The notes under the pieces: generated by a model
Told to the model about the DNA's origin: nothing
Databases searched by the model: none
Seen by the model: the letters and a program-made list of their open reading frames with translations, nothing else
Part shown: positions 1-64,000 of the stretch, piece after piece
Layout: each line of letters opens with the position of its first letter
Position numbering within the stretch: position 1 is the stretch's first letter
NCBI GenBank assembly: GCA_951406725.2
Contig: OX597823.1
Coordinates: forward strand, 95,232,001-95,296,000
Direction of reading: 5' to 3'
DNA from: Octopus vulgaris
Lineage: Eukaryota
Length of the DNA stretch: 64,000 bases
Made by a program: the position numbers and the translations under genes

Positions 1-674
1 AAAGAAAAATTGAAATACATGGAATTTAACTTTCAAAATATCACCACTTTTACAAAGTGGCCATCACCACCAACTGGCAGCATTCTGAAGGACTCGAAAT
101 ACAGCACCATGTAGTTTTTTCTAATAAAAAGATATGAGCTTCCAGATGTGATATTTTGAACGTTTAATTTAATCTATTTCGAATTTTAATGATTATAAGG
201 GCATCTATTTACTTCAGTCATGTCTGTGTATATATAATTTAAATACATATACATAGATACATAGATACACGTTCATAGACACCTACATAGATATAGGGGC
301 AAGTGTATTAAATACAAAAATTACAAATAAAATGCATTCAGCCATTGAGGTAGACTGTGTATCTATATACATTATGCCCCCCCACACACACACGCTCACA
401 CTCACACGCTCACACACACACATACACTTTATCTCCTTGTCTTTTCTTTCCCCTTCTCCTCCCAGACAACACCCAATCTCAAACTCTGGTCTTTCACTCA
501 CATTCCGCCCCTTCTCCCCATACCACCACTTACACTGAAACAGATATTCTCACTTGCACACCTGATACAAATATTACATGTATGAAATGAGATACAGATA
601 CTCACAAACAGGCGCAGACACATTTAGAAATTGCTTGAAGCAGACGACACATTTGTTCTGAGAGGTTGTTCACC

Positions 675-817
675 ATGGACTACGAAGAAGTGATTGGGAC
701 AATTGGAGGATGTGGACTTTATCAGAAACTGATGCTAGCTTTCCTCTTCTCTTCAACCATTATGGATGGTTTACAAGTTGGAAGCATGGTTTTTATTGTA
801 CCTGACTTAGATTACAG
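675..817 (+). CDS. SLC22 exon 1 (MDYEEVIGTIGGCGLYQKLMLAFLF...VPDLDYR)
   Basis: Kozak-like caccATGg; the N-terminus fits the SLC22 pattern (M.....IG..G.YQ); donor AG|gtaagc, phase 2. Confidence 0.9.
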
Positions 818-2090
818 GTAAGCTTATAATAATGATTTCTTCTTATTATTATTATGTAGTCCAGGTAGGTGGTTGAAATGGTTGTGCTTCAAAACAAAAA
901 TTACTTGAGACATTTTTTCTTCTATTGTTTGGGGTTAAACACCTTTCTCACTCCAACACCCATATCATGGGTTTACGTACCTGAAATCTTTACACTTGAT
1001 TTCATCGACCTTTTGAGATAACCCCTGTATATTCTCTGCCCATAATTCAAGGAAGGGCCATGAGGGCAGAGTCCTCAGGTGCCTCACCGATATGATCCTA
1101 TCAGAAGCAACTTACTAAATCTCCTTCCCTGGTACCTAGTCATAGACTTGAAGAGGGAGGCTCAACAAGGAGATTACCCTACAATTAGAGCCCTCTCTTT
1201 TGTCTCCCTTTTTTAAAACTCTTTCAGACACCAATCAATATATTACTAAGGATGTAGTGTCATTGATTTAATCAAGGGTACTCTCATCCCTTATTCCAGA
1301 ATTCCTGATTTTTATTTTTCTGTCTTTTACTTGTTTCAATCATTGGACTGCAGCCATTGGCTTTCAATTTCTGGGGTCAAGTACTGGGATTTAAGCCCCT
1401 AACCCTCAAATTTCTGTGCCTTTTGTTAGAATCGATTATTATTTGGTTTGTGGTTTCGCAGAATTCTTAGGGAACTGGACAAAATAATTTGTGGTATTTA
1501 GTTACAGTTGCTTACATTCTGAGTTCAAACGCCATCAAAGTCACCTTTACCTTTCATTCTTTATAGGGACAACAGAATGAAATTTTTGGCTTTGACTTTC
1601 TTCCCCTATTTTGGTGGGGAGGGGCGATAAAATGAGTAGCAGTTGAGAACGGTGGGGGAATGGTGGGCGGTGTCAATGTAATCGACTCATCCCCTCCCCT
1701 GAAATTGCAGGCCTTGTGCCAGAACTTGAAACCAATATTATACTGGGTCTGGTTTAACAGAGTAATCCCCTCTCTCCCGTGAATTTACATCATTGTCCCT
1801 TCGTTAGAAATGATTGAATATTATTTAATTATTGACTAGGGATGCTGAACTTCTGGTTCTTTACACTGTGGGATGAAATCCCACTTTGGTCTACGTTGTC
1901 TTTCACTCTTCAGGCGTCAACGACAAAATATTATTCCATTCACATACAGGGGTCAATGCCCAACCCCGAAATTTGATGTTTTTTTCTATTCTAGAAACAA
2001 TTCCTACAATGGCAGCGACCAGCAAAATCTGTGGAACATTGGAGAAAATGTTTGCAGTATTTTCCGATGCCTCTTCATGTTCTGAGTATA

Positions 2091-2412
2091 GGCATGGGGC
2101 TTAGTGGTGAGGCAATTCAGCTCATGATAAGTGGGTCGGGAGATCAATTCCCTGCAGTGCATTATGTCCTTGAGCAAGACACTTTATTTCACGTAGCTCC
2201 AGTCCACTCTGTTTGCAAAAACGAGTTGTACCTGTAATTAAAAGGTGCCAGCCTTGTCACAGTTTGTATGTCATGCTAAATCTCCCTGTAAACTATGTGA
2301 AAGGTACGAATGTCTGCGGAGAACTCAGCCACGTGCACGTTAATTTCATGAACAGGCTGTTCCATTAATTATATCAGCTGGAACCCTCGTTGCCATAATC
2401 TACAGTGTGCCA
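2091..2412 (+). mobile_element. Decayed tRNA-derived SINE (same family as 23314-23697)
   Basis: Degenerate A/B boxes; body shared with the 23.3-kb copy (ttgtacctgta...ccttgtcac...ctcagccac...ttaatttcatga). Confidence 0.7.
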
Positions 2413-2544
2413 GTTTTTTCTTTTTTCTTTTTTTTCTGGGGGGGGGGTCACGCTCTTATTCCAAATTTAACAAACTGGATTCTAGTGCAGAGTGAGGAAA
2501 TTCCAGCCGTGTCTTTTATAAGAAGCGTCGTTGCTGTTAAAAGT

Positions 2545-3163
2545 ATCCTTCTCTACTCTAGGCACATGGCACGAAATTAGGGGGGGGGGGCACTTGTCGA
2601 TTAGATCAACCACAGTATGCAATTGGTACTTAATTTATTGACCCCGAAAGGATGAAAAGCAAAGTCAACCTCGGCGGAATTTGAACTCAGAACGTAAAGA
2701 CAGACGAAATACCACTAAGCATTTCACCCTGCGTGCTAACGTTTCTTATTTCTTTATTGCCCACAAGGGGCTAAACATAAAGGGGAGAAACAAGGACATA
2801 CAAAAGGTTTAAGTCGATTACATCGACACCAGTGTGTAACTAGTACTTAATTTATCGACCCCGAAAGGATGAAAGGCAAAGTCGACCTCGGCGGAATTTG
2901 AACTCAGAACATAACGGCAGACGAAATACCTATTTCTTTAGTACCCACAAGTGGCTAAACACAGAGAGGACAAACAAGGACAGACAAAGGGTTTAAGTCG
3001 ATTACATCGACACCAGTGTGCAACTGGTACTTATTTCATCGACTCCGAAAGGATGAAAGGCAAAGTCGACCTCGGCGGAATTTGAACTCAGAACGGAGCG
3101 GCAGACGAAATATCGGTAAGCATTTCTCCCGGAGTGCTAACGTTTCTGCCAGCTCGCCGCCTT
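2545..3163 (-). mobile_element. tRNA-derived SINE with three tandem ~200-bp overlapping copies
   Basis: The block ccgaaaggatgaaa(g/a)gcaaagtc(g/a)acctcggcggaatttgaactcagaac occurs three times; the head ggcggcgagctggcagaaacgttagca is on the minus strand. Confidence 0.8.
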
Positions 3164-5397
3164 GCTGCTAGAAATATGAAATCACAGAAAACACAATTCA
3201 AAATCGCAATATGAAATAAGAGCAGATATAAACGTAGGTTGGTTGGTTCAGTGGAGAGGAAATAAAAAATTAAAGAAATTGAAAATGCCTGAGACCTAAA
3301 GCCTTGCTGTTTGTTATTACTAGAAAAATGCTAAATTTTTGCTCAGATCAGTCACACATTAATGTTTATTTCTCATAAATTGGTGTATATTTAATTTACA
3401 TTCAATTATTATTTACGATTATTTAAGGCAAATACTGGTAAAACGCAAATTCTTTTCATTTTAATCTCTTTAAAGTAAACAAAATCAAAAATTTAAAGGG
3501 GGAGAGGTGGCAGGGTGAAATTAAATTAAATTGATCCCCGACATCTAATACATAGGAATCCGAAAAAAGTTTTTAATGCATTTTTCAAGGAGAGGAGCGA
3601 TTTTGCATTTGTCCCTACATTTATATATATACGACGGGGTTCTTTCAGTTTCCATCTACCGAATCCACACAACCATGCCTGCGCTATGTAATATATAAAC
3701 AAATGGCAACGGATGGATAATAGTTCATTCACTATACCTGTTTCCAATAAGTCTCTTTTTTTTCACTGAAGAATAGAGATATTACATCATGCGTAAATCC
3801 GTTTTTATCTGGTGAAGATACACGAATTACATATTCGAAAAACACGCTCCAAAAACACTGGTCAAAAGAATGAATTCTCTTGTGCAATTAATACTTAATA
3901 TAGGAAAAACATTACGGCGACATGAAGTGGTGGGGAGAGCATTTATAGCAGAAGGAAGGTTAGAAGAAAGGGTGTAATATTATTCGGTTCACCTTCTAAA
4001 AGACAAAGCCATTTTATTTTATCTAGAATCTTTAAGAGACAGAGTTCTAGACAATGGACTTTAAAAGATATTGAGAGAGGTGAATGGCGGAGGATACAAA
4101 ATAGGGGCTGAGACCTTGATATCATGTTCTGAGATATGGTTAACTTATTTTTATGTCTTTGTGTTGCAAGATTTAACAACACAGCCTCTCTTCTAAGATA
4201 GAGTCATCATTTTGTTTATTTTTATTTTTGTTTTCTTCAAATAGTTGCAGGACCAAGTTCAAAAGAAAAGAACCTTAAAATATGGAGAATGGAGGTGGGT
4301 AGGAGATGAGGAGGGAGATGGTTTATTTACATATATAGAGAGAGGAAGAAAGCGTATATAGTTGGACTAAGAATTTATCTTTTTTACATATATATATAGT
4401 TGGACTAAGAATTTATTTTTTTGTTCAGATTTGGAATTCATTCATGCTTCATATAATACCATAAAAGGTATGTAGGGCATTTATTTTTATTTTATTTCTA
4501 TTTTATTTCATTATACTTTTTTCAGTGAACTTCTTTTTCATCGTGTGATATCAGGTTTTCGCTATCTTTTCTTCTTCTTATGCAATATTCTCTTTCAAAT
4601 ACACATCTCGGTCAATAAAAGTAACTTGTTTAAATGAGGTTTCTGTTACAAATCGTTGTTGCGCATGCGTGAGGGTGTGTGTTTAAATGCATATATTCAC
4701 ACATACGCACACACAGTGCTTAAGTAGTTATGGCCTAGAAAAAATAATAGTATTTAAGAGCTCAGTTGTTTAACGAGTAATTTCAGTGCAAAATCAGTAG
4801 CTGACATGATATTGCATAAGGTTTAAGATTTGATTAAAGGCAGAATATTAGGATGAATGGAAAAGAAAAGATCTCATTGATATTTCCAAATTTTCATTTT
4901 GTTTACGGTTGTTCCTGTGATTCACACAAAGACATTGTCAACTATTTAATTGTTAATTATATTTATTAAATTCATTTACTCGAATGTGACGTGGAAGTCA
5001 TTTCATCAGAAACGTTTTTGTGATATGGAAATATGGCTCATCTGGAAAAGCAGCCTAGACCCCGCTACATGTCTAAATTCAAGACCTGAACTTTTGGATC
5101 ATGCCCACACATGACTAAATACTTGTTACGTTTTTGGTCCCCCCCCAAGATCACAAATGGAACCTGCTTTTTATATTGTGTCCACCACGTAAAAGCATTT
5201 TATCTCTCTATATTTTTGATAGATTTATTACATATTCTTATATATATTTTTATTGCTTTATATATTACCTTTCACCTTGAATTTTTTGTCCATGTGCGTA
5301 TATAGACGTGCATATGAACAGATTTGTGCGCGTATGGGTATATATACGTGTGTGTGTATGGTGTGTGCGTGTATATATACGTGTACGTGTGTATGGT

Positions 5398-5435
<38 letters not shown>

Positions 5436-5798
5436 AGTGTGAGTGAGCGTATGCTTATATAGCAAATGCTGATTTAAACGTGTATATGAATATAATTATT
5501 CGCGTATGGCTATGTGTACGTGTATGTTTATGCGTGTGTGTGGGTGTGCATGTATGTGTTTCACACGAGTGTGAGTGAGCATTTGCATATAGGCACATGT
5601 ACGTGTGTGTGCGTGCACGCATGTGTATATATGTACATGCGCGCATACACAACTTCTATGAGCACTTTTTACTTTCTCCTCGGGGTTTTCCCTTTTCTTA
5701 ACGGTCATTCAAATAGCTCTGGTTTGTCTTAATAATGGTCATTAACATAGTAATTTTCCTTTGTTTAACGGTCATTGTCATAGCATTTTTGTTTGTCT

Positions 5799-5861
5799 TA
5801 ATAACTGACGAGATGCCGGAGCAGACTACTGCCCCGACATCCGAAACTCGGAGTTTTATTA
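5799..5861 (+). ncRNA. Type I hammerhead ribozyme-like motif
   Basis: taataa-CTGACGA-gatgccggagcag(acta)ctgccccgacatc-c-GAAAC-tcgga-GTT-ttatta: 6-bp stem I, long stem II, quasi-palindromic stem III. Confidence 0.7.
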
Positions 5862-6041
5862 TGGCAACCGAATAATTGTCACATATTATATTACAGATAA
5901 ATTCCACTATTTACATAATATCGAGGTCTCATTCATTCTTTTGTTGCCATACTATTACCATTAATATATATATAACATTTATATTTCGTTTTTGGATTTG
6001 GATTGCAAGATTATTTATATGAGTTCGTGTGTTGAAGCATA

Positions 6042-6167
6042 TTCTGTTGTGTCTGGGGGGAGTAATTTTCTTTTTGTGCCTTATAATTTAACCTAACACA
6101 CTCACCGGTGAGTGCGTTAAATTACAAGGCACAAAAAGAAAATGACTCTCTCCAGACACAACAGAAA
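6042..6167. repeat. Imperfect ~125-bp foldback centred on ctcaccggtgag
   Basis: ttctgttgtgtctgg...tttttgtgcctt pairs with aaggcacaaaaag...ccagacacaacagaa. Confidence 0.8.
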
Positions 6168-6209
6168 GTAACATTATTATTTAATTAAACGCCACGCATC
6201 CACTTCCAA

Positions 6210-6245
<36 letters not shown>

Positions 6246-6764
6246 CACATACATGCACACCCACACACACGCCTATATGTGCACATATATATGCAACCAT
6301 ATACATATCCACACACACACACACGTACACACCCATTTGTATATATTTATGTTTTGCCTATATATGTCTGTATTTGTATGTAGCCATGTACCTACGTCTG
6401 TATTTTTGGCGTATAGATTTAGCGTGAAGTTTTTGAACGGATATATCTTTTAATTTATTAATTTATCATTATTTACACAGTTAATTATTTACCTTGGGTA
6501 TTCAGGCCTTTTCCCTTCTTCATAAGCTATTTTTGATTTTAATATGATTTTAAACTGCAATTTGTTATTTCATGCAACCGGTTATGGAAAAGACCGTTAG
6601 CTTAAAGGACTAATGAAACAAAACCATTTTCAAATGTGTATCAGTCAAAGTAATTGTATTTCTGCATATAGCTTAATCTTGCTCCATTCTAAACAAAATT
6701 GTCCGACGAACGGGAACGGGTTTTGTAATATTTTTACTGCTTTTTAATAAAGCATATTACATAA

Positions 6765-7692
6765 TTGGCCCCTTTCGTCTATGCAGACGGTCAATTTAGC
6801 TTAGAGGTCACTTAATCGAACATATCAGGGGCTCCCCTTTCTTGCAGCTTCTTTCATGGCTGATTCTTCCTATGATTGAAGTGCAGATTCTGTCACAGTA
6901 CTTGCATACCAAGAAGGTGGCTCGGCGCTCGGCATTTCTGTTGTTTTCCTTTCACCGCTGACGCTTCTCAACTTGTTAGTTTCTGTAGCAACTCTCCAGC
7001 GAAGCAGTTCCTTCCTTCACCACAGTCCTCCATGTTGTTCTGTCCTCGGCCCTCTCTTCCCAGGTGCTGACATCCACCTCACAAATGGACAAACTAGCTT
7101 TGCAAGTGTCCTTATACCTCAGTTTTGGTCTTCCTCTTGGTCTCCTGCCCTGGACCAATTCTCCATAGAGCAGTTGCTTCGGGATTCGACGGTCAGCTAT
7201 TCTCCTGATATGCCCCACCCACCTCAGTCTTCTCATACACAAGATAGCTGTCATGCTTTGAAGATTCGCCTGCACCAGCACTTCAACATTAGTGACCTTG
7301 TCGCGCCATGTTAGGCCTAAGATCTTGCGGAGGCATCTCAAATGGAAAATGCCGAGGCGCCTTTCCTGTCCGCTGTACAAGGTTCAAGTTTCAGATCCAT
7401 AGAGGAGTGTGCTGAGAACACATGCTTCATAAATCCTGATCTCTGTCTTGATGTCTAATTTCTTGTTGCTCCCTTCCAAAAGTTGTTGCTGCCTTCCCTA
7501 TCCTGACATTAATATCATCATCAAGTGAAGTAGTAGAGGAAATGGTAGACCCTAGATAGCAGACCCTGTCCACTGTCTCAAGCTCTTTGTCATCAAGATT
7601 GATGTGGCCTTTCACTGCGCCCTCGTGAGTGAGAATGACTGTCTTCTTTACACGTTTGACCAAACCGAAGGCTTTGCATGCTGATGATAGGT
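6765..7692 (-). mobile_element. RTE-clade LINE, 3' RT fragment (decayed)
   Basis: YLGS, RIGKAATTFG and RRLRWVGHIRR...IPKQLLYGEL..GRRPRGRPKLRYKD in ORFs 7427-7663 and 6976-7380. Confidence 0.88.
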
Positions 7693-9140
7693 GGTTTATT
7701 GTTTTGGATTTTTTATACTTTTTAATTTAAAACATGGCAAAAAGTACGGATAAGATTGTAGAGTGGGAGATTGTCCCACCTAAGGAGTGGCTCAGACGGC
7801 AAGAGGAGAGGACGGTATGTTCAGAACGTATTCGAAGGTTCTCGACACCATTGCCGTCTTCTCCAAGCAGATGATTGAGCAAGAGTTGGCGTAACATCTG
7901 CCAACCATTAAGTATATCTCTAGGGGTGTCAAATATGCAACGGAGTGGTTGCTGTTTGACACCCCAGAGGAGGCTCGCAGTTTTGCGAGCCAGCCCCTTG
8001 AGGGTAAAGAAATTTTGTTTCTTCCCACTTATTGTGGGAAAAAATTGACGAGGGCTTGGGTCTGTGGTTTTCCACCCGGAATTGAAACCCAGCGGATAGA
8101 AGATACTATCTGTTGGGGTCTGGGTGACAATGGAGCCAGGCTCCCCAATGTGAAAATTCATCCTGCTTCTGATTGGGTTGGGTCAAAAGCTGTGGACCCA
8201 ATCAGCCATAAATCTGGTTATGCCAGATTTTTTGAAATGGCCGGGTGCAGGTACCCAGTGATTCTTGAGAGCTCAGGTGTCATCGGTGCCTGGAGCCTGG
8301 ACATATAAAGAAAAACTGTCCCCAGGAAACAGCGAAGTCCTGGAGCAGTCGACTGAGACCTCTGTAGAAAAAGGAACGAAGGCGGTCGAGGAGACGGAGG
8401 ACTCCTCAAAGAAGGGCCACAAGAAGAAGGTGAGCAACAATGGGTGCTCACCGAAGGATCCTAGGGATAAGAGAGGGAAGGCGAATCTCCTTGTCACAGA
8501 GGAGACGCAGCCTCACTCAGCTGATAGAAAAAAGAGGAAGAGTAAGAGAAACGGGACATTGCCGGCAGTCGGTGATACAACACCGGAATGTCCCGGAACC
8601 TTCCCGGTAGGGTTTGTGCCAGCGGCAGGGGAAGAGACACCGTTGGGGGGAATTGTGCCGTCATTGGTAGAATTGACTGCCTCGAACCCGGAGGAAGAGT
8701 AACTATTGGTCTCCTTCTACAGAGGCGGAGAGGTAGGAGAGGTGGTGAAAAAGCATCATAAGGGAATACTTTTAACCTTCATACAGGATCCCGAATGGCC
8801 TCCGCAGATAACTGTGGAGGTCATAACGTTTCTGTGAGGTATAGGCTGCAGGGACTCAATGAGGAATATAGCATGTGGCCGGGCGACACCGGTTCGGATC
8901 CTGGCTTGGTCTTGAATGAGGCGTGGGTGATGGCGGAGTATACGGGCACAAACGATGTTGGGGAGGAATAGTGACAAGAGGTTGAAAAGGCGCAGTGTTA
9001 TAATGTTTGTTATGTTTATTGCATGGTATTGTGTTGAAGAGGCTTAACGCCCCAATAGTCTTGAATGGACTATCGGTCTAATAATTGTAAAACGGAAGTA
9101 AGAGGTTCATTACCTCGTTTTGCTTTTTCTGTGAAAAAAC
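7693..9140 (+). mobile_element. Decayed LINE-ORF1/gag-like element with no ORF2 (copy 1)
   Basis: ATG at 7734; LPTYCGKKLTRAWVCGFPPGIE aligns by eye with LPSYCSKRVARVRVGKVPPELE of the 24.6-kb element; stops and frameshifts are present. Confidence 0.6.
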
Positions 9141-9289
9141 AAGAGAATAATGTTTTAGAGAAGCAAAAAATCGGTGGGAGTTTTTTTATCTTCTCCCATT
9201 AATATCCTTTTCATCATTCACCTCATCAATGTCTTTGCCCAGCCCGCAAGCTACTCTGCATCATGCCTTTATGGCAAAATTTTTGAAAT

Positions 9290-9431
9290 AAATTAGCTTG
9301 CTTACCAACCACATGGTTCTGTGTTCAGTCCCACCGTGTGGCCCCTTGGGCAAGTGTCTTCTACTATAGCCTCGAACCGACCAAAGCCATGTGATTGGAC
9401 TTGGTAAATGGAAACTGAAAGAAGCCAGTCT

Positions 9432-9497
<66 letters not shown>

Positions 9498-11310
9498 TGT
9501 GCGTGTGTGTGCGTGCGCATGTATATACAGTTGCGGCCAAAATGTTCAGAACGGCATTGTTTTCGTAAGAAAAGTAGATATAATTTTTTATCAAAGTTGT
9601 TTTATATTCTATAATTTTCACAGACAATAAATACAATATTATTTGTTATTGTCTGAGATTTTGGTGTAATTTGAGAGGATAATACAAAAGTTATGGATGA
9701 TTTAGTGATTTACTGCAAAACCCATTGCGGCCAAAATGATCAGAACGGTTGCTTTTACTCCATATTTTTGTATATTTAACCAGCGAACTCTAATGTTTTG
9801 AATTTGTTTACGTGGCGGTTCATCTACTAAACACACCTAAGAATATCTGCAGTGTAATTTGTTAATATAATGCCACTTACTCCATTACCAATTCGTCAGC
9901 AGATTATTAAGCTTCGAAAGAAGGATAATTTAAGTATTAGGTCTATTGCAAAGATTGTTAACAAGTCAAAAAGTGTTGTTCACGGTATTCTTAAGGTCTA
10001 CGATGATTGTGGTTCGTGTGAAGCAAGAAAGTCTACAAGTAGGCCAAGAAAAACGACCAAGAGAGAAGATCGTGCTATGGTAAAGTTGGTTAAAAAGGAG
10101 AGATTTAAAACTGCTGCTGCTGTTTCTCGGGAAATGAGCATTGCACTGAAGAAAACTTTATCTCGAAAAACTGTGTCTCGTCCTTTAGTTGAACATAACC
10201 TACAAGCAAGACCACCTGCAGTGAAGCCACTGATCAGCTCCAAGATCTTACCTTTGCAACCGAACATGTGTTGTGGTCTCAAGAAAAATGACAAATGGTG
10301 CATTTCAGTGATGAATCTAAGTCTATGTTATTTGGCTCAGATGGGAAAAGGTACGTTCGTCGAAAAGCAGGTGAAAAATTGTCGCCTAAATGCCTTAAGA
10401 CTAGTGTTAAATTCGGTGGAGAAAGTGTCATGGTTTGGGAGATGATATCTGGAGATGTTGTGGGCCCTTTGCTGCGATTACATAGAAAGGTAAATGTCTT
10501 GCCTGTGCTGAGAAATTCAACTAAGCGACCACCCATATTCATGCAGGACAATGCCCCATGTCACAAGGTTAAGGTGGTCATGAACTTCCTCAAGGCTGAA
10601 AAGGTTATTGTTATGGATTGGCCTGCTCAAAGCCCAGACCTCAATCCTATTAAAAATGTGTGGAATATTCTAGGAGAACGTTTGAAAGCCAGAAATCCTA
10701 AAACAACCGAGCAATTATGGAATGCCCTTCAGGAAGAATGGAATAAGATCACCCAGCAAGAAATTGAAAATTTAATTTCCCCATGCAGTCGAAAATGTCA
10801 AACTTTGATTGAAGCTAAAGGGCTTCACACTAAATATGAAATAATTCCAGCATTCTCTGTCACTTTTTGATTATTTTGTTATTTTTTCAACCGTTCTGAT
10901 CATTGTGGCCACCATGGGTTTTGCAGTAAATCACTATATCATCCATAACGTTTGTACTATCCACTGAAATTACACAAAAATCTCAGACAATACCAATTAA
11001 TATCGTATTTATTGTCTGTGAAAATAGAATATAAAACAACTTTAGTAAAAACTTATACCTACTTTTCTGACAAAAACAATGCCGTTCTGAACATTTTGGC
11101 CGCAACTGTGTATGTTTGTGTGTATGTGTTTGTCTCCACCATCACTTGATAAGCCATATTGGTGCATCTACGTCCCCGATAGAGACCGATAGAATAAGTA
11201 CTAGGCATACAAGGGATAAGTCCTAGGGTCGAATTGTTCAACTATAGGCGGTGCTCCAGCATGGCCGCACTTAAATGACTGAAACAAATGAAATAATAAA
11301 AGAATAAAAG
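9290..11310 (+). mobile_element. tRNA-derived SINE split by the Tc1 insertion (head ~9290-9430, tail ~11110-11310)
   Basis: Head ccaaccacatggttctg..ttcagtccca and tail ggcggtgctccagcatggccgca..tgactgaaac both match other SINE copies in the window. Confidence 0.7.
9528..11108 (+). mobile_element. Tc1-family DNA transposon, IR/DR type, with frameshifted transposase (9870-10870)
   Basis: ~220-bp TIRs starting cagttgcggccaaaatgttcagaacgg, with an inner direct repeat; TA on the left; HTH region, FSDES, QDNAPCH and SPDLNPIKNVW (catalytic E changed to K). Confidence 0.93.
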
Positions 11311-11342
11311 AAATATATATATATATGAAGCTTAGAAGTGGC

Positions 11343-11374
<32 letters not shown>

Positions 11375-11382
11375 GTGTGTGT

Positions 11383-11582
11383 GTGACCTCGTGTGTACCG
11401 TTGGCGATTTATTTTTCCTCTGTCTGCCCTTCTCTGGCTCTTTCCTTCTATGTTTCCGACGAAGAGCTCCGCTCGAAACGTTATACTCTCCTTCTTTCCT
11501 TCTTTCCTGAGCGTCCAATTCAACTATATTTGTTCCACGTCCTCGCGTTGTTGTGTTTTTTTTTGTGCTTTCTTGTTTGGAT

Positions 11583-11587
<5 letters not shown>
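11383..11587 (+). mobile_element. ~205-bp non-coding repeat with an HHR-like motif (11452-11486), copy 1
   Basis: Near-identical inverted copy at 43568-43773; gttt-CCGACGA-a-gagc(tcc)gctc-GAAAC-GTT; flanked by microsatellites. Confidence 0.75.
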
Positions 11588-11649
<62 letters not shown>

Positions 11650-11867
11650 TAACAATATAGGATGAAGTCCCTTTCTCTACAGAAAAGGATTCCATCAAAA
11701 AGCGTGGCAGTATATTAAAAAAACCTTTACGGTTGAAGTATAAACATCTTATAATTAAGGGCTAAAGAAGGTTATTCTAAAGCCAATATCCACTTATAAT
11801 CCACTTGTTACAGGAAAATTGAACTGAAAGCGGGCAACTAACCTTTAGAAAATTTAAATTTCGTTAT

Positions 11868-11928
11868 CTCTATATTGAATCAATTTCGGAATTAATCTCT
11901 ATAAAGGATACATTCTTCTTCAGTAGAG
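11868..11928 (-). ncRNA. Type I hammerhead ribozyme motif, intact core
   Basis: Minus strand: ctcta-CTGAAGA-a-gaat...attc-c-GAAA-ttgattca-ATA-tagag; 5-bp stem I, quasi-palindromic stem III attga/tcaat, AUA triplet. Confidence 0.78.
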
Positions 11929-12585
11929 CTTACGAGGGAATATAAATAAAATACTCACATGTGATCATGGAAAAAGCAGAAGCTAAAAACACAACTACAT
12001 TTAAGTACATCATTTATATCTAAAAAATAAAAATTCCTTGGTCAGTCTCAGAACAACGTGTTGACCTATCGCCGCTACATATTGTAATGGTTACCGGTCC
12101 CCTTGTAACAAGCAGTGAGTTTACTACTAACAATATAGGATGAAGTCCCTTTCTCTACAGAAAAGGATTCCATCAAAAAGCGTGGCAGTATATTGAAAAA
12201 ACCTTTTAATTTTCCTGTAACAAGTGGATTATAAGTAGATAAATCAGTGTATTGGCTTTAGAATAACCTTCTTTAGCCCTTAATTATAAAATGTTTATAC
12301 TTCAACCGTAAAGGTTTTTTTAATATACTGCCACGCTTTTGATGGAATCCTTTTCTGTAGAGAAAGGGACTTCATCCTATATTGTTAGTAGTAAACTCAC
12401 TGCTTGTTACAAGGGGACCGGTAACCATTACAATATGTAGCGGCGATAGGTCAACACGTTGTTCTGAGACTGACCAAGGAATTTTTATTTTTATATATAA
12501 ATGATGTACTTAAATGTAGTTGTGTTTTTAGCTTCTGCTTTTTCCATGATCACATGTGAGTATTTTATTTATATTCCCTCGTAAG

Positions 12586-12646
12586 CTCTACTAAAGAAGA
12601 ATGTATCCTTTATAGAGATTAATTCCGAAATTGATTCAATATAGAG
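12586..12646 (+). ncRNA. Second copy of the same hammerhead, core mutated (CTAAAGA, G5 to A)
   Basis: Identical to the 11868-11928 motif except G to A in the CUGA turn. Confidence 0.65.
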
Positions 12647-12774
12647 ATAACAAAATTTAAATTTTCTAAAGGTTAGTTGCCCGCTTTCAGTTCAATTTTC
12701 CTGTAACAAGTGGATTATAAGAGGATAAATCAGTGTATTGGCTTTAGAATAACCTTCTTTAGCCCTTAATTATA

Positions 12775-12828
<54 letters not shown>

Positions 12829-12950
12829 CGCTTAGAAGTGGCATATATATATATGCAGTGATTGCAGGGATCAATTGCAGCGATTAATAGAAATTCTCGT
12901 ATCTTCCATCTTCTGTCTCTCATTAACCTCATATATAAATATATATACAT

Positions 12951-13013
<63 letters not shown>

Positions 13014-13511
13014 TATAGATATACATATATATATTAGTGGAAATTACCATATATATATATTCATACATATGGATGTGTGAGTGTGTGTTTGTATGCATAT
13101 GCATACGTATGTATATTATATATTAAATTAACCAGAGCATGGAAAGCAGTGAGAATCAGATCACTGATGCGTGTATTCCAGCAGACCTGAAAAGTAAATA
13201 ATGTTTCACGCTGTTGGATTTTGCCTGAATAAACGTTTCTCCCTTTGAGACGATGTGTGTTGACAATGCAGAATTCAGTGACATGGCAGACTCTGAATCA
13301 GCTAGTGTTTCAGTATAATTCAGCCGCCTTAAGTGAGAGAGACAGTACACCGGACCTCTGCAGCAGGATAAGAATACTTATTTCTGTCTATAAAATTCAT
13401 CAAACGAAATATTTTCAGATGTATGTTAAGGCCCACAAGGCTGAAAACTACAGAAGATGTAATTAAATTTAAATGAAAGATCAAAGAAACCTATTTTGTA
13501 TATTTTCCTAG

Positions 13512-13734
13512 GTGTGCTATTCCTGGTTACGACAACGACACGTATAAAATCCAAAGTGAAATCCATGAAGAACTGATCAACGAATATATTCCAAAGAGTG
13601 AGGATGAAGGGGAGGTGGTTTATGATAAATGTTTGATATATTCCAATACCACAGAAAATGGAAATCGAACTACACAGAAGTGCAGTTCTTGGGTGTATGA
13701 TAAAACCAATACGCACACCTCAATCACCACTCAG
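13512..13734 (+). CDS. SLC22 exon 2, extracellular loop (CAIPGYDNDT...KCSSWVYDKTNTHTSITTQ)
   Basis: Acceptor ttcctag, donor CAG|gtaagg; C..WVYD....SI.TQ motif; N-glycosylation sequons. Confidence 0.93.
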
Positions 13735-13825
13735 GTAAGGTTATTTTGTAGGTCACTTCGCACATCTATGCTAAAATGTTTATCTTTCTATCTAACTACC
13801 AAGCTATCTATCTATTTATCTAAAA

Positions 13826-13863
13826 CTTTCCGACGAACGGGAATGTGAAACTCTGAGTAACAG
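13826..13863 (+). ncRNA. Minimal hammerhead-like motif in a short repeat (to ~13970; related fragment at ~6700-6760)
   Basis: cttt-CCGACGA-ac(gggaat)gt-GAAAC-tctga-GTA-acag; stem III actc/gagt; stem I has one mismatch. Confidence 0.5.
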
Positions 13864-13967
13864 CTTTTGTTATGTTCTTGAAGCTTTATCAATAAAGCAT
13901 ATTACTCTACCTCCAGTATTCGAGTACTATTTTTTCCACCTTGTTTCACATTTATGTGCTTACTCTG

Positions 13968-14041
<74 letters not shown>

Positions 14042-14067
14042 AAGGGTGAAAAGGAACACACGAGTTG

Positions 14068-14500
14068 ATATATATGAAAAACAAGTAAAAAATAGAAAAT
14101 GCTAAAATAATTTTATAGTGAACATTTCAGTACCGGTTTCGGTCATTTTGAGACCTTTTCAACTGTAACGATTAAATAATTAAATTTAGAAAAATTAGAA
14201 GAAAAGTTTTTTAAAAGAATATTTCTATAGTAGTGTTCAGATTTAAGTGGCATTCTGCCTTTCTCTGACTCCCTTGTTTGCACTTGCAAACAAGGGAGTC
14301 AGAGAAAGGCAGAATGCCACTTAAATCTGAACACTACTATAGAAATATTCTTTTAAAAAAACTTTTCTTCTAATTTTTCTAAATTTAATTATTTAATCGT
14401 TACAGTTGAAAAGGTCTCAAAATGACCGAAACCGGTACTGAAATGTTCACTATAAAATTATTTTAGCATTTTCTATTTTTTACTTGTTTTTTCATATATA
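14068..14500. mobile_element. Near-perfect foldback (~215-bp arms, 2-nt spacer) carrying an HHR in each arm
   Basis: Centre tttgca-ct-tgcaaa at 14277-14290; the arms are reverse complements; the element sits in (TA)n. Confidence 0.9.
14403..14440 (+). ncRNA. Minimal type I hammerhead motif with U3-A8 in place of C3-G8 (mirror copy at 14128-14165, minus)
   Basis: cag-TTGAAAA-ggtc(tcaaaat)gacc-GAAAC-cg-GTA-ctg; palindromic stem III accggt; GUA triplet. Confidence 0.72.
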
Positions 14501-14571
14501 TATATATATATATATATAAAGAGAGGGAGAGAGAGAGAGAGACACAGAGAAAGAGAGACAAAGAGAGAGAG

Positions 14572-14608
<37 letters not shown>

Positions 14609-15464
14609 TGTCCCATCTATCTGTCTGTCTATCTATCTAACAACCCAGTTATCTACCTGCCTATCCATCTCCCTACCTATCTCTTGTCTACTTTTATGTC
14701 CACAAGCGTTTTATATATCCTTAAACTTTTAAAACTTTTTATATCCACGAACCATTAAAGCATTTATATCCGTGATCCTTTAATCTGTGATCCTTTATAT
14801 CCCCCCAACCAATTACAGAAAATTAAAACTCTTTCGACTCTGCTCCCTTTTATTATAGTTCACTTTATTTTCTTTCATTTCACTTCCCCTCTATATTGTA
14901 TCCTATCTTGCTTTATTTTATTTTATTTCTTCTTATCTATCTCTCGGTCAATCCTACAAACTGTATTACTCTGTTATCTTACTAAAATATGAGTGCATAT
15001 ATAGAAGTATGCACAAATATGTGTGTGCATGTCTACATATGTGTGTGCTTGTTCATATATCATGAGTGTGCGTGTATGTGTGTGTATAAAGCTGTTTGCC
15101 ATGATCATGAAAAACATGCAAGTTGTTCATGGAAAGAAGTAAAGATAACCTCTTCAAATCTTGAATATTGAATATTTCTCAATAATCCAAAAGTTATTAT
15201 TTTCGCTTTAGCTGCCACAGAAGATATTGTGATTAACAGCTTTAATAATACAAACATTGAAATGTTATATGAAAGAAGCATTCAGAAATTGTTGCTGTGT
15301 GAATCCATACAATTTCATGGCGTCTGCACTTTATAAAAAGCAGGCGTTGCAATATTTAACGTTAGACCAACTTCTTTTCACTCATTGCTCAATAAAGTTT
15401 TGCTTGCGACTTTGTAACCATCATAGACAAGCATTTCCCTAATGACCATAAACATCTTTTATAT

Positions 15465-15834
15465 TTTATCATTTACAAGTTTCAGACATTAGACTGTGGC
15501 CATGCTGGAGCATTGTTTGAAGAATTCTACTTGAACGAATCAACGTCAGTAGTTATTGTTTTTCTATTAAGCCTGGAACTTATTCTATTGGTCCGTTTTG
15601 CGGAACGTAAACACACCAACATCGGTTGTCATACAATGGTAGGGAACAAATACAAACACACACTTACACACACACACACACACACACACTCACAGACACA
15701 TAAACTCACACACACACAAACACACACATATACATATATATATATGTATATACATATATATATATGTATATACATATATATATATATAAACAAGTCAAAT
15801 TGCGATAAATAAAATTAATTATTATCGCTGGTGA

Positions 15835-15897
<63 letters not shown>

Positions 15898-16070
15898 TGT
15901 ATACACAAACATGACAGACGTCTTTCAGTTTCTGTCAACCAAATCCACTCACAAGTCTTTTATCGACAAGAAGCTATAGAAGGCACTTACCTAAGGTGCC
16001 ATGCAATGGGACTGAACCCAGAACCATGTGGTTGAGAAGCAAACGGTTTACCAAACAGTCACGCCTACAC
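15465..16070 (-). mobile_element. tRNA-derived SINE with an expanded internal (CA)/(TA) microsatellite
   Basis: Tail gtttcag..gactgtggccatgctggagca and head gggactgaacccagaaccatgtggttg. Confidence 0.75.
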
Positions 16071-17060
16071 TCACAACTATGTCATAAAAAGTTTTCACAG
16101 CCACAGCTTTAAATTAGTGTACACGTGTTCAACCATCGTGAGAAGCTCAGTATCAGATGCACACACCAGTGCAATAAATGTCACGGTCACATGCAGAAAC
16201 ACAAATGTTGGACATTACGAACGTAATATTTGTGTGTTTATATTTAGTATGCAATGAGGAGAGCTTAAACAATTAGGCTGGGATATCAATGTAAATTGGT
16301 TAGGGTCTACCAAGGTCTTTTTTATACACATTGCTCCTAAATTCTATTTTCAATTCAGTTGTAAGATTCTATTCATATGTGCGCATGTGTCTGCATGCAT
16401 GTGTATAAGCCAAACAGAATTTACACTGCACCATCACTCTGTGTCCACCCGATCTTTGATTTCTTCAGGAATTTGAGACGTCTGGTCACTTCAGAGTCAA
16501 AAACACCAGACAAGTATCAGTTTGTTCTCCTGTTGGCTCTTGCCGTAAATATGGTGGCCAAGTGGACTGAGGTGAAATAAGGAAGATCCTCATCTAAGTC
16601 AGGGCTTGGGCAGCCCCCAGTAAAAGTATTCATAGCTGACATTGGTGAAATTAGTCCCAAACAGTTGGTGAAGATTGCAAGACATACCTTATTAAGAACG
16701 ACTTACAAGCCACCAAATCAAGTTCCATGATGCCAGAGAAAAGGAAGATGGTCTAGAATCACCAGTCACTTTATTACTAACCAGCAATTATGAGAACTCT
16801 TTGACACAGCTCTGAAATCTCTGCCATCCTTCAAAATCCCATCAATTACAATGGTCAACAATTCAGGCCTGAAAAAGAGAAATCATAGAATAAGGGACAG
16901 TTGGGACCCGAAGGTGTCATCAATTGGCATCAAAGTGGAAATGGAAGGTTGCAGGGTTATGCCTAATACCAAAGGAGTTGATGAGAACCATGGCAACTGG
17001 CAGAATGAATTTAGGATAATTCTTACAAGACCCAAGGTTGACAAGGTCGAAGACAAAGAT

Positions 17061-17910
17061 AGATACCATCTTATCCAGGGAGATATCTGGGTATAGACAC
17101 CATTTTATCCAGGGAGATATCTGAGTATAGACACTATCTTATCCAGGGAGGTATCTGGGTATAGACACCATCTTATCCAGGGAAATATCTGGGTATAGAC
17201 ACTATCTTATCCAGGGTGATATCTGGGTATAGACACCATCTTATCCAGGGAGATATCTGGGTATAGACACCATCTTATCCAGGGTGATATCTGGGTATAG
17301 ACACCATCTTATCCAGGGTGATATCTGGATATAGACACCATCTTATTCAGGGAGATATCTGGGTATAGACACCATCATATCCAGGGAGATATCTGGGTAT
17401 AGACACCATCTTATCCAGGTTGATATCTGGGTATAGACACCATCTTATCCAGGGTGATATCTGGGTATAGACACCATCTTATTCAGGGAGATATCTGTGT
17501 ATAGACAACATCTTATCCAGGGTGATATCTGGGTATAGACACCATCTTATCCAGGGAGATATCTGGGTATAGACACCATCTTATCCAGGGTGATATCTGG
17601 GTATAGACACCATATTATCCAGGGTGATATCTGGATATAGACACCATCATATCCAGGGAGATATCTGAGTACAGACACCATCTTATCCAGGTTGATATCT
17701 GGGTATAGACACCATCTTATCCAGGGTGATATCTGGGTATAGACACCATCTTATTCAGGGAGGTATCTGGGTATAGACACCATCTTATCCAGGGAGATAT
17801 GTGGGTATAGACACCTTCTTATCCAGGGAGATATCTGGGTATAGACACCATCTCATCCAGGGAGATATCTGTGTATAGACACCATCTTATCCAGGGAGAT
17901 ATCTGGATAT
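17061..17910. repeat. 34-bp minisatellite, 25 copies (agacaccatcttatccagggagatatctgggtat)
   Basis: Units start at 17061, 17095 and so on to 17877; the span is exactly 25 x 34, and variants are substitutions. Confidence 0.95.
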
Positions 17911-18300
17911 ATGGAGAGTGAAAGAGTGAAGAAAATGGAATATGTTCTGGGGTTTTATTGATAGAGTTTTCTACAAAAATACATCTCCATGATGCAAAGC
18001 ATGTTGGGACTGGATATTGATTGTGGTTCCAAGACCTTATCGCCATAGCGGGAAGTGTTCTGGCAATGGTTATTGATAATCTTTCCAATATAACTCCTGG
18101 GTCAGAAAAGATTCTGAGACTAATTCTTGAAAACAATCTTTACAACAAAGTCCCCCCACACAAAAGATTCTGGCTTAACTCCGAAGAGTGGCATAAGTGC
18201 AGGAATGAAATTTGCCTAGGGGTGCAAACCCAGGTCCAAAATATTTTACAAAACAAGATCAATTTTTTTCAATCTTAATATTAAAACACAGTTATAATAA

Positions 18301-18302
<2 letters not shown>

Positions 18303-18343
<41 letters not shown>

Positions 18344-18780
18344 CCCTTCGTAACTCAGTGTAGGTAACAGTGCACCGGAGTCTTTAGTCATCTGTCAAGT
18401 TACAACAAGGACCTCAGACAGATAATACTTTCCTTAAGATGAGCGCTGTACCCAATAAGGCTGCTTTTTGCAAAACCTTAATCTTGCATGGGATTTCCAG
18501 TTGCCTAAGGAGGTTTTGAAGTTTCAATGAGATTGAACCCAACGCTTCGACCACCACTGGTATCACTTTTACATTACCCTTTCGCATTCCATACAGTCTT
18601 GTCGTTTCCACTTTCAATTCGGAGTACTTGGTGATTTTTTTTTCAACCTCTTTACTCACAACATTCTTGTCATTTGGTATGGCTACGTTAATGATCTGAC
18701 AGTATTTGTCTCTCTTATTTACTATAACAATATCCGGCCGACGGTGTTCGATTACACGATCCGTTTGAAACTCATAGTCT
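18303..18780 (-). mobile_element. R4/Dong-like LINE 3' end with a restriction-like endonuclease, ending in (TAA)n
   Basis: QTDRVIEHRRPDIVIV...KITKYSEL...VIPVVVEALG...LQKAALLGTALILRKVL, followed by a short UTR and a TAA array. Confidence 0.85.
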
Positions 18781-18843
18781 CATTTATTATTATCAAAATT
18801 ATAAACTGTATACATTAAATAGTTTTCATATTTCTCATCGCAG

Positions 18844-18947
18844 CTGAATCTCGTTTGCGATAAAGCGATTCTGGCAAGTCACACCATTACCTTTTTCTTC
18901 ATGGGCTACCTTTTCGCCATGGTCGGCTGTGGAATTTTATCAGACAG
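18844..18947 (+). CDS. SLC22 exon 3 (LNLVCDKAILASH...GILSDR)
   Basis: Acceptor cgcag, donor AG|gtaagt; LVCD motif; 104 nt. Confidence 0.95.
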
Positions 18948-19617
18948 GTAAGTTCCGTGTCGTATCTGCATGCTGGTGTGTTTAGTGTTTGCATTCTATT
19001 TTATATTTTTGCCTATTTCATATATATGTGTGTGTGTGTGTAGTGCATGAGTCTGTATATATGGTTGTGGATGTTAACTCATGACCGAGCATGACCACTT
19101 CATAAGTTCAAAACCTCCTTGCAAACGTTCTGAGAGTCCAAGAAGTTCCTGTGCATGGATTTGGTTTGAGAAGAACCACTTTTCTGAGCAAACTGCCATA
19201 AAACCAGAGGCACAACAGAGGCTGAGATGACCAGAAGCCAACTGCACTTCAATGTTTTTTTATACAAGTTTACCTTTGCCTAAGAGGAAGTTCTGACAGG
19301 AAATAGGGGTCCTTCATTCCCAGTGATTTACATGCTAATTAAACCATATCTGGGACCCTAACAGGTGCTTCTATTAGAGGTCAGATCTGAGAACAAGAGT
19401 ATAAATACATACCCAAATATATGTACATATATACATACATATAAACATCGGTACACACACATGCATACGCACACTCGCGCACACAGGCACACACACAGAT
19501 ACATACACGCATACATATATATATATATATACATACATATATACATACATGTATAGAATATATATATATATACACACACAGACGTTCATACACACACACG
19601 CACACACACACACATAT

Positions 19618-19770
19618 TCTTTTACTTCTTCCAGTCACTTGACTGCGGCCTTGCTGGAGCACCACCTGTATCGAACAAATCAAGCCCAGGACTTATTTAT
19701 TGTAAATCTAGTACTTATTGTATCGGTTCCTTTTGCCGAACCACTAAGTTACGGTTATCAAGCGATTGAG

Positions 19771-19842
<72 letters not shown>

Positions 19843-20015
19843 AACACAAATATATACGTGCACATACGTGTATGTGTGTGTGGCGGGTTTCTTTCAGTTT
19901 CTGTCTACCAAATCCACTCACAAGGCCTTGGTCTGCCCGAGGGTATACTAAAAGACACTTGCCCAATGTCTAAATTGGAGCTATGTGTTTGGGGAACAAG
20001 CTTCTTACCACAGAG
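19618..20015 (-). mobile_element. tRNA-derived SINE with internal (CA)n
   Basis: Same head and tail blocks as the 15.5-kb and 33.1-kb copies. Confidence 0.72.
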
Positions 20016-20054
20016 CCAATCTTGCGTCTGTGTGTGTATGGATGTGTGTGTTTG

Positions 20055-20089
<35 letters not shown>

Positions 20090-21261
20090 GATATAATATA
20101 TACTTGTGGTGGTGGGGGTGTTGAATGTGTTTGTGTGTGTTTGTGTATATATATATATATAAATGAATATTTATTATTCTTAAGCAAGAATGTTGTCGAC
20201 AGTGACTTCGAAATTTCGACCAGCTAAGCCACCGTCCAACTGCAATGCATTAGAGTTGGTCTTGCCTTTATATAGTCTCTTGAGCTAGAATCTTCCTTTG
20301 GTGTGTGGGTTTGAGTGGAGAGGTAATCAGGTTTTTATGGTCGGTTATTATGGAGAGGTGTTCTGGCGAAATTTTTATTGATTAAATTTGGGACGATGTT
20401 ATTGTTTAGAATTCATGTAGGGAGAAAATTGTAGACAAGTGTGTAGGTGTTTCTCTTTTGTTAGGTAGGCACGAGGTGGGAGAGTATTGTTTTTGCTTTT
20501 GGTATTATTGGATGTATAGGATTTGACAATGCAAAGGTCAAAGGTACAAAGTCCAGTATTCAAATCCTTAGTAATTGGGTGCCTCAACGTTTTGTTTCTA
20601 ACAAAAGAATGTAGATAGATGGTAAATTCTGGCTGAGAAATACCTAAACGTATATAAATTTCTACATACCATAAGATTAGTACCAGGCTTGAGAAAAAAG
20701 TAATGGGATCGTTTCATTTGACTAGACATTCCTCAAGGCAGTGCCCCAGCATGGCCAAAATCGAAAGACTGAAACAAGTAAAAGACACATTAATAAACAC
20801 TAATATATAGTACAACTGTTTCTTCACAATTTAAAGCAAATAAAGAAAGCTAGGTGATCTGATTAGCGGAACATCAACTGTTGAACTTTAAATATACACA
20901 ATAAAGTCCACTCTTTATATATACAGTGTACTTAAGGCCAGAATTGGACGAAATTACATGGATTTGGGCCATAGAAGTAAATATCAAAGTGAAGATATAT
21001 TGTGTTGCTATCATTATAGAAAAAAATGTTCATCGCATTTGGATATCCTCATATCAATTAAGTTCAAATGCTAGAAAGAAATTCAGGAATTCCCCATCCT
21101 TAATTTAAGCAAAATAACAAGAAAAAATAAAAAGAGGTGAAGTAAAAATAATATAAAAAAACATATGAAAATGTAAGCAAATAATATAAAAGAACTCTTC
21201 ACCAAAGTAATTACACAAAAGGGAAAATGGGGGACAAAAGATCTGATGATTTAAAGATTCT

Positions 21262-21690
21262 ATGGAATTCATGGATAACTTACTTTTCCTGGATTGTTAC
21301 ATGATGTCCTTCCATAACTATTCGCCGAATCTTCTCAGTCACCGCCTCGTTTCCGCTTGTGGATGGCCTGCCTGAACATGCTTCACCCACCACTCGGTAG
21401 AAGCCATGTTTGGAGCAGTTATACCACTCCTTAATCTGAGTTTTGTCCATGGTATCATATCGCCAATGGTTTGCTGAATTCTCTGGATGATTTGAGCTTG
21501 AGTACCACCAAGCTTTTGGCCAAACATGAAAATCCAAGTGAGAAGTACATATCTGTACTTTAGGCATAACAGCCAATAATTGATGCAACCTACAGGCGCA
21601 CGAAGCGCAGTGTCACCCACCATCTAAAGTATTTTGCCCACGTGACATTAGATTTGGAGGAAAAAACATTAGATTCGGATACCTTTTGAG
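21262..21690 (-). mobile_element. Mariner transposase N-terminal fragment (decayed)
   Basis: QIKEWY...SGRPSTS.NE...EKIRRIVME....TI in ORF 21280-21588. Confidence 0.7.
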
Positions 21691-21697
21691 CACACCT

Positions 21698-21744
<47 letters not shown>

Positions 21745-21785
21745 AATCAGATGAATTTTAAGTTTGTCTTTTCGATCTTTTTCAG

Positions 21786-21940
21786 ATTTGGCCGCAAGAG
21801 AGTGATAATTGTGTGTTTATTCTTGCAAGGGTCAACCGGAGTAGCAATAGCCTTCATCTCCAACATTTATGCCATATATGTGTTACGCTTTATCACTGCT
21901 ATTGGTGGTGCTGGATCCTACATTCCCTCAGTTGTCTTTG
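21786..21940 (+). CDS. SLC22 exon 4 (FGRKRVIIVCLFLQG...LRFITAIGGAGSYIPSVVF)
   Basis: Acceptor tttcag, donor G|gtaagc; completes MFS motif A (DRFGRK); 155 nt. Confidence 0.95.
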
Positions 21941-22149
21941 GTAAGCAAACAACAATAAAATACCATAAATATTCACTTTTAAATTTGAATGCAAGTTCAA
22001 TTATGTTCTGTCGTTTATTCTTTGACTGCTTTCATCGATCAGAAGGAGCCCTTTCAGATGTTTTAATCATAAACAACTTTATTTTATCTCATTACGCAAG
22101 AAATGTTACGTTGCTCTGAGTGGAAAGGCAACAATCTTCATGAAACAGT

Positions 22150-22969
<820 letters not shown>

Positions 22970-22993
22970 TGCACACATATTCATGGTGGCATG

Positions 22994-23029
<36 letters not shown>

Positions 23030-23313
23030 CAGATACACATATAAACACCCACCCACACATATATATATAGGTTATGAACAAACAGAATAAAATGTAACAG
23101 GTTAAACGAGTGTGTGGGTATATGGTAATTGACGATTTAAAGTCTGTTCTCAGCATTTTGGCATAGAAATAATTTTTTTTTGCCCTTGTCTATAAATTGT
23201 TTATAATTTTAACCTTTAAAGGTATTTTAATATAGTGCCACTTTTGATGAAATTTTTTCTGGAAAAAAAATTTATCCCATATTAGTAATATATATGTATG
23301 TATCTATGTATGC

Positions 23314-23697
23314 GGAGGCGCAATGGCCCAGTGGTTAGGACAGCGGACTCGCGGTCATAGGATCGCGGTTTCGATTCCCAGACCGGGCGTTGTGAGTGTT
23401 TATTGAGCGAAAACACCTAAAAGCTCCACGAGGCTCCGGCAGGGGATGGTGGTGATCCCTGCTGTACTCTTTCACCACAACTTTCTCTCACTCTTACTTC
23501 CTGTTTCTGTTGTACCTGTATTTCAAAGGGCCGACCTTGTCACTCTCTGTGTCGCGCTGAATATCCCCGAGAACTACGTTAAGGGTACACGTGTCTGTGG
23601 AGTGCTCAGCCACTTACACGTTAATTTCATGAGCAGGCTGTTCCGTTGATTCGGATCAACCGGAACCCCTCGTCGTCGTAACCGACGGAGTGCTCCC
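23314..23697 (+). mobile_element. Young full-length tRNA-derived SINE with a 10-bp TSD
   Basis: A box tggcccagtgg, B box gtttcgattcc; ctatgtatgc is duplicated at 23304-23313 and 23698-23707. Confidence 0.88.
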
Positions 23698-24162
23698 CTA
23701 TGTATGCATATAATTTTATTAATATTTTTGTTAATTGACACAAGTGCCACGAACAGAATACCCAACTCTAAAGTCGCATTTGAAATCCGCAGCTGAATAA
23801 AAATGATGTAAAAATAGAGTGATGTGCGTGTGTACAGAAAACTATCCATAATTTGAATTTAACGTACGGTAGCGTCTTATAAAGCTAGATATATAAATCC
23901 TAAATTTGCAGAAGAATTTTTCGTTGATTCAGTTTAGCTTAATGGTAATGCACCAGACGCGTGATCACAGGTGTGTGAGTTCGAGTCTCATGGCTGGCCG
24001 CCGACAAATTTCTGCAAAATATGGATAGTTTATCCTGTCCATGCTATATTATTAGCATTCTCCCGCGTTTGAGAATAAAATTATTTCCTTATCTTTCAAT
24101 ACATTTCAAAGCTTCTAAAGCAAACTTTGTTTATTTTCAACGTAAGTTGAATTTAATACGCG

Positions 24163-24207
<45 letters not shown>

Positions 24208-24293
24208 GGAATTTACTAAAGGACAAGAGACGAAGACATGTGTTTAAACAACAAACATGTGTATTAGTTTAACGCTCGGGAAGGTGAGAAAGT

Positions 24294-24329
24294 CTTTTAA
24301 GTTTCGAGCCTACGCTCTTCAACAGAAAG
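24294..24329 (-). ncRNA. Degenerate hammerhead-like motif in a short repeat (~24205-24338)
   Basis: Minus strand: cttt-CTGTTGA-a-gagc(gtag)gctc-GAAAC-tta-aaag; same gagc/gctc stem II as the 205-bp family. Confidence 0.45.
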
Positions 24330-24344
24330 GAACAAGAGTTAATG

Positions 24345-26135
24345 TTATGTCGACGCCCCCAGACGATGAGGTAGGCTAGCCCAATACGTAGATATAGAGT
24401 GAGAAGTCTAGACGTCGAGGAGTTGAATAGAGATCAGAGTAGTTGACAGCGTTATTTTTAGAGTTGAGTCGTTGATGACGTAGTGTTTTTTGTTAGAGAG
24501 TTAAATAATTGTTCATTTATTGCTGTTTGATTGTTGATATTGTAAATTGTTGTTGTTTTATTTTTTCCCATTGAGGGAAAAATGGAGAAAACGCCAGCGG
24601 GCGGTTACAGTTATGCGGCCGCAACTGGAAAAGGATCTGAAGAGAAAACGTTGGAGATAATTGAAATTAAGGTGGAACCAAGGAAAATGAAGGCATGTGA
24701 AAAGTTGCTGGAGAAGGATGGAGAGACGTTGAAGTTGACGCCACCTGCAGAGCTGACAAACAGTGTAATGAGACGAACAGTTACATATAAAACAATGAAA
24801 ATAGCAGCGAGAAATATAGAGATTGCGACAGTGGAGGAAATCGAAGAGGTTTTGAAAGATATTAAAAAACTGACGACTTATATAACAAGAGAAAGGAACT
24901 GCACCACCGTGGGGGTGCGCTTTGCGATAGAGGAAGCTGCAATTAAGCACGCTACGGAGGCAATAAGATCGGAGGATCGGGTACTTTTGCCGTCGTACTG
25001 TAGCAAACGTGTGGCCAGAGTGCGAGTAGGCAAAGTACCTCCAGAACTAGAAGAGGCATGGCTCATGACAGCCATAATGTTCAACATGAAGGATGGGACC
25101 AAAATACTGTAAGCCACAAGGACTAATTGAATCAGTTACTGGGGATATGGGATCGAGCTCACTATCCAGGCAACAATAGAAGATTTGAATCGGATTGCTG
25201 AGGAGATAGTGCTACCCGATGACTTGAGATTGAGAGTGAATGTAGAGGGCAGGCCGCTTGTATGTTTTGAATGTGGGGAGAAAGGCCACATGAAGGCGAG
25301 CTGCCCACAGAGAGAACAGAAGGAGAAACAGGAAAGTACGGAACAGGTTGTAAAGGTGGAGATGGAAGAAAAAACAACGGAAGAGGGATTCACGGTAGTG
25401 GAAAGAAAAAGGAGACGTAGAAGAGTGAGCCCGCCGCCAGGTAACCAGAAAAAGAAAAAAGAAGAGGTAGAAAGGAAAGATGCGACCTGAAGGAAGGCAG
25501 ACAAAAGGATGGTGGAGATAGAAAGTGAAAAAGTAATTGGAAAAGTGTGCGAGAATGAGTTACAGAAGGAGGAAACAGTGTTGAAGACGTCGGTTGATTT
25601 GGCGGAGAAAGATTCAGGAGTGTAACTGTATGAGGGTGAAATAGAGAAATTGTTCAGAGGAGAGACAGAAAAGGAAAAAGCACCAGAAATAGAAGTAGAA
25701 AAGAGAAAACCAAGAAGAGGAAAAAATTGAATGGAACTTCGTAACACATGCAAAAAACAAAGAAGTGGAAAGAAAAATTGTTAAAATTTAAACATATCAT
25801 AAGAGTGAAGTTACTTACGGATGTATACTCAGAAAATATAAAGGCCATTGTGGTCGACAAAGACCCATACAATAGACCAGTGGACACGTGCGGAAACAAG
25901 ATTGACTCGCCCGGGGTGTTGGTGGAGTTCGATGAACTGTCACCAGTAGGTTTATTTATTATCCATAAATGACTATACATAGATGGGGACGGTACAATCG
26001 GGGAACATAAAATAACAAAAGAGGATGAATAAAGACGAAGAAATTAAAAAAAAGAATGAATTATGATAAGATATTATAATGAGGCGCAATGCCCACTCGA
26101 CCCCCGAAGTGGAGTGGTTACATTTTGTCAGTCTT
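24345..26135 (+). mobile_element. Decayed ORF1/gag-like element with a CCHC zinc knuckle and no ORF2 (copy 2)
   Basis: ORFs 24582-25112 and 25185-25490 share a frame and are separated by stops; SYAAA motif, VEGRPLVCFECGEKGHMKASCP, K/E-rich linker and a small C-terminal domain. Confidence 0.75.
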
Positions 26136-26139
26136 TTCC

Positions 26140-28130
26140 CTTAATTGATTTTCTCAAAGATTACAACTGAATTTTACAAAATTACATAACAATTCACAAT
26201 TACAGCTGAAGTTCGCAAAATTTATAAAAAAATAAATTTCACAAACATAGTGTTTTCCGCTTTTCCATAAATTTCAGAGATAGTCTGTTTTTCTTTTCAG
26301 CTCCTCATAATCCATTACGGGAGGTGGGTGATCCATCAACCGACACCTCCTGTCTTCTAGTATATTCTTTCTGGCGACCTCGATGAAATTGGCGTAACTG
26401 GCCGCATGGACTAGAACACCGATCTCATCTCCGTCATACTTGGTTCCCATCCTTACTCTTGTTACTCCCTTCATTCTCGAATCCTTATTTTTTTCTATTT
26501 CATATGAACTTTTATATATTACAAACGCTCCATAAGATTTAAACGTATCGTTACCTGTGTTTTCCGCTGCGTCTTCCCTCGTCTTCGATCTTTTTCTACT
26601 TTTGGGACTGGTAGCTCCTTTGCTCTCTTCTTTCGATTTTTCAATTTCTCTCTTCTTGTTGTCCTCTTTCAGTTCACTATTTTTTCCTAACTTTTTTCTT
26701 CTGTTTGAACTTTCTCTTGTCTCTGTTCTTTCTTTTGCTCTTTTTGTTCCTTTTCTGTTGTCTCTTTACTTTGTGTAAATTCATATAATGGACGCTCAGT
26801 CCTTATATGTCCTCTTGCTCCGCACAGATAATTGGGTCTCCTTCCTTCGATAATAATGTTTATCGTCGGTTCATTTTCAACTTCGATCTGGAAGGAGATT
26901 CTCTCTATGTCTTCTATTGTGGCTGTAAGCCACATTTCGACTCCCAATCCCCGTCAGTTCACCGTATTGGTTTCAGTAACTGGACCCAGTTCGAGTTCGT
27001 CTTTTGTATACCCTAGAATCGCTGCAACCAGCCATTCTGTTTTTATTTCCGGCGGTATACTTGGAATCTTAACACAAAGTTATAAACACAAAGATATAAA
27101 CACAAAGACAATAGTATGGATGTCAGAAGAAGAAATAGAAAACTGTCTCGGGGATGTAATGTGGATCTTTTCACTTTGACCGGCAGATTTTTAAAATAAT
27201 TTCTTTGTAACTAAACACTTTTAAACTTCGTATACTGGTAGAATGTGTTACATAAAACATATTTTTCTCTTGGCTTTCTTGACGTCTATTGAGGTGAATA
27301 CAATTTCTGCGGTTGTTTGTCAATGCGGTGTCATATCAGTTTGTCACTGCTATTTGTGAGAAAAAAAGATACCCTTCCCCCCACACTAACCGTAACCATA
27401 ACTCTAACCCCACATATATAAAAAAATAAAAATTTTATGGAAAGTGCCGATCTTCTTCAAATGTAAACAAATACACGTGTATGGCCATAAACTGAGGGGT
27501 CACTCGTAAGCAGAGCTGGATAACAAAACCGTTGATTGGTTGAAATTGCCGAAATGCAAGAAATTTAACAAGAAATAGCTTACAAACTACAGAATTTTCT
27601 CAAGAAAGCCAAGAGAGAAAGATGTTTTATGTAACACATTCTACCAGTATACGAAGTTTAAAAGTGTTCAATTACAAAGAAATTATTTTAAAAATCTGCC
27701 GGTCAAAGTGAAAAGATCCACATTACATCTCCGAGACAGTTTTCAATTTCTTTTTCTGACATCCATACTATTGTCTTTGTGTTTATATCTTGAGTTTTAT
27801 ATATAATCGTTTTAAGGTTCTTATCCTCTGTTGTTTCTGCTGGAGGGATCAGCTTGATGCTTTCTCCCTCCCTTCTCACGTACTGTTCACACCTCTGTAT
27901 TTCTTCTTTATCAATTGTAACATTCTTTTAAAAACCCAGTGACGCGATACCTCTTGTTGCAGCAACCCTCAAATAGGTATCCATGACGGAGGGACAACGT
28001 CTTTTCTTTCACCTAAAATGAGAAAAAAAAAAGAACGGCAAGCAGTAGCAAGCTCCTCGCGCGATTCGTTCTCTCTGCGACTTTTTTTACAACTTTTCTC
28101 ATTTTTTCACACAAAATACATAACGTCTTC
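26140..28130 (-). mobile_element. Decayed ORF1/gag-like element (copy 3), interrupted by a MITE
   Basis: ATG at 27984; CEQYVRREGESIKLIPPAE, IPPEIKTEWLVAAI, TATIEDIERI and IEGRRPNYLCGARGH all align with copy 2. Confidence 0.72.
27163..27719. mobile_element. MITE/foldback DNA element with ~120-bp TIRs (ggatcttttcactttgaccggcag...)
   Basis: Inverted repeats at 27163-27282 and 27600-27719; the outer boundary is inferred from where ORF1 homology stops. Confidence 0.75.
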
Positions 28131-28314
28131 ACCACACGAGCTCAAAAAAAACACGTCTGAACGACACCAGTAGTATATGAGGTATTAAAATGAAATAAAA
28201 AGAGTCAGTAAAATTGTTTTGTTCAAAGAAAAAGAAAGAAAGGAAAAAGTGTTTCGAAGAAAAATGAGGAGAGAAAAGATGATTAAAAAAAGACAATGGA
28301 CAAAATAGCACGAT

Positions 28315-29665
28315 TGTAATATAGTGTGTATAAACGTTCAAATGGCACTGTATGAGAGTGGGGCCCATGCAGCCATTTCATTTTTTCCATTTTTATATAA
28401 CATTCACCCTCATTCGTTTCATGTTTTATGTCCCCACTGTGGTGCTGTGTCTGTCCTTGTGTTAGTGTCCTCCCTCTGTGTTAGTGGCCGTGGTGCCAAA
28501 TAAAGAAATGAGTTGAGTAGAGGTCATCCGAACGGACGATATAACAGTGGCGACGAGGTTTCGAATAGTACCGAAATGGAAGAGTTACTGAAAACAGTTG
28601 CAAAACAAGAGCAGCAGCAACAACTACAGAAGTTAACAGAATTGTTACTGCAGTCGAGAAATACGACAGAATCATTTTCAGCAGATGGTGTTGCAAATTT
28701 CATCTTAGAATTTCACTACAATCTGGATCAAGGAACTACTTTTGCTGCATATTACGGACGATACGAAGGCATATTCCAAGAGGAATGCAAGGTATGGTCT
28801 AGTGAAAGGAAGGTAAGACTCCTTTTGCGAACGCTTGCTACTCCTGAACACGAAAGATTTTGTAACTTTATTTTGCCGAGAAAGCCCGTGGAATTTTGTT
28901 TTGATGAAACGATAAACATTTTGACTAATATTTTTAGCGAGAAAAGTTCGCAGTTTAACATTCGATAGGAATGTTTAAATTTAAAGAAAAACGAGTGCGA
29001 TGATTTTGTAACATATGCCGGTATGCTTAATAAGGCTTGCGAAAGGTTTAAGCTGGAAGAATTAACGCCAGATATGTCCAAGTGCCTAATATTCGTTAAA
29101 GGGCTAGTGGCAACGGAAGACGCGGAAATTAGTAAAAAAAATATTATCAAAGTTGAATCAAAATGTGAAACTCACTTTGCAGGATGTGGCTGAGGAATGC
29201 CAACAAATAATAAACCTTCGAGATGATACAAGAAAGATAGAAGACAAGAATAATAATGTACAAATGTGTAAAGAAAGTACAGAAAGAAAGAAAAATTTTA
29301 ATTCACAACGGTGCTATGGATGCGGAGATTGACATTTGAGGAAAGATTGCCCCTTTAAAGATAAAACCTGCTTTAAGTGTGGTAAAATTGGACATATACA
29401 GTGAAATGCCGCTCAAAGAAAATGGTAAAACAGAAGAAAGTCTACTCAACAAAAGTAAATTATACCAGACAAAACCGAAAATTTGTGTTGGTAGAAATAA
29501 ATGGGTTTCAGACCAAAATGCAATTAGATACCCGTTCAGACGTATCGATACGGCAACATGGAGTAAGATAGGCAGGCCGTTGTATAAAAAAAACTACTAG
29601 TATAGCCTACGGTGTGTCAGGGGAACGAGTTCAATTCTTGGGCGAAATTTTGTATACAGTTAGGT
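28315..29665 (+). mobile_element. Ty3/Gypsy LTR retrotransposon 5' remnant (LTR, PBS, gag, start of protease)
   Basis: Putative LTR tgtaat...ataaca (28315-28546) with AATAAA; PBS-like tggcgacgag at 28548; gag from ATG 28576; CYGCG and CFKCGKIGH knuckles; LDT protease motif; stops present. Confidence 0.82.
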
Positions 29666-30842
29666 CGACCACATTTTTTATACTCTTGCGTTCGTTATTC
29701 TTGAGAATAATTTAGCATTTGTGAGGATCTTGTTTAATGTCTTTGGTTGTTTATTGCTTTTAATGATCTTATGCGTACGCAGAATTTCTTTCAGTTTGGG
29801 ATCCTTATGGAGTATTGGGAGATTTTAGTCAATAATGTTAAATGCTTCGTGGCTTCTGGGGTTGTATGTGGATACATAAGGAATTTATTTTTAGAGTAGG
29901 CGAGTTATTGTGTTCGACTTTTCTTAATGCTTTCCAAATTTTGAAAACGACTCCTGATATATTGTTATTTCTAAATAGCCCATTGTTAGATTGACAATAA
30001 CCGAGGCTGCCCTTGTCCCCATGGCAAATTCGGATTTTTGGCGATAAAGAGTAGTGTCAAACATGAAATAGTTATTTTGTAGGATGAATTTTATTGATTC
30101 AATTATGAAATCTTTGTTGATCCGTTCTGGTATTTCTTCTGGATATTTGTCCAGCCAGAAACGGATTGCTTCTATTCCATAACTATGGGGTGTGTTGGTA
30201 TATAAATTAATCGCATCGAATGATACCATAATTGTTTCCTCCTCGACCCTTTCTGGTAGGTGATTTAACACATCTAAGTCATCTCTAATATGACTCTTGA
30301 TATGTTTTAGAAATAGTTTCAGGAGGATGTTCATGAGGCAATTTAGTCGATGTATTTCACAGCATGCTCCAGCTATAACGGACCGTAATTTTAGGTCTCC
30401 ATGTGTTGATGTATGCCTTTGATGATTGTTTGATGGCTTCGTTCATAGTTTGGCTTTTGTGAATTTTCGGTAGACCATAGAATAGGCTGGGTTTACACTT
30501 AGTGTTTTTTAAGTACTCTCTTTCTTTTTCTGTTAGGTCTTTTCCATGGATTTGAATTAGTGAAGAGAGGTTTTTCATTATTTTTTTGGTGGATGTGATC
30601 TTTGATTTGTTCGTAGTGTTCGATATTATTTAGCATGGATACTACTAGATTTTTGTTGTAAAATGTGTCCATTACCACTACTGCACTTCCTTTATCCGCT
30701 TCTTTGATTGTTATTTCTTCATTGTTTTGTAGTTCAGTTAGTTCTTTCTATTGGGTGGTGCTGAAGTTTGAAATGATCTTTTGCTTGTACAAGGCGTTGT
30801 AGGGGACGTTTTCAATGTTGTTGTAGAATCCATCGAGATTCT
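29666..30842 (-). mobile_element. Penelope-like element RT fragment (decayed)
   Basis: IKEADKGSAVV, FYGLPKIHK, SFDAINLYTNTPH, ILQNNYF.F and AMGT, with frameshifts. Confidence 0.88.
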
Positions 30843-31665
30843 GCAAGAATGAAAGAAAGCAGTGTTGTTAGATGACGGAAGTAGGATGGAAAATACACCA
30901 TTACGATTTCAATACGCTGTATTACTACCAGTGGTAAGTTTTGAAGATCTAATGGATTTTCTGATATACAAATGATACAAACTGAATTGTAAAAACAGTA
31001 AATGGAACTTTCTACTTTGGTGGGTGGGAAGCCATTTCATTATCATAATTCTTCACACCTCATAACTCATTCGGTAATCATTATATGGACCCCACGTTTA
31101 CGTTGTCTGTCCATGTAATGTCCCTTCTTATATAAGGCTTTATGCCTATAATAAAGAGAGAAAGCGTCGAGTAGATCGAACCGATTTTTTGTGTTTTGAT
31201 CTCGCTCACATGTAATTTGTTGCTTTGTTTAATTGAATGGCTGAATTGTTGAAGTTGTGATTGTTGAATTTGTAATTTTTTGAAGTCATTGAAAATTTCA
31301 TTTGGCTTCCCCATTGATGTGTGAAGCAGTAAAAAACGGAATTATGAACACGCAGACCCAGACAGGCAGTTATACAGGAACTAGAAGTGAAAGATATTGA
31401 TTACAAAATGTTTGATAATCTGTTGAAGAAGGAAGGAGGATGTTTGAGACTGACACCCACCAAAGAAATAACAGAGAAGTCGTTGAAAATTTTTCTTGGC
31501 TTCCCCATTTATGGGTGAAGCAGTAAATAACGAAATTATGAACACGCAGACCCATACATGCGCGCGTGTGTGTGTGTGTGTATGTATTATAAATTCCCTC
31601 TTTATATCATCATCTTCGTAATTGTTGTCATCGTTTTTCCTTGTCATCATTGTTTCAAATTCTAG

Positions 31666-31837
31666 CTTCTGAAGTGTCTTCGGTGGACAGTAGAATGAAA
31701 TCTTCCATTGCCATCCAAATGGTGTTTACCGTCGGATACCTGATTGTTTCTCTGCTGACTTACTTTGTGAGGACCTGGAGGACTTTGATGATCATAATAT
31801 CAATCCCGTCACTGGTGTTCGCTATCGTCTATCTCTG
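31666..31837 (+). CDS. SLC22 exon 5 (SEVSSVDSRMKSS...RTWRTL...AIVYL)
   Basis: Acceptor ttctag, donor TG|gtaggt; E......R and R.WR.L motifs; 172 nt. Confidence 0.93.
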
Positions 31838-32870
31838 GTAGGTATGCATGTGTGTATGGGTGGAAGGATGGATGGATGCATTTATACCTGTATGGTTACA
31901 CAGATATAAATATGGCTGGGTGTATATATCAATACATGCATGTATGTAATATGGGTATATGAATTATGGGTGTATGGGTAAATGAATGGAAGTGTGTGGA
32001 TATGTGGGTATATGATCAATGGATCTATGTATGTACGAATGTATGGATATCTCTGTATATGTATGGCAGGATGTGTGCATGTATATAAGTGTGTATTTAT
32101 GTATGTATGTATGTATGTATGTATGTATGTATGTATCAATGTATGTATGCATGTATGTACGCATGAGTAAATGAATGTATGGGTGCATGGATTTATATAT
32201 ACGGACGTACTTAAGTATATATGGTTGCATATATGTATCTATGGATGTATATATGGGTAGATGAACGGATATGTGCGTATGTGTATGTGTATGTGTTAGG
32301 GTGCACGTATGTGTATATGTATATACAACCCGTTACATTGATGGCGACTAAACTTGCAACCCTAACAAGTTTGTTTGGGAAGGGGGTGGGAGTGGGGGGT
32401 GTTTATATTGGACACCCTCTAGGATGAGAAGCAAAACCCGTCGAAGGACAGCTGAGGGTGAGAAACCCTTAATCTTTGTTTTGATATCTCACTAGGGGGA
32501 GGAAAACTCTGATCTAACACCTGTACCTTCGTTTCAATCCAATTATGTAGATTAGTTCTTCTTTTGGGGCGAAAGCATTCGATGTTTAGAGACGAGTAAC
32601 TTGAGAAGCTTTAAATACAGGCTTCACCTGACTTTTAAACATCTTTATTAACATCAAAGATGCAGGTGTAGCTGTGTGGTAAGACGTTTGCTTCCCAACC
32701 ACATGGTTCTGGGTTCAGTCTCACTGTATGGCACCTTGAACAAATGCCTATTTACTTATTTGTCTCTTTGTATGTATGTATGTATGTATGTATGTATGCA
32801 TGAATGTATCAGAGTGTGTGTTCATATATATGTGTGTATGTGGTTATATTTTCCGTTTTCTATTTGCAAG

Positions 32871-33080
32871 TTTCCTAGACGAGTCTCCCCGGTGGCTCCT
32901 CAATAAAAAGAGAACAAAAGATGCCAACATAATTCTTAGCAACATCGCCAAACTGAATAAAACAATTTTGCCTCAAACAGAAATCAACATTTTCTCATCG
33001 AACAAGAAAAAAGTAGAAATCTGGAAAATGTTTACCATTCCTCAGCTTCTAAAACGGACCCTAATTTTGATGCTAAACTG
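32871..33080 (+). CDS. SLC22 exon 6 (FLDESPRWLLNKK...LLKRTLILMLN)
   Basis: Acceptor ttgcaag, donor TG|gtaagt; ESPRWL signature. The nearby cctag acceptor would create a TGA. Confidence 0.92.
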
Positions 33081-33121
33081 GTAAGTGATACTTCATTTAC
33101 CATTTTCTGTGTATTCTTTAT

Positions 33122-33525
33122 CTTTTATCATTTACTCGTTTCAATCATTTGACTGCGGCCATGCTGGGGCACCGCCTTGAAAAAACATATACTTGAATTA
33201 ATTGACCTCTGACTTTTTAAATTCTGGTGCTGATTTCATTGGTTTCTTTTAAACCTTTAAGTTATGGGGACATAAACAAACCAACACAGGTTATCAGATA
33301 GTGGTAGGGGAACAAACACATAGACAAAGACCCACACATAGCTGTGTGTGTGTGTGTGTGTATAAATATGATGGGCTACTTTCAGTTTCGATCTATCAAA
33401 TCCACTCACATGACTTTGGTCAGCCTATGATTAGGGTAGAAGACACCTGACCCAGGTACCGCGCACTGGGACTGAAATTGGTGCCATGTGGTTGCGGAGC
33501 AAGCTTCTTACCACACAGCCATGCA
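33122..33525 (-). mobile_element. tRNA-derived SINE
   Basis: Tail gactgcggccatgctggggcaccgcctt; head aagcttcttaccacacagccatgc. Confidence 0.78.
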
Positions 33526-33795
33526 TGTACCTATATTGATCTACTCACCATTTATCCAACAGTCTAGAGTTACTTTCATTAACTGGCTCTCATTGGCTAA
33601 CTCTGCCTCAGTTGTTAAGTTTTCTTAGTTGTCTATGTTAGACAATTAGTTGTATAACTTTACTTGCTGTTGGTCTCAATGTTCAAATTATCATAATTCT
33701 CTCTAAGAAATTACGTAGCCATCTAACCAGGGTTTGGTCTGCAATTCTTGTGCATTTTTGTACATTGTATAAAATCTTTCATTTCTTTTCTATAG

Positions 33796-34022
33796 GGCGA
33801 CTGTGAGTTTGGTATATTATGGCCTTACTCTTAATGTCGGCAAATTGTATGGCAATCTCTATATGAATTATTTTTTGAATTCGGTTGTCGAGTTTCCAGC
33901 CTACATTCTGTGCCTCTTTCTGTTAAATCGTGTTGGAAGAAAAAAATCGCATAGTAGCATGATGGTTTTGACTGGAGTCACTTGTGTTGCTGCAATATTT
34001 CCCGTCCTCTATGGCACAAAAG
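33796..34022 (+). CDS. SLC22 exon 7 (ATVSLVYYGLTLNVGKL...NRVGRKK...YGTK)
   Basis: Acceptor tatag, donor AAG|gtaaac; YYGL, VEFPA and RVGRK motifs. Confidence 0.95.
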
Positions 34023-34813
34023 GTAAACGAATCATTATTATTGTTGTTGTTCTTGTTCTTTTTGTTATTATTATTATTATCATCATCATCATTATTATTA
34101 TTATCATTATTATTATTATCATTATTATTATTATTATTATTATTATCATTATTATTATTATCATTATTATTATTAATATTATTAATATTATTATTATTAT
34201 TATTATTATTATTACGAATGGGGGAAATTATATCCTGATGATTTCACGTTCACACGCTCTTTAGTTTCAAATTTGAATATATTGAACACAGGGAGGGGTG
34301 ATATTGAGACATATCCCTTTGCCATTCACTGGGTTTGAAACAGTGCTCTAGTTATTCATGCCAGCGGGATTTCGATTGTCTTGACAGAAAGCTCGGTTTT
34401 TTATAACTGTAGATACCTGATCTCTCGACCGCTACGGTCACGAAAAACAACGAGGAACAACGACAGAGTAACCCAGTTTGTAAGATAAACAGGCACTGTA
34501 TGACCGGTGACATACCTGTCTTTCTGGCAGCATCACCTAATATATACAGGTAACCATCGAGTTGTGAGGACAGAGAGAGACCAGTCGACTAGCAGGAAAC
34601 TCGCACATTTTATGCAGTGAAGCTAGAGGGAGTTGGTGGGAGGAAGAAAACAAAGAGGTAGCGACAGGCGCGAACGACACAACCAGGAATGTGAGCATCG
34701 CAGAGGTAAATGAAAGAATTGCATATTATTGTCAAATGTTGTTAAATGTTTTAAAAGAAAAAGGAAAAAAGAACCGTTTGTGTTGTTAAATGCTTCAAGA
34801 AAATAAGAACTGT

Positions 34814-34973
34814 CTGTACATTATTTACATTATTTACATTAGACGGATATTTGTCCTCATCTTGTTTGTTGTTAACACAATGTTTTGGCTGATATACCCT
34901 CCAGCCTTCTTCAGGTGTCTTGGGGAAATTTCGAACCTGGGTTATCATTCCAAGGTATTTTTCGATGTTGTTG

Positions 34974-35011
<38 letters not shown>

Positions 35012-35334
35012 TGTTGTTGTTGTTGTTGTTGTTCAGGTCACTGCTTGGAATCGAACTCGGAATCTTGGGGTTAGTAGCCCGCGCTCTTAACCACTACGCC
35101 ATATGCCCACGGTTCGATTCCAGGCAGTAGCCTGAACACTAATAATAATAACAATAATAACATCGAAAAATACCTTAAGAATGAGAACTCAGGTTCGAAA
35201 TTTCCCAAGACACCTGAAGAAGGCTGGAGGGTTATATCAGCCAAAACATTGTGTTGACAACAAACAAGATGAGGACAAATATCCGTCGAATGTAAATAAT
35301 GTAAATAATTCCTCATCTCTTAGATATAGAACTG
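34814..35334. mobile_element. Head-to-head pair of a tRNA-headed, HHR-bearing SINE-like element
   Basis: The minus copy (34814-35108) has A box tggcgtagtgg and B box gttcgattcc; the plus copy starts at the B box (~35111). HHR-like motifs at 34874-34919 (-) and 35209-35255 (+). taagaactgt direct repeats flank the pair. Confidence 0.8.
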
Positions 35335-35555
35335 TAAGAACTGTGTGTTGTTAAATGATTGTTTAAAGAATATTTTACTTTGACAATGGGCAACGGTTTT
35401 GTTTTGTTGTTGACGTCTCTTCTGGCTTTTCGCTACTGCTTCTTCAGTTGACTTGCTGAGCGGTTGGCACACGCGGTTTTCTGGGCTAGCAAACTGCGGG
35501 TTGTTTGTGTTGGAACCCGTGGTGGTATCAGAGCGCCGCGTGTGGCGTAACATCA

Positions 35556-35609
<54 letters not shown>

Positions 35610-35610
<1 letters not shown>

Positions 35611-35795
35611 GGCAGTGAAATGGCAGAATCCTTAGAGTGCTGGGCAAAATACTTAGCAGCATTTCTTCTGGCTCTTTACATTCTGAGTTCAAATGCAGCT
35701 GAGGTCAACTTTGCCTATCATACTTCAGAGTTAAGTACTGAGGTCGAACTGATCACTCTCCCAAAAGTTGCACTCCTTGTGCCATAATTTGAAAC
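35610..35795 (+). mobile_element. Decayed SINE of the 2545-3163 family
   Basis: ggcagtgaaatggcagaatc...ttctgagttcaaat...gaggtcaactttgcct. Confidence 0.65.
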
Positions 35796-36209
35796 CGCCA
35801 CCACGAACACCACCATCATCGTTTCATCACCATCAGCATTGTCATCATCATTATCATCATCATCATCATCATTATGCTTTGCTTCTTTCAACTTTGTTTC
35901 TCTTTCTGCCAAGTGTCTTCCCAACACCTAGGGCAAAGAGACTCACTGTATACATTGATAAACCAATAAAATAAACACACCAGACTGTTTATTTAAAAAC
36001 TGAAATAAAGTCATGTAAAAAAATGTTTCTTGACATTTCCCAGTCAGTAAATCATCCAGTAGCTCTGAGCTTTCAAAGATGCCTTCATGGAAGGTTATCC
36101 TTCTCATAGTGATAATGCTCGTCTTATTATTATATGCTTGGCTTTTGCTTTGTATTCGTACAAATTGACTCAAAGTCTCACCCAGAGATGTTAAGAGACA
36201 ACAAGTTAG

Positions 36210-36545
36210 AAGTTCAAATTGGTGTTATGACTAGGGTGCCATATTTTTAATTTTACACAGAGTATTGTTCTAGAGAATGTCTGTCAAAGAATAAGGCAAC
36301 CACTTACAATGGAGAGACATCACGCAGCACAGGGGAGCATACAGATGGATATTGGCGAGAACTAAAAGAGGAGAAATGTTCGTCAGTACTCTACCAATAT
36401 GTTCAAGTAGAACATAGAGGCTCGGTTAATAACATAGAGGTTAAGGTATTATCAACGCATAAAACTGATTCGATACTCAGACAGATTACAAAGGCTACAC
36501 ACATAGCAATAGATAGACCGAACCTCAGCAGGAAACACAAGCAGA
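36210..36545 (+). mobile_element. Decayed Penelope-like GIY-YIG endonuclease fragment
   Basis: Manual translation from 36302: TYNGETSRSTGEH...SSVLYQYVQVEH...ILRQITKATHIAIDRPNLSRK. Confidence 0.6.
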
Positions 36546-36849
36546 AAAATAACATCCACCACCACACCATACAACACGACAGCTAAAGACAGAAGGAAGA
36601 AAAATAGATACAAACAGTATAATACACACAGTAAATAAATATGGACATACCTATGATAAATACAAGAAATAGAGATAAATAGATAAACAAAAACAGAAAT
36701 TGTATAAAGGCGTTATGAAAGTGACATGGATACAAACAACATAGTGAGTGAACCCATATACACTCACAAACACATATACAGTAATTTCACAAACGCCCAC
36801 AACAACATCAACAACGCGACCAACGACAACGACAACAGCAACAACGGCA

Positions 36850-36905
<56 letters not shown>

Positions 36906-37123
36906 CACGATGGCAGCAGCGTGGGCTAACATACAAATACAAAGAGATATACAGGAATAGTGACAAAAGTCGGGGATCAAGGGCAGAGAGGATGGGATGG
37001 GGGTGGGTCATAGTGCTACTAAGAACAAAGACGATAACGATGACAACAATATGAATAGCATAAACCCATATATACACAGAAGCACACATGCAAAGCACAC
37101 TGACATGCGTACGCACATGCACG

Positions 37124-37181
<58 letters not shown>

Positions 37182-37197
37182 TACCGATACACATCAT

Positions 37198-37445
37198 AGA
37201 AGTTGTTTTTGGAAGGAAAGCATTTCCCAGATGATGCAGCCTTGATTTCTGAAGTCACGTCGTGGTTGGAGGGCCAAGCTGGGGTCTTCTACAAAAATGG
37301 TCTCCAGAGCTGCATCAAACGATGGGAGAAATGCGTAACTCTGGGTGTGTTCTATGTAGACAAAGACTAATAACTGTGCCAGGTTTCGTTGCTCTACTGC
37401 TATAGGAAGTGGGTCAGAGGCATTACTTATTGAACGCCCCTCGTA
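37198..37445 (+). mobile_element. Mariner 3' end fragment
   Basis: LEGKHFPDDAALISEVTSWLEGQAGVFYKNGLQSCIKRWEKCV; ends ...gaacgcccctcgta. Confidence 0.7.
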
Positions 37446-37555
37446 TATATATATATATAAATTAACAGAATGAGATAAAAAAAAATCCAAGGCAGTGAAA
37501 GTTTTCAGAATATTTATAAAGAGGTCTTACAGCTGTTGCCAGGATATTTTATATA

Positions 37556-38780
37556 TCAGGTCATCCCATAAGTTCTGTGCGAATTTTGAATAAAGAAAAC
37601 AAATGATCAAATATTATGTTTAATTGGAATTTAATCATCAATGTAAAACTCTTTTGGTTTCAAAGTGAAGAACTCTGAAATATCAGTTTCGACCTCCTCC
37701 TGGCTTTCGAAAGTTATGTCCCCCAAATGATTCTGTAAACTATGAAAGAAATGATTGTCTGAAGGAGCAAGGTGGGGAGAATAAGGTGGATGAGGAATTT
37801 TTCCAACCAAGCTCTTCGATCTTCTGTGATGTGATCTTTGCAGTGTAGGGTTGCACATTGTCCTGATAAAACATCACTCATTTTCAAATCACTAAAGCGG
37901 GTCTTTTTTTCTTCAAAGCTTGGTTCAAACGCTCTAATTGCTGACAGTAGACTTGAACATTGATTGTTGCATTAGGTGGCAACAATTCAAAGTGAATTAC
38001 TCTTTTGCAATCCAACCAGATAGAGAAAAGAACCTTTTTTCCATGAAGTTCCCTTCTCGGTTGTGGTTTAGATTTTTTTTCTTTTACCAACCCATTGTTT
38101 ACGACGTTTAACATTTCGATAGAAGATCCATTTTTCGTCACCAGTCATAAGTCTATCCAAAAAGGTTAAAATGAGTTCAGGACTATGGAGAGAAAAGCAG
38201 ATATCAACTCGGGATTTGCGGTTACTTTCGGACAATCCATGAGGCAACCATTTTCGAAGTTTAGGAACCTTTCCAAGTTGTTGAAGATAACGATGAACAG
38301 TCGTATGGTTTGAACTAAGCTTTATTGCTAATTATTCAACTGATAATGCAGGATTTTCTTCAAGTAATGTATCAAGGAGCTTATCGTCAAATTCAACTGG
38401 ACATCCCCTGTTCAATCTTCATCTTCAAGGCTGACATCTCCGCTTCTGAATTTTGCAAACCATCTTCTGCAAGTTCTTTCATTCAAGCATTCTTTCCCAT
38501 AAACTAAGTGTATGTTTCGAGTCGCTTCGGTTGCAGAATTTCCTTTTTCGTACTCATAAAGCACTATGCGCCTCAAATGATCTTTGGATACTTCCATGTT
38601 AGAAAGGGTTTTAATCAAAGAAATTTTAATTCTGTTACTCCGTAAAATAATGTTTAATTAGTTTAAATGTACAGAAATGCATAAAACTATTTTTAATTCC
38701 ATTAGACATTCTAAAATACTATTATACTTCATTCAATTTTAAAAAACCTAAAAACGGACAGAACTTATGGGATGACCTGA
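37556..38780 (-). mobile_element. Near full-length decayed mariner with TIRs and TA TSD
   Basis: TIRs tcaggtcatcccataagttctgt / acagaacttatgggatgacctga, TA on both sides; HLRRIVLYEY, RRWFAKFRSG, KVLFSIW and HPPYSPHLAPSD. Confidence 0.92.
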
Positions 38781-38850
<70 letters not shown>

Positions 38851-38881
38851 TGTGTGTGTGTGTGTGAGAGAGAGTATGATC

Positions 38882-39252
38882 TTTTATCTTTCACTTGTTT
38901 CAGTCATTAGAACCCGACCATGCTGAGGCACATCCTCGAAGCAGTTGTAGTCAAATGAATGGACCCTAGGACTCATTTTATAAAGCCTAATGCTTATTCT
39001 ATCGGTCACTTTAACTGAACTTCTAAGTTACAGGGACGTAAACACACCAGTTGTCGAGGAATGAGAGGAGACAAACACAGACAAATATAAAATGGATTTC
39101 TTTCAGTTTCATTTTACCAAATCCACTCACATGGCTTTGGTTGACCCGTGGTTATAATAGAAAATACTTGACCATGGTGCCACACGGTAGAGCTGAACCC
39201 AGAGCTATGTGGTTGGGAAGCAAACCTGTTACAAAACAGCCATGTCTGTGCC
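38882..39252 (-). mobile_element. tRNA-derived SINE (decayed)
   Basis: Same head and tail blocks as the 33.1-kb copy. Confidence 0.68.
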
Positions 39253-39842
39253 TGTTCAATATTAATTTTTTATAACTCTCAAACCAATACCAAACAGTTG
39301 GAAACCTGTCAAGTAACTTTGGTGGGTCGTCTGCTAAGCTCTTCATCGCCTCTGGTTTCAATGAATACATTATTCTTTCTTTCACTATTTCTTTTCAACT
39401 TGTATTTAAAAGAGACGTTGATTCAACATTATTTAAATCTTTGCCAATATCTGATTTAAATGGCTAAAGTAGACTAACTTGTGGATTGATATTATGCAGT
39501 TCTATGAATTTTAGTAAATGCACTTGGTATTCATAGGATAGGAACATTAAGTATGATTTAATGGGGTCCTTTTTTAGTTACGCACCATAGTACAATACTG
39601 GTAATTTTAAACGTGATCTTTGCCTTGAGGTATTATATAATTACTTCTAAATATCATTGAATTATAAAGGTAATTTTACAATGAAATGTTCTCACAAATA
39701 GAGAAGAGCATTTAAATACTTCGATTCTAAATAACTCATTAATTGTAATTGCTTTTCACATAATATGACACGCATATTTTTTCTAAAAATGTTAAGCATA
39801 TTTTATAGATAGGTAACTAATTGTGGTGACGTAGGATTTTTA

Positions 39843-41087
39843 TGAGGGGGTGCTGAAAATTTCTTGGCTTTGGGTAAAAGAAAATACAGAAGGGTCAGTT
39901 AATTGTGATGTTATACAACATATTCCCCCCTCACATTCACACACATATTGCAGCGGTCCTTCATTTTTTTAAACCCTGTAAATAGAAATCGAAATGTTGG
40001 GCCTCCAACCAAGCGTCTGTAGCAGCGATCACATTCGAATTGGAGTGAAATTTTGTTCCCTTGGGGACTTTCTTCAGTTGGAGAAGGAGGTGGTAGTCGG
40101 AGGGGGCCAAGCCAGGAGAGCAAGGAGAATGGACTACCTATTCGAAACCAAAGTCGCATATTTTCTGTAGTTTCATGTGTTGTGTATGCTGGTGCAAAGT
40201 CCTGCAAGAACAGGATATTACGGCTCAGCTTTCCACGGTGTTTCTGTTTCAAATCTTCATGTAGTTATTCCAACAGAGACATGTAGTAATCTGCATTTAT
40301 AGACGACCCTTTGGCTGGTATTTTATGAGGAGTGTTCCGTCTTTGTCCCAGAACACTGAGGCCATAATCTTTCCAGCTGACCTCTGGCTCCGAAACTTCT
40401 CGGAACGCAGTTAACTTATGTGGCACCAGTCCATTGATTGCTGCTTGGCATGGTGATCATATTGGTGATGCTAAGTTTCATCCATGGTGACTAAAAGAGC
40501 CGTAAATTTAGCCTCTCTCGCTGCAAACCGGTCCAAAATCGCCTTTGATGTTGTCGCTCTGTTGTGCTTCTGATCTGCGTTCAGGAATTTCGGCAACCAT
40601 TTCGCATAAGCTTCCTCATGTCCAGAATGTTGTGGATGATGTGGCCAACACTTTCGCGTGAAATCCCGAGAGTTTCAGCAATGACTTTAGCGGAAATCTG
40701 GCGGTCCTCGAGAATCATGACGTGTACAGCGTCGGCTTTGTCCTCTGTGGCCTCGGAAGGTGGTCGTCCTGATCGGGGTTCATCCGTAACCTCGAAAGGA
40801 TCAGCCTAAAAGCTTGACACCCAGCAGCCATCCTTCAAGATTTCTTTCCTCTTGCCATGGGTTTTCACTGCTCCTTTGCCTTGCAGAAAGAGGAATTTCA
40901 TAACCACCCGTGCTTCAATTTTACCAAACATCCACCGTAGGAGCTGTCACCATGAGTTAAATGTCCAAAAAAGAGAAAGATATAGTGTGTATACCATCGA
41001 AATGTTTTGCATATCTTCTAAATAGTTGTTGTACTTCCCCTGTGAAGTTAAGGGCTCTACACTTTCACTTTCAGAACTCCCTCCTAT
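39843..41087 (-). mobile_element. Decayed mariner element
   Basis: RGKLSRNILFLQDFAPAY and PRSGRPP; degenerate TIRs gagggggtgctgaaa / tttcagaactccctc. Confidence 0.78.
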
Positions 41088-41446
41088 ACACACACATTCA
41101 CACGTGTATGTCTTTATCTAGGTGTGTGTGTGTGTTTGTGTGTGTGTTTGTGTGTGTGTGTGTGTGCGTGTGTGTGTGTGTGTCTGTGTGTCTTTGTTCT
41201 CCACTAATGCTTGACAACTGGTGTGGGTGTCTTTATGTCCCTGTAACTTAGCAGTTCAAATAAAGAAATCAAAATAAAAGGTACCAAGCATAAAAATATA
41301 AATTTTAAAAAACAGATAGAAACAAAGCATATATAAATAAATATATACATACACACGCACACGCATTATGTAGGTAGGTAGGGTAAATCGCAGCTGTTTC
41401 CTCTTGAATCGCATCTGCTTATTCCATTATTACAATCCAGTATGAA

Positions 41447-41490
<44 letters not shown>

Positions 41491-41865
41491 GTTGTTGGTG
41501 GTGGTGGTGGTGGTGGTGGTGGTGGTGGTGGTGGTGGTGGTGGTGGTGGTGGTGGTGAGTTATATTATAACAAACCAGGAAGTCGGAATATTTTTTGGTA
41601 TTATTTATTCCCCATTACACATGTTTCGTTGGTGAATGGGAATTACAAAGTTTTACATGTTTGATAAACATGTCAGAGATTTCCTATTAGAAATTTTTCA
41701 GACAGAAAAGTGAATAATACAAAACTTACATTTGGCTGAAGCGTTTAAATAGATTTAATAAACAGGAGTTTTATAGGAAGTTGAGGTGAGAGGAAGGGAG
41801 AGCAAATTAAAAAGTGAAGAAAAGGGAAGAGAGAGTCACACACATACACACACGCAAGGAACAAT

Positions 41866-42482
41866 GTCATCTTCTGTGATGAATCCTCATTCACTATATT
41901 TTATAAATTTGGGGTAAGTTTATATCTAGAGACAGCGCAAAGAAGCCTTCAACACTGACTGCTTAGTCCCAGTTGTGAAGAATGAAAGTGGCTCTGTGAT
42001 TATTTAGGTAGCTAAAATATGAAATTCTCTTGGCACGACATGGCAGATTTAAAGCCTAGGATTATCGGAGTATTTTAGCTGGTCATATCCATCCAGTGGT
42101 GTAAATATTGTTCCCTGGTGGGAGCACAATCTTCCAGGGCAATAATGTGACAATTCAAAAGACTGTTATTCAGAATTGGTAAGAAGACCACAAAAATGAA
42201 GTAGACCACCCCTACAATCATTCCACCCTAATATAACTGAACGTTTATGATGCATTTTGGAGTAACAAGGGAGAAGTTGTTTCCTTCCACCATTGGTGTG
42301 GAAAGATCTAAAGAAGGTTTTATTTAAAGAATGGATCAAAATTCTCTTAACAACCATCCAGGACTTGTACAAGTCAATTCCTCAACATATTAAATCTGTG
42401 ATTAATGCCAAACATGGACCAATTCCATATTAAATAATAAAATTTCCATTTAATCCGGTCTTTCCATTATTTTATCCAAACT
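41866..42482 (+). mobile_element. Highly decayed Tc1 transposase DDE fragment
   Basis: Translated remnants FCDESSFT, PVVKNESGSV and IFQGNN. Confidence 0.55.
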
Positions 42483-42639
42483 CTTTTAGAGAAGCCAGAG
42501 AATGGATTATTGAAATTATGTACAGCTTAGTTAGCCATTCAAAGAATTATATTAAGGGTTCACATGCCTGTGAAATACCGAAAAGGGTTTTTTCTCTCTT
42601 TTACTAAAGACTTCTGTCTTTTATCTTTTTCTTTTTCAG

Positions 42640-42821
42640 CCCATCGATGGATGTTAACTGTCAGTTCGATATTAGGCCGTTTGTTTATCACTTCAGCTTT
42701 TGGAATCGTGTATTTATACACTTTGGAATTATATCCAACTTGTATAAGAAACGGTGCATTGGGGGTTTTGTCAACCTTTGCCCGTTTTGGTGGCGCTTTG
42801 GCACCTTACATTCTCAACTTT
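42640..42821 (+). CDS. SLC22 exon 8 (HRWMLTVSSILGRLF...ELYPTCIRNGALG...APYILNF)
   Basis: Acceptor ttttcag, donor gtaagt; ELYPT..R signature. Confidence 0.95.
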
Positions 42822-43515
42822 GTAAGTATTTATATTCTTTCTGACTTGCTATTTGTTTTGTTGTTCGTCCCTTTTGTTAGTCCATCCATCGTGGAACCAG
42901 CACAACTAGTAAAGAGACAGAGCTAGGCTTATCTTTCTATGGATTTACATAAAAACATACGAATAAAGAAATATTATCCATTAGACCAGGCACGATGGCT
43001 ATAAACATATTTGTTACCGTATTTGGGATGAAATACTCTGTATTTGTTTCAAAGAATTTAGTAAAATAACTAAGCCCTTTCTTACCACATTTCTGAAATA
43101 CACAGCCTTTGTTTTAATTAAATTTGAAATAACGAAGAATTTAGTGGAATAACTTTGTCATTATTAAGCTGCTACTTCAGGTGGCGAGCTGGCAGAATCA
43201 TTAACAGATTGGAACACAGATGTCAAATTAAGTACTTTTTCTCTAAATAATTTATTTTACTTTCAAACTTTTATGCTGGTTGTTTTTTTCCTAGCACTCC
43301 TTTACAATTCCCTTCTTGATGTTTCCATTGATTATTTATTTCCACTCATCTGACCAAACGGTTGTCATTTTCCGATTCCACACGTATTTATTTGTATTGT
43401 TGTTTCCTGAATGAATTTGCTTGCGCCTTCTATTTATCTGTCCTATGTCTTGATTTCATTTGTCGTCTGAGAGAAATTAGGTATTGTAATGGTTACTGAG
43501 AATATCCCTGCCCCC

Positions 43516-43549
<34 letters not shown>

Positions 43550-43567
43550 GTATATATATATATATAA

Positions 43568-43770
43568 AGTTAATCCAAACAAGAAAACACAAAAAAAAAC
43601 ACAACAACGCGAGGACGTGGAACAAATATAGTATTATTGGACGCTCAGGAAAGAAGGGAAGAAAGAGGGTTTAACGTTTCGAGCGGAGCTCTTCGTCGGA
43701 AACATAGGAGACGGAAAGATCCAGAGAAGGGAAGACAGAGGAAAAAAATCGCCAACGGTACACACGAGGT

Positions 43771-43773
<3 letters not shown>
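43568..43773 (-). mobile_element. ~205-bp HHR-bearing repeat, copy 2 (HHR at 43669-43703)
   Basis: Reverse complement of 11383-11587; here stem I gttt/aaac is perfect. Confidence 0.75.
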
Positions 43774-44608
<835 letters not shown>

Positions 44609-45759
44609 ACTGAAATGGATTAAGTGTTTCCTGACAGACAGATCTCAACATGTTGTAGTTGAAGGGGTAAAATCAAGCCCAGCCAAAGTCAGTAGTGGCG
44701 TTCCGCAAGGCACTGTGCTGGGCCCACTTCTTTTCATCATTTACATTAATGACATTAATGACATCATCAAGCACAGCAACATAAAAATCTTTGCAGATGA
44801 CTCCAAGCTACAGAAGGTCATAAATGAGGCGAGTGACCAGACATGCCTTCAGTCAGATCTACTGGCTGTTATCCAATGGGCAGAAAAAAACAATATGCTG
44901 CTGAACGAGGATAAATTTGAGCTAATCCACTTTGGAAAAGAGGATGCCCTGAAACTCCCATACTCCCTTCCTTCAGGTGAAACTCTCGCGGCGTCCAACA
45001 ACATCAGAGACTTGGGAGTAATTGTGGACAACAACGTAAGCTGGGCCACTCATATAAACACCAAAGTTGACATGGCCCGCAGAATGTGTTCCTGGATTCT
45101 CAGAACTTTCCAGTCGAGAGATATCCACACCATTATCCTTCTCTTCTCCACTTTTGCCCGACCCCACCTTGAATACTGTTGTCCACTGTGGTCTCCCCAC
45201 ACAATACAAGGTATCATAAAAGTCTAAGCACCTCAAAGGGCAATCACAAGAGAGATAGATGGCATGACAGGCCTCGACTATTGGGGTCGACTAGAAAAGC
45301 TAAAACTCTATTCTCTCCAACGTCGTCGTGAGCGCTACATCATCTGCATGATGTGGAAAATATTCCATCAGCATTGCCCAAATGATGTTGGCATCACCTT
45401 TAAGGTACATCCAAGGCTTGGGCCCCGTGCCATCCGCCCAAAACAAAAATCGCACTCTCGTCTCATAACAACAATACGGCACAATTATTTCACCTCAATT
45501 GGCCCCGCTCTCTTTAACATTACACCAAAACACATTAAAACAGAAACTGACCCTATAGGGTTCAAGAAGTCTTTGGACAGATTCCTTCAAGAAATCCCGG
45601 ATAAACCCCCTACACCCGGATATGTCTCTGTAAACAATAACTCTCTACTTGAGTGGGCCATAGTGCCCAAATTCTGACTTGAAAGACTTCACCAGGTGGT
45701 GCTATTAAGTTAGACATGGCCTGGGCCAATAATGGCCGAAACCTATCAAAGTATCAAAG
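44609..45759 (+). mobile_element. CR1/L2-group LINE family A, 5'-truncated
   Basis: [25 protein letters not shown] and [10 protein letters not shown]; one stop at 45225; tail (tatcaaag)2. Confidence 0.92.
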
Positions 45760-45953
45760 TATATATATATGTGTATATATGTATATGTATATATATGTGT
45801 ATATATGTATGTATGTGTATATGTGTATGTATGTATATATATATATATATGTGTATATAAGTATATATATGTATATGTATGTGTATATATGTATATGTAT
45901 GTGTATGTGTATATATATATGTATGTATATATGTGTATATATTTATTTATTTA

Positions 45954-45992
<39 letters not shown>

Positions 45993-46373
45993 TATAAATA
46001 TTTATACACATACATACTCATATATATGTGCATATATATATATGTGTATATATATGTATATGTGTGTGTATGTATATATGTATATATATATGCATTTACA
46101 CACATACATACTCATATATAGGTGCATATGTATGTTTTGTGGGTTCATTGTTTTCTGCTCCTTCACTAATTTCTGTCATTGAACTTTGTCTATTCTGGTT
46201 CCTCGCATCCATGGTTTTAACTGTCATATTAACGACAGTAATTATTTCAGTCAGATAGTTTTATGTTTTGAGCACAATTTCTAGAACCGCTGAAATCCGG
46301 GCCTAAAGAGCCGCCTCACAAACTGCACAGACACACGTACATATCAACTACTAAAATACATTTTTCATTGCAC

Positions 46374-46771
46374 TAACGACCTTAACATTAGCTTCAAGGT
46401 TCATCCAAGACTGGGACCACGGGCCATACGTCCCCTGCCCAATTCAAGATCACAACATACATGTACACTGCAACATAATTTCTTTTCCTCAACTGGCCCT
46501 GCCCTATTTAACATTGTCCCGAGGGAGATCAAAGAGGAAAAGGATCCCATCAACTTTAAACAGAGTCTGGATAGATTCCTTCAAAGAATACCAGATAAGC
46601 CACCCATAATTGGATACAACTCATCCAACAAGAACTCACTACTTGAACAAAACTTGACTTAAACAAAACTTGACTTAAACAGGATTCGAATAATCCTATC
46701 AGGTGGTGCTATTAAGTTAGACATGGCCTGGACCAATCTTTGGTCGAAACATATCTAAGTTTATCTAAGTT
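46374..46771 (+). mobile_element. CR1/L2-group LINE family B, 3' fragment
   Basis: FKVHPRLGPRAIRP...GPALFNIVP...FKQSLDRFLQRIPDKP; tail (tatctaagtt)2. Confidence 0.82.
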
Positions 46772-46779
46772 TATATATG

Positions 46780-46865
<86 letters not shown>

Positions 46866-46869
46866 TATA

Positions 46870-47126
46870 CTTTGATACTTTGATAGGTTTCGGCCATTAT
46901 TGGCCCAGGCCATGTCTAACTTAATAGCACCACCTGGTGAAGTCTTTCAAGTCAGAATTTGGGCACTATGGCCCACTCAAGTAGAGAGTTATTGTTTACA
47001 GAGACATATCCGGGTGTAGGGGGTTTATGCGGGATTTCTTGAAGGAATCTGTCCAAAGACTTCTTGAACCCTATAGGGTCAGTTTCTGTTTTAATGTGTT
47101 TTGGTGTAATGTTAAAGAGAGCGGGG
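46870..47126 (-). mobile_element. LINE family A, short 3' copy
   Basis: Near-identical to the 3' end of 44609-45759; TA arrays on both sides. Confidence 0.9.
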
Positions 47127-47208
47127 TATATATATGTATATATATATATATATATGTATATACATATATATATGTATATATATATATATATATGTATATA
47201 TATGTATG

Positions 47209-47261
<53 letters not shown>

Positions 47262-47263
<2 letters not shown>

Positions 47264-50200
47264 GTGTGTGTGATTGTGTATAGAAGAATATATTAATAAA
47301 AAGAATTCCAACCTTGTCTGATTTTCACGTTTTATTTACAATCTTATAATGATATATTATAAGATAATATATTATAATTGAATAAAATAAAATGAAATAG
47401 TAGAATGTTAAATATTCATTCTGATTGAACTAGTACTTTCATGCATTGAATTCTGCAATCTTCGGGTTCATGTAGTAGTGTTGACAGTCATGCTTCACAA
47501 TTTTTGACTGTAGCAAGATGAGTGATTCTGTGCTATAAATACAGCTGGGTAGGCTCCAGAGTGCTAGGTTTTGCAAACTGTATTCTGACCAATCAGTGTG
47601 TAGTATCACTCAATTACTTAAGCTGATTGGTTGGTTGAGCTGATTGGTTTAGGCATCACGCTTTGTTGGACAGGTCAAGAGTCCTGTATCTTGACCCTGG
47701 CCGAAGCAGCAATTGTTGGGTTATTTTTAGAAATGTTGTAAATATCCTTTGTCAGAGATTTTTATATTTTTATATTTCAATTGTCATCATCATCATTGTC
47801 AGCACCTTAATTATTGTTGCTAGTGGTGATGGTGGTGGCAATAGAACTTTTAACCCTAAATAAGATAATTTTCCTGCTATCTTCGTCTTGATCACCTTTA
47901 GTATTGTTGTTGTTGTTAGTGGTCATGGTCGTAGCAGTGGAAGTAATACCTCTAAGTATTATTATTATTGCTTATTTAGCTTGGGTTCGAATTTATCAAT
48001 AAAATTCTTTTCTCTGATTTTCCTCTCGATTTCACTTGGGCTGTGTAATTTGTAGAATGGAAATATTATATATATTTTCCGACCACATGTTGCTAGGTGG
48101 TTACTCAAAGGTATCTGACGGACCTCTGGGTCTCTAATCTGTTGCCGGTGTACACGTGAGCGTTCTAATAGTGCGTTTCCCGTCTGACCTACATATATTT
48201 CTTCACAATTTGGGCATTTGATGCAGTAAATTAAATTTCTGCTTTTGCAGTTCATATTCGCGTTTGTGAATATTTTCCCGGTTTTTGTGTTTATATATTG
48301 ACCGGTATGTATGAATTGGCATGTGCCACATCGGCTATCATTGCATTTAGATACCGTGAATGTTTGGTCTTTGTTGCTGAGGTCAAATTTTGCCTTTGTT
48401 AGTAATGTTTTCAAGTTTTTAGGCTGTCTTTTACTAAGCACCATAGCTCGATCCTTGATTATGTCTTTTAATTCATTACTTTGGGCAATGATTGGTAGGT
48501 TTGCTTTGGCAATGTTGAAGATATTCTGGTGACATGGGTTGTGTGTCACTATGAATGGTATGACTTGTTCTTGTTTTCCTCTTCCTTGGGTTGTCCTAAG
48601 TTGTTGTATAGGTATTTTTATAGCCCGCTGTATGCCATTTTCTATAAGTAGAGATGGGTATTTTTGTTTGAGCAAAAATTCTCTTAGTTCTATTAGGCGT
48701 TTGTTCCTGATATTTGCATCTTCTACAATAGTACAAATTCTTCTGGCTAGGCAGTATGGGATGTTACGTTTTGTATGTGGTGGATGGCACGACTTAAAAT
48801 TTAGGTATTGATGTGTGTCTGTGTGTTTATAGTATATATCTGTGGTGATGGTGGTGTCTTTTTTAATTACCATTATATCCAGGAATGGTAATTTGGTACT
48901 ACTCATCTCCTTTGTAAATTTGAGAGATGGGTGTAGGTTGTTCAGGAGGATATTGAACTCTTCCAGAGTATTTAGAGATTCTGTCCAGATTATGAAACAG
49001 TCGTCTAGGTATCTCTTCCATGCCTTTTCAATATACTTTCTAAATCCAGTGCCATAGTTTACCTCCACCTCTTGGTAGAGTTGTTCTTCTAAGTATCCCA
49101 TTACAGAGTTGGCGTAAACGGGAGCAAACCTCGTTCCCATCGCCGTGCCTCTAATTTGGATGTAATTCTTTCCATTGAAGAAGAATGTGTTATTTTCTAG
49201 AATAAGTTTGACTGTGTCTAATATAAATGGCACTGTGAATCTGCTGGGAATCACTTCTCTATGTTTTTCTAACCAGTATTTAATCGCCTTTATTCCTAAA
49301 TCGTGTGGAATATTGGTGTAGAGGCTTACCACATCAAAACTTAGCAAAACTGAATTTGTTTCTGTTGTTTTGGGAAGATGGGACAGGAAGTCGATGTCAT
49401 CCCTGATGAAACTTGGTATGTAAGTACATAGTGGTTTCAAAACAATGTCAATAAAATTGCTTAGACGGTGTGTAGGGCATGCTGGACCAGCTATAATAGG
49501 TCTAAGTTTTAGGTCTTTTGGATGTAATAATTTTATGTACTCACTTTCTTGTTCTTTTACTGCCTGTTGAATGTTTTTTGATTTGTGTATTTTTGGTAAG
49601 CCGTAGAAGTTGCTGGGTTTTGGTTCAAAATTGGTGATGTAGTCTTTTTCATTATCCGTAAGTGAGTTGTGGTGTGTTGAAATCAGGTTGTTGATCTTTT
49701 TCATGATGTGGTGGTCTATATTTGCGGGTATTTCACAATAGAAGGTTGTATCCTTCAGTTGGTCTTCAACCAAATCCTTATAGTATTCGGTATCCATAAT
49801 AACAATTGCACCACCTTTATCTGCTTGTTTAATTATTATTGTTTGATCGTTTTGTATACGTTTACATGCAGACATCTCTGATTTGCTAATGTTTGGCCTA
49901 ACATTGGTATTGCGTCTAAGGGGAAATTTAGACAGGATATCAATGTATTGGTCAAGGTAGTTATTTCTTCCTTTTGGTGGGGTGAAATTTGATTTATTCC
50001 TTACTAGGGATTCATCAATCTCATTACTTTTGTTAGCGAAGAATTCTACAAGTCGTAATTTTCGACAGAATTTTTGGATATCCTCCTTTAATTCTTGGTG
50101 GTTGGCTGTTGGTGTAGGTGTGAATTTCAGTCCTTTTGACAGAAGTTGGATTTCATCATTGTCAAGATCTCTTTTTGATAAATTAATTATTTTAGGATCT

Positions 50201-50805
50201 ATACGTTCAGTTGTTTGGGGTATGTTTCCTCTTGGATTTTTTCTTTCTCCGGTGTTTGTTGTCCTGACGTAAAAAAATGGATTTTTTTCTGGTTATGATT
50301 TATATTCCTGTTGATGTTTGCTTGATGAATTTTGCGTTTTGGTTGTGGTACTTTACTTGGTTTCGTTATGTTTTCTGTCTTGTTTTTGGTATTATGTATG
50401 CTACTTTTCAATTTCTTGTTAGCATTGTTTTTAACCACCTGGAGAAATGATCTGGGTTTACTTCTAGATCTAGATCGGTTTTTTGTCCAGTTTCTTGTGG
50501 GTAATCTCTGTTGAGGTCTTGAAAATGATCTCCTGTTATTTCTACTGCTAATGGTCTGTTCAAAACAATATCTATTTTGTTTGTGCTTTTTGTTCATGTT
50601 GTGTGCATTAGGGTGTTTGCATACAAAATGGGAAGAGTTCTTACCGTAGTTCGTCTTCGATTCGTGGTGAAACGGGTGTTCATGTTGCCACGTGTTCTGG
50701 TGTATGTTGCGTTGGTGAGGTTGTCCACTTTTAATGCTATTTCTCGGAGTTCTGGTGTCTTTACCGTAATTTGTAGCATATTTGTCGAGAAATAATTGTT
50801 TCCGC
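47262..50805 (-). mobile_element. Penelope-like retroelement (Neptune/Naiad-type linker), 5'-truncated, with an open RT + GIY-YIG frame
   Basis: ORF 47965-49875, open upstream to ~50290 (IINLS, LLSKGLKFTP, ADKGG, YGLPKIHK, AMGT, RYLDD, PFLD, CxxxxCxxC, LIYCIKC...YVGQTG); basic upstream ORF; HHR in the 3' region. Confidence 0.93.
47426..47470 (-). ncRNA. PLE-associated minimal type I hammerhead motif
   Basis: Minus strand: tgaac-CCGAAGA-t-tgca(gaattcaa)tgca-t-GAAA-gta-CTA-gttca; 5-bp stem I, palindromic stem III agtact; same strand as the RT. Confidence 0.75.
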
Positions 50806-50819
50806 TATATATATATATG

Positions 50820-50870
<51 letters not shown>

Positions 50871-50877
50871 GTATATA

Positions 50878-50930
<53 letters not shown>

Positions 50931-51045
50931 GTATATATATATATGTATATATATATGTATATATATATGTATATATATATATGTATGTATATATGTATAT
51001 ATATATGTATGTATATATATATGTATATATATATATGTATATATG

Positions 51046-53510
<2,465 letters not shown>

Positions 53511-53561
53511 ATATATATATATATATAGATATACATGGGTATATATATATATATGTCCGTG

Positions 53562-53813
<252 letters not shown>

Positions 53814-53951
53814 TGTATGTATGTATATATATATGTATGTATATATATATATGTATGTATATATATATGTATGTATGTATATATATATGTATGTATATAT
53901 ATATATATGTATGTATATATATATGTATGTATATATATATATATGTATGTA

Positions 53952-53982
<31 letters not shown>

Positions 53983-54115
53983 ATATATATATTGTTATAT
54001 ATATATATATATATATAGGTTATATATATATATATATATATGTATATTATATATATGATATATATTATGTATATATATATGTATAATATATATATATATT
54101 ATGTATATATATATA

Positions 54116-56428
54116 CTTTGATACTTTGATACTTTGATAGGTTTCGGCCATTATTGGCCCAGGCCATGTCTAACTTAATAGCACCACCTGGTGAAGTCTT
54201 TCAAGTCAGAATTTGGGCACTATGGCCCACTCAAGTAGAGAGTTATTGTTTACAGAGACATATCCGGGTGTAGGGTGTTTATCCGGGATTTCTTGAAGGA
54301 ATCTGTCCAAAGACTTCTTGAAACCTATAGGGTCAGTTTCTGTTTTAATGTGTTTTGGTGAAATGTTAAAGAGAGCGGGGCCAATTGAGGTGAAATAATT
54401 GTGCCGTATTGTTGTTATGAGATGAGAGTGCGATTTTTGTTTTGGGCGGATGGCACGGGGCCCAAGCCTTGGATGTACTTTAAAGGTGATGCCAACATCA
54501 TTTGGGCAATGCTGATGGAATATTTTCCACATCATGCAGATGATGTAGCGCTCACGACGACGTTGGAGAGAATAAAGTTTTAGCTTTTCTAGTCGACCCC
54601 AATAGTCGAGGCCTGTCATGCCATCTATCTTTCTTGTGATTGCCCTTTGAGGTGCTTCAACTTTTATGATACTTTGTATTGTGTGGGGAGACCACAGTGG
54701 ACAACAGTATTCAAGGTGGGGTCGGGCAAAAGTGGAGAAGAGAAGGATAATGGTGTGGATATCTCTCGACTGGAAAGTTCTGAGAATCCAGGAACACATT
54801 CTGCGGGCCATGTCAACTTTGGTGTTTATATGAGTGGCCCAGCTTATGTTGTTGTCCACAATTACTCCCAAGTCTCTGATGTTGTTGGACGCCGCGAGAG
54901 TTTCACCTGAAGGAAGGGAGTATGGGAGTTTCAGGGCATCCTCTTTTCCAAAGTGGATTAACTCAAATTTATCCTCGTTCAGCAGCATATTGTTTTTTTT
55001 CTGCCCATTGGATAACAGCCAGTAGATCTGACTGAAGGCATGTCCGGTCACTCGCCTCATTTATGACCTTCTGTAGCTTGGAATCATCTGCAAAGATTTT
55101 TATGTTGCTGTGCTTGATGATGTCATTGATGTCATTAATGTAGATGATGAAAAGAAGTGGGCCCAGCACAGTGCCTTGCGGAACGCCACTACTGACTTTG
55201 GCTGGGCTTGATTTTACCCCTTCAACTACAACATGCTGAGATCTGTCTGTCAGGAAACACTTGATCCATTTCAGTAACTTTCCAGAGACACCAATGTTGG
55301 ATAGTTTTTTCAATAGGATCTTGTGATCGACCCTGTCGAAGGCCTTACTGAAATCAAGGTAGATGACATCGGTGTTGGAGCCCTCTCCCAAAGCTCTCAA
55401 AATGTCATCAAAGTGATGCAGGAGCTGCGTTAGGCAGTCCCTTCCATTACGGAACCCATGTTGGTTAGAGATCAGCCGTCTGTTGCTTTCCAGAAATTGG
55501 GTTATTCGAGATCTCACCACCCTCTCAAATACCTTGATGATATGAGAGGTGAGTGAGATCGGACGGTAGTTCACTGCAAGGGACTTGTTTCCCTTTTTGA
55601 AAACTGGGACAACAGACTGGGACAGAAGGTTTTTGGAATATAGCCAGCATCCAGTGAGTTTCTCCACAGATTAGCAAGGGGAGATGCAAGTTGGTGTCGA
55701 CACACCTTCAGGACACAAGCAGGGAACCTATCGGGGCCTACTGCTGAATTGTGTTTTATTTCATTTATCGCCACTAAGACATCAGGGGCACTAAACGTAA
55801 TGTCCGATATAGTGTGTTGGGGGTTGACATCACTGATACAGCCCAGATCGGCCATATCAGGATTGCTGAAAACAGAGCAGTATTGTTTCTGCAGTATCTC
55901 GGCCATGGATTTGGCATTATCTTGGAGAGTGCCAGTTGCATCAATTAGAGGGCCAACAATGGAGACAGTGACCCTGCGTTTCCTTGCAAATGAAAAGAAC
56001 ACTTTGGGGTTGAGTTTGATTTTTTCAATGGCCCACCTCTCCTCAGCTGATCTTTGGTTATTGATGAGGGTCTTCATGCATTGTTGGAGGTTATATTTTT
56101 TGGATTCAAGCAGTGCGATAGCCGTCGAATGTGTGTGTTGCTGTTGGCAGTACTTTAGTTTGTTAATTTTTTTGTTTGTTCTTTTTATTTTTCTGATAAT
56201 AGTTTTTCTGTTTTGGGGGATTCTGCACTTTTTGTTCACAGGTCTTGGTGGGGAGTGTTTTGCACATATGTCTGTGACGGTGTCTACAAAGATCTGCCAA
56301 GATGTTTTATGGTTGGTGGAGATGTGTGTATGTGTATAGGACCAGTCAACATGTGATAGCTCGTTCCTGATTGCATCCCAATTGGCATTATGGAGATCCA
56401 TGTTATCAAATGGGTGGGCTGGAGGGAT
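54116..56428 (-). mobile_element. LINE family A, long copy with two frameshifts
   Basis: ORFs 54206-55060, 54969-55667 and 55571-56428 give a continuous RT; tail (tatcaaag)3; the frameshifts fall in A/T homopolymers. Confidence 0.92.
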
Positions 56429-56430
56429 AC

Positions 56431-56864
<434 letters not shown>

Positions 56865-56865
56865 G

Positions 56866-56976
<111 letters not shown>

Positions 56977-57006
56977 GTATATATATATATGTATATATAT
57001 ATATAG

Positions 57007-57103
<97 letters not shown>

Positions 57104-57229
57104 TGGAATTAAAACACGGTGGTCATGGTGGGAACAACTTTGACCATAAGTGTTTTTGTTCAGTAATGATCTGTGGCCGAACAAAACTTGTTTTTAATTT
57201 CCTGCTTTTCGTGTGTTTTTTTCTTTCAG

Positions 57230-57393
57230 TCAGATTTGATTTCTGGCAAGGCTGGTCGAATAATGCCGATGATTCTTATGGGAGCACTTTCCATAATAGC
57301 AGGGCTATTTTCATTGTTGTTACCCGAAACAAACAACAGGAAAATGATGGACAACTTCAATGATTTGACCAAATCTGGGCAACTGGAGTTAGC
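57230..57393 (+). CDS. SLC22 exon 9 (SDLISGKAGRIMPMILMG...LLLPETNNRKM...LEL)
   Basis: Acceptor tctttcag; TM12 followed by the LPET motif; donor GC|gtaggt. Read-through reaches TAG at 57395-57397. Confidence 0.9.
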
Positions 57394-58298
57394 GTAGGTG
57401 ACTCTTACACGATTTAAACATTATCATCATCATCATCATCATCATCATTGCTAGCATTATCATTATCATAACCATCACTATCAGCAACATAGTAATTATC
57501 ATTCATCATCATCATCATTATGAACCAAGAAGCCAGCCTTTAATCGATCATTCGACTTGCTAGAAATTACACCCTGCCATCTTAAAGAAAAAGAAGCCAT
57601 TGTGGAATACATATTCGCGTATGTATGTATATATATGTATGTATGCATGAATATATTTATGTATGTGTGCGTATGCGTTTCTATCTCTACTTGTCCCCTC
57701 TCCTCCGCTTGACAACCAGCATTGGTGTGTATATAGTCCCAGAGCTTAGTGGTTCAGCAACAGGGCACCAACAGAATATGTAGCAGACTGTAAAAAATCT
57801 TCAAGGCAGTGCTCCAGTATGGCCACAGTCTCATGCTTGAAACAATTAAGAAATAATAGATAAAAACAAAATAAAAATAGCGCATTTCGCGCACTTACTC
57901 ATAATGTGAATGCTTTGGTCCCCTTTTGTTGGCTGCCCTTGCAATGCCAGTGGGGTTTATTGCAGGACAATGAAGGGTGGACACTGCATGAGTGAAAAGA
58001 GGAGGGGAAAACGAGTGTCAGTGATACCTGAATGGATATGAGCTGAGACTAGCTAACTCCCAGGAACAACAGCAGTGGAAGGGAAAGTTTGCGCAACAAT
58101 GACATCATTGATTTAATAAGAACCTTAATCATCATCTGCATCATCTTGCCCATCATCATCTGCATCATCAGCCGCAGCAATATCGTCTTCCTCATCATCA
58201 TCATCATCACTATTATCATCATATTTCAAATATTAAACATTATTTTACTAAATGTCTGATTGGCTCTTTCCTCTTTTTCTTTCTTTCTTCCCTTCCAG

Positions 58299-58377
58299 TA
58301 CTAAAAAGGATGCAATTCTAATGGAAGAAACTCACCCTATGAAACCGAGACAAACTGCAGAGGATATAAAATCTTAA
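58299..58377 (+). CDS. SLC22 exon 10, probable last coding exon (TKKDAILMEETHPMKPRQTAEDIKS*)
   Basis: Long polypyrimidine tract and ccag acceptor; phase-2 compatible with exon 9; hydrophilic tail ending in TAA; gives a typical SLC22 length. Confidence 0.72.
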
Positions 58378-58582
58378 TGTACGTATGTATGTATATATAT
58401 ATATGTGTATGTATGTATATACATACGTGATTGTACGTACGTATGTATGTATGTATGTATGTATGTATGTATGTATGTATGTATGTATGTATATATGTAT
58501 GTATGTATGTATGTAAGCACACACACACAGTTAGACAGACAGACAAGCAGGCAGGCCGGCAGACAGAGTGACAGAGAGACAG

Positions 58583-58650
<68 letters not shown>

Positions 58651-58799
58651 CATAAAAGTGGACACAAGAAATGATATTAATGCACTATAGGATTGTAAAG
58701 GCATATGCTTATATGTGTGTGAGTGTGTGTGTGTATTTATATATATACATATATACACACATAAATACATATATGCATATCTATATATATATATGTATA

Positions 58800-58841
<42 letters not shown>

Positions 58842-58843
<2 letters not shown>

Positions 58844-59325
58844 CTGTCTTTCTATCTGTGGGTTTCCCTAAAACTTAAGAACTATACAACCAATTTCATT
58901 CAAATTTTACACATGCCTTACTTAGGGTTCGGGGAGTGTCATCGGCAAAAAGAATTTTGAACTTTTTGCCAAGGGCGAGCCCACAGCAATATCATATCTT
59001 CTCCACTACGATTCCTTAAACCTCGAGAACTACACAATCAATTTCATTCTAATTTTACACATGCCTTACTTAGGGTTCATGTAGTTTCAAGGGCAAAAAA
59101 ATTTTCAACTTCTTGCCTAGGGGGAGCCCATAGCAATATAATACCTTCTCCACTATTTCAGTATTACGTGTTAAAAGTGAAACAAAAACATTTCTCTATT
59201 TTATGTCAGATACTTTCACTTTAATAATAAAAATAATAATAACAATTGAATTATATGTAGTAAGTAATAATTAAAATCAAACTAAAGTATAATATAATCG
59301 TAACATAACAAAAGTAAAAAAATTC
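58842..59325 (+). repeat. Non-coding interspersed repeat with an internal ~130-bp tandem duplication (possibly Helitron/Helentron-derived)
   Basis: caatttcattc(a/t)aattttacacatgccttacttagggttc...ggcaaaaa occurs twice; the family assignment is only a resemblance. Confidence 0.45.
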
Positions 59326-59727
59326 GATCTTTGACGAACCAACAAGGTGAGTTGATAAACGAACCCGAGGAGATGTGTGAGGCCTTTCAGGAGCACTTCG
59401 CTCAGCTTTTCGGTGAGTGCGGCGGACTGGATAGGAGGAGGGCCTTTACGGACCTACTCGACGGTCTGCCGCGCTTATCGGGGCGAGATGCGGAGGGCTG
59501 TGAAGGGCCAATCACGCCTGAGGAGGTGTTTGAGGCAATGGCGGACTGCGGCGCGGGCAAGGCGCCGGGTTTGGATGGTCTACCCTATGAGTTATATAAG
59601 AGTATGCCAGACTTGTTCGGGCACCTACTGGCGGAGGTCTACGCGAACTGGCAGCAGAACGGGCTTATACCCAGATCTGTGCGCCGGGGAGTAGTGACTC
59701 TCGTCAGAAAGGACCCGAGCAAGGGGG
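59326..59727 (+). mobile_element. L1/Tx1-like LINE ORF2 fragment cut off by the gap
   Basis: GC-rich; CEGPITPEEV...GKAPGLDGLPYELYK...GVVTLVRK. Confidence 0.82.
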
Positions 59728-59827
59728 NNNNNNNNNNNNNNNNNNNNNNNNNNNNNNNNNNNNNNNNNNNNNNNNNNNNNNNNNNNNNNNNNNNNNNNNN
59801 NNNNNNNNNNNNNNNNNNNNNNNNNNN
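59728..59827. other. Assembly gap (100 N)
   Basis: Run of N. Confidence 0.99.
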
Positions 59828-62800
59828 GACAAATAAGTAAATAGGCATTTGTTCAAGAATTATATACAGTGAGAACTGAACCCAGAACCATGTGGTTGGG
59901 AAGCAAACGTCTTACCACACAGCTACACCTGCATCTTTGATGTTAATAAAGATGTTTAAAAGTCAGGTGAAGCCTGTATTTAAAGCTTCTCAAGTTACTC
60001 GTCTCTAAACATCGAATGCTTTCGCCCCAAAAGAAGAACTAATCTACATAATTGGATTCAAACGAAGGTACAGGGGTTAGATCAGAGTTTTCCTCCCCAT
60101 AGAGAGATATCTAAACAAAGACTAAGGGTTCCTCGCCCTCAGCTGTCCTTTGACGGGTTTTGCTTCTCATCCTGGAGGGTGTCCAATATAAACACACCCC
60201 ACTCCCACCCCCTTCCCAAACTAACTTGTTAGGGTTGCAAGTTTAGTCGCCATCAATGTAACTGGTTGTATATACATATACACATACGTGCACCCTAACA
60301 CATACACATACACATACGCACATATCCGTTCATCTACCCATATATACATCCATAGATACATATATGCAACCATATATACTTAAGTACGTCCGTATATATA
60401 AATCCATGCACCCATACATTCATTTACTCATACGTACATACATGCATACATAAATTGATACATATACCAAGCCATATATATATACACCCTACCATACATA
60501 CATACATACATACATACATACATACATACATACATACATAAATACACACTTATATACATGCACACATCCTGCCATACATATACAGAGATATCCATACATT
60601 CGTACATACATAGATCCATTGATCATACACCCACATATCCACACACTTCCATTCATTTACCCATACACCCATAATTCATATACCCATATTACATACATGC
60701 ATGTATTGATATATACACCCAGCCATATTTATATCTGTGTAACCATACAGGTATAAATGCATCCATCCATCCTTCCACCCATACACAAATGCATACCTAC
60801 CAGAGATAGACGATAGCGAACACCAGTGACGGGATTGATATTATGATCATCAAAGTCCTCCAGGTCCTCACAAAGTAAGTCAGCAGAGAAACAATCAGGT
60901 ATCCGACGGTAAACACCATTTGGATGGCAATGGAAGATTTCATTCTACTGTCCACCGAAGACACTTCAGAAGCTAGAATTTGAAACAATGATGATGAGGA
61001 AAAACGATGACAACAATTACGAAGATGATGATATAAAAGAGGGAATTTATAATACATACACACACACGCACACACACGCGCGCATGTCTGGGTCTGCGTG
61101 TTCATAATTCCGTTATTTACTGCTTCACCCATAAATGGGGAAGCCAAGAAAAATTTTCAACGACTTCTCTGTTATTTCTTTGGTGGGTGTCAGTCTCAAA
61201 CATCCTCCTTCCTTCTTCAACAGATTATCAAACATTTTGTAATCAATATCTTTCACTACTAGTTCCTGTATAACTGCCTGTCTGGGTCTGCGTGTTCATA
61301 ATTCCGTTTTTTACTGCTTCACACATCAATGGGGAAGCCAAATGAAATTTTCAATGACTTCAAAAAATTACAAATTCAACAATCACAACTTCAACAATTC
61401 AGCCATTCAATTAAACAAAGCAACAAATTACATGTGAGCGAGATCAAAACACAAAAAATCGGTTCGCTCTACTCGACGCTTTCTCTCTTTATTATAGGCA
61501 TAAAGCCTTATATAAGAAGGGACATTACATGAACAGACAACGTAAACGTGGGGTCCATATAATGATTACCGAATGAGTTATGAGGTGTGAAGAATTATGA
61601 TAATGAAATGGCTTCCCACCCACCAAAGTAGAAAGTTCCATTTACTGTTTTTACAATTCAGTTTGTATCATTTGTATATCAGAAAATCCATTAGATCTTC
61701 AAAACTTACCACTGGTAGTAATACAGCGTATTGAAATCGTAATGGTGTATTTTCCATCCTACTTCCGTCATCTAACAACACTGCTTTCTTTCATTCTTGC
61801 AGAATCTCGATGGATTCTACAACAACATTGAAAACGTCCCCTACAACGCCTTGTACAAGCAAAAGATCATTTCAAACTTCAGCACCACCCAATAGAAAGA
61901 ACTAACTGAACTACAAAACAATGAAGAAATAACAATCAAAGAAGCGGATAAAGGAAGTGCAGTAGTGGTAATGGACACATTTTACAACAAAAATCTAGTA
62001 GTATCCATGCTAAATAATATCGAACACTACGAACAAATCAAAGATCACATCCACCAAAAAAATAATGAAAAACCTCTCTTCACTAATTCAAATCCATGGA
62101 AAAGACCTAACAGAAAAAGAAAGAGAGTACTTAAAAAACACTAAGTGTAAACCCAGCCTATTCTATGGTCTACCGAAAATTCACAAAAGCCAAACTATGA
62201 ACGAAGCCATCAAACAATCATCAAAGGCATACATCAACACATGGAGACCTAAAATTACGGTCCGTTATAGCTGGAGCATGCTGTGAAATACATCGACTAA
62301 ATTGCCTCATGAACATCCTCCTGAAACTATTTCTAAAACATATCAAGAGTCATATTAGAGATGACTTAGATGTGTTAAATCACCTACCAGAAAGGGTCGA
62401 GGAGGAAACAATTATGGTATCATTCGATGCGATTAATTTATATACCAACACACCCCATAGTTATGGAATAGAAGCAATCCGTTTCTGGCTGGACAAATAT
62501 CCAGAAGAAATACCAGAACGGATCAACAAAGATTTCATAATTGAATCAATAAAATTCATCCTACAAAATAACTATTTCATGTTTGACACTACTCTTTATC
62601 GCCAAAAATCCGAATTTGCCATGGGGACAAGGGCAGCCTCGGTTATTGTCAATCTAACAATGGGCTATTTAGAAATAACAATATATCAGGAGTCGTTTTC
62701 AAAATTTGGAAAGCATTAAGAAAAGTCGAACACAATAACTCGCCTACTCTAAAAATAAATTCCTTATGTATCCACATACAACCCCAGAAGCCACGAAGCA

Positions 62801-64000
62801 TTTAACATTATTGACTAAAATCTCCCAATACTCCATAAGGATCCCAAACTGAAAGAAATTCTGCGTACGCATAAGATCATTAAAAGCAATAAACAACCAA
62901 AGACATTAAACAAGATCCTCACAAATGCTAAATTATTCTCAAGAATAACGAACGCAAGAGTATAAAAAATGTGGTCGACCTAACTGTATACAAAATTTCG
63001 CCCAAGAATTGAACTCGTTCCCCTGACACACCGTAGGCTATACTAGTAGTTTTTTTTATACAACGGCCTGCCTATCTTACTCCATGTTGCCGTATCGATA
63101 CGTCTGAACGGGTATCTAATTGCATTTTGGTCTGAAACCCATTTATTTCTACCAACACAAATTTTCGGTTTTGTCTGGTATAATTTACTTTTGTTGAGTA
63201 GACTTTCTTCTGTTTTACCATTTTCTTTGAGCGGCATTTCACTGTATATGTCCAATTTTACCACACTTAAAGCAGGTTTTATCTTTAAAGGGGCAATCTT
63301 TCCTCAAATGTCAATCTCCGCATCCATAGCACCGTTTTGAATTAAAATTTGTCCTTCTTTCTGTACTTTCTTTACACATTTGTACATTATTATTCTTGTC
63401 TTCTATCTTTCTTGTATCATCTCGAAGGTTTATTATTTGTTGGCATTCCTCAGCCACATCCTGCAAAGTGAGTTTCACATTTTGATTCAACTTTGATAAT
63501 ATTTTTTTTACTAATTTCCGCGTCTTCCGTTGCCACTAGCCCTTTAACGAATATTAGGCACTTGGACATATCTGGCGTTAATTCTTCCAGCTTAAACCTT
63601 TCGCAAGCCTTATTAAGCATACCGGCATATGTTACAAAATCATCGCACTCGTTTTTCTTTAAATTTAAACATTCCTATCGAATGTTAAACTGCGAACTTT
63701 TCTCGCTAAAAATATTAGTCAAAATGTTTATCGTTTCATCAAAACAAAATTCCGTGGGCTTTCTCGGCAAAATAAAGTTACAAAATCTTTCGTGTTCAGG
63801 AGTAGCAAGCGTTCGCAAAAGGAGTCTTATCTTCCTTTCACTAGACCATACCTTGCATTCCTCTTGGAATATGCCTTCGTATCGTCCGTAATATGCAGCA
63901 AAAGTAGTTCCTTGATCCAGATTGTAGTGAAATTCTTCGATGAAATTTGCAACACCATCTGCTGAAAATGATTCTGTCGTATTTCTCGACTGCAGTAACA
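59828..64000 (-). repeat. Inverted near-identical duplicate of 28643-32764 (Gypsy remnant, PLE fragment, exon 5)
   Basis: Reverse-complement match from end to end; the same ORFs appear mirrored in the ORF track; scattered substitutions and small indels. Confidence 0.95.
60801..60972 (-). CDS. Second copy of SLC22 exon 5 (haplotig or paralog fragment)
   Basis: Identical peptide and intact ag/gt boundaries within the inverted duplicate. Confidence 0.6.

Follow-up and report, generated by a model that had tools for sequence, protein, structure and literature searches.

A foldback of two near-identical arms in (TA)n

An inverted repeat lies at 14068-14501 of the window, by which we mean the whole 64,000-nt stretch of Octopus vulgaris DNA analyzed here (Table 1). 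Its arms align without substitutions, the only differences being single-base gaps in an A run and in a T run. The preliminary description of this region had called it a perfect foldback; the inverted repeat is real, and the two one-base homopolymer gaps make it near-perfect only. The 2-nt spacer (14283-14284) and the (TA)n setting given there were both recovered, with (TA)n found on either side. When the arms are instead mapped onto the element from which they derive, they overlap by 2 nt (14285-14286). A further 31 nt of the left arm, overlooked in the preliminary description, belong to the tail of the element; the right arm has no tail and is the shorter of the two by 4 nt. Each arm contains a hammerhead motif with the layout described previously, namely a minimal type I motif whose core has U3 and A8, whose stem II measures 4 bp and whose stem III is palindromic.

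The preliminary description named a foldback sequencing artefact as something that would refute it. An origin of this kind, in sequencing or assembly, is extremely improbable: there is no mirroring of the flanks, the arms differ in length and only one of them has a tail, both ends stop in (TA)n at the two defined ends of the family, and 70 matches with varied junctions share the layout, which recurs with different junctions at dozens of loci.

Table 1. Features of the foldback locus, in window coordinates.
Feature	Position	Strand	Basis
(TA)n target, left side	13972..14042	.	TRF
31-nt element tail, left arm only, unit positions 4413-4443	14037..14067	-	mapping to L035 unit
Left arm (unit positions 4412 to 4192), pseudo-LTR at the 3' end of the Penelope-like element, 5'-truncated	14068..14286	-	mapping
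Minimal type I hammerhead motif with U3 at 14162; cut predicted to follow A17, at 14131 (cut position taken from standard hammerhead numbering)	14128..14165	-	
Arm junction: 2-nt spacer (as inverted repeat) or 2-nt microhomology (as element segments)	14283..14286	.	
Right arm, 5'-truncated 3' end of the Penelope-like element without tail, unit positions 4196 to 4412	14285..14501	+	
Minimal type I hammerhead motif	14403..14440	+	sequence, pattern, folding
Stem I of the + motif	14403-14405/14438-14440	+	
Core of the + motif, U3 (14406) to A9	14406-14412	+	
Stem II of the + motif	14413-14416/14424-14427	+	
Palindromic stem III of the + motif	14431-14436	+	
A17 of the + motif	14437	+	
(TA)n target, right side	14494..14518	.	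TRF

A probable exon, which we take to resemble the first loop of SLC22-type transporters, lies at 13512-13734 (+) and had no Pfam or PDB match; downstream of it, a weak MFS_1 match was found at 21673-22116 (+). The foldback is therefore probably intronic in a transporter gene, and would yield a long double-stranded RNA.

The arms are the 3' end of a young Penelope-like element

Both arms represent the pseudo-LTR, or 3' end, of a Penelope-like element (PLE) that is young and 4.4 kb long. A first look at the 2.8-Gb genome with the right arm gave 695 candidates; of the 42 matches listed, 41 are 100% identical to it, and many lie in divergent pairs. Comparison of loci places the arm at the 3' end of a 4,412-nt unit. 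The copy at locus L032 contains a 784-aa frame (2565-4916) in which an RT domain (RVT_1, E 2.7e-8, above the cut-off) is followed in the same frame by a GIY-YIG domain scoring just below the cut-off (E 3.8e-4, 21.1 bits against 22.6). A CX4CxxC linker lies between RT and endonuclease (EN) in the L032 translation, in which GxKF, DKG and CCHH-type motifs, named as in PMC8557442, were also recognized by eye. The family further presents partial tandems forming pseudo-LTRs (L035, L104), inverted truncated copies (81 pairs) and the 31-nt tail, a sequence found again in the L035 tandem ahead of the 5' region of the following unit, and its ends adjoin (TA)n in nearly all of 49 short foldbacks. Judged by these sequence features, the element is an EN+ PLE with C-terminal GIY-YIG, probably of Neptune or Nematis type, the clades to which a CX2-5CxxC linker has been assigned (Craig et al. 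2021, PMC8557442). Besides RT, GIY-YIG and linker, the Neptune/Nematis-type PLEs of that study agree with it in targeting (TA)n, in being 5' truncated, in forming partial tandems, and in having both an inverted truncated copy and, at one end, a tail of 30-40 nt. The octopus element differs from them in an upstream frame that overlaps the RT frame at -1, the overlap containing the heptamer U UUU UUA (L032:2588-2594; around unit position 1253); the Fig. 1 legend of PMC8557442 does list an optional frameshifted ORF1. The heptamer is intact in 10 of the 11 rows matching the site, in which L011 and L035 represent one copy and from which one further row was left out as a spurious match. It is a possible programmed frameshift site, and no strong structure was predicted 3' of it (-4.4 kcal/mol). 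A non-LTR retrozyme was considered and rejected, given that the arms stand head to head instead of forming short head-to-tail tandems and continue into an RT-coding element.

U3-A8 is the standard hammerhead core of the family

The motif in each arm contains a Watson-Crick pair between positions 3 and 8 (U3-A8), stems I and II, and a GUA triplet as NUH site, as in the cores of PLE hammerheads, and its identification as a PLE-type minimal hammerhead with a palindromic stem III holds. Rfam yielded no match in the window at its gathering score. Genome-wide, 1,765 exact copies of the 38-nt motif are present, and none when it is read backwards, so it is not a chance match. Only nine copies in total vary at position 3 or 8: five matches in which position 3 is not U (three C3-A8, one G3-A8 and one C3-G8) and four with U3 in which position 8 is not A (two U3-G8, plus U3-C8 in both arms of one foldback). 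When 92 arms from 46 foldbacks were collected through an anchor outside the motif, U3 was present in all 92 and A8 in 91, with one gap. Taken together, the 38-mer counts and the survey of 92 arms identify U3-A8 as the standard core of the family, settling the consensus check proposed for the UUGAAAA core in favor of fixation, and confirming that a CUGANGA descriptor misses this family.

The core itself has already been described for PLE hammerheads, with about 1,300 U3-A8 matches reported in Schistosoma mansoni in 2014 (PMC4209133), and natural U3-A8 covariation is known in hammerheads (PMC3088659). The octopus motif resembles minimal PLE hammerheads, among them the U3-A8 variant of S. mansoni Cercyon elements (Cervera and de la Pena 2014, PMC4209133), in being a type I motif in a pseudo-LTR with short helix I, palindromic positions 15.2-16.2, a U3-A8 core and, as reported there for PLEs, dual motifs on opposite strands 100-700 bp apart. 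It differs from what is reported there in its 4-bp helix II, with no extra base between positions 9 and 10.1, in the high uniformity of the family and in an A17 that can pair with U3.

The preliminary description had read the double change at positions 3 and 8 as a compensatory swap that argues for selection. A modest sign in that direction exists: among the 92 arms, 17 variant sites are common to at least three loci, and none of them falls in the 38-nt motif (P about 0.02), the corresponding figure at a five-locus threshold being 0 of 9 (P 0.13). Free positions, N7 and loop II among them, are invariant too, however, so the signal is not specific to catalysis, and the argument was overstated: fixation of U3-A8 in a young family is mostly inheritance from source copies. 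A single family copy, L055 (G000:C13:524776), carries the complete C3-G8 pair; its closest haplotype relatives (L093, L100) are U3-A8, and C3-G8 is there either the ancestral state or a reversion.

Other hammerhead families in the genome

A second family, a tandem repeat of ~362 nt, dominates a pattern with 1,463 matches (L058-L067, L001:2400-2700; G000 C1 and others). Under that pattern, which allowed only Y3 and R8, U3-A8 is present in 97 of the 98 copies listed, and N7 varies between A and C, with C in 23. The family, which often ends in an inverted unit, is retrozyme-like; it has C17, which would avoid U3-A17 pairing. Further tandem families of 353-360 nt (L068-L074, L079-L080, L083-L086) have a similar loop II and a C3-G8 core, whose descriptor gave 459 matches against 89 when reversed. 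Around the motif, the U3-A8 tandem matches one of two C3-G8 tandems over 27 nt at 81% identity (E 0.003) and the other not at all; because this homology is weak, covariation between the tandem families is suggestive at most. The U3-A8 tandem family gave no match to the PLE unit, and the C3-G8 units match it only in pieces of 14-17 nt. With over 3,000 pattern matches for two U3-A8 families against 459 for one C3-G8 descriptor, canonical searches undercount the hammerheads of this genome. Within the window, a C3-G8 hammerhead-like core with a long stem II and no adjacent stem I lies at 5805-5850 (+), about 370 nt before a (TA)n run, with a palindrome at 6042-6166.

The putative ribozyme is probably damped and is a passenger in the foldback

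In the folding predictions U3 pairs with the cleavage-site A17, at a probability of 0.85 for the monomer and likewise in the dimer, a pairing overlooked in the preliminary description. Opening of the hammerhead core is predicted to cost about 2.3 kcal/mol. The monomer fold is not more stable than shuffled sequences (z -1.17). Two copies are predicted to dimerize through the stem III palindrome at -26.9 kcal/mol, against 2 x -9.7 kcal/mol for the monomers. The proposal that this palindrome acts in dimers thus stands to the extent that cofolding pairs it between two copies; the foldback is a separate matter. There, one motif lies on each strand, and in a read-through RNA both would be buried in a predicted hairpin of 213 pairs (-333.5 kcal/mol), so the palindrome of the foldback is unrelated to dimer formation.

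Whether U3-A8 marks an efficient ribozyme under strong selection, as proposed in the preliminary description, can be weighed on this basis. The absence of shared variant sites from the motif in arms picked by an outside anchor, the full C3-G8 pair of L055, the recurrence of U3-A8 in the ~362-nt tandem family while its N7 varies, and the in vitro activity of U3-A8 in other hammerheads (PMC3088659) speak for it. On the other hand, G17 strongly impairs minimal hammerheads, a C3-G17 pair being the proposed reason (PMC3884650), and the predicted U3-A17 pair may by analogy be an equivalent inhibitory trap; metazoan PLE hammerheads cleave poorly in vitro (PMC4209133); and neither of the two foldbacks centred within 30 nt of the cut, which are all that were found there, has its junction at the cut site. 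Efficient self-cleavage under strong selection is therefore doubtful. The putative ribozyme would, in the RNA of the element itself, probably be slow and dependent on dimerization or protein, and further damped by U3-A17 pairing, as the folding model suggests. In this insertion, the hammerhead is a passenger.

Most inverted pairs carry one tail and arms of the same haplotype

All 33 mapped divergent pairs have exactly one tailed arm. Short foldbacks at 49 distinct loci (among 50 listed of 70 matches, and including three of the 33 pairs) comprise 46 with one tail, two with both and one with none. Over all distinct inverted pairs, a total that includes L164 (one tail) and L156 (none), one tail is present in 77 of 81, both in two and none in two; this is a non-random sample, drawn for the most part from the largest contigs and pattern matches. 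Copies without a partner in the examined stretch are tailed in three of 25 cases, a count that leaves out L104 and the third arm of L102.

The arms of a pair were compared at 18 diagnostic sites. They are identical in 58 of the 77 pairs with both arms aligned and differ at one site in 13, which places 71 of 77 at no or one difference, and at two or more sites in six; haplotype identity between loci amounts to 8.6% of 5,848 comparisons. In 11 pairs, variants private to the locus are common to both arms. At the other extreme, the arms of L110 differ at four diagnostic sites, and the six discordant pairs indicate that some insertions used two templates.

Symmetric junctions are concentrated along the unit. 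Per 30-nt zone, none was found at 4135-4165, 70 at 4172-4202, 11 at 4268-4298 and two at 4325-4355, counts that rest on different exact anchors whose conservation differs between zones. The rich zone corresponds to 115-145 nt before U3 and includes the junction of the window's foldback (unit positions 4192/4196). An apparent pile-up of arm starts at 4180 was discarded as an artefact of extension stopping at a common variant. A second stop zone may exist just downstream of the 5' tail, where the near-full-length copies L031, L100 and L169 end (unit positions 147, 158 and 112, respectively). Analogy with D. virilis raised the possibility of a GT..AG intron with its end immediately before U3; neither of two pattern matches to genomic copies lacking such an intron proved to be spliced, and the candidate L170 is an intact copy with point changes.

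Both cut ends probably prime reverse transcription on element RNA

The locus is genuine and, as a PLE insertion carrying a known hammerhead variant, ordinary. We consider it very probable that it arose as a single insertion of a young PLE, with two 5'-truncated 3' ends placed head to head in (TA)n and both cut ends likely priming RT on element RNA. Judged by the many sister insertions, both halves were likely copied from one RNA. The endonuclease would cut both strands in (TA)n, after which one DNA end may anneal to a TA-like patch before the tail and the other to a patch after it, most simply on the same RNA. Both cDNAs would then extend past the uncut hammerhead and end some 120 nt upstream of it, probably at the 5' end of the RNA in the upstream pseudo-LTR, and their ends would be joined by microhomology or short templated insertions. 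Run-off at a start site in the pseudo-LTR is plausible by analogy with Penelope of D. virilis, because its start site precedes an intron that ends at hammerhead helix I: transcription there starts in the pseudo-LTR, 46 nt before a 75-nt intron (PMC2377424), whose end maps to helix I (PMC4209133). Against a run-off start, the upstream partial copies in the autonomous tandems L035 and L104 begin much further upstream, at unit positions 2753 and 3438, outside 4172-4202.

Priming by both ends has a precedent in PAc (Poseidon of Anolis; Frangieh et al. 2024, PMC11167929), whose protein in vitro cuts and extends both strands, starts at two sites that flank the tail and uses uncut RNA, cleavage being unnecessary for insertion. 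PAc differs in belonging to the Penelope/Poseidon clade and in its C3-G8 core, and its report, in the portion considered here, is silent on whether inverted pairs have a single tail or arms from the same template, and on a run-off zone.

A single cDNA could alternatively snap back and copy itself into the second arm, as near-symmetric junctions with short microhomologies or templated insertions, and the shared haplotypes, would allow. The foldback in the window, with its longer tailed arm, is on its own compatible with this route, which needs the tailed arm to be made first and to be at least as long as the other. Among 23 clearly unequal pairs (leaving out the complex loci L037 and L097), however, it is the shorter arm that bears the tail in 11 and the longer one in 12, and two primings on RNA are therefore needed. 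Snap-back is thus contradicted as the general mechanism and excluded in its simple form; it can survive only for a symmetric subset of the pairs, and we regard it as highly unlikely.

The remaining question is whether one RNA or two served as template. One tail per pair and shared haplotypes favor a single RNA; the shared haplotypes could also have arisen if two RNAs were transcribed from one source locus, or if the arms later underwent gene conversion. In the two-template alternative, each cut end is extended on an RNA of its own; the palindromic stem III might tether the two RNAs, with the hammerhead as a dimer signal. The favorable predicted dimer energy, the six discordant pairs and the predicted dimerization of the PLE protein (PMC11167929) are in line with it, but by itself it explains neither the single tail of 77 of the 81 pairs nor the private variants shared in 11, and Naiads are reported with inverted insertions yet without canonical hammerheads (PMC8557442). 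We judge this alternative unlikely. The fuller version of twin priming on one RNA, in which two RTs follow one behind the other through the uncut hammerhead and run off at the 5' end while U3-A17 acts as a latch that keeps the ribozyme shut, is offered as a tentative proposal that we hold to be less likely than not.

Relation to published elements and other repeats in the window

U3-A8 cores and opposite-strand hammerhead pairs have been published for PLEs, as have copies that are inverted and truncated, tails on one side only and a preference for (TA)n targets, these last three in PMC8557442, which names the formation of inverted PLE structures as an open task. In literature searches of incomplete coverage, no paper besides PMC8557442 joined Penelope-like, octopus and hammerhead, and none found for twin priming concerned PLE insertion, judged by its title or the start of its abstract; the supplements of PMC4209133 and PMC8557442, and Repbase, may already contain the family. 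Its value lies at the family level: it is young and abundant, has intact reading frames, and follows countable insertion rules (one tail per pair, same-template arms and a sharp 5' stop zone) that are testable in an existing in vitro system.

Several other repeats are present in the window. A second PLE family at 47968-50292 (-) has an open 774-aa RT and GIY-YIG frame, whose protein is 48% identical to that of the foldback family, and ends in (TA)n; no canonical hammerhead was found downstream of the frame with the descriptor used. Fragments of a third PLE-like RT occur in a 4.1-kb inverted duplicate (28643-32764 and 59828-64000, 97.9%). An unrelated nested foldback of about 1 kb (11587-12826, 91.6%) has (TA)n on both sides and no RT match, and pieces of a Tc1/mariner-type transposase (HTH_Tnp_Tc3_2, DDE_3) lie at 9858-10867 (+).
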